This document shows, in pieces, positions 1 to 64,000 of a DNA stretch of 64,000 nt. The translations under genes were made by a program, and so were the position numbers. The notes under the pieces are model-generated. The model saw nothing but the letters and a program-made list of their open reading frames with translations, had not been told where the DNA came from and searched no databases. Positions within the stretch are counted from its first letter, which is position 1; every line of letters starts with the position of its first letter. Location: the NCBI RefSeq assembly GCF_964194155.1, contig NC_135916.1, forward strand, positions 1,302,001 through 1,366,000, given 5' to 3'. Origin of the DNA: Cetorhinus maximus (Eukaryota).

Positions 1-2169
1 GGGAGGAGCTGGCCAGAATTGACTGGGAGATAAGCCTAGCAGGAAAGACAGTGGAACATCAATGGTAGGAGTTTCTGGGAGTAATTTGGGAGAAAAAGCA
101 AAAATTCATCCCTAGGAAGAAGAAGCATACTAAAGGGAGGACGAGGAAACCATGGCTGACAAGGGAAGTCCGGGACAGCATAAAAGCTGAAGAGAAAGCA
201 TACAATGCGACGAAGAGCAGTGGGAAACCAGGGGATTGGGAAGCCTACAAAGACCAACAGAGGACAACTAAAAAAGAAATAAGGAGGGAGAAGATTAAAT
301 ATGAGGGTAAACAAACAGTAATATAAAAGAAGATTGCAAAAATTTTTTTTACATATATAAAGGGCAAGAGAGAGGCAAAAGTGGATATTGGGCCGCTGGA
401 AAATGACGCTGGAGAAGGATTAGTGGGGAACAAAGAAATGGCGGAGGAACTGAATAGGTACTTTGCGACAGTCTTCACAGTGGAAGACACGAGTGACATG
501 CCCAAAGTTCAAGAGAGTCGGGGGACAGAGGTGAGTATGGTGGCAATTAACAATAAGAAGGGGCTAGGAAAACTGAAAGGTCTGAAGGTGGATAAATGAC
601 CTGGACCAGATGGATTACACCCCAGAGTTCTGAAGGAGATAGCTGAAGAGATAGTGGAGGCGTTAGTGGTGATCTTTCAGTAATCACTGGACTCAGGGAT
701 GTTCCCAGAGGACTGGAAAATCGCTAATGTAACCCCCTTGTTTAAGAAGGGAGTGAGGCAAAAGTCGGGAAATTACAGGTTTAATAGCCTGACTTCGGTC
801 ATTGGTAAGATTTTAGAGTCCATTATTAAGGATGAGATTTCAGAATACTTGGAAGTGCATGGTAAAATCGGGCAAAGTCAGCATGGTTTCATCCAAGGGA
901 GGTCATGCCTGACAAATCTGTTAGAATACTTTGAGGAGGTAACGAGTAGGTTAGACAAAGGAGAGCCAATGGATGTTATGTACTTGGACTTCCAGAAGGC
1001 CTTTGACAAGGTGCCACACAGGATGCTGATCAGTAAGATAAGAGCCCATGGTGTTAGAGGCAAGGTACTAGCATGGATAGAAGATTGGCTGTCTGGCAGA
1101 AGGCAGAGAATGGGCATAGGGGGGTCCACCCCAGGATGGCGGCCGGTGAGTAGTGGAGTTTTGGAGGGGTCAGTGTTGGGACCATAACTTATCACTTTAT
1201 ATATTAATGATCTAGTTGAAGGAACTGAGGGCATCCTGGCTAAGTTTGCAGATGATATAAAGATAGGTGGAGGGACAGGTAGTATTGAGGAGGCGGGGAG
1301 GTTGCAGAAGGATTTGGACAGGTTAGGAGAATGGGCAAAGAAGTGACAGATGGAATACAACGTGGGGAAGTGTGAGGTCATGCATTTTGGTAGGAAGAAT
1401 AGAGGCATAGACTATTTTCTAAATGGGGAGAGAATTCAGAAATCTGGATTGCAAAGGGACTTGGGAGTGCTAGTCCAGGATTCCCTTAAGGTTAACTGCA
1501 GGTTGAGTCATTAGTTAGGAAGGCAAATGCAATGTTGGCATTTACTTCGAGAGGACTAGAATATAAAAGCAGGGATGTGGTGCTGAGGGTTTCTAAGGCT
1601 CTGGTCAGACCACATTTAGAATATTGTAAGCAATTTTGGGCCCCGTATCTCAGGAAGGATGTGCTGTCCCTGGAGAGGGTCCAGAGGAGGTTCATGAGGA
1701 TGATCCCAGGAATGAAAAGCTCAACATATGAGGAACGTTTGAGGACTCTGGGTCAATACTCGATGGAGTTTAGAAGGATGAGGGGGGATCTGATTGAAAC
1801 TTACAGAATACTGAAAGGCCTGGATAGAATTGACGTGGGGAAGATGTTTCCATTAGTAGGAGAGACTAGGACCCAAGGGCACAGCCTCAGAGTAAAGGGC
1901 AGACCTTTTAGAACAGAAATGATGAAAAACTTCTTTAGCCAGAGAGTGGTGAATCTATGGAATTCAATGCCACAGAAGGCTGTGGAGGCCAGGTCACTGA
2001 GTGCATTTAAGACCGAGATAGATAGGTTCTTCATTGGTAAGGGAATCAAAGGTTACGGGGAGAAGGTGGGAGTATGGGGTTGAGAAACTTATCAGCCATG
2101 ATTTAATGCGGGGCAGACTCGATGGGCCGAATGGCCTAATTTCTGCTACTATGTCTTATGGTCTTATGA
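1..2169 (+). mobile_element. CR1-clade LINE, 3' part of ORF2 (RT) plus 3' tail; disrupted
   Basis: ORF pieces with PEDWKIANVTPLFKKG, YLDFQKAFDKVPH, EGSVLGP and FADD; in-frame stops; TCTTATGG-type tail at ~2150-2169; runs off the left edge. Confidence 0.93.
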
Positions 2170-2617
2170 TGCGCGAAAGTGCCTCCATACATAACTGGAC
2201 TTCTCTGGGTGTTGAGATTGGGATAAAAGGCAATTGGTGAAATTGTGACGTCTCAGTTCAGGAGGAGCAACGTTAAAAGGGAAATCTAGAGCGACTGGGA
2301 GCAGATAATTTGTATTGTCACCAGAAATATAGATCTTGATGTGAGCTATTCAGACAATTACTTGAAATCATATATGATTGGCACTACCGCGGAATCTGCG
2401 AATCAGACTCTCTGCGGGTCCAATGCCTCAGAGTGTTTAATGTTAGCTGAATTCACAATCGACAGCAAATAAATAGAAACCGGAGCAAGGATCGAAAAGA
2501 GAAGGAAATCTCTACCGAGACATTCACAATTGTTCATCTTGTTGCCAATGAACCTTTAAATGTGAACATTGTGTAAGAGAGTGTTTGAAGTGGGCGGGCG
2601 AGTCAGAGGATTGAAAC

Positions 2618-3030
2618 TGTGTTTGTGTGACCGTTCTGATCAGGACATTTCAGAGTCCCGCTTAGGTAAAATAAAAATAATTTCCAAAGAAATACACCCC
2701 CTGCTCCCCAGCTTGACGCCAAAGTGAGATTTCAAGACAATTTCTTTGTTGTTTTCTAGATTTCAGACTAAAAGTAGAGGACATGTCATCGATCGGGTGA
2801 AGGAGCCGCAGTTAATCGGGTTTAAATCGAAATTGGAGTCTTCAATTCGAGTGAAATATTTTCGACAGCGAACATTACAGTGTCAGAGATAAGAAGGATT
2901 CAGTCTGGGACACTGCAGAGCCGGAATTTCCATGGAATTGGGAAGTTTGTGAGGAGAGAAAAACACAGAGAGGCAGCAGCAGCCTGGAGCTGACAGCAGC
3001 CTGTCTCCGCCCCGTCCGCTCGCTGCCTTT
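2618..3030 (+). promoter_or_regulatory. H1 promoter, unit 1: TG box, AC (H1) box, GC box, GTCCG, TTTAAG TATA-like
   Basis: TGTGTTT 2618-2624; AAACACA 2961-2967; CCGCCCCGTCCG ~3007; same motifs upstream of all four H1 genes. Confidence 0.75.
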
Positions 3031-3113
3031 AAGTTGCTCAGTGCCGCCACCAGCGGCTTCATTTCTCAGCCCGTTCACATTGACAGAGAAACTTTTGTGC
3101 AGAGTCCCGGAAC

Positions 3114-3770
3114 ATGACCGATACTGCAGCCGCCGAAACGGCTCCTCCAGCCGCTCCCGCCGCCCAGGTCAAGACTCCCAAGAAGAAGAAGAAGGCGGCT
3201 CCCCGGAGCAGTGCAGCCGGTCCCAAGCTGGGCGAGCAGATCCTCAAGGTTGTGGCGGATTGCAGCGATCGCAAGGGGATGTCGCTGCCCGCGATCAAGA
3301 AGGCGCTGCGCGGCAATGGGGTGGATGTGGAGAAACTCGGCTCCCAGATCAAGCAAAGCATCAAGAGGAATGTGAAGAATGGCTTCCTGGTTCAGGTCAA
3401 GGGCACGGGCGCCTCGGGCTCCTTCAAAGTCCCTAAGAACACAACCCCGGGGAAAGTGGGAAAGAAGGCGAAGGCAGCAGCTGGCAAGAAATCTCCAGTG
3501 AAGAAAGCGGCAGCCAAGAAGGTGACAGCAAAGAAAGCAACGGCCAAGAAGACTCCAGTCAAGAAAGCAACGGCCAAGAAATCTCCAGTCAAGAAAGCAG
3601 CGGCCAAGAAATCCCCAGCGAAGAAAGCAGCGGCCAAGAAAACAGCCAAGAAGGCGGCAACTCCCAAAAAGCCGGTGAAGAAAGCAGCCCCCAAGAAAAA
3701 GTCTCCGGCCAAGAAGGTGACGGGCGTCAAAAAAGTGGCGATAGGGAGGGCCAAGCCCAAAACGAGATAA
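3114..3770 (+). CDS. H1: Linker histone H1, 218 aa
   Basis: Winged-helix domain ending GTGASGSFK; Lys/Ala/Pro-rich tail with S/T-P-x-K repeats; intronless; stem-loop downstream. Confidence 0.97.
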   Translation: MTDTAAAETAPPAAPAAQVKTPKKKKKAAPRSSAAGPKLGEQILKVVADCSDRKGMSLPAIKKALRGNGVDVEKLGSQIKQSIKRNVKNGFLVQVKGTGASGSFKVPKNTTPGKVGKKAKAAAGKKSPVKKAAAKKVTAKKATAKKTPVKKATAKKSPVKKAAAKKSPAKKAAAKKTAKKAATPKKPVKKAAPKKKSPAKKVTGVKKVAIGRAKPKTR

Positions 3771-3827
3771 GCAAAGACAGGAAAGAAGGGAAAGATCCCG
3801 AGCAAATTGTAAACCTCTGAACCCAAA

Positions 3828-3868
3828 GGCTCTTTTCAGAGCCACCCACATTTCACATGAAAGAGCTG
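3828..3868 (+). terminator. Histone 3' stem-loop and HDE (H1)
   Basis: GGCTCTTTTCAGAGCC 3828-3843; AAAGAGCTG ~3860. Confidence 0.95.
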
Positions 3869-4509
3869 ATCCCCTGATCATTTGATCCCTGTCTCCGCGC
3901 CGTGAGCTGATTTCAGGTGGAAATGTTTTATTTTCCTGTAAATCCAGTATTCCCGCTGAATCACTGAAATGCACTTCAGCCGCACTTCCACTCCCTCCCC
4001 CAACTCCGACTCTCATTCCTGCAATAACACACATCGATATCCTTTCCGATTAGTATCCATGGTGTGTCCGAGAGCACTTAATGTTTATCTTCCTTTATTC
4101 ACATTTTCAGGGTGGGAGTCTACAATAGAGAAACCAGGTGTAAAGGAAACTCCTCACAGCTGACACCAAAACCCATTATTTTCTCTCATTCGGTTGGGAG
4201 AGATGTTGGCAAAATTCCAAATCCTAGGAGGGGAGTTGTGGGTGGGGATGGAATTGGAGCTGGGGTTGAAATCGAAGCAGAATTTGACTCGTATGGAAAG
4301 TTTATTATTGAGGCGGAAATGATCCGGACAAGACGATGTTTAATAGATTCGAGTTGGTAATTAGCTGCTTCATGATATTCAAGTGTGTAAGTTCTGTTCA
4401 AAGCGTCTGTTCAATTCCCTTTAGAATTGGACAAAATACAATTCTGTTTCTGGCAGGCAGGAGGAGGAGCTGGTTTACCAAAGACTTTGTTCTGTCTGTC
4501 ACTCAGTCT

Positions 4510-4580
4510 CTCCCGCCCCGCCTCTCTCACACACACTCTCTCCGTTCCTCAGTTAGGTCGGGGCGGGCTGTATAAAAGCG
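4510..4580 (+). promoter_or_regulatory. H4 promoter: GC boxes, site-II-like TCAGT(T/C)AGGTCG, TATAAAA
   Basis: Motifs present upstream of all four H4 copies. Confidence 0.7.
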
Positions 4581-4624
4581 GAACGTGAAGCAGCTCCCAA
4601 CTCATTCAGCAGCGATTTGACTGA

Positions 4625-4945
<321 letters not shown>

Positions 4946-4978
4946 ACAAATCGACCCGACTCTCTAACAAAACCCAAA

Positions 4979-5020
4979 GGCTCTTCTAAGAGCCGCCCAC
5001 AACCTCACATTGAGAGCAGT
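4979..5020 (+). terminator. Histone 3' stem-loop and HDE (H4)
   Basis: GGCTCTTCTAAGAGCC 4979-4994; GAGAGCAG downstream. Confidence 0.9.
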
Positions 5021-6117
5021 GACTTCTGAAGGGGGAGAGGGGAAAATAAATCTTTGTATGTTTTTATTAAGAGGCACTGCTTTGCCACCAATGCATCCTC
5101 TTCTCACAATACCATCGTGAGTCCCCAAAATGCCTTGGTTTAATTTAAATCAGTTTTCACGAATTACCGTTCTTTCTACCCGAGGACCACGGCTGTACCC
5201 AATGTAACGTCGAATTTCATCAGGAGAAACTATTCTTAAACCTTTTATTCCCCCTTCGTCGCTCTAATATTATTCATTTATTTTTCCCCATCGGTTTCTG
5301 TTCCTGGGTCTTTGACGCATGACAGGACCTGGGCGGTACCAGCTTTATATGGATCAGCCTGTATCGATTCAGCATGTCTGAACAGAGCTTTATCCTGGCC
5401 TGTCGCTGAACAATCAGATAAAGAATCCGAATTCAAGACAGGTTATAAGGCAGACATTGACTGGCTCTTGCTGCCGATTATATTCAGATCAGATTTTACA
5501 GCAGCCATGAATCAGACCAATATCGATTTACAGACTTGAAAAATAAAACTACCCTAAATCACCTCTATTCTGCAACACGGGCCGAACAGAAGGTTTGAAC
5601 AGATAGCTGTTTGATGGCCGCCCAGGACACGATGGACTGTTTCTATGTTTTACAACTTTATTTCTCTATCAGAAGGGAAAACTCTGCTTTTGGCGCTCGG
5701 TTTGGACTATACTAAACATGCATTTCGGAATAATTGTGGAAGAGAGTTTGAATGAAAGTGGGGTATTGGGTAAATCCATTAAATTGAGGTCCACCGGGCA
5801 AGGGCACATGGTTGTGATGTACAGTCAAAGGCAAAATGTTATTCAAACGCAACACATAATGAAGCCGGAATGAGAGAGGGATGCAGTTTCCGCCAGTTCA
5901 TTTTACCTAACACGATAATTAGAACATAATCGTTAATCAATGTAAATTTCGACAGATACACGGTTTAAATAAACGGTCGGCAAGCCCCCCTCCCCCATAA
6001 AGACCCCACCGCGCACCCTTTCACCAGCAGAAACAGGAATCACACCATTTTCTCTTTAACATCTATAGCGCGTTGACATTAAAATACCGAGTCGGTTGAT
6101 GAGGTTTCGATGTGAGT

Positions 6118-6365
6118 GCCAAAATTTCCCCCATCAATAGGAGTTTAATTCCGCCCTGTTGTAAACCGATCAGGGAAAGAATGAGAATTTAATCCACGTT
6201 CCAAAGCAGGAAGTCGGTGCCTGGTTAATTTAAACCGTTATTGTTCATAAGGTTTACATGTGTCCGAAAAATTTTCGCCCATCAATAGGAGGCTTATTCC
6301 AGCCCGTTATCAACCGAGCAGGGAATGAATGAGAATTTAATCCGAGTTCCAAAGACAGGAAGTTG
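6118..6365 (+). repeat. Local duplication (~150-bp period) upstream of H3, unit 1
   Basis: CCCATCAATAGGAG...GAATGAGAATTTAATCC...CAGGAAGT at ~6130-6215 and ~6278-6364; single copy in unit 2 (~24910-25005). Confidence 0.75.
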
Positions 6366-6489
6366 TATCCGGGTGAAAAATGGGGCGCACAGACATCGAG
6401 GTTTACGATTTTTTTTATATTTTGAGATTGAATTTATCTGCCTTCAAACTCGGTTTAATTAATTTCCTTTTTACTTGTTCCGATGAAAT

Positions 6490-6635
6490 TGGCGGGCTTT
6501 TTGAAATTGATTGATTGTCAATTACTGCCCCACCAATCAGATTCTTGGCGACCATCCCTCTATTCGAACGTTGCCAGGGGGAAGTGGAGTTGACCAATCA
6601 GGGCAAGTGGGCGTTCCCCATAAGGTCTTAAATAG
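6490..6635 (+). promoter_or_regulatory. H3 promoter: CDE/CHR-like element, two CCAAT boxes, TTAAATAG TATA-like
   Basis: TGGCGG-4nt-TTTGAA 6490-6505; CCAATCAG ~6533 and ~6594. Confidence 0.7.
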
Positions 6636-7103
<468 letters not shown>

Positions 7104-7146
7104 ACTGAACCCTACCCGACTCTAGACTTACACCGAAAACCACAAA

Positions 7147-7190
7147 GGCTCTTTTAAGAGCCACCAAGTCGGTCAGAGAAAGAGCTGCGA
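7147..7190 (+). terminator. Histone 3' stem-loop and HDE (H3)
   Basis: GGCTCTTTTAAGAGCC 7147-7162; GAAAAGAGCTG. Confidence 0.95.
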
Positions 7191-7399
7191 TCTATTGTTA
7201 AAAGACGCCACCTCTTCTGCATATAATTTCCATTTTTTTTCACCCTATACCTTTCCTTTGCTACCTTTGTTGGGCTTTGGAGAGACGGTCATTTTATTAT
7301 TCCAGGAACGTTTTCCCAAGTAGTGACAATTAAGGAAAACACACATCCCATTGGCTTCTGCACATTATCAGTCAGATCTCTGTTTGAGTGACCAATGTG

Positions 7400-7810
7400 G
7401 AGGATCCACGCATTCACTCATTTTATACCTTCGGGAGGAATGGCGGTGCGATCAATGCTTATTGGTCCATTTTATTACAGCTGCTAATGTTCTTCCTATT
7501 ACCAATCAGATCCCTGCATGATTCACCAACGTGGAGACGTCACGTGGTTGACGTCCGAAAGTAATGGCGCCAAATCGTCAGTTACCGACCCATTATATAT
7601 TTCAAATTTGCAAGACCGCCAAAAAAATACGGCACAAAAATCGTAATAGCTAATTCCCTTTTTAAATTATAACAATGCGCGATTCACCCAATTCTCTCCA
7701 TCTTTTGGACATCCTACAGTTTACCTGTATCTGTTAGTTGCTGACTTTTGAGTGCGGAGTTTCATGTCTCTGACATGAAGCAGAAATTAAAGGCGCCAAT
7801 TTTGCAGGAA
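7400..7810 (-). pseudogene. Orphan H2A promoter region with no H2A CDS
   Basis: Colinear with 26720-27145 (TTATAC..GGAGGAATGG, ACCAATCAGAT, GGCGCCAAATC, TTATATATTTCAAATTTG..ACCGCCAAAA); no H2A ORF or stem-loop. Confidence 0.75.
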
Positions 7811-9794
7811 CCGAGCCTTTGTTATATTGAACATTGAAAAGCCCGACGAAACGTGTGTAAAACGAATAATTAATTTGATACAGAATATTGCCTTAACATA
7901 TAACACAGTCATTTCCATAGTTTAAAAGATTGGTCTCCCTTATTGCACTATATCATATTTGATCACAAGCCCCAAATTGGCTATTAAAATCCGGAATCCA
8001 TTCGGGTTTAATCTCGGACCGTTTTTCCAGTCCTCTTACTCTATGTTCAACAGATTCTGGCATGTGAATATGGGTTTTTTTAGGACTCTCTGCACCTTGT
8101 ATATCATTGTCCATTCTTTGAATATGATGCTCACTTTTCAACTTTTTAATGTAGCATGTGAACATGGATTTTAATCAGGACTTATCAGTTGTTGACTGTG
8201 TATAAGTGTCATATTCCTTCTGTATGTATCAGCCTCTGGTGCTGTGTATGAATCTTGCTAACCTTTGTTATGTGCCTGTTGTGGTTCTGGAAATGGCTGC
8301 AGAATTAATACTCTAAATGTAAATTTTGGACACTGTGGGCATTGAATTCGTTTTTTTCTTTCACCATATCTGTTAAGAATTGATGAATTGTGTGTTTTAT
8401 TATGTGTTTTCACTTAGTTGAATACTGTGATAGAGTTGAATTAATCCTGTACCCACCAGTGTGTTGTATTGTATGTGGATGAATACATTTTGCCCTCTGT
8501 GTAGGACTCTGTACTGCTATGTATGGAAGAGTGCATTCATTCTATCTGCAATATTTTCTGGTACTATCCGTGAGAGAGGGATTCCATCTAAATCTGTCAA
8601 TATCTGGAACTAAATGTGAGAATGAAGTTGATACAAATCCAGCCAAGCTGTTTGAGAGCAATATTTTTTTGTGTGTCAGTCAATCTGGGCAATTTTATGT
8701 CATTGTGGGTTTTTGGCTCTGCGTCCTTAAGACTTTTCTAAAAAGATTTGTGTATGTCTGTGGCTCCTGCTCTCCATTTAATTCCCTGCTACTCTGTATG
8801 TGGTTGAATAATGCATTGCTTCCCAATGTATTGTTAGTTTCTTGCTCTATATTTATTAGTCACTTAAATTGATGGAGTGTGTATTCACTCATTTAGCTGA
8901 CAGTGAGTGTGATTCATTCAAATTATCCCTGTATCTGCTATTGCATGGGAATGTGCCACTCTCTGCATGTCTTTCAGTGCCTGATACAATGCATGATTTT
9001 GGGATTAAATTGTACATGACAGCGTCCGGTAAGGTATGTGTTTGTGGAGTTATTTCTATAATGTTATGGCCTCTATGATTCTATATGAATGAGATTATTT
9101 TGGTATACTTCAGTTTCAGGTAGGCTAAGTGAATGTGGGGTTCATTATTTATCTTTCAGCCTTGGTGCTTTCCAAGAGTAAGTGCTAAGGGTAAACAAGA
9201 AGTGTTCAGAGAATTTACATTATGATTCTTAGTGAGAATATTGATATGGCACGTGTTGTGTATTAAGGTCTGTATTCATTAAAATTATATTTTACCTTTA
9301 TTTCAGATATTGTATGAGATCTTTGGTGTGGAATTTAATATGTTGTTCTGTGGGGCGTCTGGGTACATTCTTAGCTTCACATATACAGCTGATTGAAATG
9401 CACAGATTTAATGCTAAGACTCCACTCTTGTGAAAGGAATGGATTGTCTTGCAATCTGAAAATGTTTTTGGATAAGATTGATGGGCCTACCATTCTGTGA
9501 CACTCAATGAGTGTGAATTGGGGATAATATTCTGTCTCCCCTGTCGCGTTTGAATGTTGTATTGAACATGTCTGCCCATTTTTGGTTTAACCTATAACAT
9601 GGGTTCTACCAATGTTATAGCCATAGGTTATATTCTGTAGTTGCATCGGAGTTCAAGAATGGTACTCAATTTGTAGCTCTGTGAAAACAATTGTGAATAG
9701 CTACATCCCCTTCAATCAACTATATAGCCTCACATGTAATTGATGCAGTTTGTAGTCAAGGAATTACCATTGTACCTTTATTCATGCAGAGCTT

Positions 9795-10275
9795 TTCATA
9801 GAATCACAGAATCACACAGTGCAGAAGAGGTCCTTCAGCCCATCGAGTCTGCAACAACACGTGAGAAACACCTGACCTACCTACCTAATCCCATTTACCA
9901 GCACTTGGCCCATAGCCTTGAATGTGATGATGTGCCAAGTGCTCATCCAAGTACATTTTAAAGGATGTGAGGCAACCCGCCTCCACCACCCTCCCAGGCA
10001 GCGCATTCCAAACCGTCACCACCCTCTGGGTAAAAATTTGTTCCTCACATCCTTCATAAACCTCTTGCCCCTCACCTTGAACTTACGCCCCCTCGTGACT
10101 GACTCTTCAGCCAAGGGGAACAGCTGCTCCCTATCCACCCTGTCCATGCCCCTCATAATCTTGTACACCTCGATCAGGTCGCCCCTCAGTCTTCTCTGCT
10201 CCAACGAAAACAACCCAAGCCTATCCAACCTCTCTTCATAACTTCAATGTTTCATCCCAGGCAACATCCTGGTGA
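9795..10275 (-). mobile_element. CR1 LINE 3' fragment
   Basis: Minus ORF LGLFSLEQRRLRGDLIEVYKIMRG; (ATTCTGTG)n-like tail at left end. Confidence 0.92.
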
Positions 10276-11769
10276 ATATTTTGTTAGACTGCTATGAAAT
10301 ATATAGCCCTGTCTAAATTCTGAGGCACTGATTTGCATTTTATTAAGTACCTTACAGTGAGCTATCTTATTTTCTGTTCTGGCTAAGAGCAGTTAAATAA
10401 TATCTGATGAGAATGAAAGAGTGAATATGATATTTGTTGTGTATTCTGTTAATCCTTTGATATTCTGCTGGATTAGATGCTAGATGGATATATAAAGCAA
10501 GTTAATGAAGACTCACCGGATCTGTTTGTCTCTTGGATTGAACAGTTGTCTCTTCCCTTTGAAACAGTGTGGGAATGAATGATTATTTATTTGTGACAGT
10601 GGACATAATGACCTGGCAGCATCTCTGTTCTCTGTGAGCGATGCTGCACCTACCTTGTGTTGGAACAAGCTCACTTTTCATCTTGCTTATGTTATAACTT
10701 TTATAGTTATCACTATTATGTATCCACCTTAGTTACTAGCCTCATCTGTCAATGCATAGCATTGTTTGTGAGCTGAGATTTGTTCACTTCTTTTTAAATT
10801 GATCCTTTCAACCATTTTATGTTTACTATTGTTTCCACTCCATATTAATTTATTAATTTGCAGGCCTGTACTATTATTTGAGTAATGTTTCCATTTTTAA
10901 AAATGAGGCTGAATTTCACTTTCATAACACATGGGTGATAAGATTATTTTGTCATCTTATTTGAATTAGGATCCCCTTCTTTTCTGCAATTAATTCTATG
11001 AATTGCATGTAAAGTCACTGGGATACATTTAGGTATTTTAACCTGTATCAAATATATTTTTTTCTCTGGAATGGAAGTGTGATGTTGGTCTGTAACTCTC
11101 AGGCTGTATTTGCAATTACACTGCACGTTAATTTTGTTGTGAGTGAATGACTTTTTAAAAAATCCATCCATGTCTTTTTTTTTTAGCATAAGATGTGTTT
11201 CATTCTCTATTTTCCAGTTTTCTTTTAGATAATGAGTGTAAGTTCTGTATAATTGTGTGCATTTTCAGGTATGTGAGTATGATTAGTTTTTCTCCTCCAG
11301 TTGTATTTATTAATTTCTCAGAGGCTAAAATGTGACTTTGCCATGGTACCTGTCAGTTACTGGTAAGTGAGTGCTGGTGTTACACTGTCCCTGTGAATAT
11401 CTGGTGTATGAGCATTACTTTGTAGCACTTCATTACTTGCAAGTGACTTTTTTTTCTCCCTCTATCTGTCAGTTTGTGGCATGTGAGTTTGAATGTGTGT
11501 GTTGGGCTTACTTGGCATTTGACTGTTTTGTTACGTGTCTGCTAAGTTAATGTGAATATACACTTTTTTTTTCAGTTTTTAAAATGTAAACATGTGTTTG
11601 AGTCTTATTCCCGGTCTCTGACATGAAAATGAGGAAATACCATAAATGTTTCAGATTTTTTTTCTGTATGTGTCACATATATTCTTTAATCATTCGTCTC
11701 TTGTAAAGAAATTCTAAGATTTACTCAGATTCTCTCAGTAAAGTTATGTCATTGTGTGATTGTAGAACT

Positions 11770-11869
11770 GTGTGTGAGCCTGTCTGTGTGTGTGTGCCTG
11801 TCTGTGTGTGTGCGCCTGTCTGTGTGTGTGCGCCTGTCTGTGTGTGTGCGCCTGTCTGTGTGTGTGCGG

Positions 11870-11902
<33 letters not shown>

Positions 11903-12030
11903 GCTGTCCTTGTGTGTGGGTGTGTGTGCCTCCCTGTGTGTGTGCGCCTGTCTGTCTCTTTGCGTGCCTGTCTGTGTATGCGCTTGTCTGTGTGTGTGCG
12001 CCTGTCCTTGTGTGTGGGTGTGTGTGCCTG
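11770..12030. repeat. TG microsatellite / 18-bp CCTGTCTGTGTGTGTGCG minisatellite
   Basis: Directly visible. Confidence 0.95.
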
Positions 12031-12597
12031 TTTATGCTCCTTTTGTCTCTCTTATGTGTGAATGGACTTTTCTCTCTATCTGTCATTTTTCAATATGTAC
12101 TTGTGCACATTGACTGGCACTCACAAGTATCTGGCATGGTGTTAAAGGCTAATTTTGTACATATCCAGTTTTAGCCTTTCTCTTAGGATAGCCTTGGCTT
12201 TAAGTTGTAATATTCGGCTTCTGGTATGGAAGTGCACATTTTACCTGTACCTGACCCTTTTAGATATGAGATTCTGGTACTGAAATTGTCTGCTCGTTTC
12301 TAGCCTCTGATGTGAGCATGGCTTTTACTTTTGTTAAAGTTAGCATTTTTAATGAGACTCTGCATTTACTGTGAATTTCAGTATCTGATCTACGATTGTG
12401 GATTTTAATCAGTCCTGATTTGTTTCTGTTTGGGATTGATATCTCTGTTATAGGAGTGATATATTCCATTCTGTTATTGTCTCTTTCTAATGAGGTGAAC
12501 GATCCTTTTTGATCAGAATCTGTTTAATTTGGTGCCTGAATATGGGATTTGCTTTGCAATTGTCAGATTTTGACATGAAGGAATGTTTATAATCTGT

Positions 12598-12832
12598 AGC
12601 AAAAGCAAAAACAAAATATCTACAGGTGGATTCTTGAAATCTCAAGAAAAAGGAAACACAATTGCTGGGAATACTGAGCAGGCCAGACAACATCTGTGGA
12701 GACAAGAGCTGAATTACCCTCCACCTGAAAATTCTGATATCAGAAAAGGTCATTGAACTGTGATGTTCACTCTCATCCTGTCTCCACAGGTGTTGGCTTC
12801 CTTGCTGAGTATTTCCTGCATTGTTGGTGTTT
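12598..12832. mobile_element. Old Penelope-derived inverted-terminus remnant
   Basis: GCTGGGAATACTGAGCAGG..CATCTGTGGAGAC inverted against TCTCCACAGGTGTTG..GCTGAGTATTTCC; orthologous copies at ~34780-35010 and ~55545-55780. Confidence 0.65.
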
Positions 12833-14360
12833 CTTCCTCCCCCTGTACGTGTTAATTTCCAACAAGTGAATATGGCATCACTGATCACCTGCCAATGTCT
12901 GACAAATATGTTTCACTTCTATTCTGACAGGGTTTCAACGTAGAATTTGGTGTGCGTGTGTGCACATGTGCATGTTTCTAGAAAGGAAGAAATTTATTTT
13001 TTCTGCACTTTACATAGAATGCTATGCGAATGTCAGTTCAGCCTGTATCTGTCACTTTTTAACATGTTACTACGAGTCTTATTCTTTACCTGTCTATGAA
13101 TGGGGATTTTAAAATGCACCTAGTTATTTGCTGCTGTGTGACTTTTTTCTTTTATAGATGTTTGGAATTAATTATGGGTTTTTAAAAAAAATATATACGT
13201 AATTCAAAAATTATCTGAAAGAACATTTCTAAATCGCCATCACAAAAAGTGCAATCAGATTCAACTTTTACACATGGATCAAGAGTTGCTTCTATACAAT
13301 CAATGAATATTACAATCAATTCAATATGGTCATTACAGGCAGTCAGACAGCGCAATGATATTGGAGTTATCAACATACATCATGTTGCACTTTTGAGGTG
13401 TTTCAATACTATTACTATTCAGTGCAGATATTTTTTTGTGAGCCGTACAGCTTTACTCTGGGTATTTAACTCTCTGTAATGCACTTGTGGCTATTACTCT
13501 GCACCTGCCAGTGCCTGACATGTGAGGATGCATTTTGCATTCACTGTTGCTGACATGTAAAGCAAATTTTACTACTTAACTCTCAGTTACTGGTATATAG
13601 ATGTGCAGATTTTATTCTGTATCTGTAATTCTGTGATATGTTAGTTTGATTCATTTTCCTGTTGTTTGGCTCAGGGTCAGAAATATGAGCATGGAAAAAA
13701 AATATGTTGAAACACTTAGGCTATTTTAAATGAATGAGAATTTAATTATTTGCTTTCAATCCCCAGAATGAGAATGTGCCCTATGCTTATCATATTCTTG
13801 TATGTGAGTATTGTCTTTCCTCCAGGTCTGTATGCACCTTGTAGGTCATGGTCGGTTTTGCTGTGAACATGTCAGCCTGTATTACTTGATTGTGATGTTC
13901 ACATTGCAGCTTTCAATTTAGTGTGTGAGCATGGACCATTCGCTCCCTCCCCCCAACCCCTCAACCCAAACCTACAGATTTTGATGCATGTTCATGTGTG
14001 ATTTTACCGTAGCTATCAACGTCTGCTTTCTGGGTATCCATTTTCTTCCTATTTTTAAAATTCTGTTATGGGAAACTTGATTTTATTCTACACCTCTCTA
14101 TCGCTGGTATGTGTCTGTGGTTTTACAATGTAAGCATCTGCCCCTGTCATGGGAATTCAGGTTTCTTCTGTATCTGTCAGTCTCTCCTATGACAGTGCTG
14201 TAATGTTATTTGCCGTACTTGTCAATATCTGCTTTGTCAGTTAAGGTTTAACCTATCTTCTTTGTAGAGATCTGTTGATATAACTATTAGTGAGTATATT
14301 GACCTGGCACGTGATGTGTATGTGTGTCTGTCTTAATGAATATGTACTTTATCATTATCA

Positions 14361-14985
14361 GGGGGAGGCGATGGTGTTGTGATGTTGTCATTGTTGTCAC
14401 TATTAATCCAAAGACCTAGGGTAATACTCTGGGGACCCGGGTTCGAATCCTGCCGAGGTTTGGCGGATTGTGAATTCAATAAAAATCTGGAATTAAAAGA
14501 ATAATGGTGACCATTGTCGATTGTTGTAAGAACCCACCTGGTTGACCAATGCCGGAAACCTGTTGTCCTTACTTAGTCTGGTCTACATGTGGTGTTGTGT
14601 TAGACCCACTTGGCCACTCACTTGTAATAAACTGCTAAAAAGTCACAAAAATGGAATGGAATCAGATGGACCACCCGACACTGACTGAGGCACCGGAAAC
14701 AAAAATGACTAAATTCAGCCCTGTCGACCCTGAAGGTAGATGGGAACACCTCCAGCTAGAATTTCCACTCCAAGTCACTGCACGATCCTGACTTGGAAAT
14801 ATATCCTGTTCCTTCACTGTCGCTGGGGAAAAATTTTGGAACTGCCTCCCTAACAGCAGTGTGGGTGTACCTACACCACGTGGACAGCAGGAGTTCAAGA
14901 AAGCAGCTCACCACCACCTTCTCAAGGGCAACTAAATGGTGGCACAGCCAGAAAAGCAAACATCCCGTGAATGAATTTAAAAAAA
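14361..14985 (+). mobile_element. tRNA-derived SINE with LINE-like 3' tail
   Basis: B box GGTTCGAATCC ~14441; tail AAGAAAGCAGCTCACCACCACCTTCTCAAGGGCAA..GAATGAATTTAAAAAAA; empty site in unit 3 (~56435). Confidence 0.8.
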
Positions 14986-15404
14986 GATATTATATGGGAT
15001 CTTTGGTGTTGAATTTATGGTGTTGCTTTATGAATGCTGGGTGCGCTCAAGGATTAATTCTGTAAATTTCAATCAGCTTTAATACCTGGTATTTAAATTA
15101 CAGGCGATGTTCTACTCTTGTGACATGAAAGGGCTGCTCTTCAATCTGATAATGGCTGTGATTGTTGACTGCAATTGGTGGACCTGCAATTCAGCAGTAC
15201 TGAGTAGGAGTGTACTGTAGTAAAATTATTCCACCTCCCCTGAGTGTCTGACCATTGGATGGAGCATTTGTACCTGGGTTTGAGATCAATTTGAGCCTGA
15301 CTATTTCTGTTCTCGGTGATGGTGGAGCTGATGTTCTGTCTGTATCTCTGCACTCTCGGAGTAACATCGTGCCTGCTGTCAGTTAGAAAGAGGTGGCTAG
15401 ACGT

Positions 15405-16215
15405 TTATTTTTCCTGGGATATCATCAGCTTGAAACTGATCCCTTCATTGATTTGCCTGGAGGAAGAAACATAAGTCTTGTAACACAAAATCAGCAGAGG
15501 ACATTGAAAAACAATAGGTCAACATAATCTTTCAACTGACAATAAATAAAAAAATATATATCTAGATGCAAAACATAACGATACAATAAATACTACAGTG
15601 TCTGATTCCACGTCAGCAACCTGCTTTGGTAGTTTTCAAGCAATTGAGTGACACTCAGAAACAATCCACATCTGTATGGCTCCAAGGGTGACACTCCCCG
15701 AGGATACAAAGACAGTTCAGATATCAATATCCAGCTCTCAGCCGGTGCTAAAATGTTTATATCTTAATAGCTGGTGCCTCCAAAGCGTGACCCCTACATG
15801 GTTACTCTCCTCCTTACTCTCTGCCTGTTACCACTGTTCACTGTCCAAATGCCGACAAGTTGCATGAATCAGCAGCTATACTTGGAATATGCATTACAGG
15901 TTTGAGGGGAGAAAATCCCAATAGTTTACAATTGCAGCTTCCTCAGGTTCTGTCTCCCTCAGCAGGGCCACACACAGCCCCAGAAAGGCCTCTCCCCGAC
16001 CACCCGCTCACTCCAAGTTCCGGAACACGTTCGCGCTCCGCTCCGCCTCTTACAAACAGCCCCCGGTTCCCCCTGAACTTACCCCGAGTCAATGATGATT
16101 TCTGTGTCCACACTGACAAACCGGTGCCCTGCTGGAATCAGAACGCTGTTTACTCGCTTACCCGGGCCCTAAGATTTCCATTTCTATCTGTTTGAAACAA
16201 AGGTCTCCCGCTCAC
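15405..16215 (-). ncRNA. Putative spliced unknown gene (copy 1), lncRNA or micro-ORF
   Basis: Near-identical ~270-bp core in 3 units; donors CGG|GTAAGC (exon end 16162) and GGG|GTAAGT (16083); acceptor TTTCTTCCTCCAG|G (exon start 15456). Transcription is inferred only. Confidence 0.45.
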
Positions 16216-16254
16216 AGTGAAAAGCCCTCAAAGGTCAATTCTTGGGAGAAATGA

Positions 16255-16362
16255 GGGGCGCATGCGCTCTTCTAGCCATGTCTGAGAAAACTGAGGGCAG
16301 CAATGCGCAAGCGCTTCCCTGGAACAGACGTCACAGAACAGACGTCATTTGCTCCGCCCCTC
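16255..16362. promoter_or_regulatory. TATA-less promoter: two NRF1-type sites, two GACGTCA motifs, GC box
   Basis: GCGCATGCGC 16258; ATGCGCAAGCGC ~16303; GACGTCA ~16327 and 16341; CCGCCCC ~16354. Confidence 0.65.
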
Positions 16363-16528
16363 AGTCAATGTTCTCCAGCTTGAGCATCACAATGGGTCTG
16401 TGTTGAACGGGCAGAGTTTCAGGCAGGTAGACGATTCCTGAATGAAGCTCAAACTGATATCGCTCCCTGCAGCATCTTAGCTGTTCATTCACCGGTTTAG
16501 CAAATCAATCCGCCCAGTGAATCTATGT

Positions 16529-19014
16529 CAAAAAAAAACAGAATTACCTGGAAAAACTCAGCAAGTCTGGCAGCATCGGCGGAGAAGAAATCAGTTAACG
16601 TTTCGAGCCGTCTCAATTTCTCTGCTCCTCTCACCCATTCTAATCTGTCTCTCTCTGAACTCACTGCACTCCGTTCTCTCAGGTCCAACCCCAACATTGT
16701 CATCAAACCCGCTGACAAAGGTGGTACTGTTGTTGTCTTGCGCATGGACCTCTACCTCGCGGAGGCTGAGCGTCAACTCGCAGACGTTTCCTCCTACCTC
16801 TCCCTGGACCATGACCCCACCACAGAACATCAAGCCATTGTTTCCAGGACTGTGACTGACCTCATCTCCTCTGGAGATCTTCCTCCCACAGCTTCCAACT
16901 TGATAGTCGCCCAACCTCGGATGGCCTGCTTCTACCTCCTACCCAATATCCACAAACAGAACTGTCCTGGCAGACCGATCGTGTCAGCCTGTTCCTGCCC
17001 CACGGAACTCATTTCTCGTTATCTTGACTCCCTTCTCTCTCCCCTTGTCCAGTCCCTTCCCACCTACATCCGTGATTCCTCTGACACCTTACGTCACATC
17101 AACAATTTCCAGTTCCCTGACCCCAACCGCTTCCTCTTCACCATGGATGTCCAATCCCTCTACACCTCCATCCCCCACCAGGATGGTCTGAGGGCCCTCA
17201 GCTTCTTCCTTGAACAGAGGCCCCAACAATCCCCATCCACCACTACTCTCCTCCGTCTGGCTGAACTTGTTCTCACACTGATCAATTTCTCCTTTAACTC
17301 CTCTCACTTCCTCCAAATAAAAGGTGTGGCTATGGGTACCCGCATGGGCCCCAGCTACGCCTGTCTCTTTATGGGGTATGTGGAACATTCCTTGTTCCAG
17401 TCCTACTCCGGCCCCCTCCCACAACTCTTTCTCCGGTACATCGATGATTACTTCGGTGCTGCTTCATGCTTTCGTCGGGACCTGGAAAAATTTATTAATT
17501 TTGCTTCCAATCTCCACCCCTCCATCATCTTCACATGGTCCATCTCTGACACTTCTCTTCCCTTCCTTGACCTCTGTCTCAATTTCTGATGATAGACTGT
17601 CCACCAATATCCATTACAAGCCTACCGACTCCCACAGCTACCTCGACTACAGCTCCTCACACCCCGCTTCCTGTAAAGACTCCATCCCATTCTCTCAGTT
17701 CCTTCGCCTCCGTCGCATCTGTTCTGATGACGCTACCTTCAAAAACAGCTCCTCTGACATGTCCTCCTTCTTCCTTAACCGAGGTTTTCCATCCACGGTC
17801 GTTGACAGGGCCCTCAACCGTGTCCGGCCCATATCCCGTGCATCCTCCCTCACGCCTTCTCCTCCTTCCCAGAAACACGATAGGGTCCCCCTTGTCCTCA
17901 CTTATCACCCCACCAGCCTCCGCATTCAAAGGATCATCCTCCGCCATTTCCGCCAACTCCATCATGATGCCACCACCAAACACATCTTCCCTTCACCCCC
18001 CTTGACGGCATTCCGTAGGGATCGTTCCCTCCGGGAACCCTGGTCCACTCCTCCATCACCCCCTACTCCTCAACCCCCACTTATGGCACCTCCCCATGCC
18101 CACGCAGAAGATGCAACACCTGCCCCTTCACTTCCTCTCTCCTCACCGTCCAAGGGCCCAAACACTCCTTTCAAGTGAAGCAGCATTTCACTTGCATTTC
18201 CCCTAACTTAGTCTACTGCATTCGTTGCTCCCAATGCGGTCTCCTCTACATTGGAGAGACCAAACGCAAACTGGGCGACCGTTTTGAGGAACAACTGCGG
18301 TCTGTCCGCAAGAAAGACCCAAACCTCCCTGTCGCTTGCCATTTCAACACTCCACCCTGTTCTCTTGCCAACATGTCTGTCCTTGGCTTGCTGCATTGTT
18401 CCAGTGAAGCCCAACGCAAACTGGAGGAACAGCACCTCATCTTCCGACTAGGCACTTTACAGCCCACTGGGCTGAATATTGAATTCAACAACTTTAGATC
18501 TTAAACTCCCCCTCCCCCCATCCCCACCCCGTTTCTTTCCCCCCCCCACCCGCTTTTTTTTCAATAATTTATATAGATTCTTCTTTCCCCACCTATTTCC
18601 ATTATTTTTAAATCTAAAACTAAAACCTTTAGTCTTTCCACCCCACCCCCACTAGAGCTGTACTTTGAATATCCTGTTTTCCATTCTTAATTAGCACTTT
18701 TCTCAGACAAAGAACTCCACCTTCAACACCTCTTTGATCCTTTTGTCTGTGACATCTTTTGATTATCTGCTCACACCACACCCTCAATGTGTCTCTTTCA
18801 CCCCCCCCACCCCACCCCCCACCCACCTTAAACCAATTTATATTTCTCCCTTGTTGAAACTATGCTGCAGTTCTGCCGAAGGGCCATGAAAGCTCGAAAC
18901 GTTAACTGATTTCTTCTCCGCCGATGCTGCCAGACTTGCTGAGTTTTTCCAGGTAATTCTGTTTTTGTTTTGGATTTCCAGCATCCGCAGTAGCTTTTAG
19001 CTTTTTGTTTTTAT
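16529..19014 (+). mobile_element. Penelope-like retroelement (RT + GIY-YIG), 5'-truncated, inverted pLTR, frameshifted
   Basis: RT motifs FTMDVQSLYTSIP, GVAMGTRMGP and RYIDD; GIY-YIG NLVYCIRC..YIGET (18175-18504); 16531-16608 is the inverse of ~18890-18967; 14-bp TSD CAGTGAATCTATGT at 16515 and 19015; frameshifts near 17575 and 18040. Confidence 0.93.
18868..18908 (+). ncRNA. Minimal type-I hammerhead-like motif in Penelope terminus (variant core CUGCCGA)
   Basis: CAGTT-CTGCCGA-A-GGGC..GCTC-GAAAC-GTT-AACTG. Confidence 0.6.
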
Positions 19015-19849
19015 CAGTGAATCTATGTGTTTGCTGTGACCAGGCAGAAGTTAATGTCTGGTCTTAAAAGTCACTCTTTAATATAATCAGTTTGAACCTC
19101 TCAGTCACTGAGTGTCAATTCGAACATTTTGTGTCCAAAGTTTAAAGAGAGCTCCAGAGGTTATGGATCATTACATTTCGGATACTATTCACCTCACCCA
19201 CTGGCATTACTTCTGTTTGTGTGATAGAAATGTGTCTGCCTTTGGCCCAGTAATAGCTGGAGCTGAATCACGTCATCTCTCACCTCTGTGGGTCTGTCAG
19301 TTTTAAATTAGTTTTCCCTATCAGGTTCAGAATCTTCGGTGTTTCAAAAAGGAAACCTCTTAATCTTCTAAATTCCAATGATTAAAAGTTCAACTTGTTT
19401 ATGATCCTCTCATCAGCCCACAGCATCATTTCAGGAATCTAGTCAGGAAAATTCACTGAATAATTTCAATATAATTATATCCCTCTCTGGTTCTAAAAGA
19501 TGTTTGGGACAAAATTATTAATTATCATATTTTTATAATCTTTTGAAATAATTATAAAATGTATGCCTCTATCCGATGATAGATGCGAGGGCCACTCATT
19601 GCTATATTGACACGTGGTAGCAATAGAGAGAGCGATTTCTCTGTTTCTCCCTCCCTTGCTCCTTTTATCTCCTTCACTCTTGCTCCCTCCCCCCCCCTAT
19701 CTCGCGACTTCTGTTACTAATGTTAATGATAGGTCAATATACACTGGCAATGTGAACACTCGCCCCGTGTTATGAGTCAGAATGTCACTGTTCCTTCTCC
19801 TCTCGGAAATTCAGGCCTGACATTTGATCTGATTACTAAATTGATTTCA

Positions 19850-19985
19850 GGTGAAGAAGAGTCACACTGACTCGAAAAGTTATCTCTGTCTTCCTCTCCA
19901 CAGAGGCTCTCAGACCTGCTGAGTTTTTCCAGCTATTTTTGTTTTTGTTTCAGATTTCCAACACCTGCACTATTTTACTTTTATT
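19850..19985 (+). mobile_element. Penelope terminal fragment with decayed hammerhead-like motif
   Basis: TGAAGAAGAGTCACACTGACTCGAAA..AGACCTGCTGAGTTTTTCCAGC. Confidence 0.65.
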
Positions 19986-20261
19986 TCATCGGATCATCTC
20001 CAAACAAAAATCAAAACAAACTCTGAAAACACCTTTCATTTTCAGGAACGTGACTATGCACGTCTTTGTGTTCATATATAACTGGCCCACTCTGGTTGTT
20101 GAGGTAGGGGTACATTGCAAACTGTGAAATTGTGACCTGTCAGTTCAGGAGGAGCAACATAAACAGGGAAGTCTGGAGGGACCAGTTGCAGTAAATTTGT
20201 ATTGTCACCAGAAATAAACATCTTGATGTGAGCTTTTCAGATAATAGCGTGAAATGACATA

Positions 20262-21150
20262 TCACAGAATCACACAAAGTGCAGAAGAGGCCCTTCGGCC
20301 CATCGAGTCTGCACTGACACGTGAGAAACACCTGACCTACCTACTTAATCACATTTACCAGCACTTAGCCCATAGTCTTGAATGATAAGACATGCCAAGT
20401 GCTCATCCAGGTACTTTTAAAAGTATGTGAGGCAACCCACCACGACCACCCTCCAAGGCAGTGCATTCCAGACCGTCACCACCCTCTGGGTTAAAAAAGT
20501 TATTCCTCACAGTCGCCATGAACCACCTGCCCCTCACCTTGAACTTATACCCCCTTGTGACTGATCCTTCAACTAAGGGGAACACCTGCTCCCTATCCAT
20601 ACTGTCTATGTCCCTAATAATCTTGTACACCTCGATCAGGTCGCCCATCAGCCCTCTCTGCTCCAACGTAAACAACACAAGAGAATCCAACCTCTTTTCA
20701 TAACCTAAATGTTTCATACCAGGCCACATCCTGGTGAATCTCCTCTGCACCACCTCCAGTGCAATCACATCCTTCATATAATGTGGCCACCAGATTGTAC
20801 TCCAGCTGTAGCCTCACCAAGGCTCTATACAACTCCAACATGACCTCCCTACTTTTGTAATCTATGCCTCGATTGATTAAGGCAAGTGTCTCATCTGCCT
20901 TTCCCCCACCCCACTAACATGCCCCTCCACCTTCAGAGATCTAGGGACACACACGCCAAGGTCCCTTTGTTCCTCAGATCTTCCTAGTGTCATGCCGTTC
21001 ATTGAATACTTCCTTGTCAAATTACTCCTTCCATAGTGTATCACCTCACAGTTTTCAGGGTAAAACTCCATCTGCCACTTATCTGCCACTTGACCATCCC
21101 GTCTATATCTTCCTGTGGCCCAACCCACTCAACCTCGCCGTTAAACACCA
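20262..21150 (-). mobile_element. CR1 LINE 3' fragment, specific to unit 2
   Basis: Minus ORFs DKWQMEF and GDLIEVYKII; absent at the homologous site ~43680. Confidence 0.9.
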
Positions 21151-21872
21151 ATTTGCGAATGAGACCATCTACGGCTCCCATGCCTCAGAGAGCTAAACGT
21201 TCGCTGAGTTTACAATCGACAATATTCTTCATAGAAAAGGGAGCAAAGTACGAAAAAGAGGAGGAATTCACGCCTGAGAGATTCACATTATTGACCGTTG
21301 TTGCCTGTAAACATGTACATCTGAACATTGTGTAAGAGAGTGTTGGAACTGGGCGGGCGAGTCAGAGGAATGAAACTGTGTTTCCGTGTCCGTTCTGATC
21401 ATGAGATTTCCGAGTTCTGCTTGCCTAAACTAAAAATATTTTATATTCAAAAGTTCCCTCTTTTCCCCAGCTTGACGCCAAAGTGAGATTTAAAGGCAAT
21501 TTCTTTGTTGTTATCTAGATTTCAGTCGATAAGTAGAGGACATGTCAGAGATCGGGTGAAGGAGCCGCAGTAAATCCGGTTTTAATCGAAATTCGAGTCT
21601 TCAGTTCGCGTCAAATCTTTTCAACAGCGAACATTACAATGTCAGAGATAAGAAGGATTCAGTCTGGGACACTGGAGAGCCGGAATTTCCATGGAATTGG
21701 GGAGTTTGTGAGGAGAGAAAAACACAGAGAGGCAGCAGCAGCCTGGAGCTGACAGCAGCCTGTCTCCGCCCCGTCCGCTCGCTGCCTTTAAGTTGCTCAG
21801 TGCCGCCACCAGCGGCTTCATTTCTGAGCCCGTTCAGATCGACAGAGACACTTTTGTGCAGAGTCCCGGAAC

Positions 21873-22529
21873 ATGACCGATACTGCAGCCGCCGAAACGG
21901 CTCCTCCAGCCGCTCCCGCCGCCCAAGTCAAGACTCCCAAGAAGAAGAAGAAGGCGGCTCCCCGGAGCAGTGCAGCCGGTCCCAAAATGGGCGAGCAGAT
22001 CCTCAAGGTTGTGGCGGATTGCAGCGATCGCAAGGGGATGTCGCTGCCCGCGATCAAGAAGGCGCTGCGCGGCAAAGGGCTGGATGTGGAGAAACTCGGC
22101 TCCCAGATCAAGCAAAGCATCAAGAGGAATGTGAAGAATGGCTTCCTGGTTCAGGTCAAGGGCACGGGCGCCTCGGGCTCCTTCAAAGTCCCTAAGAACA
22201 CAACCCCGGGGAAAGTGGGAAAGAAGGCGAAGGCAGCAGCTGGCAAGAAATCTCCAGTGAAGAAAGCGGCAGCCAAGAAGGTGACAGCAAAGAAAGCAGC
22301 GGCCAAGAAGACTCCAGTCAAGAAAGCAACGGCCAAGAAGACTCCAGTCAAGAAAGCAGCGGCCAAGAAATCCCCAGCGAAGAAAGCAGCGGCCAAGAAA
22401 CCAGCCAAGAAGGCGGCAACTCCCAAAAATCCGGTGAAGAAAGCAGCCCCCAAGAAAAAGTCTCCGGCCAAGAAGGTGACGAGCGTCAAAAAAGTGGCGA
22501 AAGGGAGGGCCAAGCCCAAAGGGAGATAA
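21873..22529 (+). CDS. H1: Linker histone H1, 218 aa
   Basis: Paralog of 3114-3770; stem-loop 22578-22593. Confidence 0.97.
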   Translation: MTDTAAAETAPPAAPAAQVKTPKKKKKAAPRSSAAGPKMGEQILKVVADCSDRKGMSLPAIKKALRGKGLDVEKLGSQIKQSIKRNVKNGFLVQVKGTGASGSFKVPKNTTPGKVGKKAKAAAGKKSPVKKAAAKKVTAKKAAAKKTPVKKATAKKTPVKKAAAKKSPAKKAAAKKPAKKAATPKNPVKKAAPKKKSPAKKVTSVKKVAKGRAKPKGR

Positions 22530-23037
22530 GCAAAGATGGGAAAGATCCCGAGCAAATTGTAAACCTCTAAACCCAAAGGCTCTTTTCAGAGCCACCCACA
22601 TTTCACATGAAAGAGCTGATCCCCTGATCATTTGATCCCTGTCTCGGGGCTGGGAGCTGATTTCAGATGGAAATGTTTCTTTATCCTCCCATGTAAATCC
22701 TATTTTCCCGCTCACTCACTGACACACTCTCCACCCGTCCCCTCCCGCACTGTGCAATAAGACACAGGGATATCCTTACAGCTCCCTAAACGGGATGTGT
22801 CCCAGTGCATTCAATGTTTATCTTCGTTCCTTTATTCACATTTTCAGGGTCTGCAATGGAGTGATAATGGAGTAAAACCCCGTCTCACAACTAATAACCA
22901 TACCTTTATATTTTCTCTAATTCTGTTGGATGAGGTGTCAGGCGAATTTCCCAATCCCATTTGGGGGTGTGGAAGGAAGGGTGAGGCTTGAGTCTAGAGA
23001 TTTGTGTGTATAGAATATTACAAGGATTGAAATAGAA

Positions 23038-23475
23038 GCAAAAACAAAAACAAAAATACCTGGAAAAACTCAGCAGGTCTGACAGCATGGGCGGAGAGGA
23101 ACACAGTTTACGTTTCGAGTCCTCATGACCCTTCAACAGAACTAAGTAAAAGTAGAAAAGGGGTGAAATATAAGCTGGTTTAAGGGAGGGGGGTGGGACA
23201 AGAAGAGTTAGGTAGAGGGCCAGTGATACGTGGAGATAACCAAATGATGTCCCAGACAACAGGACAAAGAGGTGTTGAAGGTGGTGATATTATCTAAAGG
23301 AATGTGCTAATTAAGGGTAGAAAGCAGGACAAGCAAGGTGCAGATAGCCCTAGTGGGGGTGGGGGTGGAGTGAACGAATCGAAACAGGCTAAAAGGTAGA
23401 GATAAAACAATGGATATAAATACATTTAAGAATATTGGAAATATGTGGGGAAAGAAAAATCTATATACATTATTG
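23038..23475 (-). mobile_element. Penelope 3' terminal fragment
   Basis: Reverse-complement similarity to ~18560-18970; hammerhead-like motif 23104-23143. Confidence 0.85.
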
Positions 23476-23683
23476 GATAAATAAATGCGTTTATGGCAGG
23501 CAGGAGGAGGAGCTGATTTACCAAAGACCTTGTTCTGACTGGTACTCAGTGTCTCCCGCCCCGTCTCTCACACACACACACTCTGTTTCTCTCTCTCTCT
23601 CCCTTCCTCAGTCAGGTCGGGGCGGGCTGTATAAAAGCGGAACGTGAAGCCGCTCCCCACTCATTCAGCAGCGATTTGACTGA

Positions 23684-24004
<321 letters not shown>

Positions 24005-25280
24005 ACAAATCGACCCGACTCTATAACAAAACCCAAAGGCTCTTCTAAGAGCCGCCCACAACCTCACATTGAGAGCAGTGACCTTCGAGCGGGAGAGGGA
24101 AAGCGAGATGTAGTTTTATAAACACACAGCGTTTCTATCTGCGCATTTTCCATTAACAATATGATCGTGAGTCACACAAGTTTCATGGTTTAACTTAGTT
24201 CGGTTTTCAGGAATTCGCTTCCTTTATACCTGCCGAATCTCGATTCAAAGCTTGACTGAGGAACACGACAGCTCCCAAACTAACACCGAGTTCACAAGAT
24301 AAAGGCCATCATTTATTACACTTTGATCAGGAGTAACTATTTTGGGATCCATCATTCTCGCTTGTTCGCACTGTTTACACCCTGTCTTCTTTCTTCGCCA
24401 TCTGTTCCTGGGTCGTTGAGACAGGACAGGGTCTGGGAGGTACCAGAATACGAGCTTTAAATGGATCAGCCTGTATCGATGCAGCATGTTGTCTGGGTCC
24501 AGGAAGCACTGAACAGATTTATTCTGGCCTGTATCAGGGCGATCAATGAAATAACCCAAATTTAAGCGGGAATGTAAGGCGAATATTGAGAGGCTGATTG
24601 AAAAATATGACGACACTTAATCACCTCGATTCTGCAACCCAGGACGGACTGAAGGGTGAAGTGGAAGCTCTGATTTTGGTGCATGGTTTGCACTGCGAAG
24701 ATGCATTTACGCACATTGTGGAAGATAGTTCAAATATATAAACTTCGAGATAAACTTGATTTACAGAAAGGGTGCGCAATCCGCCCACCCACATCGCCTC
24801 CCCCAGCCATAAAACACTAGAAACAAGAGCCAAGCCATTCTCTCTATAACACCTATAGGGCTTTGACATGAATAAACCGATAACGTTGATCAGGTTTATA
24901 CGGGAGTCCAAAATTCCGCCCATCAATAGAAGTTTTAAACCAGCCTGCTGTAAACCGATCAGGGAATGAATGAGAATTTAGTCCGTGTTCGAAAGCAGGA
25001 AGTCGGAGCTGGGACCAAAATGGGGTTCGAAAACATAGAGACATTGTGATATTTGTCCATTCAGATTGATTTTATCTGCCTTCAAACTAGGTTTATTTTT
25101 ATGTCAGTTACACGTCCCTCTGAAATTGGCGGGCATTTTGAAATTGATGAACTGTCAGTTGCTGCTCCACCAATCAGGGCCCAGGAATCCAAGCAGCCCG
25201 CTGCTCTTTTCAAATTTCTGGGCGGGATTGCGCTGCATCCAATCAGGACAGGAGGGAGGTGACGGACATGTCTTAAATAG

Positions 25281-25748
<468 letters not shown>

Positions 25749-26280
25749 AAACCCGACCCCCCAGCACCAAGTGCAACAAAGGCTCTTTTAAGAGCCACAA
25801 AGTCGGTCAGAGAAAGAGCTGCGATCAATTGTTAAAAGACGCCACCTCTTCTGCATATAATTTTCATTAGGACTAAAACCCGGATTCAGCTCCCAATGCA
25901 ACAATTCAGCTCTGAAATATTTCATCCGGTTCCTCCCCTCTGCTGCATTTGGCGGATTTGAGGTGATTCCGTGAACAATTGTGTGTAATTTCACATTTAA
26001 TTGGAATTGGGATCAGTTAATTATTCGAAGAACATTTTCCTGAACATTGTCAATTGATCATATATAGATGCAGCACAGACTCCTGGTGTCTGGTACAGGC
26101 AACAGCACCAGCGTCTCGTTGTAACCAGCGCCTTCACAGATCGCATTAGAAATATAATGTCACTCCGAATCGATAGGGATGTTATCGCGCATCCGGATAG
26201 ACAACAGGTCGCCCCTTTCACTGATTAAGTGAGTGGCTCTGAAAAGAGCCTTTGGGTTCTCAGTTTAAAGAATGGTCGCT

Positions 26281-26724
<444 letters not shown>

Positions 26725-27398
26725 TCAGTTCTCTTATACTCTCAGGAGGAATGGTGGTGCCCTCAGAGCTGATTGGGCAATTATATTATAGCTCATAATA
26801 TTCTTCATGTTACCAATCAGATTTCTGCCTGACTCACCAATGCGGGCAAGCAACGTATGAAGTCGGAAGTTAAGGGCGCCAAATCATCAGTTAAACAAAC
26901 GATTATATATTTCAAATTTGAAATGACCGCCAAAAAATTAATCAAAGGAAATATCGCACAGAAATCATCTTAGCTATCAAAGGAAAATTCCTATACAAAT
27001 CGTGCCAATGCTTAACATTAAAGCAGTTCTGTTACAGAATGTTATAAGATTTCTCGCTCTCTTTTCCTCGATAACATTTTACCTGAAACTGTCAGTTTCT
27101 GGTTTTGCCTGTGGACAAGAGGACAATAAAGGCGCCAATTTACCAGAATCAAAACTTTTGTTTTTTACATGTTCGTGAGTGTCAAAAGCGGAGTGCACAT
27201 TTTTTGGCGTAAATTTGCCAGTATTGACACTGAGGCTTCCTACACCGCCAGGACTTATACGGAATGATTTAATCAAATCAGCTTTTATAATGCTGGGGAG
27301 GGATAGCATCTTTGAGGGGGTCAAAGATAGACTCTGTTTGATTACATTTATGCAACACGGCAGGGTCTATTCTGAAGCAGCAAGCATACATTGTATTC

Positions 27399-27936
27399 AC
27401 AGTTTTGGTCCCCTCGCTTGAGGAAGGATGTAGTTGCACTGGAGGCGGTTCGGGGGAGGTTCACTAGATTGATTCCAGAGATGCGAGGCTAGTCTAACGA
27501 GGAGAGGTTGAGCAGTTTAGGCCTATAGTCGCCCGAGTTTGGAAGGATGAGAGGAGATCTAATTGAGGTACATAAGATGCTAAATGGGATAGACAAAGTT
27601 GACATAGAGCGAATGTTTTCCCTCGTGGGGCATTCTAGAACGAAAGGCCATAGTTTTAGGCTAAGAGGTGGTAGATTTTAATCAGAGATTAGGAGGAATT
27701 CCTGTTCTCAAAGGGTCATGAACCTGTGGAATTCACTACCTCAGAACGCAATGGATGCCTGGATGCTGAATAAATTTGAGGATGAGGTGGACAGATTTTT
27801 AATTAGTAACGGGTTGAAAGGTTATGGGGAGAGGGAGGGAAATTTTCGTTGAGGCCAAAATGAGATCTTAAAGAATGGCAGGGCAGGATCGAGGGATTTA
27901 ATTGCCTACTCCTGCTCCTTGTTCTTATGTGTTTTA
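27399..27936 (+). mobile_element. CR1 LINE 3' fragment, specific to unit 2
   Basis: CR1 ORF2 end and 3' UTR; TGTATTC direct repeat at 27392 and 27937; empty site ~50668. Confidence 0.85.
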
Positions 27937-28329
27937 TGTATTCCAGACAAAAAATAAAAATAACAATTCTCTGCAGGCTATGTGATTCTGGGGTTAAGCC
28001 TACCAATCATTATCTGGTATTTAAATGTAGCTTTCATTCACTAACACTCTATGGTCAATAATAGAGTTTTTCTTCCTAAATTTAAATCCGAAATGTGTTT
28101 CTGTTTTTGTTTTTATCTCTGCAAAATTCAGTTTTAAGTCAGTGTGGATTTTACCTGGTGCATGTCAGTCCCTGGACATTATTTTATATTTCAGTCGACA
28201 TATGTTACTACAAATATCAGAGTATGTTTCTATTGTCATTTTATTTCCCACATTATCTGTCCAATCCTGCTATGGGTGTATGGAATACCTGCCTCTTCAT
28301 GATATATAAATGTGAACTTTAATCTGTAA

Positions 28330-29295
28330 TGGCAATTATTCCAAAACACATTAGGGAAAAAACAAGGAATGTCAGACCAATTGTCTATTATTACATAACA
28401 GGACACTTAGACAATATCAACGAAATTGGACAAAGACAGCATGCATTTATGAAAGGAAATCATGTTGGATAAATCTATTGCAGCTTTTTTGGAGAGGTAA
28501 CTAGCAAAATAGACAAGGGAGAACCAAATGATATGGTGCATTTGGATTTTCAGAAAGCTGTTGATAAAGCCCCACAAAAGACGTTAGTGTACTACATTGA
28601 AGTGCATTGGATGGGAGTAATAATATATGGGCATGGATTGAGAAAAGATTAGCAAACAGGAAACAGAGAACAGGAATAAATCAGTCTTTTTGAGATTGGC
28701 AGGAGGTGACAAGTGATGTTGCAAAGAGATCAGTGCCTGGGCCCCAGTATTCAGAATATACAACAATTATTTTGATGATGGAACCAAAGGTAATATTTCT
28801 AAGATTGCTGATGACACAAAGCTAGGAGGGAATGTGAGAGATGAGGAGGAAATTAAGAGTGTTCATGGAGATTGAGAGAAGATGCGAGAGTGGACAAAAA
28901 CAGGGCAGATGCTGTATAACGTGGATAGATGTGAATTTATCCACTTTGGCTGGTAAAAAAAGAATGGCAGAGTTTATTTAAATAGTGATAGGTTGGGTAA
29001 TTTTGATATATGAGGGTACCTCCGTGCAGCAAATGATCACCAGGTTGATTCAAGGGCTGGCAGGTTTGTTGCATGAGGAGAGATTGAACAGTTTCGGTCT
29101 GTATTCACTCAAATTTTGTAGAATGAAAGGGGGATGTATTTGAAATACTGACAGGGCTGGACAGACCTGGTGCAGGGATGATGTTTTTTCTGAGTGCGAA
29201 GCCTAGAACAAGTGTTCATAATCTCAGGATAGGGGGTAGGCCATTTAGGACTGTGATGAGCAGAAACCTCTTCACTCGGAGGGTGGTGAACATGT
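28330..29295 (+). mobile_element. Old degenerate CR1 RT fragment
   Basis: TTGGATTTTCAGAAAGC (LDFQKA) and GCTGATGACACAAAG (ADDTK); ortholog at ~51050-52030. Confidence 0.8.
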
Positions 29296-29596
29296 GATCA
29301 AGCTGCATTCATTTTGTTACCTCCAGTATCTTGTATTATATGTGAATGAATATATTTTCCCCTCTCTGTATCACTCAGTATCTGTGATTTTTGCATGAGT
29401 TGGATTAACTCTATATCTAATATGTTACGCTATCCACAAAAGTGGGATTTCATTTGAATGTCTCAACATCTGGAATTAGATGTGAAGTTCAAGTTGTTAT
29501 TCATATAGTCAATCAGTTTCTGTGATTCTGTATGTGACTGCGACTCAGTACTTGTCAGGTCTTGGTAAATGATTGCTAGTGTTAGCCTGTCGATTT

Positions 29597-30397
29597 GATT
29601 AATGCATTGAAGAAATAGATTTCACAAACATGCAAGGGATAAAAGTTAGGTAAAGACAAAATCTACACATGTACAATAATGGATTCATATACACAGAGCA
29701 CAAATTTGAGATACACAATCAGTGCAATAATTGAGATTTATGGAATTAATTCCAACACAGCTGACGGTCAGGAGGTAGACAATTAAATTTCATGTAAATT
29801 AATTCCAAAACTACATTCTGTACCAGAGAAAGACAAATGGGAAATTAGCCCTGCCCACTCCCACACAAACACGCACACAACCGCAGAATCATGCACTAAC
29901 ACAAACAGACACACATGCAAAGCATGTAGTTTTATAAAAACACAGCGTTTCCATCTGCGCATTCAACATTCACAAAACTATCGTGAGTCACACAAGTTTT
30001 CATGGTTTAATTTAGTTCGGTTTTCAGGAATTCACTTCCTTTCTACCTCTCGATGTTCGACTCCAAGCTTAGCTGACAGCTCCCAAACTAATACCGAGGT
30101 CACAAGATAAAGGCCATCATTTATTATAATATGATCAGGAGGAGCTATTTTGAGACGCATTATTCTCGCTTCTTCGCAATATTTTCACCCTGTCTTTTTT
30201 TCATTACAAACTGAATCAAACAGATATGACATACATAACATGAATTCCTGAGTCTCATTCACAAAGACTTTGCCGGAGTTGCAGACTGAAGGCTACACCT
30301 TAGTTCACACAAAACCAATGAATGAAACCTGTCTTTGATAAAAACAAAGTTTCATGTTTAAATGTGCATCAGAGCCGGGAAACAGTAATAGATTAAT
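29597..30397 (-). repeat. Inverted, permuted copy of spacer sequence with an embedded H4-downstream fragment
   Basis: 29600-29925 is the reverse complement of ~31910-32235; 29925-30200 is a direct copy of ~24108-24395; 30200-30397 is the reverse complement of ~32235-32435. Confidence 0.75.
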
Positions 30398-31606
30398 TTC
30401 TGGCAGAAAATCGTCGTTAAAGTTAACCCAGTCAGTTCCAAACGATTAAAAGATAGGCCTCCCTTATTGTACTATATCATATTTAATTGCAAGTACCACA
30501 CTCGCTTTTAAAATCAGGAATCCATTCGTGTTTAAACTCGGATCTTTTTGCAGTCCTAACAGCCGGCGGAATTTCACGTTTACCGAGTGCTGCTGTTAAG
30601 CAATATCGGCCTGGATGTACAAGTGTGATATTATTATAAAAATAATAAAATTAGATTATAATATTGTATCCAGATTGCAGGTTATTAATTCACTCCAATT
30701 TGAAGTGGTTCCGAATGAGTATTTATCTTGTTGCACGACTCGTGTTCGGTCTGCAGATGGAGCCAGGTAACAATAACTTGCACCTTATCGTTACTGAACA
30801 CATGTCGAGAAGCAACGGGCCTAATGCTGCTCTTGGAAAATGCCTAGCTAGCCCCCCGCCCCCCGTTAAAGAGGCAATGGCAGTGGCCAACTAATCGCCC
30901 TCCATACTGATCGGAACAAGCTGTTATATTCTGCACTTGCTGTTTTCTGCAATGGAATAGTGACTTTAGCTCTGAACCTCTCCGTCACTGCAATTGATTT
31001 ATGCATTTTATTCTATAGCTGTCAGGGCCTGGAAGTGACTGAGAGGTGGACTTTGCTTCTGCTGCCATCAGCTTTTGACAAGCTGCAAAAATGTCAGATT
31101 CATTCCGTGTGTATCAGTCTCTGGTGCTACAGACGAAAGGTGTTACCCTTCAGCACCTGTCAGTTTGTGGTACTGTGTATGACTGCAGGATTAATACACT
31201 AAATGTCATTTTTGTCAACCTTGCGGTGTAGAATTCATTTCGTTTCACAATGTTTGTTTAGGATTGGGAAATTGTGTATTTCATTATGTCCTCTCGCTAT
31301 CCGTGTACTGTGATCGAGTTAATTTTGCACTAAGCAGTACTCTTGTATTATAGGTGGATTTAATTGTACCTCTGTGTATCGCTAAGTATCTCTTATGTAC
31401 TCAAGAGTAGGATTAATTCTATGCCCTGGTGCAATCAGTGAGAGTGAATTCCATCTGAATCTGTCAATATCTGGAACTAAATGTGAGGTTCAAAGAGATA
31501 CTGATTGATTCAACAACTTTGAGTGAGAGTTGTTTTGTGTTCGTCAATCTGTGGCATGTTATGTGACTGTGGGTTTCCTCTGTGTCTTTTTGACTGTTTT
31601 TCCTTT

Positions 31607-31746
31607 NNNNNNNNNNNNNNNNNNNNNNNNNNNNNNNNNNNNNNNNNNNNNNNNNNNNNNNNNNNNNNNNNNNNNNNNNNNNNNNNNNNNNNNNNNNNNN
31701 NNNNNNNNNNNNNNNNNNNNNNNNNNNNNNNNNNNNNNNNNNNNNN
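31607..31746. other. Assembly gap (N run)
   Basis: N bases. Confidence 1.
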
Positions 31747-33319
31747 TGTGTGGCTCTATCTCTGCATTTAATTTTCTGCTACTCTGTTTGTGATTGGATT
31801 AATGCTTTGTTTGTTCTGGGTGTGCCTGTGTTTATATTTTTGTGTGCGTGTGTTTGTGTAAGTATGCAATAGATCTTGTGCGCATGTGTGTTTATGTTTG
31901 TGTGTGAGTTTGCTTTGCATGTGTGTCTGTGTGTGTTAGTGCATGAGTCTGCGAGTGTGTGAGTGTTTGTGTGGGAGTGTGCAGGAATCATTTCCCATTT
32001 GTCTTCGTCCAGTACAGGATGCAGTTTTGGAATTAATTTACATGAAATTTAATTGTCAATCCCGTGATCGTCACCTATTGTGGAATTAATTCCCTATATC
32101 TCAATGATTGTACCGATCGTGTATCTCAAATTTGTGCTCTGTGTATATTTTTCCTTTATTGTACATGTGTAGGTTCCTCCTGTACCCAATATGTATCCCA
32201 TGCATGTGTGTGAAAACTATTTCTTCAATTCCTTAATCTGTTACTGTTTCCCGGCTCTGTTGCAGATTTAGACATGAAACTTTGCATTTATCAAAGACCG
32301 GTTTTATTCATTTGTTTTGTTTGAACTAAGGTATAGCATTCAGGCTGCAACTCGGCAAAAACCTTTGTGAATGATAATGAGACCCTTGAAATTACATGCT
32401 TTGTATGTCATATCTGATTGATTCAGTTTGTAACGATTTTACGTTATGAATCATAGTGAGCATATTGACCTGGAACGTGTTGTGTATTCAGGCTGTACTA
32501 ATTAAAATTACACTTTCTCCTTATTTCAGATATGGCATGAGATCTTTTGAGGGGAATTTAACGTGCCCCCAGACTCTTGGTCTTTGGTACGGGCTGTTAT
32601 GTTTTAATTATCAACTTACATATTTTGATGCATTTTCACATGTGATTTTACTGTAGTTATCAACACCTGATCTCCCTGTACCCAATCTCTGCCTATTTTG
32701 AAAAGTCGGTATTGAAAAATATCATTTTATTCTGCACCTCTCCATCTCTGGTATGTGTCTGTGGCTTTTTAATGTGGGTGTCTGCCCCTGTTACCAGAAT
32801 CCAGCTTTCTTCTGTGTCTGTCAGTGCCCCCTATGAGAGTGGTGATACGTTATTGACTGTACTTGTCAATATCGGCTTTATGAGTGCGGCAGCGCCCCGA
32901 AGCCGAATTTCACACTGGGAATACATCAACGATCGTCCTGATTTATCTCTTTTTATTCGTTAGCAGCGGCCTCCTTCTGTGCAGAGATTAGTTCCCTGAT
33001 TTGCATGGACAGGATGGTCAATAAGCATCCAGTGCAACAGGCAGTTATCAAACTATGGTCAACTGCTTGTAATGCAGGTATGTTAATCCCTGTCTGACCA
33101 TCAGACTCTATCCTACGCTACACCATCTGCATGTAGGAACACATTACACTATAGAGTTTTGGAGTTTTGAATTTGATTTTGTCACTTCCCTGTTACATCA
33201 TCTAATTTAAATTGCTTCTGCTGCGTACGTATGTTGTTGCACGGCTCATCTTCTGTCAGGAGGTGGCAGCAGTTCACTATAACTTGGATCTGGCTCTTTC
33301 TGATCAAACATCTAGAAAA

Positions 33320-33745
33320 CAAGATCATGGCTGATTTCTTTGTGTTTCAGTCCCCATATTATCATCTACCCCCATAACCTTTGATTCCCTTGCCTATTAA
33401 AAATCTATCTACCTCTGCCTTAAAAGTTCTCAATGACCCTGCCTCCACTACCTTCTGAGGCAGAGATTTCCAAAGTCACACAGCCCTCTGAGAGAGAAAA
33501 AAATATCCTCACCCATGTCCAAAGAGGGCGATATCTAATTTAAAAACAGAGCCCCCTATTTGTGGAAACATCCTCTTGGTGTCCACAATTTCAAGGCCAT
33601 TTAGGATCTTGTATACATCAATCAATCACCCCTCACTCTACTGAGACCCAGTGGAAACAAGCACAGTCTGTCCAACCTTTTCTTATAAGACATCACACTC
33701 ATTCCAGGTATCTATCTAGTAAATCTCCTCTGAACCACCTCCAAT
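33320..33745 (-). mobile_element. Old CR1 3' fragment
   Basis: CCCCATAACCTTTGATTCCCTTGCC..AAAAATCTATCTACCTCTGCCTTAAAA is antisense to the CR1 ORF2 end. Confidence 0.7.
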
Positions 33746-33747
33746 TA

Positions 33748-34550
33748 GTGTGAAGTTATCCACATCAGTTGAAAAGACAGCATGGGAGAGTGTTATTTAA
33801 ATGGTGATAGACTGGGAAAGGTTGAAGTAAAAAGTGAGCTGGGTACCCATGCACAACAATCACTGAGAGCAAGCATGCAGGTGCAGGTAGCACTTAAGAA
33901 GGCAAATGATATGTTGGCCTTCATCATGACATGGTTGATTGCAGGAGCAAGGATGTCTAACTGCAGCTATACAGGGCCTTGGCAAGACCTCTCCTGGAGT
34001 ATTGTGTGCAGCTTTGGTCTCCTTGCCTAAGGGAGGATATATTTATCATAAGAGGAGTGCAGCGAACGTTCACCAGAGTGATTCCTGGGATGGCAGGATT
34101 GTCCTCTGAGGAGAGTTTGGGTCGAGTAGGCCTGTTTTCACTGGAGTTTAAAAGGATGAGTGGGGGTCTCAATGAAAGGTGTAACATTCTGACAGGGCTG
34201 GACAGATTGGGTGCAGGGATGATGATTCCTCTGGCTGGGGGTCTAGAACAAGGGGTCACATTCTCAGGATGCAGGGTAGATGGTTTAGGAAAGAGATGAG
34301 GAGAAACTTCTTCAATCAGAGGGTGGTAAACCTGTGCAATTCTCTATGATAGAAGAGTGTGAAAGGCAAGTCACTGAATATATTTAAGAGCGAAATGGAT
34401 TGATTTCAAGACTCCAAATGGACAAGGCTATGATGCCAGTGTGGTTGGATGGTGTTGAGATATAGGGTCAGCCATGATTGAATTGAATGGCAGCGCAGGC
34501 TCAACAGGGCAAATGACCTACTCCTGCTCCTATTTTCTCTCTTTCCATGC
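33748..34550 (+). mobile_element. CR1 3' fragment
   Basis: ORF RPLLEYCVQLWSPCL..GLFSLEFKRM; CR1 3' UTR. Confidence 0.88.
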
Positions 34551-35648
34551 CTGATATGTGATAATAGATTTCAGCTGTACCAGTTAGTTCATGTTTGGGA
34601 TGTGTGTATTTTGTTCTGTATTCATATCTCTGTCTTGCAAGTGGTATATTTTGCTGTGTTCCTGATAATTTCTGATGAGCTGAACGGTGGTTCTGTTTAG
34701 AATCTGTTGATTTCTGCTATGTGAATATGGGATTTCCTTTGTCCTTGTCAGTTTATGGCATGAAGGATTAAATCTGCAGCTAATGCAAATTCCAAATACT
34801 GTGGATATTGGAAATCTCAAGAAGAAAAGTCAAAAATGCTGGAAATACTGAGCAGCTCTGGCAAGATTTGTGGAGACAGAAACAAAATTGCCATTTGTTT
34901 GAAAACTCCGACCTGATGAAGGATCATTGACCTGAAATGTTCAGTCTCATTTTTTTCTCCAGAGATTCTCACAAACTTGCTGATTATTCCTCACATTTTC
35001 TTCGCTTTTCCCTCATGTATGTTATTTTCAGCAAGTGCATCTGGCAGTTTCTAATGCTTATGTTTGTCTTTCATTCTGACAGTTTGCAATAATTGAATGG
35101 AGATTTTGCTCTGTAACTCTCAGTTGTTTCTTTGTGCGTATCTGTGTTTTCTGTACCTGCCAGTTTCGAGTATGTGAGGATTTATTTGTACTGCAAATTT
35201 TATATTGTGCCAAATGGATGTGTATTCATTAGCTTCTCTGAGCTTACTGTGTTTTTTATTCTTTACCTGTCTGTGAACTGGGATTCTGCACTTTTCCCTG
35301 TTATTTACTCTTGTGTGACTGTATTTATCCCAACACACTTATAGTTCCTGCTGGCCTTTACTATGCATATGTCAGTCTCTGTAATGTGAGTGTAGCTATT
35401 ACTCTGCACTTGCTTGTGCCTGATTTGTGAGTATATGTTTGAGTATTTTTGCCTGCATCTTACATGGAATGTGTGTTTTACTATTAACTCTCATTTGCTA
35501 AAATGTGTGTATGTGGGTGGGCCTAATCCTGTACCTGTACCTCTGTGATATATCAGCATGATTGTATTTCCCCCCTAACATTTCAGGGTCATCTATGTGA
35601 TCATGAAAATTATTCTGTGTCCCTTAGTTTACTGTAAATAAGTTTCTC

Positions 35649-35650
<2 letters not shown>

Positions 35651-35688
<38 letters not shown>
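35651..35688. repeat. (TG)n microsatellite
   Basis: Directly visible. Confidence 0.95.
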
Positions 35689-35690
<2 letters not shown>

Positions 35691-38209
35691 TATTTGTGTC
35701 AGCAGGTGTGAATGTTTGTGAATATCTGCGTGACTGTGTATGTTGGATAGAAAGTGCAAGTTTGTTACTGTGTGCATGTATTTATGCATGTGTGTGTTTG
35801 TGCTTGTGTGTGTGTGAGGGCCTGTGTGTATGTTTGTGTGCATGTGTGTGATTTTGTGTGTGTGTGTTTTTGTGTATGTGTGCAACAGATGGTGTGCGCA
35901 TTTGTGTTTATGTATGTTTGTCTGTGTGTTAGTGCATGAGCCTGCGACTGTTTGTGTGGGAGTGTGCAGGGCTCATTTCCCATTTGTCTTTGTCTGGTAC
36001 AGGATGCAGTTTTGGAATCAATTTTAATGAAATTTAAGTGTCTACCCTGTGACCATCAGCTCTGTTGGAATTAATTCCCTAAATTTCAGTTATTGTACTG
36101 TTTGTGTATCTCAAACTTATGCTCTGTGTATATGACTCCATTATTGTACATGTGAAGGTTTCTCCTTTACTTAACATGTATCACATTCATGTTTCTGAAA
36201 ACTATTTCTCCAATGCATTCATCTATTACTGTTTCCAAGCTGTGTTGCAGATTTTAAAATGAAACTTTGCATTTATCAAAGACAGGTTTTATTCTTTTAT
36301 TTACTGAGAACTCAGGAATAGCATTCAGGCTGCAACTAGGCAAAAGTCTTTGTGAATGATAATGAGACGCTTGAACTCACATGCTGTGTATGTCATATCT
36401 GATTGATTCAGTGTGTAATGATCTTACGTTATGAATCATAGTGAGAATATTAAACCGGCATGTGTTGTGTATCCATGCCGTATTAATTAAAATTTCACTT
36501 TCACTTAATTTTAGATATAGTATGAGATCTTTGGAGGGGGATTCAATGTGTTCCTCTGTGAGAAACTAGGTACATTTTACAGATTAATTTGGTACGTTCC
36601 AGTCAGTGGTACTATCTGTAGCTAAGACTGCACTCTTCTGAAATGAATGATGTGCCTTTCAATCTGATAGTGTTTGTGGTTTTGGACTGAGATTGATGAA
36701 CCTACCTTTCTGCGGTGCTCAGTGAGTGTGAATTGGGAAGAAATATTCTGTTTCCCCATTTTTATTTAACTGTTGCGTTGAACACGTCTATCTTAAACTT
36801 GAGATCAATGTGAATCTGATTCCTGCTCTCAGTGATGGTGGAACTGCTGTTCTGTCTGTGCTCTTTGAACAATAATGTACCTATGTCAATTCGAAGCAGA
36901 GAGCTGCATGATTATTTTAGATGGGAAATCTGTAGCTTGGCGTTGGGGCTCAAGGAGAAATGATGGCCCAATGTTATATAATTTTGAGATTGCAGGTGTG
37001 TGTGTGACTGTGCATGTGTGTATGTATGTGCGTGTACATTTACCTGCCGGTCTTTAGTATGGGAGAAATTTATTTCTTGTCCACTATTTATATTCCGCTA
37101 TGTCAATGTGGGATCACACTGTATCTTTCACTTTTTAACATCTTACTATGGCGTTTATTTGTTTCCTGCCTGTGAATGGGGATTCCAAAATGCACCTAGT
37201 TATTTGCTGTTGTGTGACTGTGTGATTTGTATTATGAATGTTTGTAATTGATTCTGGGCTTCACTCTGGATCATTGACTCTCTTTAATGCATTTGTGGCT
37301 ATTACTCAGCACCTGCCTGTGCCTGATTTGTGAGTAAGCATCTTACTTTCACTGTTTCTGACATGTAATGCATATTTTTACTCATTGCCTCTTAGTTACA
37401 GGTATGTGGATTTGCATATTATGATCTGTATCTGCAATGCTGTGAAATGTCAGTGTGATTCATTTCCCTGTTCTTTGTGTCAGGATCAGATATGTGAGCA
37501 TGGAAAAATTTTGCTGAAACTCAGGTTATTTCAAATGAGTGAGAATTTAATCATTTGCTGTCAATCCCTGGTATGAGAAGGTATGGTCTAGTCTATGCCT
37601 ATCATATTCTTGTGTGTGAGTTATGTCTTTTCCCATGGTCTGCATGCACCTTGTAGGTCATTGTCGATTTTGCTGTGAACATGTCCGCCTGTATTACTTA
37701 AGCGTGATATTCACATTGTAGCTTTCAATTTAGTGTGTGAGCAAGGACCTCTCCCCACACTAACATCCCCCGCGCCACCCCCAGCTGTATCTCTTGGTCT
37801 TTCATACAGGCTGTTATGTTTTAATCAGCAGCTTATGGGTTTTGATGCATTTTCAGGTCTGATATTACTGTAGCTATCAACATCTGATTTCTCGGTACCC
37901 ATTCTCTTCCTATTTTGAAAAGTCTGTCATTGAAAAATTGATTATATTCAACACCTCTCTATCTCTTGTATGTGTCTGTGGTTTCATAATGTGTCTGCCC
38001 CTCTTACGGGAATGTAGCTGTATCTGTCAGTCCCTCCTATGAGAGTGGTGTTATGTTATTCACTGTACTTGTCAATATCTGCTTTGTGAGTTAAGTTTTA
38101 AAATTTCTTGTTTGTTGAGATCTGTTGATATAATTATTCTGAAAATATTGCTCAGGCATGTGATGTGTATTCACGGCTGTATTAATGAATAAGTACTTTA
38201 TCATTAACC

Positions 38210-38788
38210 GGGGGAGGTGATGGCGTAGCTGTATTGTCATTGCACTAATAATCTGGCCAGCCAGGGTAGTGCTTTGGGTTCGAACCCTGACACTGCAGAT
38301 GGTGTAATTTAAAATCAATAAAAATATGAATTGAATTAATGATCACTACGAAACCATTGTCGATTGTGGTAAAAACCCTTCTGGTTCACTAATACCCTTT
38401 AGAGAATGAAATTTGTCGTCAATGTACATGTGACTCAACACCCACACTTAAATGCCCTCTGAAATGGACTAGCTAGCCACTCAGTTGTAACAAATGGCTA
38501 CAAACAGATAATCGACAACAGTAATCTCAGCCCTGTTGATCCCATGGGACAAGGGATGAGAACACCACCACCTGGAAGTTCCCCTCCAGGTGCCTCACCA
38601 TTCTGACATGGAAATATGCTGCCATTGCTGGGTCAAAAATTTGGAACTCCATTCCTAACAGCACTGTGGGTGTACCGACACCACAGAGACTGCAGCGGCT
38701 CAAGAAAGCAACTCATAAACCAACTTCTCAAGGGCAACTAAATGCTGTCCCAGCCAGCAAAGCAAACGACTCAAGAATGAATAAAAAG
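38210..38788 (+). mobile_element. tRNA-derived SINE, ortholog of 14361-14985
   Basis: GGTTCGAACCC B box; same flanks and tail. Confidence 0.78.
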
Positions 38789-39223
38789 TATGATACTGTG
38801 TGGGATCTTTGGCGTTGTGTCTAGTGCGTTGCTTTATGAATGCTGGGGAATTTCAAGGATTAATTCAGTGAATTTTAATCAGCTTTATTACCTGATATTT
38901 AAATTGCAGCCAATGTTCCACTGTTGTGACATGCATGGAGTGAGTTTCAATTTGAAATTGGTTGTGAGTTTGGACTGAAATTGGTGGACCTGCCATTCAG
39001 AGGTACTAAGTAGGAGTGTATTGTGATTATTCCAAACACCTTCCCACCCTCGACCCCCTCTGAGTGTTTGACAATTGGATTCAGCATATGTATCTGTAAT
39101 GATATCAATTTGACTCTGACTATTTCTGTCCGTGGTGATGGTGGAAATGATGTTCGATCTGTATCTCTGCACTCTGTGAGTAATATCATACCTGCTGTCA
39201 GTAAGAATGAGATGGCTGCACTT

Positions 39224-40062
39224 TTATTTTGGTTGGGAAATCAACAGCTTGAAAACCATCCCTTCATTTATTTGCCTAGAGGAAGAAACATATCTCTTGT
39301 AAGTCAAGATCTGCTGAGGTTTTGAAAGAAAATAGGTCAACGTAACCTGTCAACTGATAATCAATTTGATTAATGCGCTACAAATTATAAAGAATAATAA
39401 AAAAGTACAGTCCCTGATTCCACTTCAGGAATCTGCTTCGGTACTTTTCAAACATTTGAGTAAAATTCAGAAACAGTCCTGACCTGTCCTCCTCCAAGGA
39501 TGTCACTACCCGAGGGGACAGGTACATTGATGCAAGTCAGGTTTCAATTTCCAACTCCCATTGTAAGAGCCGTCAACTGAAACTAACAGGCGCTGCGACA
39601 GTGTTTCTTTAACACATCACTTGAAAAGCTGGTGCCTGCGATAGGTGATATTTAATTGATTGTTCCCCATCCTCACTGTCCGCCTGTTTCCACTGTTCAT
39701 TGTCCAAATGCCGACAAGTTTCATGAATCAGCAGCTATACTTGGAATATGCATTACAGGATTGAGGGGAGAAAATCCCAATAGCTTGCTCAAGTTCTGTC
39801 TCCCTCAGCAGGGCCACACACAGCCCCAGAAAGGCCTCTCCCCGTCCACCCGCTCACTCCAAGTTCCGGAACACGTTCCCGCTCCGCTCCGCCTCTTACA
39901 AACAGCCCCCGGTTCTCCCTGAACTTACCCCTAGTCAATGATGATTTCTGTGTCCACACTGACAAACCGGCGCCCTGCTGGAATCAGAACGCTGTTTACT
40001 CGCTTACCCGGGCCCTAAGATTTCCATTTCTATCTGTTTGAAACAAAGGTCTCCCGCTCACT
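39224..40062 (-). ncRNA. Putative spliced unknown gene (copy 2)
   Basis: Core ~39790-40062; donor exon end 40008; acceptor TTTCTTCCTCTAG|G at 39275; NRF1-type sites at 40103 and 40151. Confidence 0.45.
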
Positions 40063-40376
40063 GAGTGAAAAACCTTCAATGGTGGAGTCTGTGAGAAGCG
40101 AAGCGCATGCGCTATTCTAGCTATGTCTGAGGAGTTGAATGAGGGCAGGAATGCGCACGCGCTTCTCTGAATTAAACGTCACCGAACAAACGTCATCTGC
40201 TCCGCCCCTCAGTCAATGTTCTCCAGCTTGAGCATCACAATGGGTCTGTGTGGAACGGGCAGAGTTTCAGGCAGGTGGACGATTCCTGGATGAAGCTCAA
40301 ACTGATATCGCTCCCTGCAGCATCTTTGCTGTTCATTCACCGGTTTAGGAAATCAATCCGCCCAGTGAATCTATGT

Positions 40377-40535
40377 CACAAAAAAAAACATAAAATGCTG
40401 GAAAAACTCAGCAGATCTGACGACATCTGTGCAGAGGAAGACTGTCTCCATCCCCGCCTCCCACATATGCTGAGGTTATCCAGTATTTTTTGTTTTTGTT
40501 TCAGAATTCCAGCACCCGCAGATTGTTGCCTTTAT
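40377..40535. mobile_element. Short Penelope-derived inverted remnant with TSD
   Basis: AAATGCTGGAAAAACTCAGCAG...ATCCAGTATTTTTTGTTTTTG; CCCAGTGAATCTA at 40361 and 40536. Confidence 0.75.
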
Positions 40536-41183
40536 CCCAGTGAATCTACTTGTTTTTTGTGACCGCGCAGAAATTCATATCTGATCTTAAAGGACCCAGT
40601 TTAACAGAATCAGATTGAAACTGTCAGTCACTTAGTGTCATAGCGAACAATTTTAGGCGAATTATTCCAGAGAGCTCCAGAGGTCATCGAAATTACATTT
40701 CGGATTCTATTTACCTCACCCTCTGGCATTTCCCTGTTTGTGTGAAAGATATGTGTCTACCTCTGGCCCATTATTAGCTGCAGCTGAATCGCGTCAACTC
40801 TCACTATTGGGGATCTGTCAGTTTTAAATTAGTTTTACCGATCAAGTTCAGAATCTTCGGTGTTTCAAAAAGAAAACTTGCCAATCTTCTAAGCTCCATT
40901 GATTATAATTCAACTTGCTCAAGATTTCCTCATCAGTCAACAGTATCATTCCAGGAATCTACCATTAACATTCACTGAACTATTTCAATGGAAGTATATC
41001 CCTCTATGGTTCCAGCCGATATTTGCAACACAATTATTAATTGTGATGTGCGCATATTCTATTCAAACGTTGATAATATGTCTTCCTCTATCCGATGATA
41101 GATACGAAGATCAATCGATGTTATGTTGACACATGGTAGTTACAGAGAGACAGCTCTCTCTCTCTCTTTCTCTCTCTCGCGCA

Positions 41184-43170
41184 GAATCACAGAATCACAG
41201 AGCAAAATAGGCCCTTCGGACCTTCGAGTCTGCACAGACACGTGAGAAACACCTGACCTACTAGCCTAATCCCATTTACCATATATTGGCACCTTGAATG
41301 TTATGACGTGCCAAGTGCTCATCCAGGTACCTTTTAAAGGAAGTGAGGCAACCCGCCTCCACCACCTTCCCAGGCAGTGCATTCCAGACAGTCAGCATCC
41401 TCTGGGTAAAAAAGTTTTTCCTCTCATTCCCCTAAACGTCCTGCCCCTCACCTTGAACATATGCCCCTTTGTGACCGACCCTTCAAATAAGGGAAACAGC
41501 AGCTCCCTATCCACCCTGTCCATGACCCACATAATCTTGTACACCTCGATCAGGTTGCCCCTCAGTCTTCTCTGCTCAAACAAAAACAACACAAGTCCAT
41601 CCAACCTCTCTTCATAACTTAAACGTTTCATCTATGGCAATATCCTGGTTAATCGCCTTTCCAACCCCTCCAGTGCAATCACATGCTTCATATAATGTGG
41701 CGAACAGAACTGCACACAGTACTCCAGCTGTGGCCACACCAAGGTTCCATACAACTCCAATATGAACTCCCTGTTTTTTTAATCTATGCCTCGATTGATA
41801 AAGGCAAGTTTCAGATATGCCTTTATCAACATCCCACTAACATGCCCCTCCGCCATCAGAAATCTATGGACACACACGCCAAGGTCCCTTTCTTCCTCAG
41901 AACTTCCTAGTGCCATGCAGTTCATTGAATACTTCCTTGTCAAATTACTCCTTCCAAATTGTATATCCTCACAATTTTCAGGCTTAAATTCCAACTGCCA
42001 CTTATCTGCCCTTTTGACCATCCCGTCTATATCTTCCTGTAGCCCAAGGCACTCAACCCCACTGTTAAACACCTGGCCAATCGTTGTGTCATACGCAAAT
42101 TTATTAATCCTACCCCCCACATAGTCATCTATATCATTTATATCAATGACAAATAATAGGGGACTGAGCACAGATCCCAGTGCTGCACCACTGGGCACGG
42201 GCTTCCAATCACTAAAGCATCCTTCTGTCATCATCCTCTACCTCCCTCAACTCATCCACCTTATCAAATTATCTTTAATCCCATGTGCATTTGTCTTCTT
42301 TATAAGTCTCCCATATGGGACCTTGTCAAAGGCTTAGCTGAAGTCCATATAAACTACATCAACTGCACTACCCTCATCTTCACATCTGGTCACCTCCTCA
42401 AAAAAGTCAAACAAATTTGTTAGGCATGACCTCCCTCTGACAAAGCCAGATCTCTGATCAAAACTTGCCTCTCCAAGTACAGATAGATATTCTCCTTCAG
42501 AAATTTCTCCAATAGTTTCCCTCCCACTGACGTGGACTCACTGGCCTCTTGTTCACTAGCTTATCTCCACCACCCTTCTTAAAAGCAGAACCACATTAGT
42601 TGTTCTCCAGTCCTCTGGCACCACCCCCGTGGCCAGAGTGGAATTAAAAATTCGGGTCAGAGCTCCTGCGATCTCCTCCCTTGCCTCCCTCAGCAGTCTG
42701 GGACACAGATCATCCGGACCTGGAGATTTGTCCACTTTTAAGCCTCCCAACACCTCCAATGCCTTGTCACTCCAGATATCAATTTGCTTAAGAACCTTGC
42801 AGTCTCTTTCACCGAGTTCAACGCATTCAACCTCATTCTCTTGTGTGAAGACGGATGTGAAATATTCATTCAACAGTCTAGCTATGTCCTCTGGCTCCAC
42901 CCATAGATTGACCCCTTGGTCACGCATGAGCCCTCCACTTACCCTGGTTATCCGCTTTCCATTGATATACTTATAGAATATCTTGGGATTTTCCCTACTT
43001 TTACCAGCCAGACCTATCTCACATCCCCTCTTCGTTCTCCTAATTGCTTTTGCAGCTGTCCTCCCTCTGAATTGATTGTTTTACTGGATTGTGATGTGTT
43101 TCTATTCTGCTAAAATTCTATGTTCCTTCCCCCTGCCGAATTAGTCTGAACTTCTCCCAGTAGCACTAGC
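41184..43170 (-). mobile_element. CR1 LINE ORF2 fragment, disrupted
   Basis: Minus ORFs KSPGPDDLCPRLLRE, GSVLSPLLF, FAYDT and GNLIEVYKIM. Confidence 0.92.
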
Positions 43171-44415
43171 CTAACTGTGTGTGTGCCACTCTCATTCACT
43201 ATGCCTCTCTCTCTCTCCCACTCTCTATCTCTCTCTCACTCACTATTCCTCCCTCTCTCTCCTTTCACTCTTGCTCCCTTTCGCCCCCCATCTCTCTACT
43301 TCTGGTGCTGCGAATGTTACTGAGGCTGTGCTCCATCCTCCATTGATATGCGTGACACTGTCACTGTTCTCACCACTCTCAGAAATTCAGGTCTGGTAAT
43401 TTCTTCTGATTATCTCTAATAAAAAATCGAAGCGTGTTCACAACATCTCTGTTACTGCCTGAAACGTGACTAACCGCGAGTGCATGTTCACATATAACTG
43501 GCCCGCTCTGGTTGTTGAGGTAGGGGTACATTGCAAATTGTGAAATTGTGACCTGTCAGTTCAAGAGGAGCAAAATAAACAGGGAGTTCTGGAGGGACCG
43601 GGAACAGATAATTTATATTGTCACCTGGAATAAACATCTTGATGTGAGCTATTCAGATAATAGCCTGAAATCACATATGATTGTCCACGGAATCTGCGAA
43701 TCAGACAGTCTGCGGCTCCCATGTCTCAGAGTGTTAGATGTTTTTTTCTGAATTTACAATATGCAGCAAATTAATAGAAAGCCGTGCAAATTTCTAAAAG
43801 AGGGGCAATTCTCTCCTGAGACCCTTACATTTGATACTAGTTTCAGCCTGTGAAGGTGCAGATGTGAACATTGTGTAAGGGAGCGTAGGAAATGGGCGGG
43901 CGAGTCAGAGGAATGAAACTGTGTTTGTGTGTCCGTTCTGATCATGAGGTTTCCGAGACCCGCTTGCGTAAAATAAAAATATTTCCCATTCAAAAATTCC
44001 CCCTGTTCCCCAGCTTAACCCCGAAGTGAGATTTCAAGATCATTTCTGTGTTGTTTTCTAGATTTCAGTCCAAAACTAGAGGACATGTCAGTGATCGGGT
44101 GAAGGAGCCGCAGTAAATCAGGTTTAAATCGAAACTGGAGTCTTCAATTCGCGTGACATCTTTTCGACAGCAAACATTACAATGTCAGAGATAAGATGGA
44201 TTGAGTCTGGGACACTGGAGAGCCGGAATTTCCATGGAATTGGGGAGTTTGTGAGGAGAGAAAAACACAGAGAGGCAGCAGCAGCCTGGAGCTGACAGCA
44301 GCCTGTCTCCGCCCCGTCCGCTCGCTGCCTTTAAGTTGCTCAGTGCCGCCACCAGCGGCTTCATTTCTCAGCCCGTTCACATTGACAGAGACACTTTTGT
44401 GCAGAGTCCCGGAAC

Positions 44416-45072
44416 ATGACCGATACTGCAGCCGCCGAAACGGCTCCTCCAGCCGCTCCCGCCGCCCAGGTCAAGTCTGCCAAGAAGAAGAAGAAGGCGG
44501 CTCCCCGGAGCAGTGCAGCCGGTCCCAAGCTGGGCGAGCAGATCCTCAAGGTGGTGGCGGATTGCAGCGATCGCAAGGGGATGTCGCTGCCCGCGATCAA
44601 GAAGGCGCTGCGCGGCAATGGGGTGGATGTGGAGAAACTCGGCTCCCAGATCAAGCAAAGCATCAAGAGGAATGTGAAGAATGGCTTCCTGGTTCAGGTC
44701 AAGGGCACGGGCGCCTCGGGCTCCTTCAAAGTCCCTAAGAACACAACCCCGGGGAAAGTGGGAAAGAAGGCGAAGGCAGCAGCTGGCAAGAAATCTCCAG
44801 TGAAGAAAGCGGCAGCCAAGAAGGTGACAGCAAAGAAAGCAGCGGCCAAGAAAACTCCAGTCAAGAAAGCAGCGGCCAAGAAATCTCCAGTCAAGAAAGC
44901 AGTGGCCAAGAAATCCCCAGCGAAGAAAGCAGCGGCCAAGAAAACAGCCAAGAAGGCGGCAACTCCAAAAAAGCCGGTGAAGAAAGCAGCCCCCAAGAGA
45001 AAGTCTCCGGCCAAGAAGGTGACGGGCGTCAAAAAAGTGGCGATAGCGAGGGCCAAGCCCAAAACGAGATAA
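44416..45072 (+). CDS. H1: Linker histone H1, 218 aa
   Basis: Paralog; stem-loop 45130-45145. Confidence 0.97.
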   Translation: MTDTAAAETAPPAAPAAQVKSAKKKKKAAPRSSAAGPKLGEQILKVVADCSDRKGMSLPAIKKALRGNGVDVEKLGSQIKQSIKRNVKNGFLVQVKGTGASGSFKVPKNTTPGKVGKKAKAAAGKKSPVKKAAAKKVTAKKAAAKKTPVKKAAAKKSPVKKAVAKKSPAKKAAAKKTAKKAATPKKPVKKAAPKRKSPAKKVTGVKKVAIARAKPKTR

Positions 45073-45939
45073 GCAAAGACAGGAAAGAAGGGAAAGATCC
45101 CGAGCAAATTGTAACCCTCTAAACCCAAAGGCTCTTTTCAGAGCCGCCCACATTTCACATGAAAGAGCTGATCCCCTGATCATTTGATCCCTGTCTCGGA
45201 GCTGGGAGCTGATTTCAGATGGAAATGTTTCGTTTTCCTCCCACGTAAATCCTATTTTCCCGCTGACTCACTGACACACTCTCCACCCGTCCCCTCCCGC
45301 ACTGTGCAATAAAACACAGGGATATCCTTACAGCTCCCTAACCGGGATGTGTCCCAGTGCATTCAAAGTTTATCTTCGTTCCCTTATTCACATTTTCAGG
45401 GTGAGAGTATGCAATGGAGTTAAACCCCGCCTCACAACTAATACCCATATCAGTATATTTTATCTAATTCTGTTGGATGAGGTGTCAGCGAATTTCTCAA
45501 TCCCTTTTGGCGGTGTGGAGGGAAGGATGAGGCGTGAGTCTAGAGATGTGTGAGTATAGAATATTACAAGGATTGAAATAGAAGCAGGCATCTGACTCTT
45601 TATAGAAAGTGCAGTATTGAGGGGGGAATATTATTGACAGTATTGATTTTAATACGATTTTCTAACTAGCTGGTGTATGATGTTGGCGTGTTAAAGTTAC
45701 TTTAAAAGCTCTCTGTTCACCTCTCTTCAGAATTTGATAAATAAATGCTTTTCTGGCAGGCAGGAGGAGGTTGCTGGTTTACCAGAGACATTGCCCTGTC
45801 TGTCACTCAGTCTGTCTCGCCCCGCCTCTCACACTCTCTCTCTCTCTCTCTTCTCTCCCTTCCTCAGTTAGGTCGGGGCGGGCTGTATAAAAGCGGAACG
45901 TGAAGCAGCTCCCCACTCATTCAGCAGCGATTTGACTGA

Positions 45940-46260
<321 letters not shown>

Positions 46261-46841
46261 ACAAATCGACCCGACTCTATAACAAAACCCAAAGGCTCTT
46301 CTAAGAGCCGCCCACAACCTCACATTGAGAGCAGTGACCTTGGAGACGGAAAGCGAGATGTAGTTTTATAAAAACAGCTTTTTCACCTGCGCATTCTCCA
46401 TTCGCTATACTATAGTGAGTTACACAAGGTTTCATGGTTTATTTTCGTTCGGTTTTCAGGAATTCGCTTCCTTTCAATCTCCAGAAACCCGATTCCCAGC
46501 CTGGCTGAGGAACACGACAGATTCCAAACTAACACCGAGTTCATAAGATAAAGGCCATCATTTATTACACTTTGATCAGGAGTAACTATTTTGAGACACA
46601 TTATTTTCGCTTCTTCGCACTATTTTCAACCCTGTCTTTTTTTTCTTCGCTTTCTCTTCCTGAGTCGTTGAAACACGACAGGACCTGGGAGGTATCTGTA
46701 GATGAGCTTTATGTGGATCAGCCTGTATCCATGCAGCATGTTGACTGGATCCAGGAAGCACGTTATTTAAGAACTTTATTCTGGCCTGTTTCAGAGCGAT
46801 CAATATAATAATGCGAATTTAAACGGGAATGTAAGGCAAAT

Positions 46842-47868
46842 CTCAGCAGGTCTGGCAGCCCTGGCGGAGAAGAGCACAGCTGACGTTTCGGGTCCTCATG
46901 ACCCTTCAACAGAACTGAGTAATATTAGGAGAGGGGTGAAATATAAGCTGGTTTAAGGTGGGGGTGGGGGGAGAGAATTTGAAGGTGGGGTGGTTGTAGG
47001 GACAAGGAAGCAGTGATAGGAGCAGTTAATCAAAAGATGTCACAGACAAAAGAAAAAAGAGGTGTTGAAGGTGATGATATTATCTAAACGAATGTGCTAA
47101 TTAAGAATGGATGGCAGGACACTCAAGGCACAGCTCTAGTGGGGGTGGGGTGGAAAGACTAACAGGGCATAAAAGGTATAAATTTAAAAATAATGGAAAT
47201 AGGTGGGAAAAGAAAAATCTATATAAATTAATGGAAAAAACAAAAGGGAGGGGGATGAAACGGGAAAGGGGGTGGGGATGGAGGAGGGAGTTCAAGATCT
47301 AAAGTTGTTGAATCCAATATTCATTCCGGAAGGCTGTAAAGTGCCTAGTCGGAAGATGAGGTGCTGTTCCTCCAGTTTGCGTTGGGCTTCACCTGAACAA
47401 TGCAGCAAGCCAAGGACGGACATGTGGGCAAGAGAGCAGGGTGGAGTGTTAAAATGGCAAGTGACAGGGAGGTTTGGGTCTTTCTTGCGGACAGACCGCA
47501 GGTGTTCTGCAAAGCGGTCGCCCAGTTTACGTTTGGTCTCTCCAATGTAGAGGAGACCGCATTTGGAGCAACGAATGCAGTAGACTAAGTTAGGGGAAAT
47601 GCAAGTGAAACGCTGCTTCACTTGAAAGGAGTGTTTGGGCTCTTGGACGGTGAGGAGAGAGGAAGGGAAGGGGCAGGTGTTGCATCTTTTGCGTGGACAT
47701 GGGGCGGTGCCATAGGTGGGGGTTGAGGAGGAGGGGAAGGTGGAGGAGTGGACCAGGGTGTCCCGGAGGGAACGATCCCTACGGAATGCCACAAAGGGGG
47801 TTGAAGGGAAGATGTGTTTGGTGGTGGCATCATGCTGGAGTTGGCGGAAATGGCGGGGGAATGATGCC
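46842..47868 (-). mobile_element. Penelope 3' fragment with GIY-YIG domain
   Basis: ORF 47292-47792 NLVYCIRCSKCGLLYIGET; hammerhead-like motif 46877-46917. Confidence 0.92.
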
Positions 47869-48205
47869 TCCGGCCAGCAATCGATCAGGGGATGAAAGAA
47901 TTTAATCTGCGTTCAAAAGCAGGAAGTCGGAGCTGTTACCGAAATGGGGCTCGCAAACATTGAGACCTTGTGATATTTGTCGCATTGATATTTATTTGAA
48001 CTGCCTTCAAACTAGGTTTCTTTTAATTTCAGTTACTCGTCCCTTTGAAATTGGCGGGCATTTTGAAATTGATGAACTGTCAGTTTCTGCTCCATCAATC
48101 AGGGCCCAGGAATCCATGCAGCCCGCTGCTCTTTTCAAATTTCTGGGCGGGATTGCGCTGCATCCAATCAGGACAGGAGGGAGGTGACGGACATGTCTTA
48201 AATAG

Positions 48206-48673
<468 letters not shown>

Positions 48674-49555
48674 ACTCACCCTGCCCGACACTAGACTTAC
48701 ACCGAGAACCACAAAGGCTCTTTTAAGAGCCACCAAGTCGGTCAAAGAAGGAGCTGCGATCTCTTAACTACACCAGCACTTTAGCATCTCAGGCCTACAA
48801 TTTATTTTCCTCACTTTGTCACCGGGTAACTGTCCTTTGCTTCAATCACTCGGTGTTTCAGATCATTTGAGATCATTTTCAAAAGGCAAATATTTTAATA
48901 ATAAAGGCACTTTTTCGCGAATTCTGGAGACTGGATATAAATAGTTGCAGCACATACTACTAATGTCCGTAAGATGTAACAGTGCTAGCAGGATGCGTCT
49001 CACTCTAACCCACCCTTTCAGATATCATCAGAAATTACGAAGCGATAGGGATGTTCACACATGCACTAAAACCCGGATTCAGCTTCAAATGCCCCAAAGA
49101 GCCACCGAGTCGGTCAGAGAAAGAGCTGCGATATCTTGTTAAACAATCTAGCTCCTAAAACCCTCTGGCCTACAATTTATTTAAGTCCTTTTGTTCATCC
49201 GGTCTCTCCCTCTGCTGCATTTGGGGATATGGGGTGATTCCATTTATAGTTGTTTAGCTATTTCACGTCATTGAATTAGAAATGGAATGAATTAATTATT
49301 CAATGAATGTTTCCCTGAACATTGTCAGTTGGTCATATGTAGATGCAGCACAGACTCCTGGTGTCTGGAAAAGGCAACAGCGCCAGCGTCTCGTTGTAAC
49401 CAGCGCTTTCACAGATCGCATTAGAAATATAATGTCATTCCGAATCGATAGGGATGTTATCGCGCATCCGGATAGACAACAGGTCGCCCCTTTCACTGAT
49501 TAAGTGAGTGGCTCTGAAAAGAGCCTTTGGGTTCTCAGTTTAAAGAATGGTCGCA

Positions 49556-49999
<444 letters not shown>

Positions 50000-51049
50000 T
50001 CAGTTCCCTTATACCCTCAGGAGGAATGGTGGTGCGCTCAGAGCTGATTGGTCAATTATATTACAGCTCATAATATTCTTCATGTTACCAATCAGATTTC
50101 TGCCTGACTCACCAATGCGGGCAAGCAACGTATGAAGTCGGAAGTTAAGGGCGCCAAATCATTAGTTGAACAAACGATTATATATTTCAAAATGGAAAAG
50201 ACAGACAAAAAATTAATCAAAGGAAATATCGCACAGAAATCGTCTTAGCTAAGCAAAGGACAATTCCTTTACAAATCGTTCTAATGATAAATATTAAAGC
50301 AGTTCTGTTACAGAATGTTAGAAGGTTTCTCGCTCTCTTTTCCTCGATAACAGTTTTCCCGATACTGTCCGTTTCTAGTTTTGCCTGTGGACAAGAGGAC
50401 AATAAAGGCGCCAATTTTCCAGATTCAAAACTGTTGTTTTATATATGTTCGTGAGTGTGAAGAGCGGAGTGCATATTTTTGGCGTAAATCTGCCAGTATT
50501 GAAACTGAGGCTTCCTACACCGCCAGGACTAATACGGAATGAATTGATCAAATCAACTTTTATAATGCTGGGGAGGGATAGCATCTTTGAGGGATCAAAG
50601 ATAGACTCTGCTTGATTACATTTATACAACAAGGCAGGGTCTATTCTGAAGCAGCAAACATACGTTGTATTCCAAACCAACAATAAAAATGAAAATCCTC
50701 TGCAGGCTATGTGATTCTGGGATTAATCCTAATCATCATTATCTGTTACTTAAATGTAGTTTTCACTCACTGAAGCTTTTCTTCCGAAATTGACATCAAC
50801 GATATATGTTTTTGTTTTTGTCTCTGTAACATTCAGTTTTAAGTCAGTTTGGATTTTATCTGGTGCGTGTCAATCCCTGGAGTAAATTTTATATTTCATT
50901 CGACATATATTGCTGCCAACATAAGATTATGCTTCTATTCTCGTTTTAATCCCCACATTATCTGTTAAACCCAGCTATGGGTGCGTGGAATATCTGCCTG
51001 TTCATGAAAAATAAATGTGATCTTTAATCTGAAATGTATAATTTTCCAA

Positions 51050-52030
51050 AAAAATAAAGCAGGGTAAAAAACAGGGAATTACAGGCTGATTAGTCTACCA
51101 TCAGTGGTAGACTTAATACAAGAGTCCACTATGTGATAATAAGAGACTTTGAAAATGTCAAATAGATTGGACAAAGATAGCATGCGTTTATGAAAGGAAA
51201 ATCATGTTTGACAAACCTATTGTAGCTTTTTTTGGGAATTAAATTGCAAAGTAGATAAGGGAAAACCAGATGATGTGGTATATTTAGATTTTCAGAAAGC
51301 TTTTGTTAAATGCCCACTTAAGTGTTTTGTGTAACAAATTGAAGTGCATGGGATGGGCGTTTGGATTGGCATATACTGAGAAAATATTAGTAAACAGGAT
51401 AAAGTGAGCAGGAATAAATCAGTCTTAATGAGAATGGCAGAAGTTGACAATTATTGTGCCTCAGGGATCAGTGTTTGGGCCCCAGTATCCGGAATATACA
51501 AGAATGATTGTGGTGAAGGAACTAAAGGTAATATTTCCAAGTTTGACGATGACACAAAGCTATGAGGGAATGTGAAAGATGAGGAGGAAGTTAAGAGTGC
51601 CCAAGGAGACTTAGGCAATTTGAGTGAGTGGGCAAAAACATGGCATATGGATTGTGACGTGGATCGGTGTAAACTCACCCACTTTGGTAAGTGAAACAGA
51701 ATGGCAGAGCATTATTTTAATAGTGATAGGTTGGGAAAAGTTGATATGAGAAGAGACCTACGTTCACCAAATGATCACCAGGCTGCTTCATGGGCTGGCA
51801 GGATTGTCACATGAGGAGAGAATGGGCCGATTCAGCCTGTAATCACTCAATGATTGTAGAATGAGAGGGGATGTATTTGAAATATTTGAAATACTGACAG
51901 CGCTGGTCAGGCTGGGTGCAGGGATGAGGTTTCCTCTGGCTGAGAGGCCTAGCAATGGATTCACAATCTCAGGATACGTTGTCGGCCATTTAAGGCTGTG
52001 TTGAGGAAAAGCTTCAGAGGGTGGTGAACA
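51050..52030 (+). mobile_element. Old degenerate CR1 RT fragment
   Basis: TTAGATTTTCAGAAAGC and GACGATGACACAAAG; ortholog of 28330-29295. Confidence 0.8.
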
Positions 52031-52039
52031 TGTCATCGA

Positions 52040-54899
52040 GTTGCATTCATTTTGTTACCTCCAGTATTTATAACATATGTGAATGTATATATTTTTCCCT
52101 CCGTGTATCACTCAGTATCTGCAACGTTTGCAAGACTGGAATTAACTCAATCTTTAATATTTTAACGTGCTATCTCCTCAAGTGAGATTTCATTTGAATC
52201 TCTCAATGTCTGGAAGTTGATGTGAAGTTCAAGTTGATATTCATATAGTCAACTGCTAGAAGTGCGTTTTCCTTGTGTGTCAATCGGTGACATATTGCCT
52301 GACTGTGGATTTGGCCCTGTAGCATTCGGATTTTTCTCATTGTTATGTTCTCAGTGTATGTTTGTGGTTTTATCCCTGTATTTCATTCACTGGTACTTTG
52401 CATCAGATGAAGATAATTCATTGCTTCTCAGCGTCTAGTATAATCTGTGAGTTTGGCCATGGTTCTATAATTGTCAGTCTCTCAAACTGAATGTGAGTTT
52501 GTAATAACTCAGTCTTTAAGAGCAACTAGCTGACAATGACTGTGTGATTTATTCCACTAAACTGTGCATCTGGCTTGCATGGGTATGTTCCACTCTCTGC
52601 GTATCTCTCATTGTCCTTTACAGTGCATGATTTGGGGATTAAATTGAACATGACAGTTTCCAATAGGCTATGTGATTGTGGGGTTATTTCTGTAGTTTTA
52701 TGTTTTCACCTATTCTATTTGAATGAGATCTTTTCTGTCTCATTCAGATTCAGGTAGTGTAGTGAGTGTGGGATTTATTATAGAGCTTTCAGACTTGGCA
52801 CATTCCGTGACTAACAACTGCATCATGGATTTTTCCTTCCCTGACACTGCGTATGTAGGGATAATTATCTAGTTGCCGTTCTCGTGTACGCTTCGATTTT
52901 TTTTTTGTATTTATAGCTGTAATTGACGTGTGTGTGAATGTGGGAGGAATTTTGCACCTGTGTTTATCAGCCCATCTTATTTGGAATATTATTCAATCTG
53001 TATCTGTGTTTCACCATTGTTGTAGGTAAGTGAGAGATAAGACTATATCTGGACTTTTAATGAAACGTGTTGGAATATATTTTTATGAAACCCTCAACAT
53101 AGCAGCATTTGTTAACCTTTGGTTTAACCTGTAACATTGGCTTCATGTGTTTTGTAGTCACAGGTTATATTCAATAGTTCCCTCTGATTTGTGGAATGGC
53201 ATTTAATTTTTAGCTCTGTGAAAACAATTGTGAATATTACAGCTCCTTTAATCAGATACACAGCCTCATATATATTTTGTGCATTTTTTATAAAGGGATT
53301 GCTGGTGACTCTATACTGATGCTGCCATTTTTGGTGTGAAATTTGCAGATCTGTCTAAATTCTAAGGGACTGCATTGCTATTCATTCAGTCCCTTTCCAT
53401 CAGTTATTTATTGTCTAATGAGGCTCAGAATAATTAATTAATTTCTGACCAACGCAACACAATATAATTAAATCTGTTATTTGGTGTGTTTTCCGTTAAC
53501 ACTTTGATTGATGTACCCTCCTCTCATCTCGGTTACATGGAAATAAAAACAAACAACAACAAAAATCAGACTCTCCTGCTCAGTTTGTATCTTGCATTGA
53601 AAAGTTTTCTCTTCCCTTTGAAACAATGTGGGAATTAATAAATATATATTTGTGACTGTGGAGAAAGTGACCTGGAAGTTTCTCTGCTCTCAGTGAATGG
53701 TCCTGTACCTACCTTGTGTTGTTGCTATCTCACATTTTCACCTTGTTTATTTTGTGACTTTTGAAGTTGTTACTATTATCTACCTTTGTCACTAACATCA
53801 TCATGCAACTTTCCTACCCATAGCACAGCTTGTGAGCTGAGACTTCTTTGTCACTTTTAATGTTGTACCTTTCAACCATTATTCATTCCTGATATTTCGA
53901 CTGCAAATTGATTTCTTAATTTGGAGGCCTGTACTATTATTTCATAAATTTTTCCATGTAAAAATATGAATGTGAGTTTCACTTTTGGAACGCATGGATG
54001 AAAAGAATATTTTGCCATTTTACTTGAACAGATATCTCCCTCTTTGCTGGATCAGTTCTATGAATTGCATTGACAGTCACTGGGATTCATTTATGTATTT
54101 GATTCTGTATCTATTGTTTCTGGGATGGAAGAGTAACATTGCTTTTTAACTCTCAATCTTTGAATCTCATTACAATGCGTATGTCAAATTTTGTTTTGTC
54201 TGATTTTTCTCATAAATATTTAAATGTCATGTTTGTTGTCATCTAAGTCTTTGTTTCTGTCTCCATCTGCCAGTTTTTTTTATGAGTGTGAGTTTTAAAC
54301 TGCTGGGTGTGCTTTCACATATGTGAGTATGATTTCTATTTCTTAAACTGCTGCTGTATTTATCTGTTTCTGGGATTCTTAATGTGACTGCGACTCAGTA
54401 CCTGTCAGGTTCTGGTAAGTGATTGCTGTTCTTAGAATGTCCAGTTGTTTTACTTTCTAGCACTTCCTTACTTGCTATTGAGCTTTTTTTCCCTTGCTCT
54501 CTCCATTAGTTTGTGGCATGTGAATGTGAGTGCTATTCTGTATCTGTCAATAACTGCATTGCGAGCGTGGGTCATAATTGCAATTGGCAGTTTTAGGTAT
54601 GTGTCTGGAATGCAAATGTGAATTTTACACTGCAGTTCTCACTTTTGAATGTCTGAACGTGTGTTTGAGATTACTTCACCGACTTTGACAATGTAACTAT
54701 GATTATTCTCAGTACATTTTCTATGAGTATAGCCTACATTCTTTATCTATTAGTGTCTTATCAGCAAATGTAAGACTTATTCAAAATCTCTCAGTATTAT
54801 AGTATTGTCATTGTGCGATTGATGATGTGTCTGTGCATGCCTGCTTTTATCTGTGTTTGGGTCTGTGTGAGAGACAGAGAGAGAGAGCACGTCTGAAGA

Positions 54900-54931
<32 letters not shown>

Positions 54932-57300
54932 AGTGTGTTCATGGTGTGTTTTTGTGTTTACGCTCCTTCTGTCTCTCTAATGTTTTTATGGACTTATCTT
55001 TTTATTTGACATTGTTCAATATAGAAATGTGCATGTTGATTGGTACTCATAATTATCTGGCATGATGACATGGATTCATTCTGTACAAGACCAATTCTTC
55101 CCTTTTCAATTTTGATAGTCTTGGCTGTAAGCAGTAACTGTGAGGTTTGGTGTATGTAAGTTTGCATTTTATCAGTATGAGTTTGTGGTATTCAATCCTT
55201 TTCAGATATGAGTTTGTGGTATTCAATCTACCCACTCATTTCCAGTTTGTGTTGTGAGCATGTCTTTTACTTTGTTAAAGTGAGCATTTATTTTATGAGA
55301 CTCTGCATTTACAGTGAATGTGATGTATGAATGCGGCTTTAATCTGAACCAATTTGATTCAGTTTCTTGTTTTATTTTCGGTGCTCAAATCTCTGTTTTA
55401 CAAGTGATATATTCCATTCTGCTTGTGTCAATTTTTGATGAACTGAACAATAGTTTTTGTGAGATTCTGTTGATATTTTGTGTCTGAATATGGGATTTCC
55501 TTTGTACATGTCAGATTTTTGCATGAAGGAATGTTTATCAACTGCAACTAAGCAAAGCCAAAATATTCTCAACTGGATGTTGGAAAACTCAAAAAAAGGA
55601 AAGAAAATTGCTGGGAATACTGAGCAGGCTTGTCAACATCTGTGGAGAAAAAGCTGCACTGCCCGTTATCTGAAATTCCTGATGCGATGGAAGGTCATTT
55701 GCCTGCAATGATCACTCTCAATCTTTCTCCACAGTTGTTGCCTTCCCTGCTGAATATTTCCAGCATTGTTAGTGTTTTTTTCCTCCCCGTCTGTGTTAAT
55801 TCCCAGCTGATAAATATCACTCTGCAACTGACAGAGTCTGATAATTACATTTCACATTTATTCTGTCAGAATCTCCAAGTGCATTTTACTCTGTGACTCT
55901 CATTTATGTCTGTGTTTGTGTCATTGTCGATTCTGTCAAACAAAAATATTGATCAATGATGACCACATTTCAGTTTTCCATTTACTATGAAAGCATGAAC
56001 CTACTTTCCATGTCCCTCTCAGTTTATGGAACGGGGTGATTTGTATTGATCAGCAACTTAAAATTTTTAATTCATGTTCATGTGTGTTTTTACAGTAGCC
56101 ATCAAGATTAGCGATGTGTGTAGCCATGCTTCTCCTGTTTTGAAAAGACTTATGGAAAATTTGATTTGTTTCTGCATCTCTATGTCCCTGGTATGTGCCT
56201 GTGGTTTTACAATGTAATTGTTTGTCTCTGTTATGGGAATCCGGGCTAGTTCTGTTTTGGCAGATTCTCCTCCGAGAGTGGTTTTATGTTATTCTCTGTA
56301 CTTGTCAATATCTGCTTTGTGAGTTAAGTTTTAACCATTTTTTGTTTGTAGTGATATGTCGAAGTGAGTATTTATGACAATATTCCTCTGGCATGTCTAT
56401 GCACGCCTCCATTAACAAAAATATACTCTATCTTTATTTCTGATATTGAATTAGATTTTGGAATGGAATTTAACTCGTTGCTTTGAGAGAACTTTGCATG
56501 TATTCATGAATAATACTGTAAACATTAATTGCCTGATATTTAAGTTGCTGCTAATCTTCTACTCTTGTGACATGAATGGACTGACCTTCAATCTGATAAT
56601 GGTTGTGATTTGGGACTGAAATTGGTGGTGTTGTGGTTTCTTCTAATAATCGACCACAGTGACACAGATAAAGGTTAAGAATTGTTTATTAAAGGGAACA
56701 ACAGGAAGGGTCTGCTCCCTTTGGCTGTCTATAAACAGAACTCTACCGATTACAGGATAACAATCTTTTTTAAACACTAAACAGTTCATGTACACATTAC
56801 ACTATTCTAATTCCAGTCTTGGCAGTACATAATCAAATGACAAGCAGATGTCACCAGTCCGAGGAACATACATTTGCTTTCGCAAGCAGGGCCTCTTCAT
56901 CTCGTTCTAGCCTGGCTCTATCCTGGGTACTGTTTGTCATTACCCTTATGTGTTTATCTTCGTCCACTTTCTATCTCCTAACCAGTTAATCCCTTTTTAT
57001 CCTTAAGGTCATCCTGGAGAGAGCTGCTGATACTGGCCCTTATGGTGTACAAGGTTTCACTCGAGAATTTTGCTGACCTTTGGTTTGGCTAAAAACATAG
57101 AAATCGCTGCTTACCTCTTACAGTGGGCCTACCATTCAGCAGTACCTTGTAGTAGTGTTTTGTGGGGGTTATAATTCAGTCTCCCCTGTGTGTTAGCCTA
57201 CTGGATTGATCATGTGTATCAGGGTTTGAGTTCAATTCGAGTCTGACTATTTCTGCTCTGGGTGATGGTCACAATGATGTTTTGTCTGTATCTGTGCACT
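52040..57300. repeat. Degenerate ~40-bp array, unit 3
   Basis: Colinear with 8450-15360; same CTGTA(C/T)CTGTCA..TGTGAGT motifs. Confidence 0.55.
56629..57122. mobile_element. Probable solo LTR, 494 bp
   Basis: TGT...ACA ends; 4-bp TSD GTGG at 56625 and 57123; empty site TTGGTGGACC in units 1 and 2. Confidence 0.8.
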
Positions 57301-57350
57301 CTTGGACCAGGATCGTACCTGCTGCCAGTTAGAAGGAGATAGCTGCACCT

Positions 57351-58185
57351 CTATGTTGGCTGGTGAAACTTGAGCTTGAAACTGATCCCTTCATTAACCT
57401 GCCAGAGAGGAAGAAAGATATCTCCAGTAACTCAAAATCAGCTGAGGTCAGTAAAAGGCAATAGATCAATGTAATATTTCAACTGATAATCAATTTCAAA
57501 AATACTGTACATATTATGGCGGACAACGAAAAAACTACAGTGTTTAATTCCACTTCTAACTATTGAGAGACATTCAGAAACAACCCACATCTGTACGACT
57601 CCAAGGGTGTCACTACGGGGGCCCAGAGATTTTAATTTCAGGACAGATTTTAATTTCCAGCTCCCTTTGTAAGAACCGCCAACTCAATCTAACTGTGGAA
57701 GGGACAATGTTTCTTTGAGACGCCTCAGCAGAACAGCTGGTGCCTGCAACACGTGTCGTTAACATTACTGCTCCACTCCTTACTCTCCGTCTCTTTCCAC
57801 TATTCACTGTCCAAAAGCCAACAAGTTGTGTGAATCAGAAGCTAAACTTGGAATATGCATTACAGGTTTGAGGAGAGAAAAAGAAAATAATAGTTTTCAA
57901 TTGCAGCTTCCTCAAGTTCTGTCTCTCTCAGCAGGGCCACACAGCCCCAGAAAGGCCTCTCCCCGTCCACCCGCTCACTCCAAGTTCCGGAACACGTTCC
58001 CGCTCCGCTCCGCCTCTTACAAACAGCCCCCGGTTCTCCCTGAACTTACCCCGAGTCAATGTTGATTTCTGTGTCCACACTGACAAATCGGTGCCCTGCT
58101 GGAATCAGAACGCTGTTTACTCGCTTACCCGGGCCCTAATATTTCCATTTCTATCTGTTTGAAACAAAGGTCTCCCGCTCACTGA
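57351..58185 (-). ncRNA. Putative spliced unknown gene (copy 3)
   Basis: Core ~57910-58185; donor exon end 58129; acceptor shifted by 4 nt; GCGCATGCGC ~58227 and ATGCGCATGTGC ~58277. Confidence 0.4.
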
Positions 58186-58311
58186 GTAAAAGGCCGTCAA
58201 GGGTAGTGGTTGGGGGGAGGGGAAGCGCGCATGCGCTCGTCTTGTCACCGATAAATTCCAGAACGCAAAGCTGCAATGCGCATGTGCTTTTGGAAACTAA
58301 CTCAGAAGAAA

Positions 58312-59097
58312 CCAAAACAAAAACAGAATTACCTGGATAAACTCAGCAGGTCTGGCAGCATTGGTGGAGAAGAAATCAGTCAACGTTTCGAGTCTTCATG
58401 ACCCTTCGGCAGAACTGAGTATAGTTAGGAGAAAGATGAAATATAAGCTGGTTTAAGGTGGGGGGGCGGGGGGAGAGAGAAGTTGAATGTGTGGTGATTG
58501 TGGAGATAAGCAAGCAGTGATAGGAGCAGATAATCAAAAGATGTTACAGACAAAAGGATCAAAGAGGTGTTGAACGTGGTGATATTGTCTAAGAAAGGTG
58601 CTAATTAAGAATGGAAGACATGACACTCAAGGTACAGCTCTCGTGGGGGTGGGGTGGAAAGACTAACAAAGTTTTAGTCTTAGATTTAAAAATAATGGAA
58701 ATAGGTTGGAAAAGAAGAATCTATATAAATTATTGGAAAAAAAAAGGGAGGGGGGAGAAACGGGGTGGGGATGGGGGGAGGGGGAGTTTAAGATCTAAAG
58801 TTGTTGAATTCAATATTCAGCCCGGAAGGCTGTAAAGTGCCTAGTCGGAAGATGAGGTGCTGTTCCTCCAGTTTGCATTGGGCTTCACTGGAACAATGCA
58901 GCAAGCCAAGGACAGACATGTGGGCAAGAGAGCAGGGTGGAGTGTTAAAATGGCAAGCGACAGGGAGGTTTGGGTCATGCTTGCGGGCAGACCGCAGGTG
59001 TTCTGCAAAGCGCTCACCCAGTTTGCGTTTGGTCTCTCCAATGTAGAGGAGACCGCATCTGGAGCAATGAATGCAGTAGACTAAGTTAGGGGAAATG
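58312..59097 (-). mobile_element. Penelope 3' fragment (GIY-YIG end plus terminus)
   Basis: Reverse complement of ~18195-18975; hammerhead-like motif 58377-58417. Confidence 0.92.
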
Positions 59098-61120
59098 TCA
59101 GAACAAACCAGGTCACCTGATCCTTCCCCATGTCAATTTCCTCAGGCTTGAGCATAGGAATTGGAATGTGGGGAACGGGCAGAGACATTACGAGCGGGAG
59201 GGCCATCCCTGGATTAAATCCAAACTGGGCGTCTTTGCTTTTCATTCCAGGATTCCGCAAATTAAGCCTCATGTCGAATAGGTGTGTTTGCTGTTATAGC
59301 TCAGAACTTAATATCAGATCGTAAAAGTCTCAGGTTAATATAATCAGATTGAAAATGTCAGTCACTGACTGTCGTATTCAACAATTTTAGTCGAAGTTTT
59401 CCCGAGAGTTCCAGAGTTTATAGAATGTTTCGTTTCATTATTATTACCTCAACATCTGTCACTTTCCTGGACTGTGGGACAGAAATGTCTCTGCCTCTCG
59501 TCCAATGTTAGTGAGAGATGAGACCAGGCATCTCTCACCGCTGGGGGGATTTATAAGTGCCGGTCTTATCAATCAGCTCCAGAATATTGGGTGCTCCAAT
59601 AAGGAAACCTATTAATCTTCTAAGCTCCAATGATTATAAGTCCAACGTGTTCAAGATTTCCTCACCAGTCAACAAGATAATCGCAGGAAGCTGCTCATGA
59701 ACATTCCCTGAATTGTATCAAGAGATCGATATTATCCTTTTGTTCTAGCGGATGTTTGAGACACAATTATGAATTGTGATATGTGTATATTCTGTTGAAA
59801 TAGTGACAGTGTGTCTTTTTTCACCCGATAATGGGTATGATGGTCACTCATTGTTATATTGTCACACGGTAGAGAAATGGAGGCTAATTGTTCTCTCTCT
59901 CTCTCTCTCCCACACACTCACACACACGTAGACACGCAATCACAAATACACTTGACCCCGCTCTTTGTCCCCAAACCCTCTACTTCTGTTGATGTGCATG
60001 TTACTAATGTTATTGATAGGACAAAGTCAACTGACACTAACAATCCGCCCATGTGATGTGTAGGACTGTCACTGTTTATTCTCTCAGAAATTCAGGTCTG
60101 ATATTTCATCATATCATCTCCAGTCAAAAATCGAACTGTGCTCTGAAAAACTCTGCGATTGTCAGCAACGTGAACTTGCGCGAAAATGCTTCCATACATA
60201 ACTGGACTTCTCTGGGTGTTGAGATTGGGATAAAATGCAATTGGTGAAATTGTGAATTCTCAGTTCAGGAGGAGCAACGTTAAAAGGGAAATCTAGAGCG
60301 ACTGGGAGCAGATAATTTGTATTGTCACCAGAAATAAACATCTTGATGTGAGCTAATCAGACAATTACCTGAAATCATATATAATTGGCTCTACCCCAGA
60401 TTCTGCAAATCAGACTCTCTGCGGGTCCAATGCCTCAGAGAGTTTTATGTTCGCTGAATTCACACTCGACAGCAAATAAATAGAAACCGGAGCAAAGATC
60501 GAAAAGAGATGGAAATCTCTACCGAGACATTCACAATTGTTAATCATGTTACTAATGAACCTTTAAATGTGAAGATTGTGTAAGAGAGAGTTTGAAGTGG
60601 GCGGGCGAGTCAGAGGAATGAAACTGTGTTTGTGTGTCCGTTCTGATCAGGAAATTCCCGAGCCCCGCTTGGGTAAAATCAAAATATTTTCCAATGGAAG
60701 ACAACCCCTGCTCCCCAGCTTAACCCCAAAGTGAGATTTCAAGACAATTTCTTTGTTGTTATCTAGAGTTCGGTCTAAAAGTAGAGGTCATGTCAGAGAT
60801 CGGGTGAAGGAGCCGCAGTAAATCAGGTTTTAATCGAAATTCGAGTCTTCAATTCGCGTGAAATCTTTTTGGCAGCGAACATTACAGTGTTTGAGATAAG
60901 AACGATTTAGTTTGGGACACTGGAGAGCCGGAATTTCCATGGAATTGGGGAGTTTGTGAGGAGAGAAAAACACAGAGAGGCAGCAGCAGCCTGGAGCTGA
61001 CAGCAGCCTGTCTCCGCCCCGTCCGCTCGCTGCCTTTAAGTTGCTCAGTGCCGCCACCAGCGGCTTCATTTCTCAGCCCGTTCAGATTGACAGTGACACT
61101 TTTGTGCAGAGTCCCGGAAC

Positions 61121-61777
61121 ATGACCGATACTGCAGCCGCCGAAACGGCTCCTCCAGCCGCTCCCGCCGCCCAGGTCAAGTCTCCCAAGAAGAAGAAGAA
61201 GGCGGCTCCCCGTAGCAGTGCAGCCGCTCCCAAGCTGGGCGAGCAGATCCTCAAGGTTGTGGCGGATTGCAGCGATCGCAAGGGGATGTCGCTGCCCGCG
61301 ATCAAGAAGGCGCTGCGCGGCAATGGGGTGGATGTGGAGAAACTCGGCTCCCAGATCAAGCAAAGCATCAAGAGGAATGTGAAGAATGGCTTCCTGGTTC
61401 AGGTCAAGGGCACGGGCGCCTCGGGCTCCTTCAAAGTCCCTAAGAACCCAACCCCGGGGAAAGTGGGAAAGAAGGCGAAGGCAGCAGCTGGCAAGAAATC
61501 TCCAGTGAAGAAAGCGGCAGCCAAGAAGGTGACAGCAAAAAAAGCAGCGGCCAAGAAAACTCCAGTCAAGAAAGCACCGGCCAAGAAAACTCCAGTCAAG
61601 AAAGCAGCGGCCAAGAAATCCCCAGCGAAGAAAGCAGCGGCCAAGAAAACAGCCAAGAAGGCGGCAACTCCAAAAAAGCCGGTGAAGAAAGCAGCCCCCA
61701 AGAAAAAGTCTCCGGCCAAGAAGGTGTCGGGCGTCAAAAAAGTGGCGATAGCGAGGGCCAAGCCCAAAGGGAGATAA
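61121..61777 (+). CDS. H1: Linker histone H1, 218 aa
   Basis: Paralog; stem-loop 61835-61850. Confidence 0.97.
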   Translation: MTDTAAAETAPPAAPAAQVKSPKKKKKAAPRSSAAAPKLGEQILKVVADCSDRKGMSLPAIKKALRGNGVDVEKLGSQIKQSIKRNVKNGFLVQVKGTGASGSFKVPKNPTPGKVGKKAKAAAGKKSPVKKAAAKKVTAKKAAAKKTPVKKAPAKKTPVKKAAAKKSPAKKAAAKKTAKKAATPKKPVKKAAPKKKSPAKKVSGVKKVAIARAKPKGR

Positions 61778-62652
61778 GCAAAGACAGAAAAGAAGGGAAA
61801 GATCCCGAGCAAATTGTAAACCTCTAAACCCTAAGGCTCTTTTCAGAGCCGCGCACATTTCACATGAAAGAGCTGATCCCCTAATCATTTGATCCCTGTC
61901 TCGGAGCTGGGAGCAGATTTCAGATGGAAATGTTTCTTTTTCCTTCCACTTAAATCCCATTTTCCCGCTCAGTCACTGACACACTCTCCACCCGTCCCCT
62001 CCCGCACTGTGCAATAAAACACAGGGATATCCTTACAGCTCCCTATCCGGGATGTGTCCTAGTGCATTCAATGTTTATCTTTTCTTTATTCACATTTGCA
62101 GGGTGAGAGTCTGCAATGGAGTGAGCATCGCTCAAAATTCCGCCTCACAACTAAGGCCCATACCTGTTGTTTCTCTAATTCTGTTGGAAGAGATGTTAGG
62201 GAATTTCTCAATCCCTTTATTTCATTGTGGAGGGGAGGGGTCGTGGGCGAGTCTAGAGTTGTGTTGGTATAGAATAGGAGAGGGATTGAAATAGACGTAA
62301 ACATTTGACGCTTAATAGAATTGCAGTATCGAGGGGGGGATATTACTGAGAGGATTGGATTTAATAAATTCGATTTTCGAGCTAGCTGGTTAATGATGTT
62401 GAAGTATTTCAGTTACGTTTAAAGCTCTTTGTTCAATTCTCTTCAGAATTTGATAAATAAATGTATTTCGGGCAGGCAGGAGGAGGAGCTGGTTTACCAG
62501 AGACATTGCCCTGTCTGTCACTCAGTCTGTCTCGCCCCGCCTCTCACACTCTCACTCTCTCTCTTCTCTCCCTTCCTCAGTCAGGTCGGGGCGGGCTGTA
62601 TAAAAGCGGAACGTGAAGCAGCTCCCCACTCATTCAGCAGTGATTTGACTGA

Positions 62653-62973
<321 letters not shown>

Positions 62974-63462
62974 ACAAATCGACCCGACTCTATAACAAAA
63001 CCCAAAGGCTCTTCTAAGAGCCGCCCACAACCTCACATTGAGAGCAGTGACCTCGGAGAGGGAAAGCGAGGTTTTTGTATTTTGCCATTAGTTCCTTCTC
63101 CTTTCTGAATACAATCATCAGTCACACAAATTTCACTGTTTAATTTGGTTCGGTTTTCATGAATTTACTTCATTTCTTCCTCCCGAGACTAGATTCCAAT
63201 CTTGGCTCCCAAAATAACACCGAGTTCACAAGAAAAAAAATCATCATTTATTGCACTTTGATCAGTAGCAACTATTTTGAGACACATCATTCTCGCTTCT
63301 TCGCTCTGTTTTTACCCTGTCTTTTTTAGCCGCTTCTCTTCCTAGGTCTCTGACGAATGAAAGGACCTGGGAGGTACCAGTAGATGAGCTTTACATGGAT
63401 CAGCCGGTATCGATGCAGCATGTTGCCTGGTTCCAGGGAGCACTGAGCAGAGCTTTATCCTG

Positions 63463-63673
63463 ATAAAAGCAAAAAAACAGCGGATGCTGGAAATCCAAAA
63501 CAAAAACAAAAATACCTGGAAAAACTCAGCAGGTCTGACAGCATCTGCGGAGAGGAACACAGTTAACGTTTCGAGTCCGTATGACTCTTCAACAGAATTA
63601 AGGAAAAATAGAAAAGAAGTGAAAGATAAGCTGGTTTAAGGGGGTGGGACATGTAGAGCTGGATGGAGGGCCA
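63463..63673 (-). mobile_element. Penelope terminal fragment
   Basis: GCGGATGCTGGAAATCCAAAACAAAAAC..; hammerhead-like motif 63560-63600. Confidence 0.85.
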
Positions 63674-64000
63674 CTGGCCTGTTTCAGGACGATCAATGAA
63701 AGAATCCGGATATAAACGGGAATGTACGGCAAATATTTAGTGGCCCTTGACGCGAAATACTTTTAAAACAGATGTTGCAGCAAACATGACACAGAATATT
63801 ACCGATTCATTGATTGAAGGATAAAATGCTGTTGATCACGAAGGATCTGCATCCTATACCGTACGGAAGGGTGAAGTGGAATCTCCGCTTTTGGTGCATG
63901 GTCTGGACTGTGAAGATGCATTTACGCACATTGTGGAAGATCTTTCAAATATATAAAGTTAGAAATAAAGATGGTTTACACAAAGTGTCCGCAAGCTCCT

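What the first reader, a model, noticed from the sequence alone, without database searches (positions are those of the whole stretch)
15945..16362. An unnamed gene-like module in every histone repeat unit, conserved almost as well as the histone CDSs
Seen: a ~270-bp GC-rich block (15945-16215, ~39790-40062, ~57910-58185) differs by only about five substitutions between copies 1 and 2, while the surrounding spacer is heavily diverged. On the minus strand all three copies keep two 5' splice donors (CGG|GTAAGC and GGG|GTAAGT). About 700 bp further on there is a polypyrimidine-AG acceptor (15456, 39275). Upstream, the sequence diverges strongly, yet two NRF1-type GCGCANGCGC sites survive in all three copies (second site imperfect in copy 3). 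I do not recognise the block as U7, 7SK, RNase P/MRP, telomerase RNA, tRNA or 5S. Inference: a TATA-less Pol II spliced gene, transcribed away from the next H1 and into the 40-bp array, is an integral member of this histone cassette. It could be a lncRNA, a small-RNA precursor or a locus-organising RNA.
Basis: partly seen in the sequence, partly recalled or inferred. Interest (0 to 1): 0.8.

Follow-up and report, generated by a model that had tools for sequence, protein, structure and literature searches.

The report
Repeat-RNA gene inside shark histone cassettes
The repeated histone gene units of this probably shark genome each carry a fixed extra non-coding gene, made of a promoter-like start, an intron and a long array of about 46-base repeats, which is spliced in presumed RNA data from a related species and likely helps keep the histone clusters active, a role that is untested.

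Summary
The block is the 5' end of a multi-copy, spliced, non-coding Pol II-type gene: two NRF1-type sites, a short first exon with alternative donors, a ~705-nt intron and a long A-rich exon built of degenerate ~46-nt repeats. One copy sits in each of 44 amplified histone units on contig C39 (45 copies in all). All 44 units lack H2B and 16 also lack H2A. Diverged relatives (99, plus at least 40 of another type) lie in a second histone/tRNA cluster on C32; 40 of 67 tested are head-to-head with H4 at 1.1 kb. Contigs of presumed RNA runs from a related organism show the predicted GT-AG junctions onto acceptor 15456; a DNA run shows none. No ORF, Pfam, Rfam or RNA-fold signal. Caveat: the histone-like identity between copies mostly reflects gene conversion. 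Cross-species and C39-C32 divergence of the block is only slightly below its flanks, although promoter and splice motifs persist. Best guess: a cis-acting histone-locus lncRNA/promoter. Passenger and DNA-element readings remain open.

The parts
16305..16314 (.). distal NRF1-type site (variable among copies; the NRF1 label is recalled)
16258..16267 (.). proximal NRF1-type palindrome, perfect in 44 of 45 C39 copies and kept in C32 types
15830..16222 (-). homogenised 5' block (CpG-rich; inferred start region, exon 1, 5' part of intron); 81-99% identical between spacer subfamilies against 55-73% just outside
16162..16222 (-). exon 1, short form (5' end inferred, not mapped); donor 1 at 16161
   Evidence: junction 15455>16161 CT..AC in run X2; equivalent joint on unit C
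16083..16161 (-). extension of exon 1 to alternative donor 2 (intron starts at 16082)
   Evidence: table 5c row 15448>16077 plus 2 letters equals 15456>16083 (my arithmetic); GT kept in 45 of 45
16003..16026 (-). most conserved family motif, with an invariant GTRAG donor-like site at 16011; shared with the C32 types
15457..16161 (-). intron (705 nt from donor 1); further donors used in the relative near 15929 and 15584
   Evidence: joints in X1, X2, X3
13361..15456 (-). exon 2, the part covered by overlapping contigs of three presumed RNA runs; no ORF or Pfam match
8200..15456 (-). A-rich body with decayed ~46-nt repeat units (26 units on the transcribed strand, 1 on the other, 0.4 in shuffles), interrupted by CR1/SINE pieces; 3' end unknown
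39793..40061 (-). copy 2 of the core (subfamily B), acceptor near 39275, array running to about 27100 just upstream of H2A
57916..58182 (-). copy 3 of the core (subfamily C), shifted acceptor near 57400, array to about 50900
7400..7630 (-). orphan H2A promoter left in unit A, whose H2A gene is deleted while the module is intact

Best explanation
The block is the promoter-like start and first exon of a multi-copy, spliced, non-coding gene that sits once in every histone cassette, and it likely acts in cis on the histone cluster rather than through a protein or a small structured RNA. Shown: the anatomy, the copy numbers, the confinement of promoter-bearing copies to two histone clusters, GT-AG junctions in presumed RNA contigs of a relative, and the lack of coding or Rfam signal. 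Inferred: NRF1-type sites and a CpG-rich start drive Pol II independently of S phase; the clustered donor-like sites recruit U1 and let Pol II run through the 6-9 kb repeat array; this transcription and the nascent ~46-nt-repeat RNA keep each cassette open and help gather histone-locus factors beside H1/H4 (upstream, head-to-head) and H2B/H2A (downstream, same strand). The near-identity of copies is produced largely by gene conversion acting on this active 5' block, as on the histone coding regions; selection is visible mainly in motifs.
For: 45 copies, one per unit, on C39. Kept in 44 of 44 amplified units although all lost H2B and 16 lost H2A. An edge unit shows the older order module>array>H2B>H2A. 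A second cluster (C32) has 99 relatives and at least 40 of a further type; 40 of 67 are head-to-head with H4 at 1.10-1.12 kb against 2.7% for random positions. The relatives align through promoter, exon 1, intron and acceptor, and one type lost donor 1 and the acceptor together. Junctions onto acceptor 15456 occur in X1, X2 and X3 (three studies); a donor-1 joint on unit C is present in X2 and absent from DNA run X5, which covers 30 of 30 bins. Several donors feed one acceptor, no Pfam match. Repeat units are strand-specific in all 45 units, 13-47 against 0-4. By analogy, most architectural RNAs contain repeats (PMC5750707, passages).
Against: No experiment on function. The RNA nature of X1-X3 is a guess by the tool, they come from another organism, and contigs give no start, end, strand or level. 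The block is only modestly more conserved than its flanks between clusters (61-71% against 54-58%) and between species (about 4-9% against 6-9% differences), so conversion can explain the striking identity. The array is badly decayed in C39 and its type varies freely. 57 of 97 listed C32 H4 genes have no type II/III module within 1.3 kb. Only 3 of 20 further C32-type copies, picked mostly for lying away from a listed H4, had a histone gene within the 10 kb fetched. Promoterless exon-2/array fragments exist away from histones.
Confidence: 0.45

Rival explanations
1. Neutral passenger: an old CpG promoter plus minisatellite was captured in the ancestral histone cassette, co-amplified with it and homogenised by gene conversion; its RNA does nothing.
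For: Histone four-fold sites differ by 0-1% within C39 while spacers differ by 25-40%, so conversion is strong. Divergence of the block from the relative's contigs is near that of exon 2. The body is decayed and full of CR1/SINE pieces.
Against: Kept in all 44 units while H2B and often H2A were lost. Donors and the NRF1-type site are near-invariant, and motifs survive between clusters whose introns are about 55% alike. The homogenised block has sharp borders.
Confidence: 0.25
2. DNA element: a CpG-island enhancer, boundary or replication origin serving the neighbouring histone promoters; the spliced RNA is a by-product of divergent transcription.
For: The conserved block runs about 250 nt into the intron with no RNA structure signal (z 0.06, -0.66, 0.79). 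Fixed 1.1-kb head-to-head spacing to H4 on C32; 2-6.5 kb from H1 in most C39 units.
Against: Splice signals are conserved and used; the repeat array is always oriented with transcription.
Confidence: 0.2
3. Trans-acting repeat RNA or small-RNA precursor (piRNA cluster, or an Xlsirts-like germ-line RNA) that merely uses histone clusters for amplification.
For: Long non-coding exon with TE fragments and tandem repeats; more than 180 copies. Xlsirts are non-coding, tandemly repetitive oocyte RNAs (PMC9624338, passages).
Against: No miRNA-like Rfam match in the body. Spliced contigs of over 1 kb are recovered intact. No complementarity to histone genes beyond 13-14-nt matches.
Confidence: 0.1

Closest known systems
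Non-histone genes interspersed in histone repeats (5S rRNA or rDNA in Artemia, Mytilus, boll weevil, snails; PMC13525598, passages)
   Same: A non-histone transcription unit is a fixed member of the tandem histone unit and is homogenised with it.
   Different: Those are known Pol I/III structural RNA genes; this is a spliced Pol II-type gene with no Rfam match.
Architectural repeat lncRNAs: Drosophila Hsr-omega, human SatIII, rDNA IGS RNA (PMC5750707, passages)
   Same: Long non-coding RNA made of tandem repeats, transcribed from a repetitive locus.
   Different: Nuclear-body localisation is not shown here. Repeats are ~46 nt and degenerate, and the gene has more than 180 copies tied to histone cassettes. 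That review lists histone pre-mRNA, not a lncRNA, as the scaffold of the histone locus body.
Drosophila H3-H4 promoter GA repeats bound by CLAMP (PMC5588930, abstract and outline)
   Same: A repeat-bearing cis element in every histone unit, proposed to open the locus.
   Different: That element lies in a histone promoter and is a short GA run; this one has its own promoter, intron and kilobase array.
Xenopus Xlsirts (PMC9624338, passages)
   Same: Family of non-coding, tandemly repetitive RNAs.
   Different: Xlsirts localise to oocyte germ plasm; no histone linkage in the passages seen; homology not tested.
Newt histone clusters with read-through satellite transcription (recalled; PMC2114352 seen only as search listing, on satellite 2)
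   Same: Transcribed tandem repeats near gene clusters in a vertebrate.
   Different: There the repeats are read through from upstream genes; here the array has a dedicated promoter and splicing and is transcribed towards, not from, H2A/H2B.

Membership tests
spliced Pol II lncRNA gene | GT-AG intron removed in RNA | tested here: met
   Joints with CT..AC ends onto 15456 in presumed RNA contigs of a related organism; none in DNA run X5. RNA status is the tool's guess.
spliced Pol II lncRNA gene | no conserved coding frame | tested here: met
   0 Pfam families in three minus-strand frames of 12900-15455; no C2H2 or histone motif in the body. By hand reading only a 23-codon frame crosses donor 1 in subfamilies A and B; its ATG is absent from C32 types.
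spliced Pol II lncRNA gene | capped 5' end, mapped start and 3' end | not testable with these tools
   Only contigs available.
known structured RNA (snRNA, snoRNA, 7SK, U7, tRNA, 5S, miRNA) | covariance-model match or stable conserved fold | tested here: not met
   Rfam none at gathering or E<=5 on the module, one chance tmRNA-type hit in a SINE-like piece, none relevant on three relatives; fold z 0.06, -0.66, 0.79; no tRNA in the window.
architectural RNA (arcRNA) | enriched in a nuclear body | not testable with these tools
   Criterion from PMC5750707.
architectural RNA (arcRNA) | needed to build or stabilise the body | not testable with these tools
   Needs depletion or tethering.
architectural RNA (arcRNA) | contains repetitive sequence (common trait, not sufficient) | tested here: met
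dispersed transposable element | dispersed copies with independent insertion sites, terminal repeats or coding remnants | tested here: not met
   Promoter-bearing copies only on C39, C32 and a few small contigs among listed hits; outlying copies are promoterless fragments inside segmental duplications; one 5' block per unit, no LTR pair.
zinc-finger gene 5' exon | downstream C2H2 array | tested here: not met
   No C2H2 linker motif in 1.05 Mb of C39 or in fetched C32 stretches.
piRNA cluster | 24-32-nt PIWI-bound reads with 1U bias | not testable with these tools
   No small-RNA reads available.

The most novel reading that the evidence does not exclude
Sharks build a dedicated repeat lncRNA gene into each histone cassette whose nascent RNA nucleates histone locus bodies: a vertebrate histone-locus architectural RNA, amplified with the cassettes and retained even when H2B and H2A are lost.
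Probability: 0.17. Interest if true: 0.88.

Novelty: new variant of a known kind. Interest (0 to 1): 0.58.

Why it matters
How histone clusters are recognised and kept ready for transcription in vertebrates is open; the one defined cis element I read about is the Drosophila GA-repeat/CLAMP system. A discrete gene present once per cassette in two independent clusters gives a concrete target for CAGE, FISH and knock-down. Even if it is a passenger, it shows gene conversion homogenising an active non-coding 5' block as tightly as coding sequence, and warns that paralog identity in tandem arrays is not evidence of strong selection. The H2B-less 44-unit array is itself unusual.

Tried and rejected
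No RNA holder listed for the own organism; run X8 of the DNA holder's species covered 7 of 30 bins, repeats only; neither is evidence either way. Cover in X1-X3 stops near 16243 and most of unit C's body is uncovered; contigs cannot fix starts or ends, so this is not used. No joint from the module into H2A was seen on unit C and no good acceptor lies before H2A/H2B, so a spliced long-leader histone mRNA is unsupported; 16 units also lack H2A. A C/D-box-like motif on the plus strand (about 16090-16118) is too short, not kept in C32 types and has no Rfam match. The RNAalifold consensus was weak and long-range. Outlying exon-2 copies were checked as processed retrocopies and are not: intron-side sequence precedes them. 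The third 3-mismatch pattern type on C32 lies among tRNA genes and does not align as a module; the single C18 hit showed no module. A metagenome scan for the family motif found 0. No other eukaryote genomes were searchable. Earlier-findings look-ups returned nothing. Ten literature searches returned no paper describing such a gene; the library lacks most subscription papers, and I did not check genome annotations or supplements, where such loci may be listed as uncharacterised lncRNAs.

Full report
Observation. The window is G000:C39:1302001-1366000 of a 4.0-Gb genome; a cartilaginous fish is my inference from the histone and CR1 sequences, not a tested result. It holds repeated units H1(+), H4(+), H3(+), with or without H2A(-). 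The block 15945-16215 recurs at 39793-40061 (98.1%) and 57916-58182 (96.7%) amid spacer of 65-85% identity.

The array. I fetched C39:0.90-1.95 Mb. It holds 45 modules: one in each of 44 amplified units and a diverged one at 1.922 Mb, with an inversion at about 1.69 Mb. Exact donor patterns hit 41 of 41 times inside this array, reversed controls 0. No amplified unit has H2B; H2B motifs occur only at 936 kb, 952 kb and 1689 kb. Spacers fall into three subfamilies; all 16 A units lack H2A, all 15 B and 13 C units have it. A fragmented edge copy at 958-960 kb keeps the order module, array, H2B, H2A on one strand, which I take as the older state. Between subfamilies, identity is 0.81-0.99 from about 15825 to 16222 and 0.55-0.73 just outside. 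Mean pairwise identity of the core is 0.960, against 0.977 for H1, 0.992 for H3, 0.970 for the H1 promoter and 0.85 for intron and exon 2. Donor 1 is intact in 43 of 45, donor 2 keeps GT in 45, a third donor-like site is invariant in 45, and the proximal NRF1-type site is perfect in 44.

Transcription. No RNA run was on record for the own organism. Three runs from three studies of a related organism, guessed by the tool to be RNA and held as contigs, were laid on 12100-16520. X2 has the joint 15455>16161 with CT..AC ends, the predicted minus-strand GT-AG intron. A row 15448>16077 with 2 letters between equals 15456>16083, donor 2, by my arithmetic. X3 has 15455>15584 (CT..AC), and X1, X2 and X3 share 15456>15929. 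All use the same acceptor. Overlapping contigs cover 13361-15457 at about 91-94% identity, and parts of the intron too. On unit C, X2 again joins across the donor-1 intron, while DNA run X5 covers 30 of 30 bins without that joint; X1-X3 cover 14, 19 and 15 bins. X5 is from a different organism than X1-X3, so it is not a same-species control. Strand is inferred from the splice polarity; start, end and level are not shown.

Not coding, not a known RNA. Pfam finds nothing in three minus-strand frames of 12900-15455 (the rest of the body was not scanned). No zinc-finger motif occurs in the 1.05 Mb. Rfam finds nothing on the module or body or on three relatives, and the 5' blocks fold no better than shuffles.

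A second cluster. A 24-mer with up to 3 mismatches gave 154 hits, control 0 (100 listed). The C32 variant has 99 copies, 94 on C32 and 5 on small contigs. Three of the first four C32 loci fetched with 40 kb lay beside histone genes including H2B; the fourth, among tRNA genes, is not a module. The relatives align over both NRF1-type sites, exon 1, intron and acceptor. Type II keeps donor 1 and acceptor; type III lost both. Of 67 copies within the range of the 97 listed H4 genes, 40 are head-to-head with H4 at 1.10-1.12 kb (random 2.7%) and 58 lie within 25 kb (random 47%). Of 20 more copies, chosen mostly for lying away from a listed H4, 19 have a sense array but only 3 a histone gene within the 10 kb fetched. 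A shortened type has at least 40 copies, 39 on C32; the one examined leads through an array to H2B.

The body. It is A-rich on the transcribed strand and, in C32 types, a clear degenerate tandem array of period 45-46. A profile trained on one type III array finds 20-26 units in the window's bodies on the sense strand, 0-1 antisense, under 1 in shuffles, and 13-47 against 0-4 in all 45 C39 units. The same unit occurs in 160 near-exact places, mostly C32 among the 100 listed. The ten outlying loci fetched are promoterless fragments, mostly in segmental duplications, without histone genes in range.

Selection or conversion. Histone four-fold sites differ by 0-1% within C39 and 13-18% between clusters, so units are homogenised. 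Between clusters the 5' block is 61-71% alike, intron and exon 2 54-58%. Against the relative's contigs the block shows about 4-9% differences and exon 2 or intron 6-9% (upper bounds, since paralogs mix). The histone-like identity is therefore mostly conversion. What argues for function is motif retention, use of the splice sites, orientation of the array and retention where core histone genes were lost.

Mechanism. I commit to a cis-acting histone-locus lncRNA gene (0.45): constitutive CpG/NRF1-type initiation, U1-site-rich 5' end, long repeat transcript that keeps cassettes open or gathers locus factors. All steps after splicing are inferred. Rivals: passenger (0.25), DNA element with by-product RNA (0.2), trans-acting or piRNA precursor (0.1).

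Comparison. A 2026 review of histone gene organisation describes 5S and rDNA inside histone repeats and has no occurrence of 'shark', 'noncoding' or 'satellite' (PMC13525598, term search and passages). An elasmobranch genome preprint notes histone and tRNA co-clustering (10.1101/2025.06.08.657570, passages), as on C32, with no mention of lncRNA. Repeat content fits architectural RNAs, but their two defining tests cannot be run here (PMC5750707, passages). I file it as a new variant of repeat-containing lncRNA genes with a new genomic setting, not as a member of the arcRNA class.

Noticed in passing
G000:C39:0.97-1.90 Mb (window included): A 44-unit histone array with no H2B gene in any amplified unit, H2A missing from 16 and H4 often doubled; H2B is abundant on C32 and scattered genome-wide (533 motif hits).
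   Followed up: partly
window 16530-19000: A young retroelement insertion (reverse-transcriptase ORF at 16501-17589, GIY-YIG-like tail near 18019-18504 by eye) between module and H1, with about 80-nt near-identical ends; related pieces in other units.
   Followed up: no
L144-L148 and window 44400: The family's most conserved motif in C32 types shares 12 identical bases with the sequence around the H1 start codon of the C39 units; may be chance.
   Followed up: no
window histone promoters 44110-44409, 45650-45948, 47960-48262: The TGACAG hexamer at the core of the 46-nt unit occurs 4 times in the 300 bp upstream of H1, H4 and H3; post hoc and untested.
   Followed up: partly
G000:C32:9112200-9112700 (L166): Two shortened modules back to back, each leading through an array to an H2B-H2A pair.
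   Followed up: partly
C1-C31: Dozens of dispersed exact H2B motif hits on large chromosomes, possibly retrocopies or fragments carried by a mobile element.
   Followed up: no
C11:0.10, 0.35, 1.50 Mb; C16:2.63, 6.54 Mb; C20:3.05 Mb; C23:79.67 Mb; C81, C236, C263: Promoterless 46-nt arrays near contig ends inside shared segmental duplications, some freshly homogenised.
   Followed up: partly
G000:C39:941709 and 1906431: Long ORFs of an endonuclease/reverse-transcriptase retroelement flank the array; one is inserted at the start of an H3 gene near 1904400.
   Followed up: no
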